Shown here: positions 1-64,000 of the stretch, piece by piece
Numbering within the stretch: the first letter of the stretch is position 1
Layout: every line of letters starts with the position of its first letter
Assembly (NCBI RefSeq): GCF_006345805.1
Contig: NW_021835990.1
Coordinates: 124,001 to 188,000, forward strand
DNA from: Octopus sinensis
Taxonomy: Eukaryota
Length of the DNA: 64,000 bases
Reading direction: 5' to 3'
The notes under the pieces: model-generated
Database searches by the model: none
What the model saw: only the letters and a program-made list of their open reading frames with translations
Told to the model about the DNA's origin: nothing
Made by a program: the position numbers and the translations under genes

Positions 1-683
1 TGCATTTCGAACTCAGCTGCGTTAATTTCAAATGGCAATAAATTTAAAGTGCTGACTTTAGCACATAGAGGGTTTATAACGAACGATAGAGTTGCCTTTT
101 CTTTTTTAAAATCCTTAAACCTTTTTATATTTAAACATTCATTTTTAACCTGTCATTGAAAGATTCCTTCATATACAAAAGAGCATTTTTAAAATAAGTT
201 CTATTTATAATTCAATAATTTTCTTCCAAATATTGGCGTAATTTAGGAAAATGTAAAATATTTTGTTCTATATCCTCTTCAAACAGAATTAATTTTTTTC
301 AAATAATATCACTTCCTCATACATGAAAATGCAATTCTCCTTTTAATTAAAGGTATAAATCCCTTTCTCGATCCCAGCATGCTTGCAGCACGTAAAATAT
401 GAGCACTGCTGCTACTAATAATGTAAACGTGAGGTTTCAATTTATTATGGACAAATAAGTTTAGTTCTCGATTATAGTATTAAAGACCCATGAGTTTCAT
501 AGCATGTCAATCGTCAGCAACAGATTTCCAAAGAGGAAAATCTGAAGGCCAGATAATAATCAGCAATCAGTGCAAGGATGACAAACATCATTCGATTATT
601 AAATTAACCCAAGCCATAATATAAAATGACTTATATACTAATTATTAACATATATGTGGTGTACACAACGAAGTAACACTAGA

Positions 684-976
684 TTTATTTATTTTTTTTT
701 ATTTATTTTTTTATTTATTTATTTAAAGACCAAACACGGGCAAAGCCAGTTAATTATAGTTATTCCCGTGATTGCCGATCCAAACGAGGGAGATCCTTCT
801 GAAAGGTTCAATCCTTCCCGCAAGATCGGCCTGAGACGACGATGTCCCAGGGTCTGAGAAGCTAAGAGTCCTTTTTCGGTAGGCATTAAGTGCCTCCTGA
901 GCGTTGCCATATCCGGAAGAATTTCCAACTGACATGGTGGACCCCGTAACGCCACGCTAAGCCCGGAAGGTAAGAG
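684..976 (-). mobile_element. 5'-truncated LINE 3' end with (TAAA)n tail, copy 1
   Basis: About 257 bp matches 45374-45630 with 5 transitions. An A-rich TAAA tail follows on the minus strand. One frame (TSSSQADLAG...RISLVWIGNHG) resembles a decayed RNase H. Confidence 0.75.
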
Positions 977-1489
977 GTTTAATAACATTGATTAAAATTT
1001 TCAAATCTCCTAATTTTCTATTATTAACTGATTAATTTAATTAAATGGAATTTTACTCCAAACCGTTTGTATCCACTTTCTTTTAGAAGAAAAGCATACT
1101 TTTGGCTAACTCTTATCTTCAATCATCACATTTAATTTAATCATTTTAACTTTTCGAGTTTCCACCACCGCATGTTATCCTCACAAACCGGTCGAAAGCA
1201 GAAGCTTACTTTTGTGTTCAATTAGCATACTACCAAGAGTTCTTTTCAACACAACTAATTAGATGTATGTTGCTTCTCCAATAGATAATTTATCCATTTA
1301 ATTTTGCAAGCATTTTTTGACAACTCCGTCTCAGGGCATAACTAGAGCAACCATAAAATTAACCTAAAAATCAAAAATTGAATATAAACCCTCCAAAGAA
1401 CCATTGAATATAAACCCTCCAAATACATCCGACTGCCTCTTAATCTCCAAACTAAATCTTTCGTGCACGTGGACAATACCCTATATCAG

Positions 1490-2640
1490 TCATCGTCAGG
1501 CCGGTTTTTCTGTTATGTTTCATGTCAAAAATCCTGGAAAGGCTGGTTCTTGGAAGAATAGAAGAATTTTTATTCAGAAGACATTTTCAGCATAGGTTCA
1601 AAAAGGCAGGTCCACGTCTTCATACTTACAATCATTGTCGGATTTCATTTGTACCGGTTTTGCAAGCAAACCGAAGCACCAAAAGACCTTTCTTTGCTCC
1701 GTAGACATTTACAAAGCCTTCGACTGTCTTGAAGAAGCTCTTATCAAGGAAGATATTCCAAACTAAATTTCCGCCGAAACTCAAACTATGGATCACTAAC
1801 TTTTAAGTAAACGAAGGGAAAGGGTGTGCTTCGGAGGACTGAAGTCCACGTCTCGTCTCCTGCCCAACAGAGTACCCCCTTATCCCCGGCCCTTTTCAAC
1901 TTTTTCATGGAAGATCTCCCGCCCTCTCTCGACAATAATGATATTGTCCTCTCATATGCGGATGATATCGTAATAGCCTCACGGGACATCCAGAAGGCCT
2001 CTGAAAGGATCCAAACTAACCTGGATTGGCTGAACCTATGGCTAACTGACAACCGACTCGTAGTAAACGCGGCAAAGTCCGCCAAGTCCCTTTTCACATC
2101 TGACAAAAGATTGGGAAAGACTTCAGTCGACTTGAAGCTGAACAATGCGTCCGTACCCTTCTACAGAAGTCAGACGGTCCTAGGGGTAACCCTCGACATG
2201 CACCTCTGCTTCTCCCCACACGCAGACAACCTCCTTCGCAAATGTGAACCCTATCCGGCTTATGGAAAAACGGTTCACAGCCGGTTCCTGGCGAATATTT
2301 ACGGCCAATACTTCGAACCGTCAATTTCCTATCCCTGTGGATCATGTGGTCCTCGGTTATCGTGGTCCAACAGGAGGTGAATCGAGGAGGTCCAATAAAG
2401 AGCCCACAGATTAACCGATCGTTGGTCGCACAATAACGAACGCCCTGGTCTGGCTCCTCTGAAAGACTTGCAAATGCCCCGTCAAACGCGGCCAGCCGCC
2501 CGGAGCGATCTTGTGTGGGCTCGTGGAAAGATCACCGAGCGAGGATGAGATCCCTAGTCGAGTGCATCGAATCACGTGACGTTTGTTTGGTTTTTACAGT
2601 GGTTTTGGTGGTTAAATAAAACAAAAAATAAAATAAATCT
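1490..2640 (+). mobile_element. Degenerate APE-type LINE: RT domain and 3' end
   Basis: MSKILERLVL..., QQSTPLSPALFNFFMED, YADDIV and LGVTLD motifs; frameshifts; TAAAA-rich tail near 2615-2640. Confidence 0.85.
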
Positions 2641-4239
2641 CCAACCACCGCGGTGGAAAAGGAGACTCGTGCTTTGAAGGAGTCGTCGAGTAACGAGGAG
2701 AGTCCTTCTTTAGACTTGGAGGAGTTTTCAAACAAAAAAAGACCGAAAAGAGTAGTCCTTGTGAGGACTAAATGTAATACTGAGGAAGAGGGTGGACTTT
2801 GCTGCGACTGTTGTCTCGGGACGACGACCAGTCGTTCTGGGAAGGCCGAGGAACTGTTGAAATGTTGTAATTACAGAAGATCTGAGTAGTGAGGGTAGTT
2901 CATCCGATTGATCTTAACTTTGTGGACCACATGGTCCAAAGAATGTTCATAAAAACGTATTTCTGGCAGTACATTGAGTGCAAGTCGTGTACTGTGTGTG
3001 GGACGTCAAACAATGATGTACGTTGGAGTGTGTGAATGTCCAGGATAAATTGTTGTTTTGTGATGATTGTGATTGGGGGCACTACATTTATTGTCTCAGA
3101 CCGGAACTCCTTCAGCCTCCTGATTGTATTTAATGTATTTTATTCTTTAGGTGAGTGGAGGTGTCATTTGTGTGGATTTAGACGTTGATTGTATTTCTAA
3201 TTAATTAAAATGATTTATTAATGTGTTTTTTCTTGTGTTTCTAAGATTGAATTCTTAATTTTGTGTTATTTTAAAGCATTTCTCGACAAATTTGTACAAA
3301 GTGTAAATTATGTTAAAAAATGAAATGTATTTTCTAGATAACTATTCTTTGCGGTGTCATAAGCTCCATTCCTGGCGATTTAAACACTTCCAGATGTACT
3401 TAGGTCAAATGTGCGTAAAATTGTCCGTTTCGTTCTATCAATGCGCAACTCAAAATACAATAATCATGGAATTTAATATTTTCCCAATACACTTCTTTAC
3501 AATTGTTTCGATCTTCTCTGATTGTTCACATAAAAACTAATTTTATGCACAATTTCCCACTCTAATGCAATAAACAGCCTCTTTCTGCAGTTTCCAGCAG
3601 TTACAGTTGCCAATCAAATTCATGAGGCCAAACAAAAGACCGTTCTATCAACTCAATATTTTAACTCAACCTTTACAAAAAATCAAATCTGTTTGGGTCT
3701 TGTTCCATAAATGCTCTCAAGTCTCAAAACGACTAATCACCTCAGCAAATTGCAAAATGGCAGACATTTGAATGTAGACAGGGACCGACTCGTTTTCTGA
3801 CACGTGTTCTATGAAGATAACTTATTTCTGGAGAACCGGTTTGGAAAATCTTTTTTGTGTTGCTCTCTTTGACCAACAACTCGATAATCAAGTCAAAAAT
3901 CTCGTCTCTAGTTTTCGTAATCTTCCAGCTGTTTCAACAGTTGGGACATAGCCAATATTCAGTCGAGGACAAAAACGTTCAAATTGGATCTCCAATATAC
4001 GGAAGGGCATATGCATTACACATTTGGTATTCAAGGAACGTGGTTGGAAGGTTCCAGAGTATCCTTAGCATTAAGTATCCGTTTTATCTATCTATTGAGT
4101 TTTGAAAAGCACACTTTGGTGCAACATCAGTTAAATTGGACCAAACAGACAATCGTCAACTTTGCTATGTCCCTTAGAGAGGTATGTGCTGAATACCTTC
4201 TCAATGCTCCTAAATCAATAATTGGTTTTAACTAAGTAA

Positions 4240-4350
4240 GTAGTAGAAGTAGATGAGGGAATGTTTTCAAAGAGAAAGAATAATTCAGGCCGAATTCTCC
4301 CTCAACACTTGGTGTTTCGTGGGGGGTTGCCGTAGAACCAAAGAATGTTT
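4240..4350 (+). mobile_element. Merlin (IS1595/ISXO2-like) transposase fragment
   Basis: EVDEGMFSKRKNNSGRILPQ and then (frameshifted) WCFVGGCRRTKECF resemble the Merlin VEIDES...WVFGG...T motif. Confidence 0.65.
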
Positions 4351-4949
4351 TTGGAGATGGTACTTGACAGGCAAAGAGGCACGTTTACTGATGCATTCGG
4401 CGAAGAATTTAACTGTATGTAATTATAAGATAGCTGATTTGAGGATCCTTTATTTTCCCAATAAGAATATTTACATATTTTTCTTCACCGGAATCAGTCG
4501 TATCCACGATTAAATAACAATCGAATTATCTCATTGACAGGTCGTTCGGCAAAAATTTTTGGTACTTTTGCATTTCACCCTGCACGAAAATAGCCACTAA
4601 ATGAATTAATGAAAATTTTTATGAATATTAGATCGAAAATTTAAAAAATTGAACTATGCCAATTTTTTAATTCGATTCCTTAGTTTATATTAGGGAATTT
4701 TTGCAAAATCTTTTGTATCAACAGTAGTGGGAAGAAACGTTTATATGTAAAATATGTTTTTTACGTAAATCTGTGTTTTTGAAAAAACCATTTTTATGGC
4801 ATGTTACACAAATATCGCATAAATTACAATATAATGCTCCACCTTAGGTAATTGAAAATTCATTAGGAAATTCTTGAATAATTCTAATAGATAGATTTTG
4901 TCGACTTAAGCATTACAACAACGATCAAATAATAGTCAACGTAGATGAA

Positions 4950-5590
4950 AATTTGATTAATTTGAAACCATTAATTCTTCATACGGACAATGGGAAGGAA
5001 TTTGTCAACGAAAGGATTTCCCGATTGTGCAATGAGTACAAGATAAAGCACGTGAGAGGTCGTGCAAGGTGCCCTTGGGTGCAGGGGCAGGTGGAAAGAC
5101 TAAACCAATCTCTGAAATATATGTTGTCCTCCACCTGTTTGTCTGAAAACCTCGATTATAAATGGATTTTGATTATAGACCGGATAACCAGTTCATATAA
5201 CTCAACGGTGCATTCCACTACGTCGTTTGCACCGTTCAGAATTATGTTTGGAGAAAATGCCGATCAGTCTGCAGACATACACTATAGCGAAAAAGAACTT
5301 AATCTCCTATTCGCAAATTTGGATTCATCCAACATAAATGAAAAAGATGACGTAGAGAATTATATGGCTTGAAAATGGTTTACCGTCAAAGACAAAAGGA
5401 CAAAATAGTAGTACAAGGACAAAGGCTGTCCAGTACTCGGATGCGGCGGAAGAAAAAATGCTAAAAAAAACATGTGGAAGAATGACACCTCTGTTTTTAA
5501 AATTGGGGAAAAAGTTGTTAGAAGAATTAAAACAAACAAAAATAAAGGGACGCGGAAGCGGTCTCTAAATGAGCACCATGATAAAAGAAT
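4950..5590 (+). mobile_element. Ginger2/Tdd-like integrase transposase fragment
   Basis: ORF 4953-5372: LHTDNGKEF...PWVQGQVERLNQ...YNSTVHSTT (integrase core, second D and E); frameshifted C-terminal tail follows. Confidence 0.8.
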
Positions 5591-5593
5591 ATA

Positions 5594-6100
5594 CAGTGAA
5601 TACTCCCAAATTCGCCATTTTTGGTTCCGTCATTTTTTGCGGCGAATTTGAGAAATGGCGAATTTCAGAATATAATCAATAATTTTTGAATGTGAGTAGA
5701 ACTGTTTAATAATTCGAAAATAACCAAAATTGACGTAATTGAAAAAATTAATTTTATTTTAACAAATAATTAGGCTTTTTTATTAAATTAATATTCCAGT
5801 CCCATTTGTTGTCTCTTTATATTTTGATTTTTTCCCACTTAGTTTGGTGTTAATCCCATTTAGTATGGTGTTAATCCCATTTAGTATGGGAAATGGTATA
5901 GTACTAAACCCACGTTGCGCCATGTTTTTTTAAAAATGTATTATTTATCAATATTTTTTGTATTTTTATTTAAAAATTTTCAAAAATTCTGGCGAATTTC
6001 AGAATTGGCGAATTTCCATTGAAACTAGAATTTTTTTTTAAAAAAAGGCGAATCTAAGAATTGGCGAATTTAAGAATGGCGAATTTGGGGGTATTCACTG
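5594..6100. mobile_element. pogo/Tigger-family MITE
   Basis: TIRs CAGTGAATAC(T/C)CCCAAATTCGCCATT, TA on both flanks, repeated internal GGCGAATTT motifs. The TIR is related to that of the 16378-18199 element. Confidence 0.85.
5833..5890. repeat. 21-bp minisatellite (TCCCATTTAGTATGGTGTTAA), ~2.7 units
   Basis: Direct tandem units; a related degenerate array lies at 45048-45195. Confidence 0.75.
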
Positions 6101-6196
6101 TACTATGTCAAAGGATTATGTCGCGAGCGCAGCGAGCGACCACTCAATTTCTAGATCCGATCAATCAAAAAATCTATAAATTGACAAATACCCAGG

Positions 6197-7383
6197 CAAG
6201 ACAAGACAAGTTTTATTTCCCAACAAACCCATAAATTAAAGTTAGGAAGAAGGCCAAGAGTAGAACAAGAAACTAATTAAAGTGGGTTTGATTTCATTAT
6301 ATAGGGTCATTTTATGAGACACCACATGTCTCTTCTTCGCATATACCCTAAAGAATTACATCATAATTTCCATAAGTGACGTAACAAATCTTCTATCTTT
6401 CTGACTTTAGCGTCATAAGCATCTTCGATTTTTGAATTTAAGTTCAATCCAAATTCCAATTTAATAGCAAATCTTCTGGTCTTTTCCAACTTTTTCACAA
6501 AAATGCTACTTTCTTCGGACCTATACCATCCTTGATAGCCATATATCAAGAATGGCTCAATACATGTAGAATACACAAAAAGGAAAGTTTCAGGCTCCAA
6601 ATGAAATCGAGTTAAGGATTTCAACATTCCTGTAGCTTTCTCTCTTCGTGTTTTGATATGATCTTTAAAAGATCCTCTTCGGTCTATCGATACTCCGAGA
6701 TACTCCAATTTTCCAGAGTTTTTTATATCTCCTGTATTTACATATTCATTGATATTTTTTCTTTTGCTTGCAATCCATGTGACTGTTGATTTTTCTCTTG
6801 ACAGAGTCAACCCATTGTTTTGGCACCACCTCCCAATGTTTTTTATATGGGTTTCTACCCTTTTCCACGAAATTTGTTTACTTATGCTTGAATCAAGCAC
6901 AAGAATGTCATCAGCATAAATAATCATACGACTATTTATGCTCTCAGTTTTTGGTAACTCACTCATTACACAATTGAAGAGTAGCGGGCTGAGAATTGAT
7001 CCCTGCGGAACCCCTCTTTGTAATTCAATTTTCTTAGAAATTAAATTTCCAACACGTATATACGACCTCCTTCTTGAAAGAAAGTTTTCTATCCATAATA
7101 ATGCGGTTCTCCCAATTCCTGCTTTTGATAACGTATCAAGAAGTCCGTAGTGCCAAACACTGTCAAAGGCCTTCGTTATATCCAAGCACGCTATTGTAAG
7201 AAATTCCTTTTTTCTCCTCGAACTATCAATTGCAGATCTCAGCTCTCTGAGACAATCTCCAGTCCCTTTTTTATGTCGAAAACCCAATTGATTGTCAGAG
7301 AGAAAATTATTATCCTCAACAAGCCTTGAGAGACGATTGAAAACAATTTTCTCCATAATTTTCGAAATTCAGCAGATTAAGCT
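6197..7383 (-). mobile_element. 5'-truncated LINE (Rex1/Babar- or L2-like) with uninterrupted RT ORF 6361-7356
   Basis: QLGFR, LDITKAFD, GVPQGSILSP and YADD motifs; AATAAA followed by a (CTTGT)n tail; flanked by direct repeat AAATACCCAGG (6186-6196, 7384-7394). Confidence 0.9.
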
Positions 7384-7394
7384 AAATACCCAGG

Positions 7395-7622
7395 AATAGG
7401 AATAGGAAGTTTTATTGGAAACAGAGAAGGGTTAAAGGTTAGGGGGGAGTTTGTATAATGAAACAATAGGACTACCCTATCGACTTCTTCCCAGAAAAAA
7501 AAAAGAGACCCCCTCAAGTAAATTTTTTTTTTTTTTTTTTTTTTTTTTTCTACCTCTGCAGGTACGTCCCAGTGACAATTGAGTTGGATTTATAACCACT
7601 AGATGGCCAAATGCAAAATACT
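7395..7622 (-). mobile_element. Short LINE/SINE 3' fragment with (CCTATT)n tail
   Basis: AATAAA followed by CTTCCTATTCCTATT; 13-bp TSD CTAAATACCCAGG (7382-7394, 7623-7635); internal poly(A) tract. Confidence 0.7.
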
Positions 7623-10600
7623 CTAAATACCCAGGCTTGTATTTGGGATTAAATATATTCGATAACAAAAATTAAAATCGATGCCAAAGCAGAATGAGCT
7701 TTAAAACCGATTTCATAAATAAAAATAATATTTTAAAATTTATAATTGATATTTTAGAATAATGAGAAAAAATCTAAATGCTTCATAATTTATAAAAATG
7801 TCAAAACAAGAATCTTCTGAAGGAGCAAGCCTGTCTGCACAGTTCATTTTTGATTAGAAGACCTAATTTTAGAGATTAAAACGAAAAAATAGCAATGAGA
7901 TCTGTCAAATTATTACCCCCCTCACAACCTAAACCAAATTAGCGTTCAGTATTCATTGATTTTACTTTTTCTATTAAGGTCTACTTATAAATTATTTTAT
8001 GGGATTCAATGGAAAACTTAAGTTATTTCAATTTTAATTTTAAATCATGTTAAAATTTTAAATAATTTAATAAATATATTTGTTGATGATAGGCTTGTTA
8101 GGTGTCAAAGTTGCGTCTAGCGCTCGGTCGCTCGCTGCGCTCGCGACAGTTTGCATTATTTGTAATGACGAAATGTGTTAATTTCGAAATTTTGTGAATA
8201 ATTTTAAAAATTTGATTATCATTCGAATTATTGATATGTTATACAGTGGGTCAAATTTGTCTTGGGACACTTGTTTATTTTTAATAAAATATTTAAGTTT
8301 TTTAAAGTATAAAAGTGCAACTAATTTTTTACATAATAAAACATTTAAAAATAATCCAAAATCTGTTTATTTTACAAAAACTTTGACATTTTAAACAAAA
8401 AATCCCTTATATTCTCCAAAACTGCGTTTAAACGTATGTCGTGTGTCAGCTAAATAAGTTCTACAACGGATCAAAGTAATTAATGATCAGCAAATCTTTC
8501 GTTACTTTGAATTAAATATTTGTTTCAGGCCAAACAATAAGATAAAAAAATGAAAAAAGTAAAAATTAAAATCGTCTGGTAGCCCACTAACTAAATTACT
8601 GAGTATCACAATAAATTTCCTACCCAAATTTTCGACATGTAAAATATGCTACTATAAAGAAAATTAATATTGAACTAATCAGCTGGCAGGTGAACTCGTA
8701 GACTAGTCAAAAATCACTGTAGTTAGTTTTTCAAAAAAATTCGAAAATAAATTTTTTAATTCTGTACTATTCTGATCACTATGCAAACGAATAAAATGAA
8801 TTTCTGAGAAAATTGTTTCTGTGTTGAAATTTTATACAAAACTAATTTTTTGTTGAGTTCTTACGTGTTTAGAAATGTGAGAATATGAAAAGACATAACT
8901 TTTCAATTTCTAAAAGGTTATTTGATTCAAACAAAAATATTTGTAGTATAGTATTTGTTCGACTTGGTACAACCGCTCTCAGAATTGCCATAAGTAATTT
9001 CGAAAACTAGTTTATCGAATTTGGATGAAATTTAATATTTTTATTTCTTAAAAATAAAGTTTAGCATAATTAATTATTTTGTAAAAATCAGACAAAATCT
9101 TCTTGTTGTATGGATATAGAAGAAAGGACAGAATATTTTGCGGACAAAAAAGTTATTAAATAATTAAAACATCTAAAGATCTCTGCGATTACTTCAGATA
9201 AACAGCGAAGTACGTTTTTACTTGCAGGGTATTTTAATAAGTAACTGTTGGAAGGGACACAAATATATTTTCAATCGATTCATCGTTAACTCAAATTGTG
9301 GCACAACCAAATGATAAAGACCCAGTTTCTCGAATAATCGTGACCTCAACCACACCACTAGAATATGCATATAGCGTAGACCAATCACTTTTAATTCAAG
9401 CATTCAAATTTTGTTTTCATCAAAGATTTTGAGACAAACAAGTGTCTGACACTCCTGAAGAACCATACGGAGTCAATTACATCTCTCGAATCGCCCGATC
9501 CCTCCATTGTCATATCCGGGGCTACCAATGGGGTAGTTGTCATGACTGATGTACGGTTGGACATGATGTAACCTGATTGTTGAAGGATGGGAAATGAGCC
9601 CTTTCGACAACTGCACTTTTTGGGGAGAAAAGAATGGTGTTTATTTATTAGGGTGTGTGGGGCACATAAAATATAATTGCACTCATCTTTTTGCAGTGGG
9701 GAATGACACGCATGTCCATGTGTATGACGACCGAGTATTCATCACTCTTATTGGCAGAATGAACAACAACCAATACTCACAGACTGCTGCCACGGGGAGT
9801 ACATCACAAGCATTGATTGGTTTCCCCGCACTGGACGGGGATTAGTCATTGCCAGTGACCACCACATTTGCCAGGTTATTCCACATATCGGAGTACACAG
9901 ATCTACGACGTCCATACCCTTGTCCCATCTCAAATAATATACCACAGACCTGTCTGGAAACTTCAGAGCGACGTATTCCCAGTTTTCTAGTTTAGTACAA
10001 CGAGAAATTACTGATGGGGATATCCTCTCCATTCAATCACTCGCAGGAAGTCAATATTCGTCTTTTATCCAACACCGAAACCTACAAAGTTCTATCTGTG
10101 CGTCAAGATTCCATTTCTGAGTATTTCTTGGGTTTGTAATTTCCATTTACTCATAACTAATTGTTAGGTTTGTCGTCCTCTGTTTCCTCCGCTGTCTTTA
10201 CATGGACATACGCAGATAGTTTATCTCGGCTCAGACTAAATCAATATTGTTCGGAGATTATGGTATTCCAGATTTGTTGTCGTACTTAAGTCTTTGGACA
10301 GTCTTTCCATCTCTGATAATTCAAATAAACACGCGGATAATCTATGCCCATGGAAGTTTTGGTTCTCTGTCTTGAAAAGCAATTTTGACGGAAATGTGGA
10401 AATTCTATCAGTTAGTCAGCCTTTCATTGCAGGAAAATCATTCTACTGGGGAATACTCAATAAACTTGTCGGTGTGGCCCTTCTTTGCGTCCTTTCGTCT
10501 AAAATGCACGATGGAGGGTTATATTTGTGTTGAATTATTGGACTGTTCGAGTGGAGACATCGACATTCGATCATTTGTACACCGTTCAGTATATTCTAGT

Positions 10601-12797
10601 TGAGCGAACGTGCTTACGCAGGGATAAACGAGATTTATAAACTTCTTGGGGACATAAGCGACGAATTTAGAAAGGCAAAACGAACAAAAAGATGCCTAAA
10701 TGCGGCAAATATTGGAGGAACTCGGTTCTTTAATTTTGGTGAGGAGTGTCATTACCTTTTGTTAGACAGGATATTGAAATATCACAAAAGTGTGAATGGG
10801 TGGCAGCTCAACATTTGGCTTGATCGACCTTCCCTAGTCTTCCGTTCCCCTCGAGATGATAAATATTCGATGACAGAAATAAATCCATCAACGATCAGGA
10901 AATTAGGAGTACGCTATAGGCATTCTTGTTTGTCTAAACACGTTTAGTTACACGGCAAAGCCATTTCGCGAATTCTGTTTGTACAACTCGAGTATTGCCA
11001 AGGATACACGCCCATGCTTGGCTAATGTTTGCTAATGAATAAATATTGCAGTTTTGGTTGAGTGTGGGAATTGGACATCCGGCTGGGTTTACATTTGTTA
11101 TGGAAAACCTATTCAAGAAGACGTAGATAGTTAACATGAATGTTTAGGATTTGCTACTACTACGAACTATGGGATTTCCACTCCGTTGCAATGGTCGCTC
11201 TCACATTGGAATACTTCAAAGTATACTTTGCTGTACAACTAGTAGCTAATTGAAGGGAATGAAAAGAGAATTGTACGTTTTGAGGTAAAATAATCTGATT
11301 TGAGGCACAGAAAAACATGTACAAAACTCAGAATATAATGCTTGTTCAGTTCAGGAATGTTTATTGTGATATGAATATAATATGGGGGATTGATAATATT
11401 TAAATGCCGAAATTAAATACACTGTGTTGTTAATTTTTTTTGTTTTTTCTGACGAGGTGTGCTGTTTCATCAGAAACAAATACTGCTGGGATTCTTACTA
11501 AATTGATAGCCAACAAAAAATACTCAAGACATAGCCGGTTGATCAAACACAGTCCCACCAACACCCCGCCAGGAACCGCAGCCTTAAAATCTACGGAAAT
11601 CACTTTACATCAACAAGACTATCAATATTTGAACTACTTCCAGTACAGTCGAGACACAAATATCCCCCAATTCCTTAATAATATCGTCCGACCAACTAGT
11701 ACCCCACAATCCGCCCCATTTCTGAGAGCAAAATCAATCTTTTCTTGGATAATGTCTGTATGCTTGTTACTGAAGGTATCCTACCAGTCACACAAATCAT
11801 CGAGACTCCATTAGCCTTAAGAACCATCAAGCACAAGCTTCCAATCGCCCCTGGATGTGTTGTTATAATATTACGCGACCTGTTCCGCCAATTACTACCT
11901 TTTCCTAATAAAAACAGGTCATGAGGTAGAAATAATCACTGAGAAGAACTCTGAGCCACCTCTCAAAAAGGACGCGTTTAACAACACGTGTCCTGGGCCA
12001 TCTCTACAGAACTTGTGGAATCGCTGTTCTCGGTGAAGCAGTCGTTTACTCAAAGGAGAGATAACCCTCAGGGGATATCTATTTGATAAAGTACACAAAG
12101 GGTGACTTTTGCCGACCATGTTTGCACATTTATTTTATTCTCGTTCGACCCAACGGAATAACTGTGCTCTCTAGGACTAGGCTGAGACTATGGTTTTCCC
12201 TACTTTGAGTGGTGATTTTCCGTTTATTTCGTCCGCCAATTTTCATGGCAGAGAATGGAATAAACAGTTTTATATTTGAGGAAGGTTGTATCCTGCCTAT
12301 TTTCTGGTTATTTTGGTAAATGTTCAGGAGGTTGTCGTCTGATCACATCCATGGACTCTCTTTGTTGCCCAATGCTTTTAATATCAGTTTTACTACGAGT
12401 CTAATCTGTCTTGTTTTATTCACCCAACACCCCAAGCAAACTCCGACGACTCTGAAAATTGTGTGTTGGCTTTAACCGCGTTGGAACTATCGAGTCCGTA
12501 AAATTAAGCCTAAATGAATGGAAAGAATGTTTTAATCCCAATTTGTAGACAATCGTCAAGATTAATGAGCATCCAATAAATCAGACTAATCACCACAATT
12601 CATAGAAAGACGTTTCTGGATGAAAATGGGATGCACTGAACACCACGTGAAGGCGTGGAGTCGGCCACAGAATTAATCAATCGACCAATTAGTCGATCAT
12701 GCAAGGACATGTCGGTGGTGGTGCAGGTTACATCGATCAGGCGAGGAGGACTGATGGTCACGAACAATATTAATTCATTGACGTCGCATTTGTATTA

Positions 12798-13507
12798 TAG
12801 GGTTTTCGGATCAATATAATAATTTTTCGAATCATATAATAATTTTTCGAACCAATATAATAATTTTTCGAATCAATATAATAATTTTTAAATTAAATAA
12901 AATTTAAATTTTATTGACCTGAATTTACTGTTAATGGATTCACATAATCAAAATGCTTCTATTCAATCGAACCAGCGAAAACCGTTAACAGTATTTTGAA
13001 AAAGTTCTTTAAAACGGGGGAAGTTCCATCCATCTAAACGTGGTGGAGATAGAAGGTCTAAGCTAACAGACGAAATGAAACAGGAATTAGTTGAAGATTG
13101 CACCAGATCTTTGAAGGATTTGAGCGAATGGATATTCTTCAAATTATCACTGAGCACCGTCGCCAAGGCTTTAAATTCTTTTCATTACTCTTTAAACCAG
13201 AAAGAAGAAACTCAGTTTCAACTATAGAAAGCAGAAGACAATATGCAACAGATTTCAGAAATTCTGAAGTGATTCAAGAATAACGATAATTTACTCTTTT
13301 TGATCTTTTTTTCTTTGAATTTCTTTGAATTTAAAAATTATTATATTGATTCGAAAAATTATTATATGATTCGAAAAATTATTATATTGATTCGAAAAGT
13401 TATTATATTGGTTCGAAAAATTATTATATGATTCGAAAAATTATTATATTGATTCGAAAAGTTATTATATTGGTTCGAAAAATTATTATATTGATCCGAA
13501 AACCCTA
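12798..13507 (+). mobile_element. Internally deleted IS630/Tc1-type transposon with tandem subterminal repeats
   Basis: TIR TAGGGTTTTCGGATCAATATAATAATTTTTCGA with TA flanks; ~22-bp subterminal units (~4 left, ~8 right); internal frameshifted N-terminus TVNSILKKFFKTG...KRGGDRRSKLT...PERRNSVSTIESRRQYA. Confidence 0.85.
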
Positions 13508-13536
13508 TAATAAGATCAAACAGCGCTTATTTGACG

Positions 13537-15400
13537 ATGAATTTGAATGTTGGTTTGCAAGTCGTGGTGAGACACGATCCCTTCCAGACAACTATCGACC
13601 TCATTCCTACCCGACCTGTCCGATTTGAACTGGCAATGGAAATCCCCGTCTATCTACAGTTGGAAGATATGGCCCAACACCTTAATCTTTCCGAAGGTGT
13701 GAGCAATTGGCCTAAATATTACATTCCACTTTAATTACTCACCTAATTAGGTCAACCCCATGGCCCTCCAGTTTTGCACACGCACGAGGGAACTCAGCCC
13801 ACTCCTCGACCTGGAAATATCTCTGAGCGAGCAGGCCGACGACTTTGCCCCGTTCATCGAAGGGTTGGTGGACAGACACGTGATTCAGTAGAAGACTCCC
13901 CGTCCTCGTGTTTGTGGAAAAGATGGAGTTGAGAATTGTCGAGTGCATAAGTTTGCCTCGTTGTGTGATGGTAGAGATCTTGGAGCAGTCGACCAACAAA
14001 GATCGGCGGAGATTGATCATGCAATTGAAAAATATGTTCAAGGTGAGTCCACAGTGCCCCACCTGCAGGAGGACAAAGACTTTATTAACTACTTTGTGGA
14101 AGGGAACGGTCTGGATTGTCTGGTCAGACTGGGACAGGAGGAGGACGACAGCTTGAAGACGTCTATTCTCCGATGTAATGCCCTCCCCTACTCCAGCCAT
14201 TAGTCAAATGATCCTCTTTGTCGACGGAATCAACGGTATTGCCAGCAACCTCGAAATTCTGCGGTGGATTTACGCAACAGCCGACTCCGAGGTTGTCCGC
14301 CTCCTCATTCTAGTACTTGCCGAGTGCCAAAATGTCGCTCAAGACTCTGATGGTGTTCGTGGCCTACTCGGACGACCACATCGAACTGATGATGAGTGCC
14401 ATCGTGGCAGAGAGTGAACGTCTGGGTGTGTTTTCTCTTGTCATTCCAGACTCGCCACTGCTTCATAAAATTGTCGCAGGCATCAAGAAATCATTCTACG
14501 AGTGCGAGATCTGTCTGCTCTCGTTCCAAATTGTCAACAGGGTTTGTGGATGCCTCATTTCAGATACTCGAATGTGTCCACTGTTCTCAATGACATTTTC
14601 CACGATTTGCAACAACTTGGCATGCAAGCAGTCTGCGACAAGATCAAGACCAGATTGAAGGATGCGGCGGATATGATCGCACAAGTGGACACATACGAGG
14701 TCAGTCCTGTCCTGACTCCTAGACTCATTACAGACAACGCGGTCTCCAAAATGCCCCACCGTAACAATACCGTATTCAATACCATTAGAGTCGAACTGTC
14801 GTCAGAAAAAAAGGTGGAAAAGGAAACCATCGACAAGACAATTTCTAGTCGCAAGACAATAAAACTGTGCTGGACTGATGCCAAGAAAGTAATATCGGTG
14901 GGGGCACAGGACAAGCGGGAGACAATCTGGGAGTCGCTGGCAACAGAGACTGTCAAGTTTGACCATTCGAAATACAGACGACTGTTCACAATAAAAAAAC
15001 AGTCATCGAAGGTTGTGGGGTCAATTGAGGTTTGTAGAAGCAGAACGTGGCGACGCCGGTGAATGAGGAAATCACAGTCCTGGACGGCAAGCGTGCGCAA
15101 GCAATACACATAGCAGTGGCCAAACTACCTTTTCCTAATAAATTTCCTGCTCTTTGCATATTCCTACTGCGATGGAAAGAGGTTGGACCATTGCTGTCTC
15201 TTCATAAAACGTAGAGTCGGGAATTCTTATTTTTTGATGCACTTATAACAGGAAGTCACCTGCTGTATGTGGAACTCGGTTAGGGCTCCGTGAGTATCGA
15301 GCGAGGAATATACACGTCTCAAGGAAGAAAAACTCTTCCTCAAGGAAGAGAAAGAAAAAAAAGCAAGAAATATGAGTTATGTTAGTTGTCACTTGCATCC
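13537..15400 (+). pseudogene. FHOD: FHOD-family formin: GBD/FH3 plus partial FH2, internally deleted
   Basis: The spliced product reads DPFQTT...PTRP, LLDLEISLSEQ, EDKDFINYFVEGNGLDCL, ISQMILFVDGING, KTLMVFVAYS, then FH2-start KTIKLCW...IWESL...RLF and EITVLDGKRAQAIHI. GT-AG introns: 13699-13750, 13864-13888, 13951-13974, 14043-14068, 14175-14196, 14292-14313, 14426-14449, 14542-14563. Frameshift near 14590; no FH1. Confidence 0.85.
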
Positions 15401-16377
15401 AGGATGAGGTAAAGATTGTTGAAAAAAAAATTGGCAACCCATGAAGCAAGGAAAAAATTCCAGAGGGACAATATGTGTTTTGAACTTAACCGAAGGCAGT
15501 TTTACAGAAACTTGACTGAGAAAAAGAAGAATACACAGTTTATGTTTGACCAGAGTCAGTGTCTCTCATTCTGGGAGAGTGTTTAGGTAAAACATGAGTC
15601 CATGGGGACTCGATTTTATTGGATAACCGGGTGACTGGTACCGAGGACACAATTGCTGATTTTGGAAAAGACACAATTATTGAGATCATTAACCAGCTGC
15701 CAAATTGGAGGGCCTGTGGATGGCATATACAATTTTTTCTTGAAAAAGTTTACTGCGGTCCACGATGACCTTTGTAAGAAGTGATCAGTATGTGTCGTTT
15801 TTAGACAGCCCGTAATAATTCGTAATGCTGAATTTTGGGTTCTCTGAAGTTTTTCAAGGTTTGCAATAGATAAGCAGGAGCTCCAAGCAGGGACAGCGTA
15901 GTTCATTGTTGTTCTGATAAACTGCTTGTATACAGTTATTAGACTCTCCTTATCCTGTCCAAATGACGTCCCCGCAATAGCCCGAAGCACATTGAGTTTT
16001 TTCTGGGATTTTTCACAGATGTATGAAACATGTTTCGAGAAAGACAAACAGCAATCAAATATTAGACCCAAGATTTTGAGGGATTTTTCAACTGGGAGTG
16101 GAATGTTGTCTAGGAATAGTTTAGGCTCTAAGTTGAACTGATGACGGTCAGTGGTGAATAGATTTGGATGGGGAAGGTTGAAGAAGATTGCATTTCAGCC
16201 AGGAGGATAGAGTGTTCATGTGTTCCTGCAGAAATCCAGAAGCGGTGTTAATGTTTTGGTGGCGTCATCAGCGTAGGATACAAGTAAAGAATTATTGTTT
16301 GTCGGGATACTGGACAGATGTAAGTTAAATAAGGCAGGTGAAAGAACCGAGCCTTGGGGAACCCCGTTAGACAAGTA

Positions 16378-18199
16378 CAGTGAATCCTCGCAAATTGGCC
16401 ACCTCGCAAATTGGCCAATTTTTAAATTGGCCAATTTTTTCACAATTTACTAAGAAAAAAATTAATTTTCTTAGTAAATTGGCCAATTCTCAAATTGGCC
16501 ACAATTTTTGAATTATTATTTTTTTTAATTAGAAAATAAACTATTTTTTTAATCACATGTCTTATAAAATTTCTCGTGGACGTTATACTCGGCTCACTTT
16601 TCTTGAAAAAACACAAATTATAAACTACAAGGAAGAAAATGACAATGTTTCGTGTCAGCTTCTGGCTGACAGATTCTCACATTTATTCCACAAGACGATC
16701 TCGAGAAAGACGATCAATAATCTACTGCTTAATAAAGACTCTATTTTACGGGATTCGAAAATCTATCAAAATTCGTATAAAGCTGCTCACAAACCAAAAT
16801 TTCCTACGCTTGAAGAAAAATTGATCGAATGGATGGATACAATAGAGTCTAAAGGTATTAATTGAAAACCAATTTTTAGGTGGTTTTTTGAATGATTCCT
16901 TAATATCGTGTAAGGCTGCGCATTTTGCCGAAGAGCTACAACTTAGTAACTTTAAAAATTCTAATGGATTTCTGGCAAAATTCAAAAAGAGACACGGTTT
17001 TAGAATGCTAAAATTACATGGAGAGATGCGAACAGATAAAGTAGTTGACATTAATTCTTTTCGTGAAGAATTTAAAGAAATTTCTAAATCGTATAAGCCT
17101 GATCTAATTTATAATTTGGATGAAACTGCATTATACTACAAGCTTATTCCATCGAAAAGCGTATGCAGAAACCGATTCCAAGGATACAAAAATTTTAAAG
17201 ACCGTGTGTCTATTATGCTTTGTTCAAACATGACCGGAAGTCATAAATTGAAACCTGTGATGATTGGAAAACCAAAAATGCCTAGATGTTTTAAAAATTT
17301 GACTATGGATGTCTTGTCTCATATTATAGCTCACAGAAAGCTTGGATGACTGGATCTATTTTTATTGATTGGATTATTAGCTTTGATCTCCAGCTTAAAA
17401 TTAAAAAGAAGAAAATTTTATTGCTAATAGACCACTGTCCTGCACATTCTATTCCTCAAAACTTGGATTGTATTAAGATTTTATTTTTTCCTAAAAATTC
17501 TACTGGATTACTACAACCAATGGATATTGGAATTATAAAAACCTTCAAGACTCATTTCATGAGAAGAAAGCTACAGTACTTAACTGATTTGCTGGAGACT
17601 GAAAATATTTCTGTATACAATTCATACAAAAAATTGACATTAAAAGATGCAATTTTGTTTGTTAATATGGCTTGGGATGACGTATCTACTGAAACTATTC
17701 AAAATTGTTTTAAGATTTTAAATGAATCTAATCACGAAAATACATTAATTGAACATTATGAGACTGAAATTGAAAGAACTGACATTTTCGATCCTCTAAT
17801 GAGCGAAGATTTTCTAAATATCGAAAACACAGAAGATCAAGATATAAACGAAAATTGTTTACAAGAGGATCAAGAGTCTGAAATTAGCGACGAAGAGACA
17901 AAAATCATATATCCACTCGATAGAAAAGATATTGCAAAGACATTAACTAGAATAGAAAGGCAACTTTACTGTAATGCAGAAAATGAGAATGATGTTTCGC
18001 TGATTACTGCAATAAGAAAATACAAAGAAAATGTAAAAAGAGCAAATAAAAAGGAATTAGGGATTGAATTTTATTTTAATAAAATTTAAACGTGTTTATT
18101 TTATTTTTTAAATATTGATTTTTTTCAAATTGGCCATTTTCTCAAATTGGCCATAAAATCTCTATGTACCAAAAATGGCCAATTTGCGAGGATTCACTG
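16378..18199 (+). mobile_element. pogo/Tigger DNA transposon, complete ends
   Basis: Perfect 24-bp TIR CAGTGAATCCTCGCAAATTGGCCA; TA duplication (16376-16377, 18200-18201); multiple subterminal AAATTGGCCA motifs. Confidence 0.95.
16557..18089 (+). CDS. pogo/Tigger transposase (CENP-B HTH + DDE_1) with a 25-nt intron and one 1-nt frameshift
   Basis: Splicing 16855-16879 joins ORF 16557 to ORF 16888 in frame (ESKG-GFLNDSLI). One missing T near 17300 joins YNLDETAL to AWMT...LLIDHCPAH...QPMDIGII. Confidence 0.88.
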
Positions 18200-19691
18200 T
18201 ATTTGTAACGTGAGTAAGAGGACATGATTGTCGTGCGACCAAGACGCCCAGAAAGGAAAGAGAGTAACCATGACTTTATTTGATGAGGAAATTCCGTATC
18301 GATTATTTTCCTACACATAACATGTCTTGACGTTCTGTCAAATGCTTTTTCAATGTCGATGGATGCAATAACTGTTCTTTGAGGAGGATTATGATTGTTA
18401 AACCCATCCGCAATGAATTGTGTCAGTCTTGAGAGATGGGTGGAAGTGGAATCCAAAGAACGAAAGCCGTGTTGAGATTCAGCAAATAGGAGAAAAGGTT
18501 TTATGATGCTCAGTACTACCCGTTCTGTTATTTTTGAAACCACTGAAATCAAAGAGATAGGTCAAAAAGAAGAAGGGTCAGAGGTATCTCGATTTGGTTT
18601 TGGAATAGGGATGATGGTAGATTTTTTCCAAAGCATAGGAACCAAACCATGGTTGATCGAGTATTCGATTAAATTGGTCAGGGCCAGAAAATTATTTAGA
18701 CCCAGATTTTTTAGATGGTGAATGACAAGACCATCCGGACCTCTGGCGTTAGAATTCCGCGATTTAACAACAAGCTGCTTGGTAAGTGATTCTGGGATGT
18801 TAATAAAGTGTGTAGAATTGACATTGGAATTATATAAGATTTTCTTATGAAACAAAGATCCTTTGGGGTAGGAAAGTGACTAATTTTTGCATAATGACGA
18901 ATTAAGATGTTAGCTTGATCCCGAAAGGATAGGAAAGATTTTTTGGACGAGATGCCGGTAGCATGTGAGAGAGGGCATGTTTGCCCTTGTGTGAATTTTC
19001 TTGAGAGTTCTCCAGAAAACACGGGATCCAGTATGTGGGGATATAGATGTGAAAAAATCGTTCCATTTTTCAGTTTTATGTTTTTTGATTAATTGTCGAT
19101 TTGTTTATTGATTTCTGCTAGATATTCCGCAGTGTCATTCCTGAAGGAGTCCTATTTCCCACGTTTGTAGTTAATGTAGGTCTTTATAATTCTCTTCTTT
19201 ACAGGGTGATGATTTATTTTAATTAGAATAGGATTGTGCTCTGTTGGTAGGTCGTACACCACTGTCCATTTGGTGTCGAGTGCAATGTTTGGAGAACATA
19301 AAGTAATGTCAGGAAAAGTGTTTAAATCTCCAGGACGCATTGCACTGCGGATGTGCAGAAGAGGGTTGTTTAGAGTGATCAATTCTTCCGCATCAGTTAT
19401 AATTTGTTGGCCTCGTTTATCGGTTTTGTTTGTGGATAGCCAAAGAGGATGATGGGCGTTGAAGTTCGGAGTATAATTGGGATCACATGACGAAATCGGG
19501 GGGATATATATGTAGTGGAGAATAGTGGAATATCCCTTAAAACGGGGGGTTTTGGATTTTGGGGTAAGTTTGGTCTATTGAATAAGAGCTATATCAATAG
19601 AGTTCGTGTGAAGAAAGTAGCGTAGGTCATTGCATTTCTTAGAGACCCCGTTAATCTTCAGTTGAAGGATGGTTAGTGTTCTAATAGGTTC

Positions 19692-19742
19692 AGGTCCAGG
19701 GTTTTGCTCCACATCTCCACATCGAATCAACAACAGAGTCAG
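19692..19742 (-). other. 2A (StopGo) ribosome-skipping peptide LTLLLIRCGDVEQNPG|P
   Basis: Exact D(V/I)ExNPGP consensus with an upstream hydrophobic stretch, in frame with and directly before the APE domain. Confidence 0.88.
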
Positions 19743-20002
19743 GGAACGTAAGCTTGACGCTCGTCCCGAGGCCACTACCAACCAAACCGTTGACAGGTTG
19801 GTTGGCAAGGGGAAAAGGTTGGTTCCGTTTGTTACTGAAGGAGAATCAGCATCCAATCGTCTTCACTAGAAAAAATCAAAGAAATCAAGGACCCCAAAAA
19901 TTTAAAAAGCCAACCTGGAACCCCTTTTTTTAAATCTAACAGAGAATTTTATTAAAAAGATCATTTAAAAAAATATTTAGGTTCTTTGAGATTTTTCTTG
20001 CC

Positions 20003-20170
20003 TTTTGTTGTTGTTGTTGTTGCACAACCCCGGTCTCACATTAGGGTATGATACCGGCGGCTAGCAGAAACAACAGCGCCTTCGCGGGTTGCTCCCAAAG
20101 GACCTCGGGGGAGTGGACAGCAAATTTCCTGCGGACAGGGAGGAGAACAGGGCAGGGAGAACTCCTGCAT
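20003..20170 (-). mobile_element. LINE 3' end with (CAA)n tail
   Basis: Reads ...[24 protein letters not shown] and then GTGCAACAACAACAACAAC; abuts the start of the dynein relic. Confidence 0.7.
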
Positions 20171-20173
20171 CAA

Positions 20174-22625
20174 ATAATAATCGAGACAGTCGATACAATG
20201 AGATACACGCATATTCTGAAACTACAAATTTCCACGACTGTCCCTGCCTTCTAGTGGGGCCCACGGGGACGGGGAAGAGTGTTTACATATCGGTGAGTTG
20301 TGTCGAGAATGACTGTAAGGATCTTCTATTGAATAGAATGGACAGAAATGTGTACAAACCAAACATAATCAACTTTTCTGCACAAACCTCGTCCAATCTC
20401 ACTCAGTCCATAGTCATGTCCAAACTAGACAGACGAAGGAGGGGAGTTTACGTTGGCAACAAGGCCGTAAGTCTTGCTCTGACATGGCAGATATATTTCA
20501 TAGACGACGTGAACATGCTAATGAGGGAAACATCGGGGGCACAACCACCCATAGAAGTAATCCGCCAATGGTTCGATCACGGGACTTGGTACGACCTCAA
20601 AGACTGTTCTCCAATGAAAGTGGTGGATATTCAATTCGTGTGCGCAGTGGGACCCCCAGGTAGACTGTCGGACTATATTTCTTGCTGGTGGACGTAATCC
20701 ACTCATAATATACAAGAAGGCTCGAGATTACTTACTCTCGACACCCGCTAAGAATCATTATTTGTTCAACCTGCGGGACTTTTCTCGTGTAGTCCAAGGA
20801 CTTATGCTATCCACTCCTAGAACCAACGAAGATGTCGAGTGCATATTCCGTCTGTGGGTGCACGAGGTTTGCTCTGCAATTTTTATTTAAGGTCTTCCGT
20901 GTGTACTACGACAGACTGTTTGACAACGACGATAAACAGTGAAGGAAAATTTCGAAAAAGTATTGCAAAAGTCATTCAACGAGACTGGCGGCCTTCATTG
21001 CCGACTACGATGTCTTCCAAGTCGAAATCTCCAACAGCTACAGTTCAGTTGAGTGGCGAGAGGATCTCAAACGAATTCTCCGAAAGGTCAGCGACTCGGA
21101 TAATCCCGGGGTTTTCTTATTTGCGGATACTCTAGTGAGTGGGCAAGTTGATTACTCTCAGATCAAGCAGGAATCGTTTTTGGAGGACGTGAACAATTTC
21201 CTCAACTCGGGAGAAGTCCCCAATTTATACCTTGCAGACGAGAAACAGGAGATTTGTGAGAAAATGCGTCAAATAGACAGGTTTCCGTCGTGATGGACTT
21301 GACTAGACGGAGAGACAAATCTAAGCAAATTAACTTTTTTATTTAACTTTTTATTCAAAACTGTCGGGACCAACTTCATGTTGTCCTCGCGATGAGTCCA
21401 GTCGGAGAAAGTTTCCGTAATCGACTGCGAATGTTCCTCTCGCTTATCAACTGCTGCACAATCGACTGGTTTCAGGTACAACCACAAATAACTCCCAGCG
21501 TTGGCCCAACGACGCTCTGGAGGCTGTAGTTTCACGGTTTTTGGAGGACATTGAGATGACTGATTTCGTGAGGGCCTCCTGTATTGACGTCTTCCGCCAA
21601 TTTCATACCTCTGCGGAGACATTGTCGCTCAGATACTTCAGAGAACTTGAGCGTTACAACTACGTCACCTCAACCTCCTATTTGGAACTGATAAACACAA
21701 TTGCTTGACAAAAATATAAAGTGAGTGGGGTTTGTCTGATTGTTCAGTCTGGTCATGAATGCAAAGAGGCGGTACGAAGTGGGTTTGGAAAAGTTGGAGA
21801 GTGCTTCCAACGATGTCACACAAATGCAGAAACAACTAGTCGACCTCCAACCCCAACTAATCGACGCTGGGAAGCAGGTGGACGAAATGATGATTCAGAT
21901 CGAAAAAGAGTCCATCGAAGTTGCCAAAGTTGAGAGGGTGTTTATTCCCTGACATCATCCTTCGAAGGTCGTCCGAGTCGACAAGGCTGCGGCCAACGAA
22001 CAGGCTGAAGCAGCACAAAAAATAAAAGACGAGTGCGATTCTGATCTTGCATTGGCAATGCCTCATTTGAATGCCGCGCTTATGGCACTCAACACACTCA
22101 CTCAGCAGGTTTTGTCGATCAGACGAGTTTAGGACATTACAATTGTCAAGACGATGCAAAAACCCCCACAAATCATCAGACTTGTCATGGAGGCAGTCTG
22201 CGTACTCAAGAAAATAAAACCAGACCGTCTCCCCGACTCTTCTGGCAGTGGCAGGAAAATAGAGGACTATTGGGGTCCATCAAAAAGGCTCCTGAGGTTC
22301 CTTGAGGGACTCAAAAATTTTGACAAAGCATTTGTGTGATTAAACATTCTAGGATTCTATTCCGCCTGCCATAATAAAGCAGATTCGCACAAAGTACATT
22401 TCCAACCCAGACTTTGTTCCCGACAAAGTCAAGACGGCGTCTCTGGCATGTGAAGGTCTTGCCCGGTGGGTGATTGCCATGGACAAATATGACAAGTTAA
22501 GTATTGCTTTATAACTGCAGAGTTGCCAAGATCGTTGTTCCCAAAAAACTGGCTCTCCAATAGGCTGAGCAAGAATACTCGTCAGCTATGAAGCACTTGA
22601 ACAAAAAGAGATCCGAGCTGAAAAA
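20174..22625 (+). pseudogene. DNAH7: Axonemal inner-arm dynein heavy chain (DNAH7-like) relic, AAA3 to stalk
   Basis: [82 protein letters not shown] and PDFVPDKV motifs; micro-introns; TGA at 20940-20942; frameshifts and internal deletions. Confidence 0.9.
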
Positions 22626-22789
22626 AATAGTATTTTACGTTTTTACCCATAAAATATGAAGTATTTTGACTTTTAATTATTTTTTTTGAAAAATTCAAAA
22701 GATTCTGATTTAGAAAATAATTTTAAATCTTTAAAATTACCGATAATTGACAAAGAAAAAACATTTTTTTAATTTTTAGCGTTATTTAA

Positions 22790-23500
22790 GGGTCAATTTT
22801 GTGTGGTGTGACCCAATTCCCCTCAGATGTGTCCCCTCTGTCCCCCCCTCTCACTCGACTGCTCACAAATGTGCTCACAATGTTGGTGGAGGGGACTGAA
22901 AGGGGGAGGAATATCGGGTGTTTAATGTGGGGATGCTCAAACTGAGTGTCACACTCACTTCCCACACCAAAGAAGGGACTGATCTCCTTCCAGTGGGACT
23001 GTCCTCTGTTTTGTGTCTTCCACACGTGTTTCCGAGGCACTATGAACTGGAATTGTGTGTTTTGGTGGGGATGTGATTAGATTGTAGGGATTGTCTCTTG
23101 TTTATAATTTATTGGGGGATGATCTTTCCCACGTGCTTAAAATGAGTTTTCCGGGGTGTTTATCCTCGGATAATTTCCGTGAAATATGTTTGGTAGTGTT
23201 GGGTGTTATTTTGAGTTGTTTGAGAGACACGCAGAGGAGGGGACCAGTCATATGGACGAGTCGGTCATTTCGGCCTATGCTGCCTTCTTTATTGGCTGTC
23301 TTGTACGGAGAGTGGGGTGGCTGGCCAGTCGGGTTAGGGAAGTATTGGATGAGTCGTGAATGGACAGAATGGCTGCTGTTTTGGCTGAGTTTGTGGACGT
23401 GATCAGTCTGACTGTTTGCTCGCTGCTCTTATTGTAGGTGTTCTCTGACGATTCTGTCAATGAGGATATTCGGGCCATCATTTCTGTGCTTCAATCCTGC
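22790..23500 (-). other. Probable unrecognised host gene fragment with strong strand skew
   Basis: Long near-open frames with GC content and skew like neighbouring host genes; no recognisable domain. Confidence 0.25.
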
Positions 23501-23696
23501 TAATATTGCCTTGATTTGATTTTTTTATAAAAAGTCGAGTTTATTTGATTAGTTTGTCTTTATGGGATATATTGAGTTAATTAAAAATGATTTTTATTTT
23601 TAATAAATGTTTGGCAATAAAAAATTTTAATATACTTAGGTGTGTTACCCATGGTAGTTAACTCAGAGTTAATAAAAATAGGAGACCAATTCTAAA

Positions 23697-24880
23697 TTGG
23701 ACCGTCCTTACACCCTCTACCTTCTGGCCAAGAAACTGGGCACCAATGATTTATTCAGAGCCATAAAATGCCTTCTGACTGCATTCTACTTTGAATTGGA
23801 TTCCACCCTGTACTGCAAAATAAACTCATTTCTCGCCCTAATTTACCACTCTCAGAACATGGGAATTCACTTCCTCGAAAAAGCGGTATTTTCCCGCCCT
23901 CATGTCCTAGTCCTCCTATAAATTCCAAGTAAATATTACGTAATCACTCAGAACGTAACCCCCGACAACACAGTCTACGAAGCCGCCTCACTTTTGGCGG
24001 GAATCTACAACGAAAAGGTAATTTCCCGCCACTAATTTAAGCGCGAATTTGAAAAGGCGGGAGAATTGTTGAGAAATATAATCGACGACAGACAATTACT
24101 GGTATGTCCGTCTGATGCACGAACTGGCTGTATTCCCCCCTCCCCACTCAGTACGTCGATTTCGTGCAGGAGGACTTCCAGTCAGCCTTCCAAGTCCTCG
24201 AACTCATCACCAAATTCTAAGTAAAACAGAATCTGCCCATAATCAGGAAATGTGTCCTCTTCAACCAGTCAATCGTACTTTGTGGGGTAATCTCAGCTAT
24301 ATTTCTGCATGGGGTGTTTCGACCGGGGGATGAGACTGTTGGAGAGTTGTGCCCCCTTCACTGACCACCCCACTATGCACACAATTTATTTAATTCTCTC
24401 TATTTATAGTAGACTGACTGTTTGGAAGGTCATTTCTGGTTGTATTCCGTAGGTTAAGGATGCTGGGTTTTGTGTGGTCGAATTACAGAATCTTGTCTTT
24501 AGGGGGTGGATGTGGTGGGGGGATATGGACTGATTGAGGGACACTGGCTTGATCCATCCTCCATTTCCGCATGTGCTGCCATTGTATGTCCCCACGTATC
24601 ACCTTAGGCTATCTCTGCCTATCAAATCCATGTGGAATCAGTTATTTTGACGGATAATCTGATCAGTTTGAGTTTGCTGTCTTTAGAGAGAGGTATTCCC
24701 CCAAATTGAGGCAGATTCCTCTCCATTTAGGCGTGTGTTGGAACATCATTTGTATTTTTTGAGAGTTATCTGCAATCTGATGGTCCCCAACAGATCTGTG
24801 GCCATCCTTCAGGTACTCAGCCCAGTCTGATTGGCAGATTGAGAAAATGCTGGCTCTTTTGGGAGAAAACTGCAATTATA
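23697..24880 (+). pseudogene. MAU2: MAU2/Scc4 cohesin loader, N-terminal half
   Basis: RAIKCLL, FLEKA, YEAASLLAGIY, YWYVRLMHELA and HWL motifs parallel MAU2. Introns: 23886-23910, 23929-23951, 24018-24041, 24130-24151. No ATG at the expected start, a frameshift near 24095, and an in-frame TAA near 24218. Confidence 0.75.
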
Positions 24881-24929
24881 ACTCAAATAATAAGACACGA
24901 TCGATTCCTCCAAATTTGAAGTAAGTAAA

Positions 24930-26066
24930 TGCCCCAGTGGTTAGACACTTTGGTTCAGCAGGCGCAAACAATGCTATTAGTTACTTGGCTACAACTCTAG
25001 GGAGTCCAACTCGGTGAATACGTCGAATACCATAAACGGAGAAGTAAACCCAAAGGACACCAGTTCCAGTATTTGTGTGCCATATGTGGAGATAAAGCAC
25101 TCGGCTACAATTTTAATGCAGTCACCTGTGAATCCTGCAAAGCCTTTTTCAGACGCAATGCTCTCAGAAAGAAGGTAGTCCTCCATAATATGTCCTTTAG
25201 AATACTCGTTGTGCCTTCAACGGAGAGTGTGCCCTCACTCTTTTCACCCGCAAGTTCTGTCCCGCCTGTCGACTCAACAAATGTTTCAGCGTTGGAATGA
25301 AAAAGCAGTGGATTCTCAGTAAGCCGTGTTTATAATCCCCCAGCCGATGAGCAACTCAAGAAAAGACGTGTAAAAATTGAACATAAAAGAACAAATTCGC
25401 GGGAAGCAAATCAGGAAATTTCCAATTCTGTTTTGATCAGTCCACACAACTACGAATCGACATGTTCGGTGCCATTTCCCTACAACTACTGCCAAATAAC
25501 TGAACAAATGTACCCGCCTATGCAAAGACATTATTTTTTTCCGGCCGAAATGCATCGAAATATCCGGAAAAACATGTTTGATATGACTTACTTCACTTGA
25601 ATGGACTACACATACCCACAGGGAAAGGAACAAAAGGACAGCGGATTCTACGACTGTGTGTTCAGAGAGGATTTTGAGTACCCCAAGTCATTTGAGGACT
25701 TTTCGAATCACCTTGTGGTCAAATTCGCCCCCAATTACCCGTCATGTCCTCCACAGGGGAAATACTGGAGAATGCGCCCAAAATGTGTCTTTCGGAAGAG
25801 GCAGTTCAGATGCTGGAAAATATAAATTACATTTTTTACAGGTTAGTTGTGAATCTGATTTGTAGAGTGTTTGCTAACACTGATTCGATGAGTTGTCGAG
25901 TCAGACAATTCTTTCAATTTCTGTGACATTTTGACGAATATAGGAGTCTGGACATGGAAGACAGACTCAATCTGTTCAAAGTAGTGTTTGTTGGTGATCC
26001 CAGTTTTCGACAATTGTACTGCTGACGATTCGTTTGAGCATAATGTCCCAAGCATGTGGTCTATAT
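24930..26066 (+). pseudogene. Nuclear receptor, NR1J/HR96/DAF-12-like: DBD intact, LBD disrupted and interrupted by hAT
   Basis: [29 protein letters not shown], then (intron 25175-25200) the second finger CAFNGEC...[20 protein letters not shown], then intron 25319-25343. LBD-like FDEYRSLDMEDRLNLFK is preceded by an in-frame TGA. The 5' end is uncertain. Confidence 0.85.
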
Positions 26067-28245
26067 CAGTGTTTCTCAACGTTGGGCCCCAGGCCCACTT
26101 GTGGGCCTGAGAAATTTTGAAATGGGCCTGAAGATTTAATTGGGCCTGGAGTGGGCCTCAAAGAAAATATGTTAATACTAATACTAATAAATCTTTATTC
26201 GTTATTATTTTCAAATTGATTTGATTTGTTTTTAATTTAATGATATTGTCATATTTAAATTTAAATATTATAGGCCTGATTGTATAGTTCATGTCAAAAG
26301 TACACAAGGAAAAAAGGAAGACTACACGCAAATACCAGACTGATTTTTTATTACTAGGCTTCATCCCATCAAGTGCTGATTCTAAGAGGCCTGAATGTGT
26401 GGACTGTGGCTTAGTAATGACAAATGTTTCCATGAAGAAATCAAAATTGTTCGCCCATCAACAGTTGAAGCATCCTGCTTCTGTTGGAAAGGAGCGCAGC
26501 TATTTCAGGAAGAAAGTGGAGTTACGCCAAAAGAATGCTCCAAAAACTTTAGAATTCTGCTTAAAAAAAGCAAATGAGCATAATAACAAGACACTAAAAG
26601 TCAGTTATGCAGTGAGTGAACTGGTTGCTAAGGTGGGGAAGCCACATACAATTGCAGAACGTCTGGTGAAGCCAGCAATGTTGATCTGTGCTAAAGAACT
26701 GCTAGGAGAACAGGCTGCCAACATTCTACAAAAAATCCCATTGTCTAATGACACAGTGAAGAGAAGGCAAATTGAAATGGCAGAAAACCTCGAGAAACAG
26801 CTTGTGGAAAAATTAAAAGTTTCTAAGTTCTCACTACAAATTGATGAGACAACAATCAACAATTCTGCCTTATTACTTACTTATGTCCGATATATTGATG
26901 CAATGGCAATTCATGAAGAAATGTTATTTATAAAAAAGTTGATTGACACACGAAGCGACACTATATATGCGGCTGTTTACGACTATCTGTACGATAATGG
27001 GATCCCTCTGTCAAATCTGTTGCAGATTGCAACAGACGGTGCCAGCGCTATGACCGGCAAACAGAATGGCTTTGTAGCTAAATTAAAAAAAGTTGCCCCT
27101 CATATATTGGCAATTCATTGCATCATCCATCGAGAACATCTTTGTGCTAAATCTCTCAATGATGACATGGAACATGCATTGAAAGTCGCTGTTTCAACAG
27201 TGAATTTTGTCAAAGCCAATGCTTTGCATGACCGCCTATTTCAACATTTATGTGAACATGAGGACCACCAGAGACTCCTCATGCACACTGAAGTGAGATG
27301 GCTTTCCAAAGGAAATTCCCTAGTTCGTCTTGCTGAAATGTGGGATATGGTTCTTATTTTTGTTCATGACATGAAAACACAAGCTTGTAGCAAGAAGCAG
27401 AAAGATAAAGCTGAGACTTTGTTTTCAGTGATAAATAACAACGATACAAAAGCAAGGATTTTTTACCTGGCTGACTTATTCGCACATGTCAACCAACTGA
27501 ACATGACACTGCAAGGGCGAAATGCTAATCTGATAGATAGTGCTGAGAAAGTACGCTCTTTTTTGAACAAGTTATGTCTCTGGAAGATGCATCTTCAAAA
27601 AAATGAATTTGCTTATTTTTGTAATTTTGCCAAAACTGCTCCGAGCTCAGAAGTAATCGCAAGCTGCACTGACCACTTGAAATGCTTGAAAGAAGATATG
27701 ACTAGAAGATTTAAAGATATCATCGAAATGAATCCGCCTAGTTGGATTATAGATATAGCACATTTTGACGTATTAAGTGAAAAAGACATTGATCCTATTA
27801 TTGCTGGAGAACTTCTTGAACTGAAGGAGAACAAAGTATTAATGAAAAATATTGAAAGGGATGGCTTATATGGATGGATGAAAGTAGAATCGATTCATCC
27901 ATTACTCTTTGAAAAAGTTGTTCCGTTTGTACTTGGCTTTCCCACCACTTGGTTGGTTGAGACAGGATTTTCTGCAACAAACGATTTACTCACAAAAAAA
28001 CGCAATCAATTGCAGATTGAGAAGAGAGGAGACTTACGTTTGAGGTTGAACCAAGATCTGGAAATTCAACTTGACAAATTGATAGATAGACATCAAGAGC
28101 AGTGTAGTCATTGACATTTTAATAAGATTTTTTATGTTAATAAAAATACTTTTTTGTTAATCAAAGTTTTATTAAAGGCAATGGGCCTGAGATTTTATAT
28201 GACCCTGAAAATGGGCCTCAGGGAAAAAAAGGTTGAGAAACACTG
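26067..28245 (+). mobile_element. Complete hAT transposon (Buster/Charlie type)
   Basis: TIR CAGTGTTTCTCAAC at both ends; perfect 8-bp TSD GTCTATAT (26059-26066, 28246-28253); subterminal GGGCC motifs. Confidence 0.97.
26291..28114 (+). CDS. Intact 607-aa hAT transposase
   Basis: BED finger (CVDC...H....H), QIDETT, TDGASAM, HCIIH, EVRWLSKG and TTWLVETGFS; no stops or introns. Confidence 0.96.
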   Translation: MSKVHKEKRKTTRKYQTDFLLLGFIPSSADSKRPECVDCGLVMTNVSMKKSKLFAHQQLKHPASVGKERSYFRKKVELRQKNAPKTLEFCLKKANEHNNKTLKVSYAVSELVAKVGKPHTIAERLVKPAMLICAKELLGEQAANILQKIPLSNDTVKRRQIEMAENLEKQLVEKLKVSKFSLQIDETTINNSALLLTYVRYIDAMAIHEEMLFIKKLIDTRSDTIYAAVYDYLYDNGIPLSNLLQIATDGASAMTGKQNGFVAKLKKVAPHILAIHCIIHREHLCAKSLNDDMEHALKVAVSTVNFVKANALHDRLFQHLCEHEDHQRLLMHTEVRWLSKGNSLVRLAEMWDMVLIFVHDMKTQACSKKQKDKAETLFSVINNNDTKARIFYLADLFAHVNQLNMTLQGRNANLIDSAEKVRSFLNKLCLWKMHLQKNEFAYFCNFAKTAPSSEVIASCTDHLKCLKEDMTRRFKDIIEMNPPSWIIDIAHFDVLSEKDIDPIIAGELLELKENKVLMKNIERDGLYGWMKVESIHPLLFEKVVPFVLGFPTTWLVETGFSATNDLLTKKRNQLQIEKRGDLRLRLNQDLEIQLDKLIDRHQEQCSH

Positions 28246-28309
28246 GTCTATATCACAACGATTCCAATTCGTTTGATTCTGCCATGTCCACAAATTATTA
28301 TTATTACTC

Positions 28310-29755
28310 CTAAGGGTCAATAAGTGTCGGCACGATGCCTTATTAATATTTTGTTGCATGCCCTTTTGCAACAATTACTGCTTCTAATATTCTTTTGTAT
28401 GTATCTATTAATTTAAAGCATTCTTCTTTGGAAATTTTATTCCACTCCTCACGGCAGAATGCTTTTAACTCTACTATGTTTCCAGGTCTTCGGTTTCCTA
28501 CCTTTATTTTCAATGTTTTCCATAAATTTTTAATTGGGTTTAAGTCAGGAGATTGACTAGGCCATTTCGGAACATTTATTCCATTATTATTAAGCCATTC
28601 AGTAGTTATTTTAGCTTTATGTTTGGGATCGTTGTCGTGTTGAAACGTCCTATTGCTTCTTAGCTTTAATTTATTGATGGACGGAACTAAACAATTTTCC
28701 AAAATTTCGACGTACATCTTGGCATTCAATATTCCATCTATGAAAAATAGTTCACCCACACTTTGAGACGAAAAACACGCCCATAACACTAGGCTGCCTC
28801 CTCCGTGCTTAACTGTCGGTATGTACATTTTTTGTCATATTCTTGATTTTTTTTCCTGAGGCCAAAAAGTTCAATTTTGGTTTCATCTGACCATAATATG
28901 TTCATTATATATTTTAAATTTTTACTTAAAAAATTCTGAGCGAATTTTAGTCGCGCTGATATATGGACTTTGCTTAGTTGAGGAATATGTCTTGCCCTTT
29001 TTATGAATTCCTTGTTTGCGCAATGTATTAGTTATCGTAGATAAACCAACTTTGATTCATTATGGCAGGCGGAATAATTTTTTAAGTTTTAAAATTATTT
29101 TTGACTTTTAGAATTTAATTTTAAAGCAGAATTTAAAATTTGCCGGACAGAAAAGATTGGATTTTTGTTGTTTTTGATCTGATCTCTAATAAATGAAGCG
29201 TAATTAAAAAATCCATTTATCTGATTTTACAAAAGGAGTAATAACTCTTCAGGAAAAAAAATTGAAGAGATATCTAAAATACTGAAAATTCCCAGATCGA
29301 CCGTGGGATTTGTGACAAGAAAATTTTCCAAAGAAGGCACCACTACACGAAAAATTAGATCTGGACGTTTACCGAAACTCTTTTCAGATCAAAAAAACAC
29401 AATACAATTAATCTTGAGGGATGAACCCTCAATTTCTGCTGTGTCTCTTTCTGTGATAACAAAAACTCAATTTAATGTGGACGTATCTCCCAGAACAATT
29501 GGTCGTATACTAAATTCATTTGGATTACATGCCCGAGTTGCAAAACACAAACCTCTTTTAAAATCAAAAAACATCGAATCATGGTTTTTTTGTCCTGCAA
29601 ATTTTAAATTCTGCTTTAAAATTAAATTCTAAAAGCCAGAAATAATTTTAAAAATTAAAAAAATAATTCTAATTTTGCCAAGAATGATGTAAGAAAATTA
29701 AATTATAATTTATTAAAAAAATGTATTACAAATCCAATTTTTTTGTCAGGCACTG
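28310..29755 (-). mobile_element. Degenerate Tc1 transposon
   Basis: WSDETKIELFG, VKHGGGSLVLW, FQHDNDPKH, WPSQSPDLNPIKNLW (catalytic E changed to K) and GHATKY; TIR CAGTGCCTGACAAAA plus TA at 29755. Confidence 0.9.
29063..29680 (+). mobile_element. Foldback/MITE-like insert with ~90-bp inverted arms enclosing a Tc1 5' half
   Basis: Perfect 39-bp inverted core at 29105-29143 and 29597-29635; the interior encodes EISKILKIPRSTV...RSGRLPKL...HARVAKHKPLL on the + strand. Confidence 0.7.
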
Positions 29756-29769
29756 TACATTGAAATGTA

Positions 29770-30895
29770 CTAAATAAGCAATTCCCCAGGGACAGGGAAA
29801 CAAGTGGATAAAGAATATGAAGAAGGCCAACAACTTACACATTGTCAAGCTAAGTGACCCCGACTTTGTTCGCGTCCGTGAAAATTGCATCCAATTCGGC
29901 ACCCCTGTAGAGAATAGTCCGATTTCATACTAAGGTCTTGTTCGAGGACATTGGAGAGGAACTCGACCCCATGCTTGAGCCATTATTGCTAAAACAGACT
30001 TTCAAGCAAACCGGGTCGCTTTGTGTGAGACTTGGCGACAGCATTGTGGAATACTCGTCAGATTTCCGACTTTACATGACAACAAAAATAAGAAATCCAC
30101 ACTATTTGCCTGAAACGTCAGTCAAAGTCGCGTTGCTGAACTTTATGGTAACGTCGGAGGGACTCCAGGACCAACTTTGGGGTATTGCTGTGGCCAGAGA
30201 AAAGCCGGAACTCGAAGAAGAGAGGAGTGCTCTCATTATTCAAACTGCAGAGAATCAACGGTAAGACAAAGCACGAATAAAGGGTAGGCAAATGAAGGAA
30301 ATTGAAGATAAAATACTCCTGTCTTCATCAGAGAGAAACAACTGTCCTCCTCCAAAGTTCTGGCTGATGAGATCGCAGAAAAACAAAGTGTTGCGGAAAT
30401 AACTGAAAAGAAAATCAACGACAATCGTCTTGAGTACCAGACCGTGGCGGTGAATGGAACTGTGCTGTTTTTTAAAGTCGCGGATTTGGCAAATATCGAC
30501 CCAATGTACCAATACTCGCTTCCGTGGTTTATAAATCTCTACATTCTCTCCATCGACAATTCAAAAAAGTCGAGTGACATTCAAACGCGACTCTCGACTC
30601 TTAAAGAACATTTTGCATTTTCTCTGTACAATAACATATGCCGCTCACTCTTCGAAAAAGACAAGGTTGAGGGAGTTTGTGATTGCTAGCTCCTATTTTT
30701 GTTCACTCTCTGCATAAATATGATAAAATACAACGGGGAAGTGTCGGAAGACGAGTGGAATTTCTTGTTGACTGGAGAAGTGAGTTTGGAGAACGTTCAT
30801 AGCAACCCAACTGAGTGGCTGCCTTCTAATAGCTGGGATGAGATATGCAGACTGGATAGCTTTGAAGGGTTTAATAACATTCGAAGGAAGAACTT
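29770..30895 (+). pseudogene. DNAH7: DNAH7-like dynein relic, AAA5 region
   Basis: PQGQGNKWIKNM, ENCIQFGTPV, IGEELDPMLEPLL, RNPHYLPE, ELEEER and NIDPMYQYSLPWF motifs; 27-28-nt introns (e.g. 30261-30287); frameshifts. Confidence 0.9.
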
Positions 30896-30899
30896 GTGA

Positions 30900-31310
30900 T
30901 GATAATCTTGGATTAAACTTCTTGTATCAAGCGATAGGTATAAATAATTTATCAGCTTGCAAAATGATAGTAGACAGGATCTTGGCCGTCCTTTTTACCG
31001 TGCAATTTTCCATAGAGAGATCGAGCAGGCAGTCGTCCACATACAGCCCGAAACCATGCCAGTTAGCCTTCGAGTAATTCAAGTACGACACATAACCTTC
31101 ATTTTATTCGATAGGACGAAAAATGTATCTCTCATAAGTTTGCACAAAAATATATGTTGTCTGACGATTCGTTTAATTGGAATCGTTTGGCCGTTTTCTG
31201 ACACTTTCTTATGACTGAAAATACAAATCTGTGTATATTCCATGCTTTAAAAATTCAATAATTTAATTGACTCTATCATATGTAAGCTCATATCGACATC
31301 GAATGTCAAA
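30900..31310 (-). mobile_element. LINE APE-RT linker fragment
   Basis: YLNYSKANW...IILQADKLFIP resembles the post-APE linker. Confidence 0.45.
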
Positions 31311-31346
31311 ATTAAGACAAAGCACGAATAAAGGGTAGGCAAATGA

Positions 31347-32140
31347 CTTGTGACACTCTCTCCTCTGTCCTGCTTCAGAGTTTCGACCAGCACAGGCTGG
31401 CCTGTCTTCGTGCGGGCTGCAGTCCGGGCAGTGGGGCCTGGCTTGACATCGGGACACTACTAGACGGCGATTGTCTCAGAATCGCTATTTCTCTGCGTCT
31501 TGGTTTGAAGATCTGTGAAATTCACAAGTGCCGCTGTGGGGCCATGATCGACCAGTACGGACTACACCCTCTTTCCTGCAGACGCAGTGCTGGGCGGGCA
31601 CCACGCCACACAGCCTTAAATGACGTTGTCTTGAGGGGTCTCAATGCTGCCGGAATTCCATCAATCCTAGAACCGGCTGGGCTTGCTAGGGGAGACGGAA
31701 AAAGACCTGACGGTCTATCTACCTTCCCCTTTGAGTTCGGCAAGTCGCTGATTTGGGACGCGACATGTTCAGATACTTTCTCTGAACCTAATCTTCCCTT
31801 GTCAGCCGTCGCAGCCGGTTCGGTGTCCCTTAGAACAGAAAAGCTTAAGATTGCGAAATATAGAGAACTCTCGGAGCGATATCTATTCGCCCCTGTTGCT
31901 GTCGAGACTTCAGGAGTCATTGGGGAAAAGTTTTTGACTTTCCTCTATAAGCTCGGACGTCTGATCTCTCTGAAGAGAAATGACACACGCGAGACGGGCT
32001 GGCTCCTTCAGAGGATTTCCCTTGCCATCGTACGAGGAAACTGTTTCTCCATCTACGAAGCGGGGAAGTCCTCTAACTAATTTTAGTTTCATTTTGATTT
32101 TTTCTGGTTAAAAGAAATAAATATAAAAAAAAATTATAAA
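31347..32140 (+). mobile_element. CRE-clade (RLE endonuclease) LINE 3' part
   Basis: Open 245-aa frame: SGAWL...CRCG...HPLSC...RHTALND...KRPDG...WDATCSDT...QRISLAIVRGN; A-rich tail. Confidence 0.88.
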
Positions 32141-33059
32141 AATTATTATGAAAATAAGTCAAAAAATAATTTTCATCATATAATTTTTTCATGCTATTTT
32201 TTTTATTTAAATTTAAAGTGGCCCCTTCATTTCAATAGTAAAAATGTTCAAATTGATGAAAGAATAAATACCCTCTCGCTTTGAATAAAAATTGTTGTTT
32301 TCATCATTTACTTCAAACCAATCTAAAGATATAAATCTATAAAAAAAAATCCACCCTCATTTGCACTTCGTTTGATCCCAGTATTCACAGGATTTATCGG
32401 ACACCAACTAATTTCATCTTTTCCCAACACATCAAGCAAATGTTGGTCAATGTCTTCTAATTTTTCTACTTGCTTCTTTTTATGATTCGACCGTTTTTTT
32501 CACACTAAAATAAGAATTATTTAATTCGTTAGCTCTACAAACATCTCTTGGGGTGGTCTATTTCTTGTTGATTTATAGCAGTATCGGGCTGTTCAATTTC
32601 ATTCGATACTTGTGTTTGTGGATATCCGTAGTTCATTTAATATATAGCCATAAAATCGTCATCTATCTGATGATTATAACATATAATTTACTTTTGGGAA
32701 CCATCCGCGTTCCTCTTCATTCCACTCATAATTCACAGAATTGTTAAATTGAAAATCGGATGCAATTTCTATCGTGGTTTTGTTTCTTTGTCTGTTTCGT
32801 GCTCGCTGTTACTATTATTGTTCATTTTTTCAAAATATTTGTTAATTTTATATTAATTTTATTAATCTACTGATTTTTAGATTTTTTAAAACTGTTAGAG
32901 TATTGTGTCAATGAGATAGTTATTAAATTAAAAGATTTTTATTGTTTCCGGCTTTTCAAACATTGGATCATCGCTTAACGATCAGAAATTTAAGATAACT
33001 AACGTTTTATTTCAAACAATGTTTAGTTTATATTTTCTCAATTTACCTAAAAATATGAA

Positions 33060-33910
33060 TTGTACGCAACCGCATCTGCAAAGGAATATGATCAAAAGGA
33101 CGTGAATGATCTCATCAATTTCTTTTCAAAAATAGCACACAAGGAGCACAGGAAATCGGATATATTATCCTCAAACAGCAGACTTAAGAAACAGTTGGCA
33201 CCTCTCCTTTGCTCGGTAAAAGAGGCATGGGATACTCTGCATTCCACAAAAAAGACATACTCTCTTGGTCCAGACAAAATCCTAGTCACCCTATTAAAAA
33301 ATCTTGGTGACGAAGAAGCTACTTTTTTAGCAGCTATCTCGATCAACCAAAATGTGAGACCGTTATTATGTAAACAGGCACTAATAAGGCCGATACTAAA
33401 ATCTGGAAGACCTAGAGACGACCTTGCATTTTTCAGACCGGTTTCCCTGATATACTCCATGTCAAAAATCGTAGAGAGGATGGTTCTCGGAACAATAAAA
33501 GAAATTTTACCGAAAACGCCTTGTCAACATGTGTTCAAAAATAAGATGTCCACGTCTAAATATTTACAAACATTGACGGAGTTCATTTGTATTGGATTTT
33601 CAAACAAGCGAGACACTTAGAGACTGTGCTCTGTTTCGTCGAGTTAGATTATATCAAGGAAAATATTTCAAACAGAATTTCCAGAGAAGATCAAACTTTG
33701 ATCAACAAGCTTCTATGTGGACGAAGGGGAAAGATGTGCCTCGGATGCTTAAAGTCTAAGTCTAGATTCCTACGCAACGGAGTATCTCAGGGATACCCCC
33801 ATCCCCGGCTCCTGAACCGTCCATCTCATACGCCTGCGTATCATAGGGACTGCTGTTATCTTGGACCAACAGGAGCAGAATCAAGAAGGCCCACAAAAAA
33901 GTACAGATTA
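33060..33910 (+). mobile_element. Degenerate LINE RT fragment
   Basis: LGPDKI...FRPVSLIYSMSKIVERMVL...NGVSQG. Confidence 0.75.
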
Positions 33911-34039
33911 TAGAAAGAGCGTTACGCATAGGCAGCCTGTGACATTTTTGACTTTGAAAATACCTTTTGATTATTCAACATTTTTTTGTTAAAAATGAAA
34001 ATCAATTTTGATCAAATTTTTTTAGGTGATGTGAAAGCC

Positions 34040-34200
34040 ATTCTACCTCCCAAGGATCGTAAGTGCGCATAGAGATTTTGACCCCGAGTTTGCTGAAAAA
34101 GTTTTTCGTTTTCGGACCAAGAGCACCCAACATCTCCGCAGCAATTGGCAGCATGAAAAACTCATTCAAACGACCGGAGTATTCTGTCAGTTTTGTATCT
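34040..34200 (-). mobile_element. CRE-clade C-terminal fragment
   Basis: FMLPIAAEMLGALGPKTKNFFSKLGVKISMRTYDPWE. Confidence 0.6.
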
Positions 34201-34229
34201 TGTGGTTTTAATAAAATGAAATTTCTGTT

Positions 34230-34360
34230 GCACGTTGTTGTTGTTGCTCTTTCTTATATTGTTGTTCATTCTTATATTGTATATTGTTCATTCTGATATC
34301 CCTGTATTTATTCTTATATTCTTGTATTCATTCTTATATTCTTGAATTCTTGTATTCTCA
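34230..34360. repeat. Degenerate ATTCTTAT/TTGTT tandem repeat
   Basis: Repeated TTCTTATATT and TTGTTCATTC units. Confidence 0.6.
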
Positions 34361-34389
34361 CCTATCTATGAACCCATCTCATATCCAAT

Positions 34390-36250
34390 CGTTTCCAACA
34401 TTCCAATGCTTAATTTTCTTAACCAATAAAACTCGCAAGAAGGCGAGAAAGTGCTTTGACTGTCAGAGAAATGTCCACCTATCTTGTGCCGGCTTAACTA
34501 AGTTATCATCTGCAGCCATCGCAATCTGGAAATGTCCAGCGTGTCTCAGTGCTTGTCCCCTAAAGCCAGTACCCCTTCAAAATCCTCCACTTCCGTCTCT
34601 CCCGGCTGTTTGTGACATCCCCTTCGAGGATTTGTTATCCACTGTTGCCGGTCTGCGCCGCGCACGAACGCCCTTGATTCTGACCAGCCTACTGATTGGC
34701 TGAAATTATTTTGCTTTGGTTCCATGGCAATTGGCACACCTTACAGGGAACCTAATTCGAAGCAGCGCGGTTCACTGACTTCGCAATTAAAGGAAAATTT
34801 GACCCTCTTCGACAAAAACCCATTCACGGTTCTTCCCATTCCCCCCGTTGTACTTGAGCCTCCTTTAACGAATAAACCTGAACGTACTAACCTTCGTAAT
34901 AAAGTCCACGCCAAACTTATGGAAAATGATGTTAAAGCAGCTGTTCGCCTTGTGGCTTCCGATGACATTGTTCTACCTCCGTCGGAAGAGCTTCTCGAGT
35001 CACTCAAACTTAAACATCCGGCTGCCCCCACCGACCTCCGCGCTTTGCCAGTCCTCTCTGGAACCCCTACACATTCCTTTACACCCTCGGAGATTTTAAG
35101 CTGCATCGCGAGTTTCCCCCTCAGCAGACGGTCTCCGTCCTGGCCACCTACGTGACCTGACGTCCCCGGTTACAGGCGAGGCAAGAACCCGCCTGGTGAA
35201 GGCAATCATTGCCCTTTGCAATCTGGTTTTCTCAGGCAACTTTATCCCGTATGCACGTGACTTATTCTTCTCTGCCAATCTCACTGCCTTGAGGAAGACA
35301 GATAGTGGAGTTCGCCCCATCACTGTCGGAAATGTCTTCAGGAGGCTGGCTGCTAAGCTTGCTTGCAGGCTCGTTTCTTCTGATCTTGGGGCATTCTTCG
35401 GACCTGTTCAACTCGGAGTTGCTGTCAGGAATGGATGTGAGGGCGCCGGCCACGCCATGAGATGTTATATCCCCGTCAGCCGATTCTCGCCATGACAGAG
35501 CACTTCTCAAACTTGATATTAAGAACGCATTTAACTGCATCCGCCGGGATCACTTCCTGTCAGTTTGCTACGACCCTTTCCCCATTTTGTACGCGCTCTT
35601 GTCCTATGGAAGACCTAGCTTTCTAATATTCGGTTCGAATATTATTCTTTCAGGTACGGGAGTTTAACAGGGCGATCCCCTAGGTCCCCTTCTCTTTGCC
35701 TTGGGAATAAATGGAATCGGTCGGTCGGTTTCTTCCGAACTGAATATTTGGTATCTGGACGATGCCACTATTGGCGGCTCCCCAGAGACGATTTTCAAAG
35801 ACGCTTTATTGTTGGCACCTGCACTTCTGAGGATCGGACTGGAGATTAACCCCATCAAATCCGAATTAGTCAGCCTCAACCTTCCTGATAAACGCCTTGA
35901 CGACCTATCATCGTCCCTCCGCACTGGTTTTGTGCGCACGACTGATGTAAATGATCTCCGGATCCTCGGATCCCCCATTTTGTCGACCGCTATTAAGAGT
36001 GATCTTCTCACTAAACATTCCACGCTCACTGGTTTGCTGGACCGCCTCACGATTTTGGACAGCCACGTCGGCTTGTTTCTCGCGAGAAACTTCTTTGCCC
36101 TGCCTAAATTGCTCTACTCCCTCAGAAGTGCACCTTGTTACCTGCATGAGGACATTCTCGCTGATCTCGGTGACTCCCTTCGTTCGAAGATCGAATCTAT
36201 ATGCAATGTCGAGTTCGACTCTTTGGGGTGGAGTCAAGCTTCACTCCCCA
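34390..36250 (+). mobile_element. CRE-clade LINE 5' part: PHD finger + RT
   Basis: CFDC...HLSC...WKCPAC (PHD); RPITVGNVFRRL, QLGV, LDIKNAFN, GDPLGPLLF, WYLDD and WSQASLP; frameshifted. Confidence 0.88.
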
Positions 36251-37149
36251 TAGTTTTTCTAGTATTAAGTGGAGATTTTTGCATTTCGCTTCAGCCTATA
36301 ATAAACATCAGATTGATTGATGACAGTTTTGATTTTAATGCTATTTCTCTTAATCATAATATTTCTACCCTCTTACTTCACTTTCTCATAATTTACGACT
36401 TACCCAAAATTTAAAAATATGTGTGAGATTAACTAAATCAACACACGCATTTGAATCTTTATATTATTATATCCCTTACGAAGATTCGTAGTAATTTTAG
36501 CTCCGCACAGGCAAAATACACACTTTATTTTTTAAGTAAAAAACAGTTAATGTTTAACTAATCGTAGAACCAAGGAATGTTCTTGAGTTATTTTTCTTGT
36601 GTAACGCTACAGTTCCGCACTGATGACGGCGTTACTTGTCAAGCCTTTTAATGTCGTATTGATGTACGGAGCCTTCCACTAGATGAACAGGAGCGAGAGT
36701 CAAACCCGTGACCTAAGTCACTTTTGGCCCACACTTATCTTTCATAACTCTACCTCATTCCAAATTGACTAATATGTGGACGATTAACCAAATTAAGACA
36801 CACAGTTGAATCTTTAAGAAATGTTTTTTTCACTCGAAAAACCACTTGAAATTTTTAATACTTTAATTACATTATCTGGCCCTACCTAGTTGAAAATTAA
36901 CTCTTTACTTGAAAATAAAATGTGTGACGTGCCTTTGCAGAGCTATAGAATAGTATGCTCTAGGGAAAAGGCTATATTGATTGTTATTAATTTAATTACA
37001 AATAAAACAACATTTTTATCAGCAATTATTCTCTAAAGTACGAAAAATTTGCAATCCTTTCGATTTTTTGGTAATAGTGGTTATTATGAATCCGATTTAA
37101 AATGCAATCACGATTCTGGTAAGTTCTGAAATATAATTATGCATTTTTA

Positions 37150-37970
37150 TTTATAATAGATAAGACCAACGAAAAATCCACATGTTAATTAGCTCGATCC
37201 ATTGCATTTCGACCTCTACAACATTGTGTGCGAATATTTTTGTTATTGTTCCTTCTTCGCTATAAATGCTTTCAAATTTCTTCAACGATAGTGCTGGGTT
37301 GGTCCCATAATCTTGAAGAATCTTGACCTATTTTTACTTTACCTTGTTGCCCAATTCAAAAGCATATTTTGATTGATGTACTCCCATTTTTCGATTCATT
37401 TTTCTGTAATATAATAAATTCAAATTTGTCGGAGGAAAATTAAATTTGAATTCATTTCGATCTATAAAATAAATAATGAGAAAATAACCTTTTATATAAT
37501 GGTTTCCTTCTTTTGCAGTATCACTTTCTTCAATAATTTCGCTCTCAGTTTCTTCTTCACAAACATCAACATGCATAATTAATGGATTTCTTTGTTCTCC
37601 AGTCTCACTTTTCTCAGTAATGTTTTTTCCAAGTTTAGAAACAGTTTCTTCTTTAAAGACATCATCATGAATAATTAATGGGTTAGATCCTTTAATACCG
37701 CGGTATCTATGAAATGAAGTATCACCTAAAAAGTTTGAAAATGTGACAATTTAACCTGTAGAAGAATGTTTGGTTAAATTGTAGAAATATGCTGCCTCTT
37801 TAATATGCTTTGTCCAACATTTTTCTGAAGATTCCGACATCATTTTAGATAAGCTTCTCGTAATCGTTTGATTGAACCGTTCAACAATTCCCTGACTCCT
37901 GGGGTTATTTGGTCGGCTATGTATTTGCTGAATTTAAAATTTTTGACAAATCTCCCGTATGTAAGAATTT
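37150..37970 (-). mobile_element. Ginger2-like integrase transposase 3' half with micro-introns
   Basis: SRPNNPRSQGIVERFNQTI...YNLTKHSST; introns 37726-37755 (30 nt) and 37462-37488 (27 nt); C-terminus RKMNRKMGVHQSKY homologous to the 52-kb copy. Confidence 0.8.
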
Positions 37971-38039
37971 TTAAAAATTAGTTATTGTATTTGACAATAA
38001 ATTAACAAATTAAAAATTAAAAAAAATATTAACAGAAAA

Positions 38040-38500
38040 AAACACAAGTGTAACGCGTCCGGCTCGTGACACTTTCTTTCTTGTAGCCTTAGTGATGGCA
38101 GGTTCCCCAGGCACGCTTCACTTAATGATGTTGTAAAGCACGCCTTTAACACCGCTGGATTTCATTCAGTATTGGAACCATTTGGGCAAGACCGTGGTGA
38201 CGGAAAACGTCCTGACGGGTCTATATTATTACCGTTCAAGATTGGATTTGCCCTCGTATGGGATGTAACCTGTGTTGACTTGTTTTCTTTATCATCGCTC
38301 ATAGACTCGCTTCTCACCCTGGAACGGCCTCCACTTTTGCAGAAACTAAGAAAATCGCAAAGTATGCATCCTTGGTCGACACTTGTTGCTTCGTCCCCCA
38401 AACCAATGGGGTAATTGTCCCAAAAGCTCTCAAACTCCTCACGGAGGAGTTACGATAGTCGCGAAATGAGTTGGCTTTTTCAACGGATATCGCTCGCGTG
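38040..38500 (+). mobile_element. CRE-clade 3' fragment
   Basis: RHASLNDVVK...EPFGQDRGDGKRPDG...WDVTCVD. Confidence 0.8.
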
Positions 38501-38554
38501 TAAAAAAGTTTAGAAACCTCTGATATAGAGTATAGTAAAAGTTTATTATTTGTC

Positions 38555-39105
38555 ATCTTCAATATACTCCCGGAAGAGAGCTTTAAAATCTTCAAACATT
38601 CCAAGATCACCTCTCTCGTCAACACCCTCTACGCACACGTCAAGTCCATGTATCATCTCACACTCACCCTAGCTTTGGCATGCGCTCTATGCTCGACCTC
38701 TACTCCAACAACCCACACATGGGAGACGTCCGCACTGTCCAGACCAGGCTCACTCAAATCACTCAACAATTCTCCGCCGGCATGAAACAACTCCACAAAC
38801 TCGACCAACCCGTACTCCCTCTCCCTACTCTAGTCACACGATCAACTCCTCGCTCTCAGCTCCTCCTTCTACTGCACACACGACTCGGAGTGGAGTCAAG
38901 ACGTACAAACACACTTCGGCACCATCCTACACGACTTTTACAGTCCTCCCCACTCTCATTCTCAGTGAACGAGTCCGGCACTCTCTCCGTCAATCAGGGC
39001 GACCGGGTTGAGATACTCTACGAAGATTCCAGTGGCTGGTCATATGTTGTCCGTTCCGACGACGCACAGAGACACGTCCCCTCCTCCTTCATTCGTCCAG
39101 AGTAG
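38555..39105 (+). CDS. TOCA family (FNBP1/TRIP10-like) 3' part: HR1 + SH3; no F-BAR found upstream
   Basis: MLDLYSNNPHMGD (HR1). Splicing 38812-38833 and 38943-38965 gives GTILHDFYMNESGTLSVNQGD...GWSYV...VPSSFI (SH3). Confidence 0.75.
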
Positions 39106-39314
39106 TATTAATATTTTCCATTGGGCTTGTGCAGTTTGATTAGTTATCTATTTACCGAAATGACTGTCACTTAACAAAGACGGGGCAATAAAATGAAGCT
39201 ATATGAGGGAAACATGACCCAAATACTCAAAGCACGAGTTTCATGAGGAAGTGCCTAATAGTGAAAGAAGTAATAAGAATGCCGAAAAAGTGTTTATAAA
39301 GGAGGATTAGATGA

Positions 39315-40240
39315 CTAGGTAATGCGGAGGCGAGCGAGGACGTGTTTGGCATAAGTATAGTTTTTGAGGACGTGTTGTTGTGCCTTGATGGTGTCGAGCA
39401 TGATGTGTAGGTGTGTGGGGTGTGCGAGTTGTAGCATTATCTGGACGACGTAGTTACCGTACTGGTCTTTGAGGAGTGAAGAGAATCCGTGAGTGAGTAT
39501 TTCGTGGATGAGTCGTGCGCGGATGTGTGAGGAGCCGTGAATGATGCACTTTTCGATGACATTGCTGGCGAACTTGTGTATGGACAGGTGGAGGAGTCGT
39601 CCCTGGATGAGGGGGAGGAGTGTGTGAATGTGAGAAGGGTGTTGGATGATGAGGTGTTGGATGACGTAGTTGCCGTACTGGTCGTGGATGAGAGTGAGGG
39701 CGTGTTGGGCGAGTTCGTCGAGGATGAGGGGCGAGCGAGAGTGTTCGAGTATCCGCTGGATTACCCGACATCCGTACGGGTGTGTGGCCAGAGAGTACAC
39801 TTGCCCCTTCAAGGACTGTGTGATGAACTGTGCGTCGGGCAGACACTCTATGCACTTTTGGATTACGTGGTTCCCGTTCTGGTTACGCACACACCTTATC
39901 ACGTGTCCCCTCAACTCCTCCTCGATCGTCCCCCTCCACCCACTCTCGATCGCCTTCTGCACCACCCGACACCCGTACATGTTCAGAGACAGCGACAACA
40001 CTCGTCCCTTCATTTCCTCCCCCAGTCTCTCCCGCTGCTCTTTACTCCCACACTCAAACATCTTTTGATTACGTAGTTCCCGAACACATCCGTCATTACA
40101 CTGTTCGCACTCCCCAACAGCTCCCTCAATATCCCCTCCCTCTCCTCCACGCACTCCACTTTCTCCTGCGTTCGTCTTGACCCATCCTGGTCTTTGCTCT
40201 GCTCCACCACACACACTCCCCGACACATTCCCATTCGCAT
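39315..40240 (-). CDS. PUM: Pumilio/PUF RNA-binding domain (8 repeats), with one 1-nt frameshift near 40070
   Basis: SKDQDGSR, DVFGNYVI, MYGCRVVQK, QNGNHVIQK, PYGCRVIQR, QYGNYVIQH, KFASNVIEK, QYGNYVVQ and YAKHVLARL. Confidence 0.92.
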
Positions 40241-40689
40241 CTTTTCGACCTGTTCAGAATTCCTTTTTCATTTCTTCACTACTACACTTTCTCCTTCCAT
40301 TTTAACACAATTCACACTTTTCACATCCCCCTCCATTCCCCCCTTTCCCTTCGTCGTCAACCAGGCTCACTCACACTCTACTCCTATCAACACTCCTCTT
40401 AACAGTCTAATAATCCTGCAATTCAAACAATGTTTATTGTCCGTCCTTCCATGGGATTATATATGAATAAATTTTTTCTTTTACCTACATTGTGTATCCC
40501 ACAAACACCTGTCCGTGGAAAAGCACTCGCTTTCTAAAAATAAGCCAACTACCTTTAACGACTGTCGCTGGGCGTCGCAAAACTTATCTTCAACGGAAAT
40601 TCAGCCTTTTAAAACTTTTCTTCAACGTAAACAGATGAACTAACAGAAACACAAGATAACACATTAAATAGATAAAAAAAATTAAATTA

Positions 40690-40900
40690 AGTCGATCTGG
40701 CTCGACGCAGCGCATAGAGCGAGATTTCCCATGCAGGAATGTGTCTTAGCAAGTAGAATCTCAAATAAGAATTTTCCCCTGCTTGTATGGAAACGTGAAC
40801 AGGCCTTCTGGGGGTTTGGCCTCTCCTCTATCCAGCCCAACTGGTTTGAGGATTGACGGGGCACCAGCGGAAGCGAGAACTCTCTCTGAGTTTTTTAACA
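40690..40900 (-). mobile_element. CRE-clade fragment
   Basis: LASAGAPSILKPVGLDRGEAKPPEGLFTFPYKQGK. Confidence 0.7.
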
Positions 40901-41599
40901 GATTTTCATTTTGAGCTTCTGCTCTTATAGCTAAATTTTTCCAGACAGGAAATATTTTTGATGGAATTAAGGAAAGACAAATAAAAGGAAAGTGAAATAA
41001 AATCAATATTATTAGAACTGATAAATTCCTTTAAACCCAAATAATGATGTATTCGTGCATTATCAGCTATAAAAACTGGAGATTCAATGTTAAAAACTTA
41101 TTAAAAAACTTGTAAAATACTTTTTTAACAAAAAAATTTAAAGAATTTAAAGTAAGTATTAATTAAATAATCTTCACCTTCTGGTCGATACATCCTCTAT
41201 TCGCACAGTGATTCAGGTAGGCAAGACACTTTCTTTCCTTATTGTAGAAATTTTTGAGTTACCAGCCCATCACATGTTAATACAATAAGTACTATTTTCA
41301 CTCTCGCATGATAAATTAATTCCAGCTTTTAGGATAACAGGTCATTTTTTTCATTTTTTCGATCTCACTTGCTGCAAATTTTGGGAAGATGCTATTCAAA
41401 CTTCAACTAACAAAAATTGATTCTTTCATACCTTTTCTATATATAATTTAAATATTAATTGAAACTAATAAAACATCCGAAATACATTTTTCTGATTTGA
41501 TTGCAATAATTTTGATTTTGTTTCAACAATTCTGATTTTGATCCCTGTAAATTTTAAATAAATTACGAAATCCTATAAAGCACATATTTTATATCCCGG

Positions 41600-41790
41600 A
41601 GGCCACCTGTACTTACTCAATGAGAAAACTTTTGACCATTTGACTAAAAAATGTGGCCGGATGCTTAACAGTGATTACTTGAGGAGACATAACGAAATAG
41701 TTAGATGCATTACGTCTTTATCGGCAATATAGAATTAAGAAATTAAAATCGATAAATATAATGAATTCTCATTGTTAAAATGAATATACT
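41600..41790 (+). mobile_element. RLE-type (R4/NeSL-like) LINE CCHC-RH fragment
   Basis: TFDHLTKKCGRMLNSDYLRRHNEIVRCI. Confidence 0.55.
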
Positions 41791-41799
41791 ACGTTTGGT

Positions 41800-42210
41800 G
41801 CTAACTGGAAATATTAATGATACGAGATGTTTAAAGAAACTGAACATACTCAGAGTTTTTCCTCGGAAATGCAGGCAGTAGACGAGCCTCGCCACTTGCC
41901 AAACCGTCTATAAGCACTGCATAGAACCCACAATTAGTTACGCCTGCGCTGCGTGGGGAAATACGATCAGCTATACCAATCTGGAAAAAATTTCGAAAAC
42001 TCAATCAAGAATCTGCAAAAGTCTAGAAGAACCAAACGAACAACTAAATGTTGGCACTTTTGAGGAGATCTTGCGAAGAAACGAGGGGACGAATACCAAA
42101 TGACACACCCGCCGCGCCCCTACAGAAAATGTGCGGGAAAAGGGAAGAACGTCAGTGAAAAATGAGGATCCTCCTTAGAGAAGCCGGCAACTTATATTAA
42201 ATAAGAGTTA
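41800..42210 (+). mobile_element. LINE thumb/3' fragment
   Basis: VYKHCIEPTISYACAAWG. A 22-bp direct repeat CCGGCAACTTATATTAAATAAG lies at 42184-42205 and 42211-42232. Confidence 0.6.
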
Positions 42211-42629
42211 CCGGCAACTTATATTAAATAAGTTTCACGTTGAGTTCTGTTAATTGTTCTTTTAAATTTCAGATTAGACAACTATCATGAGAATTAATTT
42301 ACGTCGGGAATTACTCATAAATAAAATTATTGCATTATTCGGACAAGTTAAAATTATACAATGACAAAGGGAAAAAAGAAAACAACTTTTGAAAAACAAA
42401 ATTCCGAGTCTTATAGCATTTGGAAAGGAGATGTAGAAACTCCAAAATGATTAAAAAATTCAGGCCTGCAGCTTGATCCCACAAATGAAATTACAATGGC
42501 AGTTCTGCAAAAGCTGCTAAAAAATAAATCGTTCTTGATTGTTTACTTTTTCTGGTTTTCTTGTCTTTTCTTATGATTTAATTGGTAAATAATATTAAAT
42601 TTTTGATGAAGAAAAACAGTAAAGCCTTG

Positions 42630-43600
42630 ATTTGAGTGGGCAATTTACAGGCCTGCCTTGGAATCATCCTTTGCGTATCCTGCTCAGAGCTACAATACCC
42701 AACAACTTTCTGCAGACAATTTCTTCGCAACATCTGTGTTATCCGAAGCATAAACAATTTCGGTAATACAGCCGTCGTCGAAAGTCGTCAAATCTCTCAA
42801 GGTGATTTCCACGTAAATGAGAAGTAGAAGCGGCGAGAAAAAGTCTCTGTGGGCTGCTGACATTCGTTTCGAACCGCCTTGAGAGAGATGATAAAACATG
42901 AACGAATAATTGTCGTAGCAAGCAGTGCCCCTATCATTCTGACTTAGTTCTCAGCCAGGAAACTTTGTGGGACTCCGATAAGTAGGTTAAGGCGCACATA
43001 GTCAAAAGTTTTTGACATGTCGATACCGAGGTGGATCTGTTGAATCACATCGCCATTTTTGACTCCAGACAATATCCGCAGTGGATCTTCCTACCCTGAA
43101 TCCCCTCTGACTCGACGCCAGATATTCATTAACACTCACGTTTATGTAACGCAGTACAACTAGCGATAGGAGTTTCCTCGGAGTGTTAGAAGCATGACAA
43201 AGCGTAGATATTCCACCGGGGCGGAGATTTTGTTGGCTTTTTGTATAGGAATGAGTGTGCCTGCCTCCTAGCAGGAGTGGATCCTAAGTAATGAACATAT
43301 GATTGAATATGATCACTAATTTTGTCCATAAGTGACTTTGAACCATGCTTAATAAGCACTGTATTGATGTGGCCTGGTCCAGCGGCCCGACAGTTTTTAC
43401 GTTTGCTAGTAGCTCAAAGACCTCCTCCACTGTGATGGGGCTGTCGGGGTGTGCGTCTATGCTAATAAAAAGGGGACTGTCGTCGGTGATTAATTTGAAT
43501 TGATTTTCAAAATGATCTGATATTAGTTCGGCTTGAACAGCGAGGTCGTGAATAATTTTTCCTGTGCCATTGATGAGTTCGCTGTGTTTTTTTACTTTTA
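42630..43600 (-). mobile_element. Degenerate LINE RT
   Basis: ITVEEVFELLANVKTVGPLD, DMSKTFDYV and FSPLLLLIYVE. Confidence 0.65.
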
Positions 43601-43779
43601 AGTAGTCGTATGTTATAAAAAAGAGGTTGGCAGGATTTTTGTCTTCACGGACCAAAATTTTATTTTTGTATGCGATCCGACCCAAATGAGAAAAATCCTT
43701 ATCGGTCGCAAAAATAACGATATACGAGAATCCTCTTGGCAAAGACAGAGGATCTCGTTTCGTTTGCAATCATAAACGG

Positions 43780-45200
43780 TAACGCACAAAGTATCTGTTT
43801 TGCTTGCTTGGAATAACTGTTCACATAAAAATGTGCTTCCAAATATACAAGTCATTTTCTTAGCATTGTCGGTTAATTGCGGATATTTTTTTACACATAC
43901 AAAATTTTTGTAGAAGCTCAAAATATCTAATTCAGAAAAATATTTTGATCTAAGTGTAGTGTCGCATTGAATTTCAAGTAATTTCATTTGATAACAATCT
44001 GGTACTGTCTCAATTTCAACATCAAATGGGATTGAAAAAATGTTGAAAAGATTTTTATGAACCTATAAATTTGTAATAAGCATTTTACTCTTAAATCCAT
44101 AAAACGTGATGAAAATTTTTATCTTAATTCCATAACTATGTTTGCATATTCCGAAACATCAGCCAGATTCGTAGAAAGAAAATTCACAAAATGCGTCATA
44201 TTTCCTTTTTGTAACTGTAATTCCCACAACTTCAATTTATTTTACAAAGGAGTTATTCATTTGGTATATAAATTTATTACTTCCCTGGATTTTCAAATTT
44301 AAGTCATTTATATGTGATGTTATGTCTACCAAAAATGCCAATTTGGAAATATTAATGGTATTTCGGAAATATGAAGTATCATAATTCTTTTCCTCAAGAA
44401 AAATTATGACATCTTCTCGTATTTGAAAAAGCCTTTTGAGCATTGATCCTTTAATAAGCCATCTGACATTACAAAAATATAAAAGATCCCCATATTCTGT
44501 TTTGCGTCGATTAAAAACTGCCTGAACTGCCGATAATTCAAGCCACGGGATAAAATAAAACTTACTGCGTTAACAACAGCATCCATTGTCCTGGGTAATT
44601 GGACTGATTTGGCAACCAGCGCCTCTTGACTGATTGACTGACTGATTTGGCAACTCAATTCCAAAATTTTCCATTTCATTTTGGAGTAATGTAATACTTC
44701 CCTTTTTGTTTCCAACCCATCTGTTGTAATTCTAACTAATTTTGAAAGCGGGAGATTTGAAAATGGTTTTATTCGTTTCGCAATTATCTTTGAAATTTCG
44801 TAATTTGTACGTGTGATATCATCTTTTTTACATCTCACATTATTAAAAAATGTTGTTTGCTTTTGTTCGAGGTTCTTAATTTCCTTTAAGCGAGATTCCC
44901 CAGAAAACTTTTTGAATTGCTCGACATTTATATCATCGAATAAAAACAATTACATCTAAAGATTGTGTAAGCTTTATTTCTAAAATACAGCAAAATATCC
45001 CTAACACACTAAATATGGATAAAATTAAATTTTTGACAAAGAATTTTTTGGTGTTAATCCCATTTAGTTTGCTATTAATCCCATATTGTTTCATATTAAT
45101 CCACTTAATTTTCTATTGATTCCACTTAGTTTTCTGCTAGTCCTATTTAGTTTGTTATTAATTTCACTTACTTTGGAGTTAATCCCACATAGTATAGAAA
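43780..45200 (-). mobile_element. Degenerate hAT (GTF2IRD2/SPIN-like) with 21-bp minisatellite at 45048-45195
   Basis: RITTDG, QEALVAKS, RGLNYRQF, LAFLVDITSHINDLNLKIQG and IFGSTFLCEQLF. Confidence 0.8.
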
Positions 45201-45351
45201 CTACCAAGCAAGAGTAAAATAGCTTGCAAGACTAGAATAGTAGAGATTTTATGTAAATTTCGTTAATGATCTTTCTTCTCAAGTTTAGGAATAGACGATT
45301 CAGATTCAGATGTAATAAAAATTTGTGTAAATTGCATCCCAGGCACTTCTA

Positions 45352-45690
45352 CTCTTTTATTATTTATTATTATTATTTAAAGACCAAACACGGGCAAAGC
45401 CAGTTAATTATAGTTATTCCCGTGATCGCCGATCCAAACGAGGGAGATCCTTCTGAAAGGTTCAATCCTTCCCGCAAGATCGGCCTGAGACGACGATGTC
45501 CCAGGGTCTGAGAAGCTAAGAGTCCTTTTTCGATAGGCATTAAGTGTCTCCTGAGCGTTGCCATATCCGGAGGAATTTCCAACTGACATGGTAGACCCCG
45601 TAACGCCACGCTAAGCCCGGAAGGTAAGAGATCCCCATTTCCAACTGTGTCGTGCCAGAAGTACTCGTTGCCTCACGGGCAGGGGAACGA
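45352..45690 (-). mobile_element. LINE 3' end copy 2, ~60 nt longer at the 5' end than copy 1
   Basis: About 98% identical to 720-976 over the shared part; (TAA)n tail. Confidence 0.78.
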
Positions 45691-47250
45691 TAAAGAGAAT
45701 TATTTTATATTAACTGCTGTCGTATGCCTTTTTCATCTGTCACTAAAAGTGTCAAAAATGCAACAAAATTTTTTAAGAGAGAACAACTCAAAAGGCAAAC
45801 ATGGGTAATACAAATGTCTTCAATAATAAATTAGCGATACTATGAGAGAAATAGATACATTCATAAATTACAAATTATGACTTCTAGACAAGCTTTAGTC
45901 AATTCTACTCGTCTTAGAAAGGAAAAGGCCAATAATAGTAAAATGGTAAAATGCATATTTTCATTAATAAGTTGTTTGAAACTCGACTCATTGGAGCCTG
46001 TTCGGAATTTGGTCTATCTCATTCTGATGTTTTGGAAGGACTTTCACAGGTGAAATTATGAACTAATATTTTTAGTCAAATATTTTTTAGATAGGAAAAT
46101 ACTTTCTACTTTAGCAATATATGAACCACTATCTTTTAAAAGTTTAGTGGATGTCTCCTGTCATCCTTTTGAAAATCTACAGCATATTCCTACCCATAAA
46201 TCTAAGGACTCAGAACTTACTAAATTAAAAAATTGTTAAAATTTTAAATATTTATTTGTATATAAGTGTTAAGTAATAAATCTGTGATAATCTAAAGAAG
46301 CGGTTCTCAAATGCGGCCCCCAGGATTTTTTGCGGCCCCTCTAGAGTAACTAACTTTTTTAATTTTTTGATAATGTTTAGATTTAATTATTCATTCTTAA
46401 GGTTAAACATATCCATAATTGGTGATTTCAAAAGCCACAAGAACTTATATTCAGTCTGTTATCCTAAAAAGGACTCTAGAAAGCATGGTAATTGAACACA
46501 GACATGGAGTGAGAGTATCTGCCGAAGAATACACCTCTGCTGCTTACCAGCTTGCAGAAGTGGCATGCTGCCGTGACACGCCGGTGAAAAATATGAGACA
46601 AATAGAAAATCTATCTGGCTGGGAGATGGAGAGTAAAGAGGAACTGGTTGCAAGCTCTTTTCCTAAAAGGAGGAGAGAGATTCCCAATAATCGGGACTGA
46701 GAATCTAAATTAAATAGTCTAGCTTAAGTTAAATTTTGTTTCTTTTAATATTAATTGTTAATGAATGAATATGTGATTATTCTAATTTATCTAGATTCTA
46801 GATGATGATTTTTGTGAATTATCCATGCCATTCTGTACTGTACTCAGCCAGCCTTTGTTGCAGGATCTTATCACACTAGTTTGAATCATCTATTTTGAGA
46901 GTATTCTCATAATTAAATTTGTCCAAAGAAAAAAAATCAATTATAATTAGTTATTTTTCAATCAAGAAAAATAACAATCACGTTGTCTACAATATTGATT
47001 ATGACAAGTCCAGGTGTCTGAATATAAAAATCACAACATAGTCTTTGAAACAGAAATTCCGCTTGCGTACTGTACTCAAAATAATTAAAGTAAAAGTCTG
47101 CCCTTTTTCCAAAGAAAAAAGCCTCAAAATAGAAAATTGATCACTCTTTTAAAGGACAAGTGTATAAATTGAAGATCATTCAATATATCTTGGGATATTA
47201 AAAATTTAGAATAATTTTATTAGGTTAAGAAAGAAACCAATAATGAAGAA

Positions 47251-47781
47251 TTACTCGTAAATGTAATCATTTAGCATGCTCTTCCAGCCAGATATTTCTT
47301 GGGGATTAAACCAAATCGCGATTTCTCTCCGGGCACTTTCATTTGAATCACTTCCGTGAATAATGTTCCTTAAATTAATAAACCCACATACACACCTTCC
47401 CACATCGATTCCGTAATCGCCTCGAATTGTGCCAGTATTTGACTCCTGGGGATTTGTTGCTCCGATCATTCTTCTCGCTGCAGCTACGATATTTTTTCCT
47501 TCCCAGACCTAATTGACTTTTGAAAATAAAATACCATTGGAACCACAGGTCCACTATTAGCCATATAGTTAACCATTTTGCTAAAAAATGGTTTATCTCT
47601 AAGTTCTTCGTAGTGCCTAGATAACACTTCTTCTGATGGCTAAGAATGACCTGATTAAATAAACATTAATAAATTTCATCGACAGAAGTTTGTATCCTCG
47701 TCGTTCAAACCGAGAAATTATCTCGCCCACCAATCCTCGTTGCACACCGTCTGGCTTTATCATAAGAAAAGTTTGATCCAT
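47251..47781 (-). CDS. NME1: Nucleoside diphosphate kinase (group I NME), intact, 3 micro-introns
   Basis: [22 protein letters not shown]...NIIHGSDS...YIYE*. Introns 47640-47664 (25 nt), 47509-47534 (26 nt) and 47369-47395 (27 nt) give a clean frame. Confidence 0.97.
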
Positions 47782-47999
47782 AATTAAATAAACGACGACA
47801 GAATTAACCACGATAAAATAAGTCTATTTTCTATAGTATATGCTAAACCATTCTAATACATTATTCTAAAATTACAATCAAATTTACTATTATTAAAAAT
47901 TTTATCTATTTAATTTCATATGAAAAATATTTTTAACAAAATTAACAGTCACTTAAATATGCCCCCAATAGTCTAACGAGCTCTTTTGCACAAATATTG

Positions 48000-48780
48000 A
48001 ACAAGGCATTTGCTCTGCATCGTCCGCTCCCGATTGGGACAGGGACAGTATTAATACCCATTCAAAAACCAGGAAAACGAAAGGGCCCGTCTGGAAACTT
48101 AAGACTATCAGTACTAGTCACCACTTTAAGGAAAACTCTATCAACTATTATTTGAGACCTTATATCAAAGTCCGTCAATAGATATCTTTCTTAGTGGTCT
48201 CAAACCCAAAAGATGTACAGCTAATGTTGTTTGGAGCCACCAGTGAACAATTGCATCATGACAGAAGTACAAACGATCCTTTCATATCCTTGGAGTCGAC
48301 ATGAGTAAGGCTTTCGAAACAGGAGCAAATTACTTATTGTGTTGAAAGACATTATTGATGAAGACAGTCTGCGCATGATACATTTGCTATTGGCTGAAAC
48401 TGAACTACTTGTCAAAGTCGGTTCTAAGGAGTCTACACCATTTTCTACCAATTCTGGAACCCCACAAGGAGATACGCTATCGCGCGTATTATTCATCGTT
48501 TATCTGGAGGTAGCTTTGAGAGATCTAAGAGAACAAATCGAAATTCTGGACAATCACTTAATGGAACTCATTTACTTGGCAACTCAGAAGATATTACACG
48601 ACGGAAGATCTTAGCCACAATAATACTCAAAAAACTACAATCGATTTTATTGAGAATAAAAATTCATGCGAAGATGCGACTGCGCTTATATAACGACCAG
48701 TCCTCATGTACAACGCAGGTACTTGGAGTCCGTCAAGAAAAGACATGGAACAACTTGACTAAGAAAGAGTCCAAAGCCTT
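48000..48780 (+). mobile_element. RTE-like RT fragment
   Basis: FRNRSKLL...GTPQGDTLSRVLFIVYLEVALRDL...KMRLRLYN. Confidence 0.7.
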
Positions 48781-49343
48781 CCATACAAGCAAAAAACTAG
48801 TCAATCTCTACACACGTGTCCGAGTGAGAAGAGACAAGGCAGAAGAACTTAAAAAACAGTCCTTCATCCCTCACCAAACATTCCAACGTAATCTTGACCT
48901 CAAAAAAGTCACAATTTCCAATCTTCTCGAACAAATCGACGAAGCCAAACGACAATTCGAAAACTCCGTGGCCTGCCACTTCCAAAAGGTGGACAAAATC
49001 GTCGGTTTTTCGTCAATTAAGCCAATTTTAGACTTCCAGAGAAAATTCTTGTACAATGAGAGATCAAAGTTCGCCGACGAGTGTCAAAACATGACAGCCA
49101 AATCAGAAGAAGAGATCCAATTACTTGAAAAGAAAAACAAGGATTTGAATGATTTGGCGGAAATTTTCTTTCCCCTTAAACTGAGCCACAATAAAAAGAG
49201 ACTTAAATCAATGCCAATTACCAGAACCAAGTCGACAAGATAAAAAATAAGGCAAAATGTTTTTAATGATGCAGAATCTGGAAGAAAATTCTTTAATAAC
49301 TTTATTTGAAAATTTTAAGATTTTACATTCAACAAATATAGAA

Positions 49344-51232
49344 TCAATCAGAAGAGACTATTTTGCTCTTTAGGTCAGCTATAATTTCATCTTGGATAAC
49401 AACACGTGCTTTTGATTCTGCTAGCAAAATTTCTAATTCTTCAATCCTTCTTTTTAAATTCTCAGTCTCTCCCTACAAAAATCATTTAAAAACGGGACAA
49501 CCTGCGAACTAAGTTCCTTCAACAAATCACCAGCTGAAGGCCTACTCCTAGGATTATTACTCATCATCAATCTGATCATAAGCGACTATAATCATATTAG
49601 TCATTTCCCACCAGTTGTGCCCACCGTCGAGTAAATCCCTTTGACGGGCCATTAGTTCGAAGATATCTTGTACAAGTTATTCGTTCACTGTTAGTTATAT
49701 AAACACTATAAAGCTCATATAGGACAATCCCCAAAGAATATATATCACACTATAATATATTTAATTTTTAACCTTATTATCGTATTCTGAAGATTTTGTG
49801 ACTTCTGGAGCAATATATAATCTAGTCCCGACTCCTTTTGAAAGCTGAACAATATTAGAATCTATAAAAAGTAAATCAATAAAAGTAACCATCACATGGA
49901 GACTGAACAGGTCTAGCAAGACCAAAATCCCCAATTTTAACAGTCAAGGTCTCTGTGTTAAGAAATATGTTCCCTGGCTAAAATATTAGAATATCTGACC
50001 TTGATATCTCTGTGAATCACTCCCATTGAGTGTATATACTCAAGTCCTTTAACTATTTGGAGAGTAATATCAAAATTATCACATCTGTCAATTACACTAT
50101 GCCTTTCTTAAATGCACTAATACACAAATACCGCCTCACCTTCAGGAATTCGATTAGCGACAAAACAATTGCGAGTATTCAGCCAATTCTTTAACGTATC
50201 AGAACACATTTCCATTTGGATGAACAACGTCCAAACTAATGATTTCTACATTACGGAAAAATTTATGTTCGAACCTCAGAACGACTAGATTTTGTATCAT
50301 CTAACAAAAATTATTATGCCAAAATAAAAAAAACCGGCGGTAGATGAACTCCACTGGTTATACTGAGGCTGTTCTCCACTACAGCGAAAAACAACAAGAG
50401 AGGAGCTATCAAAAAATCAAAATTGATCCAAACTAACCTTTCAGAAGACTTTAGGGGTTGAACTGATTCATATTCTTCGTTCGAGTCCTCACTTTCGCTG
50501 CAGTAAAACTCCACCCAGGACGAATAATAGCGGACGACATTGGGGTGAGTTAACTTTGCAAGGACTACAACTTCTCTGAGAAGAAATTCAATATCTTCTT
50601 TGGATTTTTGAATCAGCTTGACATCATATTGAACTTTGTCTACTTTATTGCGAGTCTAGTAAACTTGACATTGGAAATTACTAAATAAACGTGGCCAAAG
50701 CAACCACTTCCAAGGGTAGAAATTTGAGTAAAATTCAGATGGTAGAACGAAGATCGGTTTAAAACATAAAACATTTGATCAAAAAATGTTTTGATCAAGT
50801 CAGGGTTTGACATTAACGCTACATTAACAAGCGCCCTCATTAGAAGTTTAAATGTAGAGTAGCTGTGATCCAGATCGAAATGTAATTTATATGTAGAGGG
50901 TAAAATATCACGTTTTTTTAGTTGTTCTGACAAAACTATATTTTTTATGTTTCTTTATTTTTACTGTTTAAAAATTTATTTTCTTCATTTGAATAACCAA
51001 ATAAGATTTCACTGATGTACTTTAGTGATGAAATGAGGACCATTTGTGCTGCGTCTAATTTTTTAGTGTTTATTTCTCCTTTTGGAATAATCTCAAAATC
51101 GTTGCTATCAATCTCTGATTTTATTTAATTATAATCACCTTCAAAACCTCGTATTGGTTCTATTTTGATATTCTTTGCAATGTTTAATTCTTCTTCGGTA
51201 AATTGACCATAAGAATCGTCAGTATCAGACAT
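49344..51232 (-). CDS. EIF2AK1: eIF2-alpha kinase, HRI/EIF2AK1-like, apparently intact, ~12 introns of 22-33 nt
   Basis: The spliced frame runs MSDTDD...LGSGCFGHVY, TRNKVDKVQYDVK, LTHPNVVRYYSSWVE, LFIQMEMC, HRDIKPGNIF, KIGDFGLA, GVGTRLYIAPE, DIYSLGI and RPSA to a C-terminal coiled coil. The HRI subtype call rests on the N-terminus and the coiled coil. Confidence 0.85.
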
Positions 51233-52168
51233 AATTAGGGCAACCAAATGCTATAAAATGCTATTAAATATAATTTAATAAAAATATCATAAATAATAAA
51301 TATGATAGTAATAAAATTATTTTGTTATATTTATTTAAATAAAAAATTTGCTATTTTTTGTTATTTTTATACAAAATGCTATTTTTTGCTATTTTTTTAT
51401 AGTCTGCTATTATTTACTATTTTTTAATTGTTATACAGTAATAAGAATAAAAAGAATTTAAAGCAAGCATGGTTTGCACTGTTCCTTTTGGAAGCTACGT
51501 TAGACTTAAAATTGCTCAAAAAGTGGAAATATTGCGTTACAAAGAAAGTAATAAGTCTGCTTCATGCCAGACGATTTGCAACAGAAAATAGATCAATTTT
51601 GTTATTAATTGATAATTGCCCATCCCATTGCCCGCCTCTTTATTTGGAAAATATTAAAATAATGTTTATTCCAAAATACAGTACAGGGTTTATTCAGCCA
51701 ATGGATCTGGACATTATAAAAACGTTCAAAGTACATTTTACAAGACGCAAATTACTTTATTCAACGGATATATATTTCGAAGATCTAACCACGATTGGAA
51801 GAAACTATTTAAAGATTAATGACTTAATTTTGAAAAGTGAAGATGAGGAATATTCGATGGAAAATGCATATGAAGAGTTAGATTCAATCATTTTTCATTC
51901 GGATCCGTGCAATATAAAAAATTATATTATAAAGAAACTATAGAAAAAACAGGGATCACATAAAACAAACGCCCCCAGGGGCGTTTGTTTAATATGTGTA
52001 AAGTTAGGGGCGTTTATTTAATATGTGTGAAGTTAGGGGCGTTTGTTTAATATGTGTTATATTGATGTTATAAAAAATTATATTATAATTTTTCCCATGT
52101 TTATTGTAGGTAGTACATACGAAACAACTTTAAGAGAACTTCTAGGAAGTGATACAATCGGGATAATA

Positions 52169-53997
52169 TGTCGCGTCCCACACGAGCTACCCATCCCATG
52201 GTGGTTACATGTCACCTGTCAATAAATAATAATGCCTGTCATGGTGACTGTCAAATTTAATAATTAATTTAATTGCATTGATTTCTAATCAATAATCGTT
52301 TCAACAATAAAAATTTATTAAAATAAAGCGTCTACGTTTTTTTAACTTGATTCATATTAACTATTTTAGACTTCCCTGAACTTGTTTTAATCTGTTAAAT
52401 AAAATAATAATAAAATAGACCTCTAGTCGATTGTTTGACAAAATTTGAACAACTTCAGCAGGTTCTCCATATGGGGATTCAAATCGGTTTAGCCTTAGGG
52501 AAGGATTTGTCCCAAAATCCTTTAGAACTCTAACCTAACAATTATTCACTAAAAATACTCCGCTCCCAATTGAAAAATCGTATTTCGATTGATGAACATT
52601 CATTTTTTTATTCATGCGTTTAAAATATGGTGAATTTAAATTAGGTGGAGAAAAATTCAATATAAAATCACTAGCATCCAAGTTGTCTAGCATATGTTAT
52701 TCAAAATTTACCTGAAACATCTAAAATATTTTCTACATCCATATCCTCTGATGATACATGATAAAAATCATCCAAACACTCACTTTCTTTGAAATTAAAA
52801 AAATTAAAAAAACTTTTATCATCATGAATGACGGTGTTTATACCAGAAACTCCTCTTAGTTTTTTAAATGGTGTTTCATTTATAGAAGAATGAATAGTCG
52901 TGTTATATGTAAAAGTGCTTCGTTTAATAAATTGGATCCAGTTTTTAGTTGATTCTTCACTCATCAGCTTTGAAAGATTTCGTGTTAAAGTTTGATTAAA
53001 TCTTTCCACGATACCCTGAAACAGATAAATATTGTGTCATTACTTGTGATTGAGGATGATTTGGTCTTCCGTAAATATGTTGGATTTTGTTTTTCGTGCA
53101 AAAAGAATCGAGATATTTATTCCTAAACTCAGTTCCATTATCTGTTTGTAGAAACTCGCAAAAGCCGATTTCTGAACAAATTTCTTCGAAAGCCTCACAA
53201 ATATCTAAATTCCAATATAAAACATAAATATACTTATTGCAGATTTATTTTTAACTCCTTTAAAAATGGCATACTTACTGTAAACATCAATGAAAGTAAA
53301 TATCCATTTGTAGCCATCGTTCGAATCGTTAAATTTTTTAACGTCTATAAGGTCTGCTTGGAATCGTTCATTTGGTCTTTTGGCAATCACATGGTACTTA
53401 GAATCTGAAACCTGCTATATAAGTTTTTTATTTTATACTTTAAGTGGAATGGAAAACTTGCATATTGAGCACTCTTTGACGACTCGTTCGATAATTTTAC
53501 GCTTTATTGTAAAATAGGAGTGTAAACATTCCTGTTTCAGTTTACGAATTCCAGAATGGCTATTCCGGTGAATAGAATCTGCAATAGTTTGCATCTCACT
53601 CTCATTATCCATGCAAATTTGTGCTTTTGAAATCTTTCGTCTTTGAGGTATAAGCAGTCATCAATGACAATAAATTTAGTGGATTTTTTAGTTAATTTAT
53701 ATTTTATTTGTCTTGAAGATGTCTGTACAGGTTGGCCATTTAAAATATTGACTATAGTATGATATTCTGAGATATTTTTTACAAAACCTATTATTACATA
53801 TACAGGGGAATACATTTTAAAGAGGACATGTTGAAAATTGAATAATAACGCTAAAAATATTAAATATGCCCACACGAGTAACGAATGATTAAACCACATT
53901 AATTATGACATCTGACAGCCAATGACCTCGTAAAAATGATTGATTGACAGGTGACATGTAGCCAGCATGGGATGCGTAACCACCATGGGACGCGACA
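52169..53997 (-). mobile_element. Complete Ginger2/Tdd-like transposon
   Basis: ~55-bp imperfect TIR starting TGTCGCGTCCCA and ending TACATGTCACCTGTCAAT; 5-bp TSD TAATA (52164-52168, 53998-54002). Removal restores the Merlin frame TIGIISFF. Confidence 0.92.
52332..53815 (-). CDS. Integrase-type transposase (HHCC + DDE) with six micro-introns and one 1-nt frameshift
   Basis: H...H.G...C..C zinc motif, FQADLID, FIDVYSKY, QTDNGTEF and SQ-GIVERFNQ. Introns: 53415-53438, 53205-53233, 53016-53043, 52687-52711, 52535-52558, 52392-52420. Frameshift near 53612. Confidence 0.88.
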
Positions 53998-55269
53998 TAA
54001 TATCATTTTTTAAGGCAAAAGGACTAATGAAATCAAAAATGATCTTGAATGTTTTTGGGTATGACCACGCTACTGTAAACCACTCAATTAACTTAATTGA
54101 ACCAACCACCGGTGTTCATACCCAACATGTGGAGTCCTATTGGAATAAAAACAAATTGCGTTGTAAGAAAATGAAAGGTGTCAAAAAAGAATTTTTACAA
54201 GACTACCTAAACGAATTTATGTGGCGTGACAACGTAATTGGTGATCCTTTTGAAAAGTTAATGGAGCTTTTGAAAAATTATTATGTTGTTCAATAAACTT
54301 GTTTCTAAAGTATAGTATTTATTTATAAATTTGATATTTAGTTTTATATTATTTTAATGTTTTCGTCGAATGTTTGACATGTATAAATTTAGGGGCGTTT
54401 GTTTAATATGTGTAAATTTAGGGGCTTTTGTTTAATATGTGTAAATTTGGGGGCGTTTGTTTAATGTGATCCAAAAAAGGAATATCTGATATTCTCCATT
54501 TTTCTAACAAGAACATTCCTTTAATAGTTTATGCTAATTTGGCAAAAAGTAGCCCAAGTTCGTCATCTGTTGAAAAATTTTCCCTTTGAAGTTTAAAATT
54601 TCGAAAAATGCTATTATTTGCTATTTTTTCTTTGGTGATTGCTATTTTTTTCAAAAATTTTGCTATTTTTTGGTTGCCCTAGTCATGACTGATAACATCG
54701 CCTAGTACCGATAATAGGAATCCCTGCTTCTCAGAAGAATCAATAATGGTTAGGTCTATATTCCGCTTTATATTATTTGTTACCACTTTGGAGTTGCTTC
54801 ATTGGTTGTTTTCAATTATAGACTCTTGCAGTCTTTTCATTTATTTCTAATTCTCGTTTAATGTGATAGGAGAGTGAAAATATTTTTTTAAAAGCAGCCG
54901 ACATACAGTCGGTCGTGCTTCAGGAGATTTCTATTTCAGTCTGATATATAATTAAAGACAATTATCCATTTTGGGTTCTCTTAATTGCTCTAAACTGGGG
55001 CGGCCAATTAGAAATGCCTCGCTAACAAATTTTATAATACTAAAGGAAATTGGCCCGAAAACAAATTTACTGACCCGTGGGACATTAGTAAAATATTTTT
55101 ATATTTATTGTGACTCAAAAGATTTTCAAGCTCGTACATTTAATGCAGATTTGACTCAGGACTATTTTATATAGAGAATAATGAAAAACATTTTTAAAAA
55201 TAATTTTAGCTTTAAAAATAATATCGTATGTACTAGTTCCTAAATTTCAAAAATAATTGCAAAACAAAT

Positions 55270-55870
55270 GAAGCAATTTACTGACATCGAATTTATCAAA
55301 GAATTCTTAAGCAGAAAATTTATTTACCACCAAACAAACACTTTTGAGTCTACGCCATTTCTAACGAATATCCTATCAATCAAAAAAACCATAATTTGTG
55401 AAGACCTAAATACAAAGAATTCAATTTGGCTTACCGGTAAACCCCAGATCAAAGAGTATACAACTATGACCCCAACAGAAAGATCTTGTGATTTTAAACA
55501 ACTCCCGCCTTTACACGAGATGCAAGTTAAAGCCAGAAGATCAAAACACGTCACCCGACCTGATACTATGTTCACCTACGATTACATCTCGTACAATATC
55601 ACGTCATAAATAGTAATCTACGGCCTTCCATCTGACTATTAATAGGTTCTAATCACCATCGACCTCCTCTCTCCAAGGGACAACAACCGTAAATCAATTA
55701 TTTATTACAAACGAGCACGATGGGCTGCCTATCAGATGGAAACAGAAAGTACACTACAAAACCTTTCAGTAAAACGTACCTCCCCTTATCAATTAATTCA
55801 AATCATTGCTAAGCAGGAAAATCCGTTTACACCTATCAAGAGTTCGCATAGGGCATCAAGATGACCTTTT
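55270..55870 (+). mobile_element. Highly degenerate LINE APE fragment
   Basis: IICEDLNTKNSIW and TRPDTMF resemble APE motifs. Confidence 0.45.
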
Positions 55871-56589
55871 CTTATGCTCTAAGCCACCTCAAGAAATATT
55901 GAGGAATCCCGGGCTACAATACCATCGAGCAAAATACTGTAACGGCGACAGACGGTGAAGATAACCTAGAAAGTGTGCATAATATTGCTGAATCAACAGA
56001 GCCAGATCGTAAAGACATTCCCGATTTTACAAAAGGTGAGTACAAATTTGATTTTCTTTCGGTAGACCTGACTTCTGTTTATAATAAAAGGATGAATAAA
56101 AAGATCCTAATAATCAAAAAACAACAAGAAATATCGCTAGAAATGGTTTCTTGACAAGAGAACCGAGAACGATCCCTCCAAATAAAAAATCAGTAGAGTA
56201 GTTTCTTAGTAGGATGAGTTCATTGTGGCTATCGACACAGGCTAACTTTTATAAAAGAGGGAGAATTCGGGCACCATTGCTTTTATGTCAGGCTCACGTT
56301 TCACTTAGATGAGGTATTGGAGTGACTCAGATTTATCCAACACAATATATTAATTTTTGACCTTATAAAATTATATTATTTTTTATCTTAATAATTTAAA
56401 TATTTAATATATTTAAAACTGATATAGAGTCGGTGTGGAATTTTTATGATGGAATCTCGCGAGGCTCGTAAACTCAATGAAATTATTTTTATTTATTTCC
56501 GATTTTTTTATTTTAGATGATTTTATGAATAACAAATTTAAAAGGGTTATTAATGAAACTCAAAAATTCATATTTGAATTTTGCTACAA

Positions 56590-56740
56590 TTTCAAGGACT
56601 CGAGAGAGAGCCTCTGGTTCCGCCAGCGCATCGGCCTGGCCATTGTTCGGGGCAACGCACACTGCGTCCTCGCCGCTGGAACTTAACTATTTTCGGTGTT
56701 AATTGTTAGTTAAATACGTTTAAAAAAAAAATTTTAAGGC
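56590..56740 (+). mobile_element. CRE-clade extreme 3' end
   Basis: RESLWFRQRIGLAIVRGNAHCVLAAGT* followed by poly(A). Confidence 0.8.
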
Positions 56741-56849
56741 TAAAGTAAGAATTGCTTATTCAAAAATATTTTAGGCTATAAGAGGGTTGACATTTTATAA
56801 AATAGGAAAAAGAGCCGAAGGGATGAAATTAATAAGTTTTGTACACCAA

Positions 56850-59800
56850 CAATTCTCTAATGATGAACAACTTTATCGAATTATGACTGACAATTATAAA
56901 TATATTCAAAGATGTAAATATCAAAAATAAAATTCTTAGATGATTTACTTTTTGAATATACAAACAAAATTTTAGAAAATGGAGTTGATTCCGAGAGTAA
57001 GTATTTACCTTTATTGTTCTCTTATGTTACTCATTATCTTTGGTCTGGTATTTTGCCAGACTGTGGAGCTCTGCTGAGTCAAATGTATAAAAAGTGGCCA
57101 AATAATTTATACAACTCTTGGAAGCTTGTATTTATTTATTTTCAAGTAATCTGCTTATTTATATTAACAGGCCATTGAATGTATCGATTTGTCGAAAAGC
57201 GCAAAACTTTTTACACTTTGTGTTAAAATGGCTGAAAGAGATAAAAACATTTCCTTTGCCTCTGAAATAATTTGGAATATTCTTAAATTTCAAAACAATT
57301 ATTTAGAAATGGCGAACCATATCGGTTTATATTTTTAGTCTTTGATTTTAAAGAAACGAGAAAAATTGACCAGAGGCTAACTCGCTGTAAAATTTACCGG
57401 GAACTCAAAAAGTGGGAAGAACTACAAAATCTTTGCGAATCTGTTTTGATCCAAAGGTTTTTTAATAAATTTACACAGTGTGGACGATATGGATATTATT
57501 CGTGATTATTTTGAGAGTCTATCAGCTCTATGGACCGAGAATAAGTATTTTGTTTGTTATAAAAGTAGCGGGAGCGTGGATGTATCGAACGTAGATTTAG
57601 AATCGTCCAAACTTCAAAATAGACTTTTTGATCTACACGGAAAATCAAAAACCGGCAATTTTTTGGTTTTTAATTAATAAGATTACTGTTATGGAAGTTG
57701 GAATTATTTCGGGCATGTCCTACAATTTTTTGTAAAGATATTTGCTACTCTATAATGATTGAGTATTTCCATGTATTGGGTCATCAAAGACCTTCATGCT
57801 GGGCTGATTTGAATTATTATGTGTCGCATTTTGAATTGGATTGTCTCGATTCTGTTTTAACTTGTTTGTATTATTAATAGGTCTATGAAATATTTGATAC
57901 TAGTGATAAATATGCTCTGTTTCTATGTGATGATTGTTTTGTATAAAATTGAAATGCTGATGTTTTTAGTCACATAATGCAGTGAAATTTCAATATGTTA
58001 CTGGAAGATATTACAATGAGGATTCACTAAAATTTGCTCTCAATATTATTAAACTCTCATTGAAGAAAGGTGGATTTGTTTGATAATTATTTAAGAAATA
58101 TATTTGGAAATTGGATTGTCATTGATGCTTGACATTGTTGAATCCACTGGTTTTATCGGTTTTAGAGTGTAGATGTGATGAATCAATATCATATTAATAT
58201 ATTGTTGGCATTAAGAATTCTATGTATTTATGCCACAAGAAATTTTCCATTGAACTATAAATTTTGGTTTTTTGTTCTTCGTGTTTATAACATGATTGGT
58301 TTGACATGTATAATATTTTATAAATAGGATTCCCATTTTATCATGAATTTATTTATAAAAAACTTGAAATAAAAAATCTTCAATTTGAAAGTATCGGGTA
58401 ATCTATTTTATCCAATAAATTATATTTAATAGATTTCATTTTATAAATTTGATTTTACGTGAGGGTTGTTCTTCATTTTTATTCTCAAAATTTAATAGAT
58501 TTTACGCCAGCACATTAAATCAGGTTAGTATAATAATTTATCTTTCAATAGACTGCTGAAATTTTTATTTTATCCTTGAAAAATCTTCATTTTAATAACG
58601 TTCATATTATCCAAATTTATTTGTAGCTTCCAGAGGCGGTCGAACTTTGTAAATCTGTATCCAAATCACAACAGGAAGCTTTGATATTCACAGAATCTCA
58701 TTTTTGCAATATTTTTGATTCGCTGACAACGTAAGAATTATTTCAACTAATTTTAGATTTTTTAACTTTAAGTCAATACTTCCTGATTTGTATTATTTTG
58801 GAACATCTTTGAAATATTCTTATAGTGATTTATTCACAAATAATCGCGACTATTTTTCGTTCGAATTGATTTCTAATAGATCTCGGTATTGATCTGGATT
58901 TATATTTTAGTATATCTATATTGTCAATTAATGAGCAAGTGGATTTTATTTGTATATTGTAGGAAATTTATCTTCGATTCCGCATTCTGCTGAGTTGTCT
59001 AATGAGGGAATTAATCACTTTTTCTATTCCCGAGTTTTGCTCGCTTTCTCGTGACAAATATTTTGATAAATGTTGTGTATTTTCATATCTGATTTATCAA
59101 TATTTTGTTGATCGCCCTCCACAAGAACAATTTGGAAAATTGAATGTATTTAATTAATTAAGTAGATCTTAACAAATGTAGAGTTCTTATTTTGTGGAAA
59201 GTCCATATCGACATTACCATTATTATAAATTCGGAGAAATAATTCATTCTCTTGTAGCAATACTTTTTTCAGTTTATTCAAACGAATTCAAATCAGGTTT
59301 ATATTTTTTTATTATATTTATAGATTCTTTTATTGCTGCATGTGACGATTTAAAACTCCTGATAGGTTATTGTTATAGCATTCTAATTTATATTAGGAAA
59401 AATAAACGAAGAAAATGCAACACTTGTAGATGTGTTCCCATTATCAAAGTCTCTGTTTAATGTTCAAATTCAAGTAGTGATTAATAATATATATTATTTA
59501 AGATATTCAAAGTTATATCATTGTTTTTTTGCAGTTATTGTCAGAATTGAGGAGATTAAGCACAATTCCGAAAGAAAAATAAAAGTAATTTATTTGTATT
59601 ATTATCAGTTTCCTTTATGTTTAAATTCAGTTTTTAATCAAGTGAAATCAGTTTGTACATTTTTTTACAATCAATGTACTTCGAATTCGACCACTGACGG
59701 ATATTTGAGTAACTCGTACAGTATATTATCTCACTTTGACATCATTGAATATATGAATGTATTTTTATGCTAATTTATTTAGTTTACTGACTGTGATGAT

Positions 59801-60050
59801 GTAAAAAATGTTGACTGTTTTAGAAATTTACAGAAAAATATTGTAGAAGAAGAAAAGGAGTTTGTAAATAATTTATTCGACAATAAACGGGCTGATTTAT
59901 ATCGGCTAATTAAATTTGTGGAATCATTATCTGTATCAATTTTGTGATTAATCATACCTTGTATTTACTTTCTTATTATCACTTCTTTTAATTAATGATT
60001 GTTTCACAATAATATTTTTTTGTTTTCTTATGCCATCTATAACAATTTCA
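56850..60050 (+). other. AT-rich multi-exon host gene or relic, possibly CFAP69-like (ARM repeats)
   Basis: FASEIIWNILK, SKSQQEAL and FGEII...FKSGL resemble CFAP69 segments as recalled from memory; the frame could not be fully reconstructed. Confidence 0.35.
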
Positions 60051-60234
60051 AAAGTTAATGTGGTACTTGTAATTAACGTCTCTGTTCTGGGAAGGGACAG
60101 TTAGATTGAATTTATATTTCTCCATTACCTAAAATTGATTAATACTTTTTAATATAAAATAAAAAAAAATTTTTATTAAAAATTAACGATAAATTTTATC
60201 TAAAAATATATTAGGATAACCTAAAATGAAACAA

Positions 60235-60850
60235 TTCATTGGGACAATCCTATTCCCTCTTCGCGTACCCATAAGATCCTTGGCGTGGTTTTCGACTCCT
60301 TAATGACGTTCTCAAGTCACGTGGAGGAGGCCCTAGCTAAAGGTATTCGGAAGTGGAACGTCTTGAAAGCTCTGTTAAAGAAGAGTCCCTTCCCCCTGGA
60401 AGATTATGTCAGCAAGGTCTACCAACAAGTGATTGCCCCGACGGTTGAGTATGCCTGCTCAGCCTGGAGGTTTGCAATTGCTTGTTCGAAAGCGAAACGT
60501 TTGAACTCACTCAAAAGAAAGATTATGCTCCACACTGACACCTCAGTTGGCAGCCTTGCTCCCGAGGAGGCGACGCAGAAGAATGGACAGGGTTTCCTAC
60601 GTTTTGCAAGGAACTGGGAAACCCATTCAAGGAAAAGGTGGCCCATGCAGAGGAATTTCGGTCGGTTATAAAGAAATGCACTCCGATTGAGTTCCTCTGC
60701 AGAAAGAAGAGAAGGCGTTTCCGGGTTACGGTTGGGTCATCAGAAGATCATGTAAGGAGAGTACGGCTGTTGTTGGAGGCAGGGATCACCCAATTAGTTA
60801 GTTCTGACCTATCTTTCTCGGTGATCTTGGAGTTAATAAATAAATAATAA
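60235..60850 (+). mobile_element. 5'-truncated LINE insertion with TSD
   Basis: ILGVVFDSLMTFSSHV...EYACSAW; (TAAA/TAA)n tail; 13-bp TSD TAAAATGAAACAA (60222-60234, 60851-60863). Confidence 0.88.
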
Positions 60851-61199
60851 TAAAATGAAACAACAATATTCAAACGTGGTTAATTTTGTTTATACAAATT
60901 GGGAAAAATGAATTTTACATTAAAAATCGTATTTTTAGTGATAATTCCAATACAGAATTTTACGCGCAATATGCTTTAAGGTTGGTCTATTGATTGGGAC
61001 AAAAAATATACATTATTGGTCTATGATAATATTAAATTTCCCTCCAAAAGTGGTTTATTTCATAAAATCATTGTATTTTACAGGAATGGCAAAAATATTT
61101 CTCCAAAAGCAAGGGTTCTCCCAAAAAGAGGGTTCACCGCAACTCGATTTTTTTTAAATTCAAGGTCTCACTGTATTTTACCCAATATTTAGACAGATG

Positions 61200-62000
61200 T
61201 TATTTACGTGTTTGCGTTTTTGTTAAAAATGCTGCTAAAAAATTTAGTACTAACTATTATAGATTACAAAACATTGTTTCTTATTTAAAAAGCAATACGA
61301 TTGATGAAAGTTTAATTGAAATGAACAAGTCAAGATTTCTAAATACAAAAAAAATTTTTTACTAGAAGACTCTAGATTAAAACCAAATATGGAACAAAAA
61401 ATTGTAATTGCTAAAAATTATATATAAACCATTAAATCTGAATTTTGGAATTTACATTTGAAAACGAATTATGAAGTAAACAAATTGAAAGAATAGTCTG
61501 AAAAATATTTTTTAGTATAAAAAGATCAATTATCTTAAAAGTTTATGCTGAATGTGTGGACTGTGTTCAATGTCAGTAATTAAAAGTGCATTCTCCTTTG
61601 ATAAGCATTAATGAAACAGCTCCAAAAAAGGATACTCGATGGATATGATAGATTTGAGTTTCTGGTCTGAATCGTAGTATCAAATATATTTTTAACATAA
61701 TCGATATTTATTTAAAATTTTGCTTTGTCTGAGCTACTAATTTAAGGAAAGCATTTCTAATTTCTTCTATTTTAAAAGCTTAATTTTATAATTTTTGACC
61801 TCGTCAAATATTACAGTTAGAAAACAGTAAAGACTTCAAAAATGAGAAGGAAAAGTAATTTAAACAATAGGTTTTTAATCTAGGTCAATTTTCACAAAAT
61901 CTAGTTTACAATATAGGTCAAGTGTGTAACACGATACTATGGGTAATGGAGAGAGTTCGTCACATCTAAAATGTCCTAATCGAAGGGTTAACTTAGGTTT
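61200..62000 (+). mobile_element. Highly degenerate Ginger-like integrase
   Basis: Frameshifted remnants of QMDMIDL, YIFNIIDIY and a QxDNxKxF-like motif. Confidence 0.45.
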
Positions 62001-63598
62001 TATCACGTTAGTTGTATTTATACGTTATTAACTATTTGAAAAATGTAAAAATGTTCATTATTTTGACATTTATTAAAATATTGATTGCTATTTCCTTTTT
62101 GAATGCAGCTTGTTGGTAAGATATAGTAATTTCTTCAGAAAATATGGAATGCATATAGTAGCCCCTATTTTATAATTAATTCATTGTTGATTGATCTCAA
62201 ATTTATAAACAAGGTTAAATATTCTAAATTAAGTTATGATAGAAGATCCGAATAAAAAGATATTTGATTTATATTGTCTAATTTTCTGTCAGAAAATCTA
62301 TAAATTTCGTCCAAAATGCTCTAAATAGATGAACGTGTGCCCATTATTGGTATGTTGGTACACTGGACGGCTGAAAATACGTTCCTAGCTGAGTTTAAAC
62401 AGACTGAAGATATTAAATCTTATTTATTTTTTAAATTTTCTTAATTTATCAAATTAAATACAAAAAAATATTTACGTATTAAGCACGTTATATTCTTTTC
62501 TTGTGTTGTGCATTTCTGCTGTTAATTTTTATTTTTTTATTCCTTTCTATCAATGATTGTTTTTATAATATTATCATTTTTATATATTTGAAGATTAATT
62601 AAATTGACCGTTTGTAAAATATCCTGAATAAGGTTTATTTTGCAAGTAAATTTATGTTCATTTTATCAATTAATTAATCTCCATTCCTATGAATTTTTTT
62701 CAATTAAATTTATTTTCTTCTACATTATATTGACCATTTTTATTGTTTATTCTTAGTATTTTATTGTTTATTCTTATAGTTGTTTTTATTTTCATTTAAA
62801 AAACGTTCACGAGTTCTTTTAGTAGTGTTGATTCCAATTTTTCTGATGACAATCTCCCCAATTTTAGACACAGAGATCCTATTTTTCCACGTGAATCTAA
62901 TTCTTTTTACTATAGTAGAGCCATTTGAAGTAGTTTTCAACCGCATTGGGCGGATCCTTTTGTCCGGTTTTTGGAAAATTTTAAATTTTTGGGTGGACTT
63001 GGCAATAATTTACTTTTCATGTCATCCAGACATACTCTATTGCAGTGTTTCTTAACCTTTTTTGACCGGGGACCACTTTGGTCTGTTGAATTTTTTTGAA
63101 CCACCAGAAACAAAACAATTTAATAAAAAATCATAGTATTGATGTTAAATCGGTGATCATCTAATTGTATACTAATTCTGCATTGGCTGCTGTCTATATC
63201 ATAACAAGTTGTTCCAACAGAGAGATTGACAAACTCAGACTTGAGGAATTAATTACCAGACAAATGTTGGATAACACCGGAATTAGAGTGGCTAAGTCCC
63301 TCAACAAAACATTAAGCGGACCAGGCTACAATCATCGAGATACCAGAGATTTAGAAGTGATTCATTTACCGGGCAATAGAATCCACGGCAAGAGTGAACA
63401 AAGGCCCAAAGGATCACCCTATTGGATGCCACAGGACGAGAAAATAAAAGAACCGGTCCAAGGTCCAAAAAGTTGGAAATTTTTTTAGATTTTCTGCGAA
63501 ATCATTTCCGCTTTTATTTTTTAAGTTTTGAGTAAATGCATATTTCGAATACATATGACCGTCAAAATCCATGCTATGGATTCATTTTTTGTTTAAAT

Positions 63599-64000
63599 CA
63601 GTGATTCTCAAGCTTTTTTGCTCAGGGGCCGCAAATTAAAAAAAAAAATTTACAGGGGCCGCAAATAATTTTTAAGAATTATTTATTAACCAAATAATCA
63701 AAATTAGGTTTAATTCTACTTGTTGAAGTACGTAACAAATCACTCAGATGAGTATCAGTCAATCTGCTGCGAAACTTTGTTTTAATTCGAACGAGTTTAC
63801 TAAATGTCGATTCGCAGACATATGTTGATCCAAACATTGCTATGTTGATCCAAATCAATCAATTCCAGTTGGTAAATCCCGGAAACCTCCTCACTTTTCA
63901 TAATTAATGGAGATGCAAATAATCTCATTGAATTTGCACCTTCTTTAAAGCTCTGTCAGCTTAAATTAAATACTAAAAACCTGAAATCTTGCATCAAATT
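63599..64000 (-). mobile_element. hAT 3' end
   Basis: MFGSTYVCESTFSKLVRIKNK (dimerisation domain); terminal CAGTGATTCTCAA with GGGGCCGC motifs. Confidence 0.75.

What the first reader, a model, noticed from the sequence alone, without database searches (positions are those of the whole stretch)
52169..53997. Ginger2-like transposase split by six host-sized micro-introns
Six GT-AG introns of 24, 29, 28, 25, 24 and 29 nt must be removed to give one integrase frame; several contain in-frame stops or shift the frame. Their sizes match the 21-33-nt introns of the host genes here, and the density (six in 1.5 kb) is host-like. Introns in Ginger elements are known, but conformity to an ultra-short host size points to long residence with intron shrinkage or de novo gain inside a mobile element (inference).
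Basis: partly seen in the sequence, partly recalled or inferred. Interest (0 to 1): 0.75.

Follow-up and report, generated by a model that had tools for sequence, protein, structure and literature searches.

The report
Transposon gene with six tiny introns
A 1.8-kb cut-and-paste transposon encodes a retroviral-type integrase interrupted by six 24-29-base introns, the same size as its host's own introns; the host looks like a dicyemid parasite whose DNA was assembled with an octopus genome, and the element is an ordinary kind of transposon that may be useful for studying how such tiny introns arise.

Summary
On the minus strand of 52169-53997 there are six GT...AG segments of 24, 29, 28, 25, 24 and 29 nt. 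Removing them gives a 373-aa integrase with an HHCC zinc finger and a DD35E triad. This protein aligns without gaps across five of the six junctions with uninterrupted homologues. The element has about 55-nt inverted ends (TGTCGCG...CGCGACA) and a 5-bp TAATA target duplication, and it lies inside another transposon.

The closest relatives (44% identity) are intronless 1.8-kb elements of microsporidia. The Dictyocoela muelleri one has the same 7-nt termini and also a 5-bp duplication. A tree places the family near Ginger2 and Polinton integrases, with weak deep support.

Host genes in the window (dynein, nuclear receptor) carry 24-27-nt introns. The contig belongs to the Octopus sinensis assembly but is most likely dicyemid DNA.

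- A 1-nt-type frameshift cuts off about 65 homologous N-terminal residues.
- A second, decayed relative at 37.2-38.0 kb shares one intron site, lacks two, and has one of its own.
- The nearest relatives have no introns.

Splicing itself could not be tested. This is a new member of a known kind. Interest is moderate, as a possible case of intron gain.

The parts
52164..52168 (.). Target-site duplication TAATA, left copy
   Evidence: Identical 5 bp on both flanks. Removing the element plus one 5-bp copy restores a 141-aa ORF in the surrounding IS1595/Merlin-like remnant; removing 4 or 6 bp does not.
53998..54002 (.). Target-site duplication TAATA, right copy
52169..52223 (+). Terminal inverted repeat at the 3' side of the gene. 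It starts TGTCGCG and holds two copies of a 15-nt TCCCA...TAC motif.
   Evidence: Inverted repeat I1, 69 nt, 83% complementary. Arms aligned. The 18-nt inner core occurs only at the two ends.
53943..53997 (-). Terminal inverted repeat at the 5' side of the gene, ending ...CGCGACA
53618..53815 (-). N-terminal coding segment (66 aa, MYSPVYVIIGFVKNISEYH...ERFQKHK), in a different frame from the rest
   Evidence: Aligns with the N-termini of P0001, P0002, P0003 and P0004. tblastn HSP 53788-53615. Coordinates.
53615..53620 (-). Frameshift in an aaattt run (KHK | ICMD). It is not an intron; it is either a real mutation or a homopolymer assembly error.
   Evidence: The two homologous frames overlap by 1 nt and there is no GT nearby. 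A similar 1-nt homopolymer frameshift breaks a pogo ORF at about 17340.
53439..53612 (-). Exon 1 from the internal ATG (HHCC zinc finger)
53415..53438 (-). Intron 1, 24 nt, phase 0, GTATAA...ATATAG, in-frame stops
53234..53414 (-). Exon 2 (first catalytic D, D79)
53205..53233 (-). Intron 2, 29 nt, phase 1
   Evidence: Junction KSAI|NICEAF is gap-free against homologues.
53044..53204 (-). Exon 3 (second catalytic D, D140)
53016..53043 (-). Intron 3, 28 nt, phase 0, three codons before the catalytic E
   Evidence: Junction HPQSQ|GIVERFN lies in the most conserved block and is gap-free. DD35E spacing exists only after its removal.
52712..53015 (-). Exon 4 (catalytic E176, end of core, acidic linker)
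52687..52711 (-). Intron 4, 25 nt, phase 1, in the variable linker
   Evidence: Removing it restores the frame. Homology cannot confirm it, because the region is variable.
52559..52686 (-). Exon 5
52535..52558 (-). Intron 5, 24 nt, phase 0, ends in an in-frame TAG
   Evidence: Junction GSG|VRVLKDFG is gap-free. The decayed relative at 37342-37328 is interrupted at the same site and phase.
52421..52534 (-). Exon 6 (C-terminal SH3-like region)
52392..52420 (-). Intron 6, 29 nt, phase 0
   Evidence: Junction NNRLE|IKTSSG is gap-free.
52332..52391 (-). Exon 7 with stop TAG (52334-52332)
37200..37996 (-). Decayed, 5'-truncated relative ('copy B') of the same integrase family. Its micro-interruptions are 37755-37726 (30 nt), 37488-37462 (27 nt, weak) and 37342-37328 (15 nt).
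   Evidence: tblastn hit, DNA, 43% aa identity to the element versus 37% to P0001.

Best explanation
The feature is one copy of a small (1,829-bp) Ginger2-like cut-and-paste DNA transposon. It sits inside an IS1595/Merlin-like remnant in a genome with ultra-short introns, most likely a dicyemid mesozoan whose DNA was co-assembled with its host, Octopus sinensis.

Its single gene, on the minus strand, encodes an HHCC + DD35E integrase-type transposase. The gene is interrupted by six U2-type GT-AG spliceosomal introns of 24-29 nt. The host spliceosome must remove all six to put the zinc finger, the two aspartates, the glutamate and the C-terminal SH3-like region in one frame. Retaining any of them gives a premature stop. 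The transposase would then bind the repeated 15-nt motifs in the roughly 55-nt inverted ends, cut at the TGT...ACA termini and integrate with a 5-bp staggered cut into AT-rich DNA.

Shown: the anatomy, the colinearity with intronless homologues, and the match to host intron size. Inferred: splicing, transposase activity, and the origin of the introns.

This copy also has a frameshift that cuts off the N-terminal 65 residues, so as assembled it is probably not autonomous.

The intron set is best read as acquired and turned over during a long stay in this host lineage. One site is shared with a deeply diverged local relative. Three sites differ between the two local relatives. The closest relatives elsewhere, microsporidian elements with the same termini, have none. 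I lean towards gain, at about 55:45 against ancestral introns lost elsewhere.
For: - Six GT..AG segments at the exact sizes; the spliced 373-aa ORF matches Pfam rve and rve_3, with Integrase_H2C2 just below its cut-off; HHCC and DD35E spacing.
- Gap-free alignment across junctions 1, 2, 3, 5 and 6 with uninterrupted 426-458-aa homologues. Those homologues are single ORFs at the DNA level.
- Chance of GT..AG at six fixed junctions is about 1e-13.
- Intron GC is 19.5% against 31.8% for the CDS.
- Inverted ends, TGTCG termini and a 5-bp TSD. The empty-site join restores an ORF only when 5 bp are removed.
- The D. muelleri element L003 has 213-nt TIRs, identical TGTCGCG...CGCGACA termini and a 5-bp TATTA TSD.
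- NJ tree: WINDOW + Dictyocoela 83%, family 94%, inside a Ginger2 + Polinton group and apart from Ginger1/Gypsy (reference sequences from PMC2836005).
- Host micro-introns of 24-27 nt in the dynein and nuclear receptor genes.
- The window equals VCDQ01000373.1 of GCA_006345805.1, the O. sinensis assembly.
- D. japonicum lives in O. sinensis and has 36.7% GC, 49% repeats, 6.2 introns per 1,155-bp CDS and 198-bp exons (PMC6736024). Dicyema sp. has a median intron of 27 bp (PMC6543705).
- Copy B shares intron site 5 in the same phase, lacks sites 3 and 6, and has its own 30-nt interruption.
Against: - There is no RNA evidence, so splicing is inferred.
- No other copy of the family could be retrieved, so it is unknown whether all copies carry these introns.
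- Intron 4 lies in a variable linker and is supported only by frame restoration.
- A frameshift remains after splicing.
- Deep nodes of the tree are weak: 43% for Ginger2 + Polinton + this family, and 9% for a sister relation to metazoan Ginger2.
- The protein libraries hold ORF-type predictions, so intron-bearing relatives in other animals would be invisible. This biases the picture of 'intronless relatives'.
- Microsporidia are notorious for losing introns.
- The dicyemid origin of the contig is inferred from gene structure, not from a sequence match to a Dicyema assembly.
Confidence: 0.8

Rival explanations
1. The introns are ancestral to the transposon family. They shrank together with the host's own introns, and the microsporidian and other relatives lost them. 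On this reading nothing was gained in this lineage.
For: Dicyemid host introns are described as old introns at conserved positions that shrank (Ogino 2010, cited in PMC6543705). Microsporidia have lost almost all introns (own knowledge). Ginger1 transposases carry 1-4 introns (PMC2836005). Intron loss dominates in CACTA transposases (PMC4158355). The libraries searched are biased towards uninterrupted ORFs.
Against: Every full-length relative found is uninterrupted: Dictyocoela x2, Nosema granulosis and six unnamed samples; a truncated Enteropsectra breve copy is also an uninterrupted ORF. The window element nests inside this group (83% and 94% bootstrap). The local relative B lacks introns 3 and 6 and has a different one, so turnover happened in this lineage in any case.
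Confidence: 0.35
2. The six segments are not spliced. The copy is a dead pseudogene that picked up six small insertions.
For: This copy does carry one unrelated frameshift. No transcript or second copy was found.
Against: All six start with GT and end with AG (about 1e-13 by chance). All fall within 24-29 nt, the host intron mode. All are AT-richer than the exons. The remaining 1,119 nt have no stop in 32%-GC DNA, where the out-of-frame readings show 27-63 stops per 609 codons. The catalytic spacing is exact after removal.
Confidence: 0.04
3. The segments are removed at the DNA level, like internal eliminated sequences, during the chromatin elimination reported in dicyemids, rather than by RNA splicing.
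For: From my own knowledge, not tested here: dicyemids are reported to eliminate DNA and form extrachromosomal circles during development.
Against: The boundaries are GT-AG, and the sizes equal those of introns in ordinary host genes in the same window. There are no TA-type or repeat boundaries and no similarity between the segments or to their flanks.
Confidence: 0.03
4. The gene is a domesticated host gene derived from an integrase (as GIN1, KRBA2 and SCAND3 are), which would explain its host-like intron density. On this reading it is not a mobile element.
For: Intron density and exon size match host genes: 6 introns in 1.1-1.3 kb against 6.2 per 1,155 bp. Integrase-derived host genes with introns are known (PMC2836005, PMC3575427).
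Against: It is bounded by inverted repeats with TGT...ACA termini and a 5-bp target duplication. It is inserted inside another transposon. It carries a frameshift. A second, decayed family member lies 14 kb away.
Confidence: 0.05

Closest known systems
[quoted passage not shown]
   Same: Cut-and-paste elements with 45-297-bp TIRs, TGTNR termini, an AT-rich target, and a single transposase with an H2C2 zinc finger and a DDE core with signatures such as DLID and GRP(R/N)HPQSQG-(I/V)ER. There is no canonical GPY/F motif and no YPYY motif. The 5-bp TSD matches TDD-4/5. The family falls in the same part of the integrase tree.
   Different: Much smaller (1.8 kb against 2.7-6.7 kb). The TSD is 5 bp, not the 4 bp of the metazoan Ginger2 families. 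Six micro-introns. Phylogenetic attachment to Ginger2 proper is weak (9-43% bootstrap). It forms its own well-supported family (94%) together with microsporidian elements.
Uninterrupted 'Gag-Pol polyprotein' elements of the microsporidia Dictyocoela roeselum and D. muelleri and of Nosema granulosis (P0001, P0002, P0133; locus L003)
   Same: 33-45% amino-acid identity over the whole 440-aa protein, including the N-terminus and the C-terminal domain. About 1.8-kb elements. In D. muelleri the termini are the identical TGTCGCG...CGCGACA and the TSD is a 5-bp AT-only sequence.
   Different: Those genes are single ORFs without introns. The D. muelleri TIRs are 213 nt and share only the terminal 7-8 nt. 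The hosts are fungi-related intracellular parasites with almost no introns. They are annotated as retrotransposon Gag-Pol, which their structure does not support.
Ginger1 transposases with 1-4 GT-AG introns (PMC2836005), and intron gain/loss in CACTA transposases (PMC4158355)
   Same: Integrase- or DDE-type transposase genes of DNA transposons that need host splicing. Intron content varies among related families.
   Different: The introns here are 24-29 nt, about the shortest known in animals. Density is 1 per ~190-220 nt of CDS. The family is not Ginger1: no YPYY motif, no CCGG target, and a different clade.
Dicyemid host-gene micro-introns (Ogino 2010; Lu 2019, PMC6736024; Zverkov 2019, PMC6543705; Hadjez 2026, PMC13644364)
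   Same: GT-AG boundaries, 24-29 nt (host median 27), AT-rich, about 6 per 1.1-kb CDS, exons of about 160-200 nt.
   Different: Host introns are described as ancient introns at conserved positions. Those in the transposon have no counterpart in its nearest relatives and differ between two local family members.

Membership tests
Ginger2/Tdd DNA transposons | Terminal inverted repeats of about 45-300 bp | tested here: met
   Arms of 55 nt (up to 69 nt at 83%) at 52169-52223 and 53943-53997.
Ginger2/Tdd DNA transposons | Termini follow TGTNR ... YNACA | tested here: met
   TGTCG...CGACA. The D. muelleri relative has the same 7 nt.
Ginger2/Tdd DNA transposons | TSD of 4 bp (metazoan families) or 5 bp (TDD-4/5) | tested here: met
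   5-bp TAATA. Only removal of 5 bp restores the ORF of the interrupted IS1595-like remnant. L003 has a 5-bp TATTA. This matches the TDD type, not the 4-bp metazoan type.
Ginger2/Tdd DNA transposons | AT-rich target, consensus RTATAY | tested here: inconclusive
   The target GGGA-TAATA-TCAT is AT-rich but not RTATAY, and only one insertion is available.
Ginger2/Tdd DNA transposons | Single transposase with H2C2 zinc finger and DDE core; no RT, RNase H or protease | tested here: met
   Pfam rve and rve_3 pass their cut-offs; Integrase_H2C2 (23.3 bits) is just below its 25.5-bit cut-off. The zinc-finger residues H15/H19/C48/C51 and the triad D79/D140/E176 are all present. The 1.8-kb element has room for nothing else.
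Ginger2/Tdd DNA transposons | No YPYY and no GPY/F motif (both mark Ginger1/Gypsy) | tested here: met
   No YPYY in the N-terminus. The C-terminus has SPYGEP, where relatives have SKYKD or EIYGK, so there is no conserved GPY/F.
Ginger2/Tdd DNA transposons | Integrase groups with Ginger2 integrases in a phylogeny | tested here: inconclusive
   NJ tree of 52 sequences and 225 columns. The family falls in the Ginger2 + Polinton assemblage (43% bootstrap), sister to the metazoan Ginger2 (9%), and clearly outside Ginger1/Gypsy/Copia/BEL.
U2-type spliceosomal micro-introns of dicyemids | GT...AG boundaries | tested here: met
   6 of 6.
U2-type spliceosomal micro-introns of dicyemids | Length within the host distribution (median 27 bp, two thirds under 30 bp) | tested here: met
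   24, 29, 28, 25, 24 and 29 nt. Host introns in the window are 24-27 nt. Literature values.
U2-type spliceosomal micro-introns of dicyemids | Removal restores the ORF and colinearity with intronless homologues; retention gives a premature stop | tested here: met
   Five junctions are gap-free. Intron 4 is supported by frame only. All retentions give stops or frameshifts.
U2-type spliceosomal micro-introns of dicyemids | Actually removed from the RNA | not testable with these tools
   No RNA-seq mapping tool. No spliced or unspliced product of this family is in the protein libraries.
Gypsy-type LTR retrotransposon (as the homologues are annotated, 'Gag-Pol') | LTRs in direct orientation, with gag, protease and RT/RNase H next to the integrase | tested here: not met
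   The ends are inverted, not direct. The element is 1,829 bp with only the integrase. The D. muelleri element is about 1.8 kb between 213-nt inverted repeats.
Polinton/Maverick | 15-20-kb element with protein-primed polymerase and capsid genes; integrase without the N-terminal zinc finger | tested here: not met
   1.8 kb, and an HHCC finger is present. Only the integrase core is related.
Domesticated integrase-derived host gene (GIN1, KRBA2 or SCAND3 type) | No TIRs or TSD; single-copy, syntenic and intact | tested here: not met
   TIRs and a TSD are present. It is nested in another TE and is frameshifted. A second decayed relative lies nearby.

The most novel reading that the evidence does not exclude
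The transposon entered the dicyemid lineage without introns, as its microsporidian relatives with identical termini still are. It then acquired its introns there, already at 24-29 nt, some before and some after the split of two local subfamilies. That would make it a dated, position-resolved record of de novo gain of ultra-short introns in an animal lineage whose introns are otherwise thought to be only old and shrunken. It would show that such introns can be 'born short'.
Probability: 0.4. Interest if true: 0.65.

Novelty: new member of a known kind. Interest (0 to 1): 0.42.

Why it matters
Introns in DNA-transposon genes are well known, and so are ultra-short introns in dicyemids. The finding therefore fits existing categories. 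Its value is as a natural experiment.

A mobile gene has no orthologous intron positions to inherit from the animal ancestor. Its introns therefore show what the host lineage's intron gain, loss and size constraints do to a newcomer. Here the element reaches host-like intron density and size. Its nearest relatives have no introns. Two local family members differ in intron positions.

With the full set of copies from a dicyemid genome, plus RNA-seq, one could test directly whether micro-introns arise de novo at their final size. One could also estimate the rates of gain and loss.

Two practical points follow:
- Microsporidian 'Gag-Pol' annotations of this family are Ginger-like DNA transposons.
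- A 430-kb contig of the O. sinensis reference assembly looks like parasite DNA.

Tried and rejected
1. Looking for other copies of the element:
   - The TIR core occurs only at the two ends within the window.
   - Exact-ORF look-ups of two element ORFs were not on record.
   - The word-indexed protein search gave a best hit of 44% identity.
   - A full HMMER scan of 1.84 billion representatives with exon 4 gave a best hit of 52% identity and no self-hit.
   - So neither copy number nor intron presence in other copies could be tested.
3. A de novo scan of the window for ORF-bridging GT..AG segments did not discriminate. GT-AG gave 422 candidates of 20-33 nt, against 420-621 for control dinucleotide pairs. 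Host introns were therefore established by homology instead.
4. A 28-nt gap in the dynein gene that I first read as an intron has no GT-AG placement. It coincides with a deletion of about 55 aa relative to orthologues. It was not counted.
5. A second candidate nuclear-receptor intron (25 nt at about 25319) gives a stop after removal. It was not counted.
6. TIRs were sought in the Enteropsectra and Logan relatives L005 and L006 and none was found; the copies are truncated or the contigs too short.
7. The Pfam match of the IS1595-like ORF does not extend across the empty site, so that check rests on ORF continuity alone.
8. Origin of the introns by tandem duplication or from a repeated 'introner': there is no significant similarity between the introns and their flanking exons, and no second copy of any intron in the window.
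9. Rfam and tRNA scans of the window found nothing.
10. A micro-intron explanation for the N-terminal frame change, and a 16-nt GT..AG near the start codon, were both rejected. Neither restores the frame.
Full report
**What is at the coordinates**

The stretch 52169-53997 is a discrete 1,829-bp element.
- Its two ends are inverted repeats of about 55 nt (69 nt at 83% complementarity). They begin TGTCGCG and end CGCGACA.
- An 18-nt core of the repeat occurs nowhere else in the window.
- Each arm holds two copies of a 15-nt TCCCA...TAC motif. These are plausible transposase binding sites.
- The element is flanked by a 5-bp direct duplication, TAATA.
- Joining the flanks after removing the element and exactly 5 bp restores a 141-aa ORF in the surrounding sequence. 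Removing 4 or 6 bp does not. The downstream part of that ORF matches Pfam DDE_Tnp_IS1595.
- That outer remnant has its own 25-nt inverted ends (51953-51977 and 54448-54472) and 29-nt subterminal tandem repeats. It lies next to a pogo-like DDE_1 fragment.
- So the element is a transposon insertion nested in older transposons.

**The six segments**

On the minus strand the reading frame of an integrase-like protein jumps between frames. Six GT...AG segments account exactly for the jumps and stops. They are 24, 29, 28, 25, 24 and 29 nt, at 53438-53415, 53233-53205, 53043-53016, 52711-52687, 52558-52535 and 52420-52392.
- The two segments whose length is a multiple of three carry in-frame stops. 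The others shift the frame.
- Phases are 0, 1, 0, 1, 0, 0.
- Removing them gives a 373-aa ORF (ATG 53612, stop 52334-52332). It matches Pfam rve (1.5e-12) and rve_3 above their cut-offs; Integrase_H2C2 scores just below its cut-off.
- The ORF has H15-x3-H19-x28-C48-x2-C51 and D79, D140, E176. This is the classical DD35E spacing, and it exists only after intron 3 is removed.
- The segments have 19.5% GC against 31.8% for the coding sequence.
- With local dinucleotide frequencies, GT and AG at six fixed junctions is a roughly 1e-13 event.

**Independent support from relatives**

- The spliced protein finds full-length relatives of 426-458 aa. The best are from the microsporidia Dictyocoela roeselum (44% identity, 100% coverage) and D. 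muelleri.
- A profile search adds Nosema granulosis, Enteropsectra breve and several unnamed samples.
- These proteins are encoded by uninterrupted ORFs.
- In the multiple alignment the spliced window protein runs without gaps across junctions 1, 2, 3, 5 and 6. This includes the invariant block HPQSQ|GIVERFNQT, which is split by intron 3.
- Intron 4 lies in a variable acidic linker and is supported only by frame restoration.
- The alignment also shows that about 65 residues upstream of the internal ATG are homologous (ATG 53815, MYSPVYVIIGFVKNISEYH...KHK) but sit in another frame.
- The two frames overlap by one base in an aaattt run at about 53618-53615, with no GT nearby. This is a frameshift, not a seventh intron.
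- A pogo ORF elsewhere in the window is broken by the same kind of 1-nt homopolymer change. An assembly error is therefore as likely as a real mutation.
- As assembled, this copy cannot make the full-length protein.

**What kind of element**

- The D. muelleri relative sits between 213-nt inverted repeats (98% complementary). Its terminal 7 nt are identical to those of the window element, and it is flanked by a 5-bp TATTA duplication. A Logan relative also has inverted repeats at its contig ends.
- These are therefore cut-and-paste DNA transposons, not the 'Gag-Pol' retroelements their annotation suggests.
- The defining features of Ginger2/Tdd elements are given by Bao et al. 2010 (PMC2836005): TIRs of 45-297 bp, TGTNR termini, a 4-bp TSD in animals or 5-bp in TDD-4/5, an AT-rich target, an H2C2 + DDE transposase, and no YPYY or GPY/F motif.
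- All of these are met or compatible here. The TSD is of the TDD type.
- I took reference integrase sequences from that paper's supplementary alignment and built an NJ tree of 52 sequences over 225 columns.
- In that tree the window protein groups with the Dictyocoela proteins (83%). The family is well supported (94%). It falls within the Ginger2 + Polinton assemblage (43%), next to the metazoan Ginger2 group (9%), and away from Ginger1, Gypsy, Copia and BEL.
- 'Ginger2-like' is thus a fair label, but membership by phylogeny is not firmly established.
- Ginger elements have already been reported in microsporidia (PMC5751038).

**The host**

- A 607-aa hAT ORF of the window is on record in contig VCDQ01000373.1 of GCA_006345805.1. 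The fetched locus is identical to the window over 5,824 of 5,824 bases. That assembly is Octopus sinensis (PMC10700109).
- Yet conserved genes in the window have introns that no cephalopod gene would have.
- An axonemal dynein heavy chain has GT-AG introns of 27, 24 and 25 nt. Two of these appear as exact 9- and 8-residue insertions in tblastn alignments with other animals' dyneins.
- A nuclear-receptor zinc finger is completed only by removing a 26-nt GT-AG segment.
- The dynein is at most about 64% identical to any animal dynein in the library.
- Among animals, such introns are known only in dicyemids and myxobolid myxozoans (PMC13644364).
- Dicyema japonicum lives in the renal sacs of O. 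sinensis. Its genome has 36.7% GC, 49% repeats, 6.2 introns per 1,155-bp CDS and 198-bp exons (PMC6736024). Dicyema sp. has a median intron of 27 bp (PMC6543705).
- The window (about 36% GC, mostly transposons) fits this. I conclude, by inference, that the contig is dicyemid DNA co-assembled with the octopus.

**A second family member and intron turnover**

- tblastn with the Dictyocoela protein also hits 37996-37223 on the minus strand.
- This is a decayed, 5'-truncated relative. It is 43% identical to the element over 218 residues, closer than to the Dictyocoela protein at 37%.
- It is interrupted by a 15-nt GT..AG segment with two stops. That segment lies at exactly the site and phase of intron 5 (GNK|VKILQDYG against GSG|VRVLKDFG).
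- It also has a 30-nt GT..AG segment with a stop after HSSTG, where the element has none.
- A possible 27-nt segment lies in the linker. It is in phase 1 and splits an Asp codon, as intron 4 does, but it is not required by the frame.
- The relative is uninterrupted at the sites of introns 3 and 6.
- So at least one intron predates the split of two deeply diverged local lineages, which argues for long residence. At least three sites differ between them, which argues for gain or loss within the lineage.

**Origin of the introns**

- The nearest relatives elsewhere are intronless and the window element nests among them. This favours gain after entry.
- The protein libraries contain essentially uninterrupted ORFs, and microsporidia purge introns. 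Ancestral introns lost elsewhere therefore cannot be excluded.
- I found no trace of a mechanism. The introns are unique in the window and are not similar to their flanking exons.
- I put gain at about 55:45.

**What could not be done**

- There is no way here to map RNA-seq, so splicing is inferred.
- No other copy of the family could be retrieved from any library.

**Verdict**

- The element is a new member of a known kind: a Ginger2-like DNA transposon whose gene needs host splicing, in a host already known for micro-introns.
- The additions are the extra frameshift, the intronless microsporidian relatives with identical termini, the second local relative with partly different intron positions, and the probable parasite origin of the contig.
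- Interest is moderate. It would rise if a genome-wide copy census and RNA data show that micro-introns were gained de novo inside the element.

Noticed in passing
whole window (= VCDQ01000373.1:124001-188000 of GCA_006345805.1): The contig is labelled Octopus sinensis, but its conserved genes have 24-27-nt introns and its GC and repeat content match Dicyema japonicum, a renal-sac parasite of that octopus. A 430-kb contig of the reference assembly is probably parasite DNA.
   Followed up: partly
window 37200-37996 (-): Decayed, 5'-truncated relative of the same integrase family (43% aa identity). It has GT..AG micro-interruptions of 30, 27(?) and 15 nt. One is at the same site and phase as intron 5 of the element. 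There is none at the sites of introns 3 and 6.
   Followed up: yes
window 51953-54472: The outer element that received the insertion is an IS1595/Merlin-like remnant. It has 25-nt inverted ends (96% complementary), three 29-nt tandem AGGGGCGTTTGTTTAATATGTGT... repeats inside each end, and the C-terminal part of an ISXO2-like transposase (53967-54296). It sits beside a pogo-like DDE_1 fragment (51428-51943).
   Followed up: partly
window 16888-18089 (+): A pogo-like transposase is split into two ORFs by a single-base change in a homopolymer (agaaagcttgg where AHRKAWMTG is expected). It is either decay or a long-read homopolymer error. This bears on how to read the element's own frameshift.
   Followed up: partly
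window 20233-20940 (+): The axonemal dynein heavy-chain gene lacks about 55 residues between GPPG and LIIYKKA relative to orthologues. The junction is a 28-nt segment with no GT-AG placement. This could be a non-canonical intron, a deletion, or a pseudogene.
   Followed up: partly
window 26291-28114 (+): Intact 607-aa hAT/ZBED-type transposase ORF with no introns. An identical protein is encoded on a second contig (VCDQ01001555.1). Its 90% cluster holds 22 members, including several RefSeq 'SCAN domain-containing protein 3-like' and 'ZBED8-like' proteins of O. sinensis. It is a young multi-copy family, and whether it belongs to the octopus or to the parasite is unresolved.
   Followed up: partly
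window 4953-5372 (+) and 61481-61843 (+): Two further, more distant integrase-core remnants (rve), both degenerate. The first has a large internal deletion between the first and second catalytic aspartates.
   Followed up: no
L003 (D. muelleri SDVU01000034.1), P0001, P0133: Microsporidian proteins annotated 'Gag-Pol polyprotein' are the transposases of about 1.8-kb TIR-bounded Ginger-like DNA transposons. They are not parts of retrotransposons.
   Followed up: partly
window 25073-25300 (+): Nuclear-receptor C4 zinc finger split by a 26-nt intron. A second candidate 25-nt GT..AG segment just downstream (about 25319-25343) gives a stop when removed, so the gene model there is unresolved.
   Followed up: no
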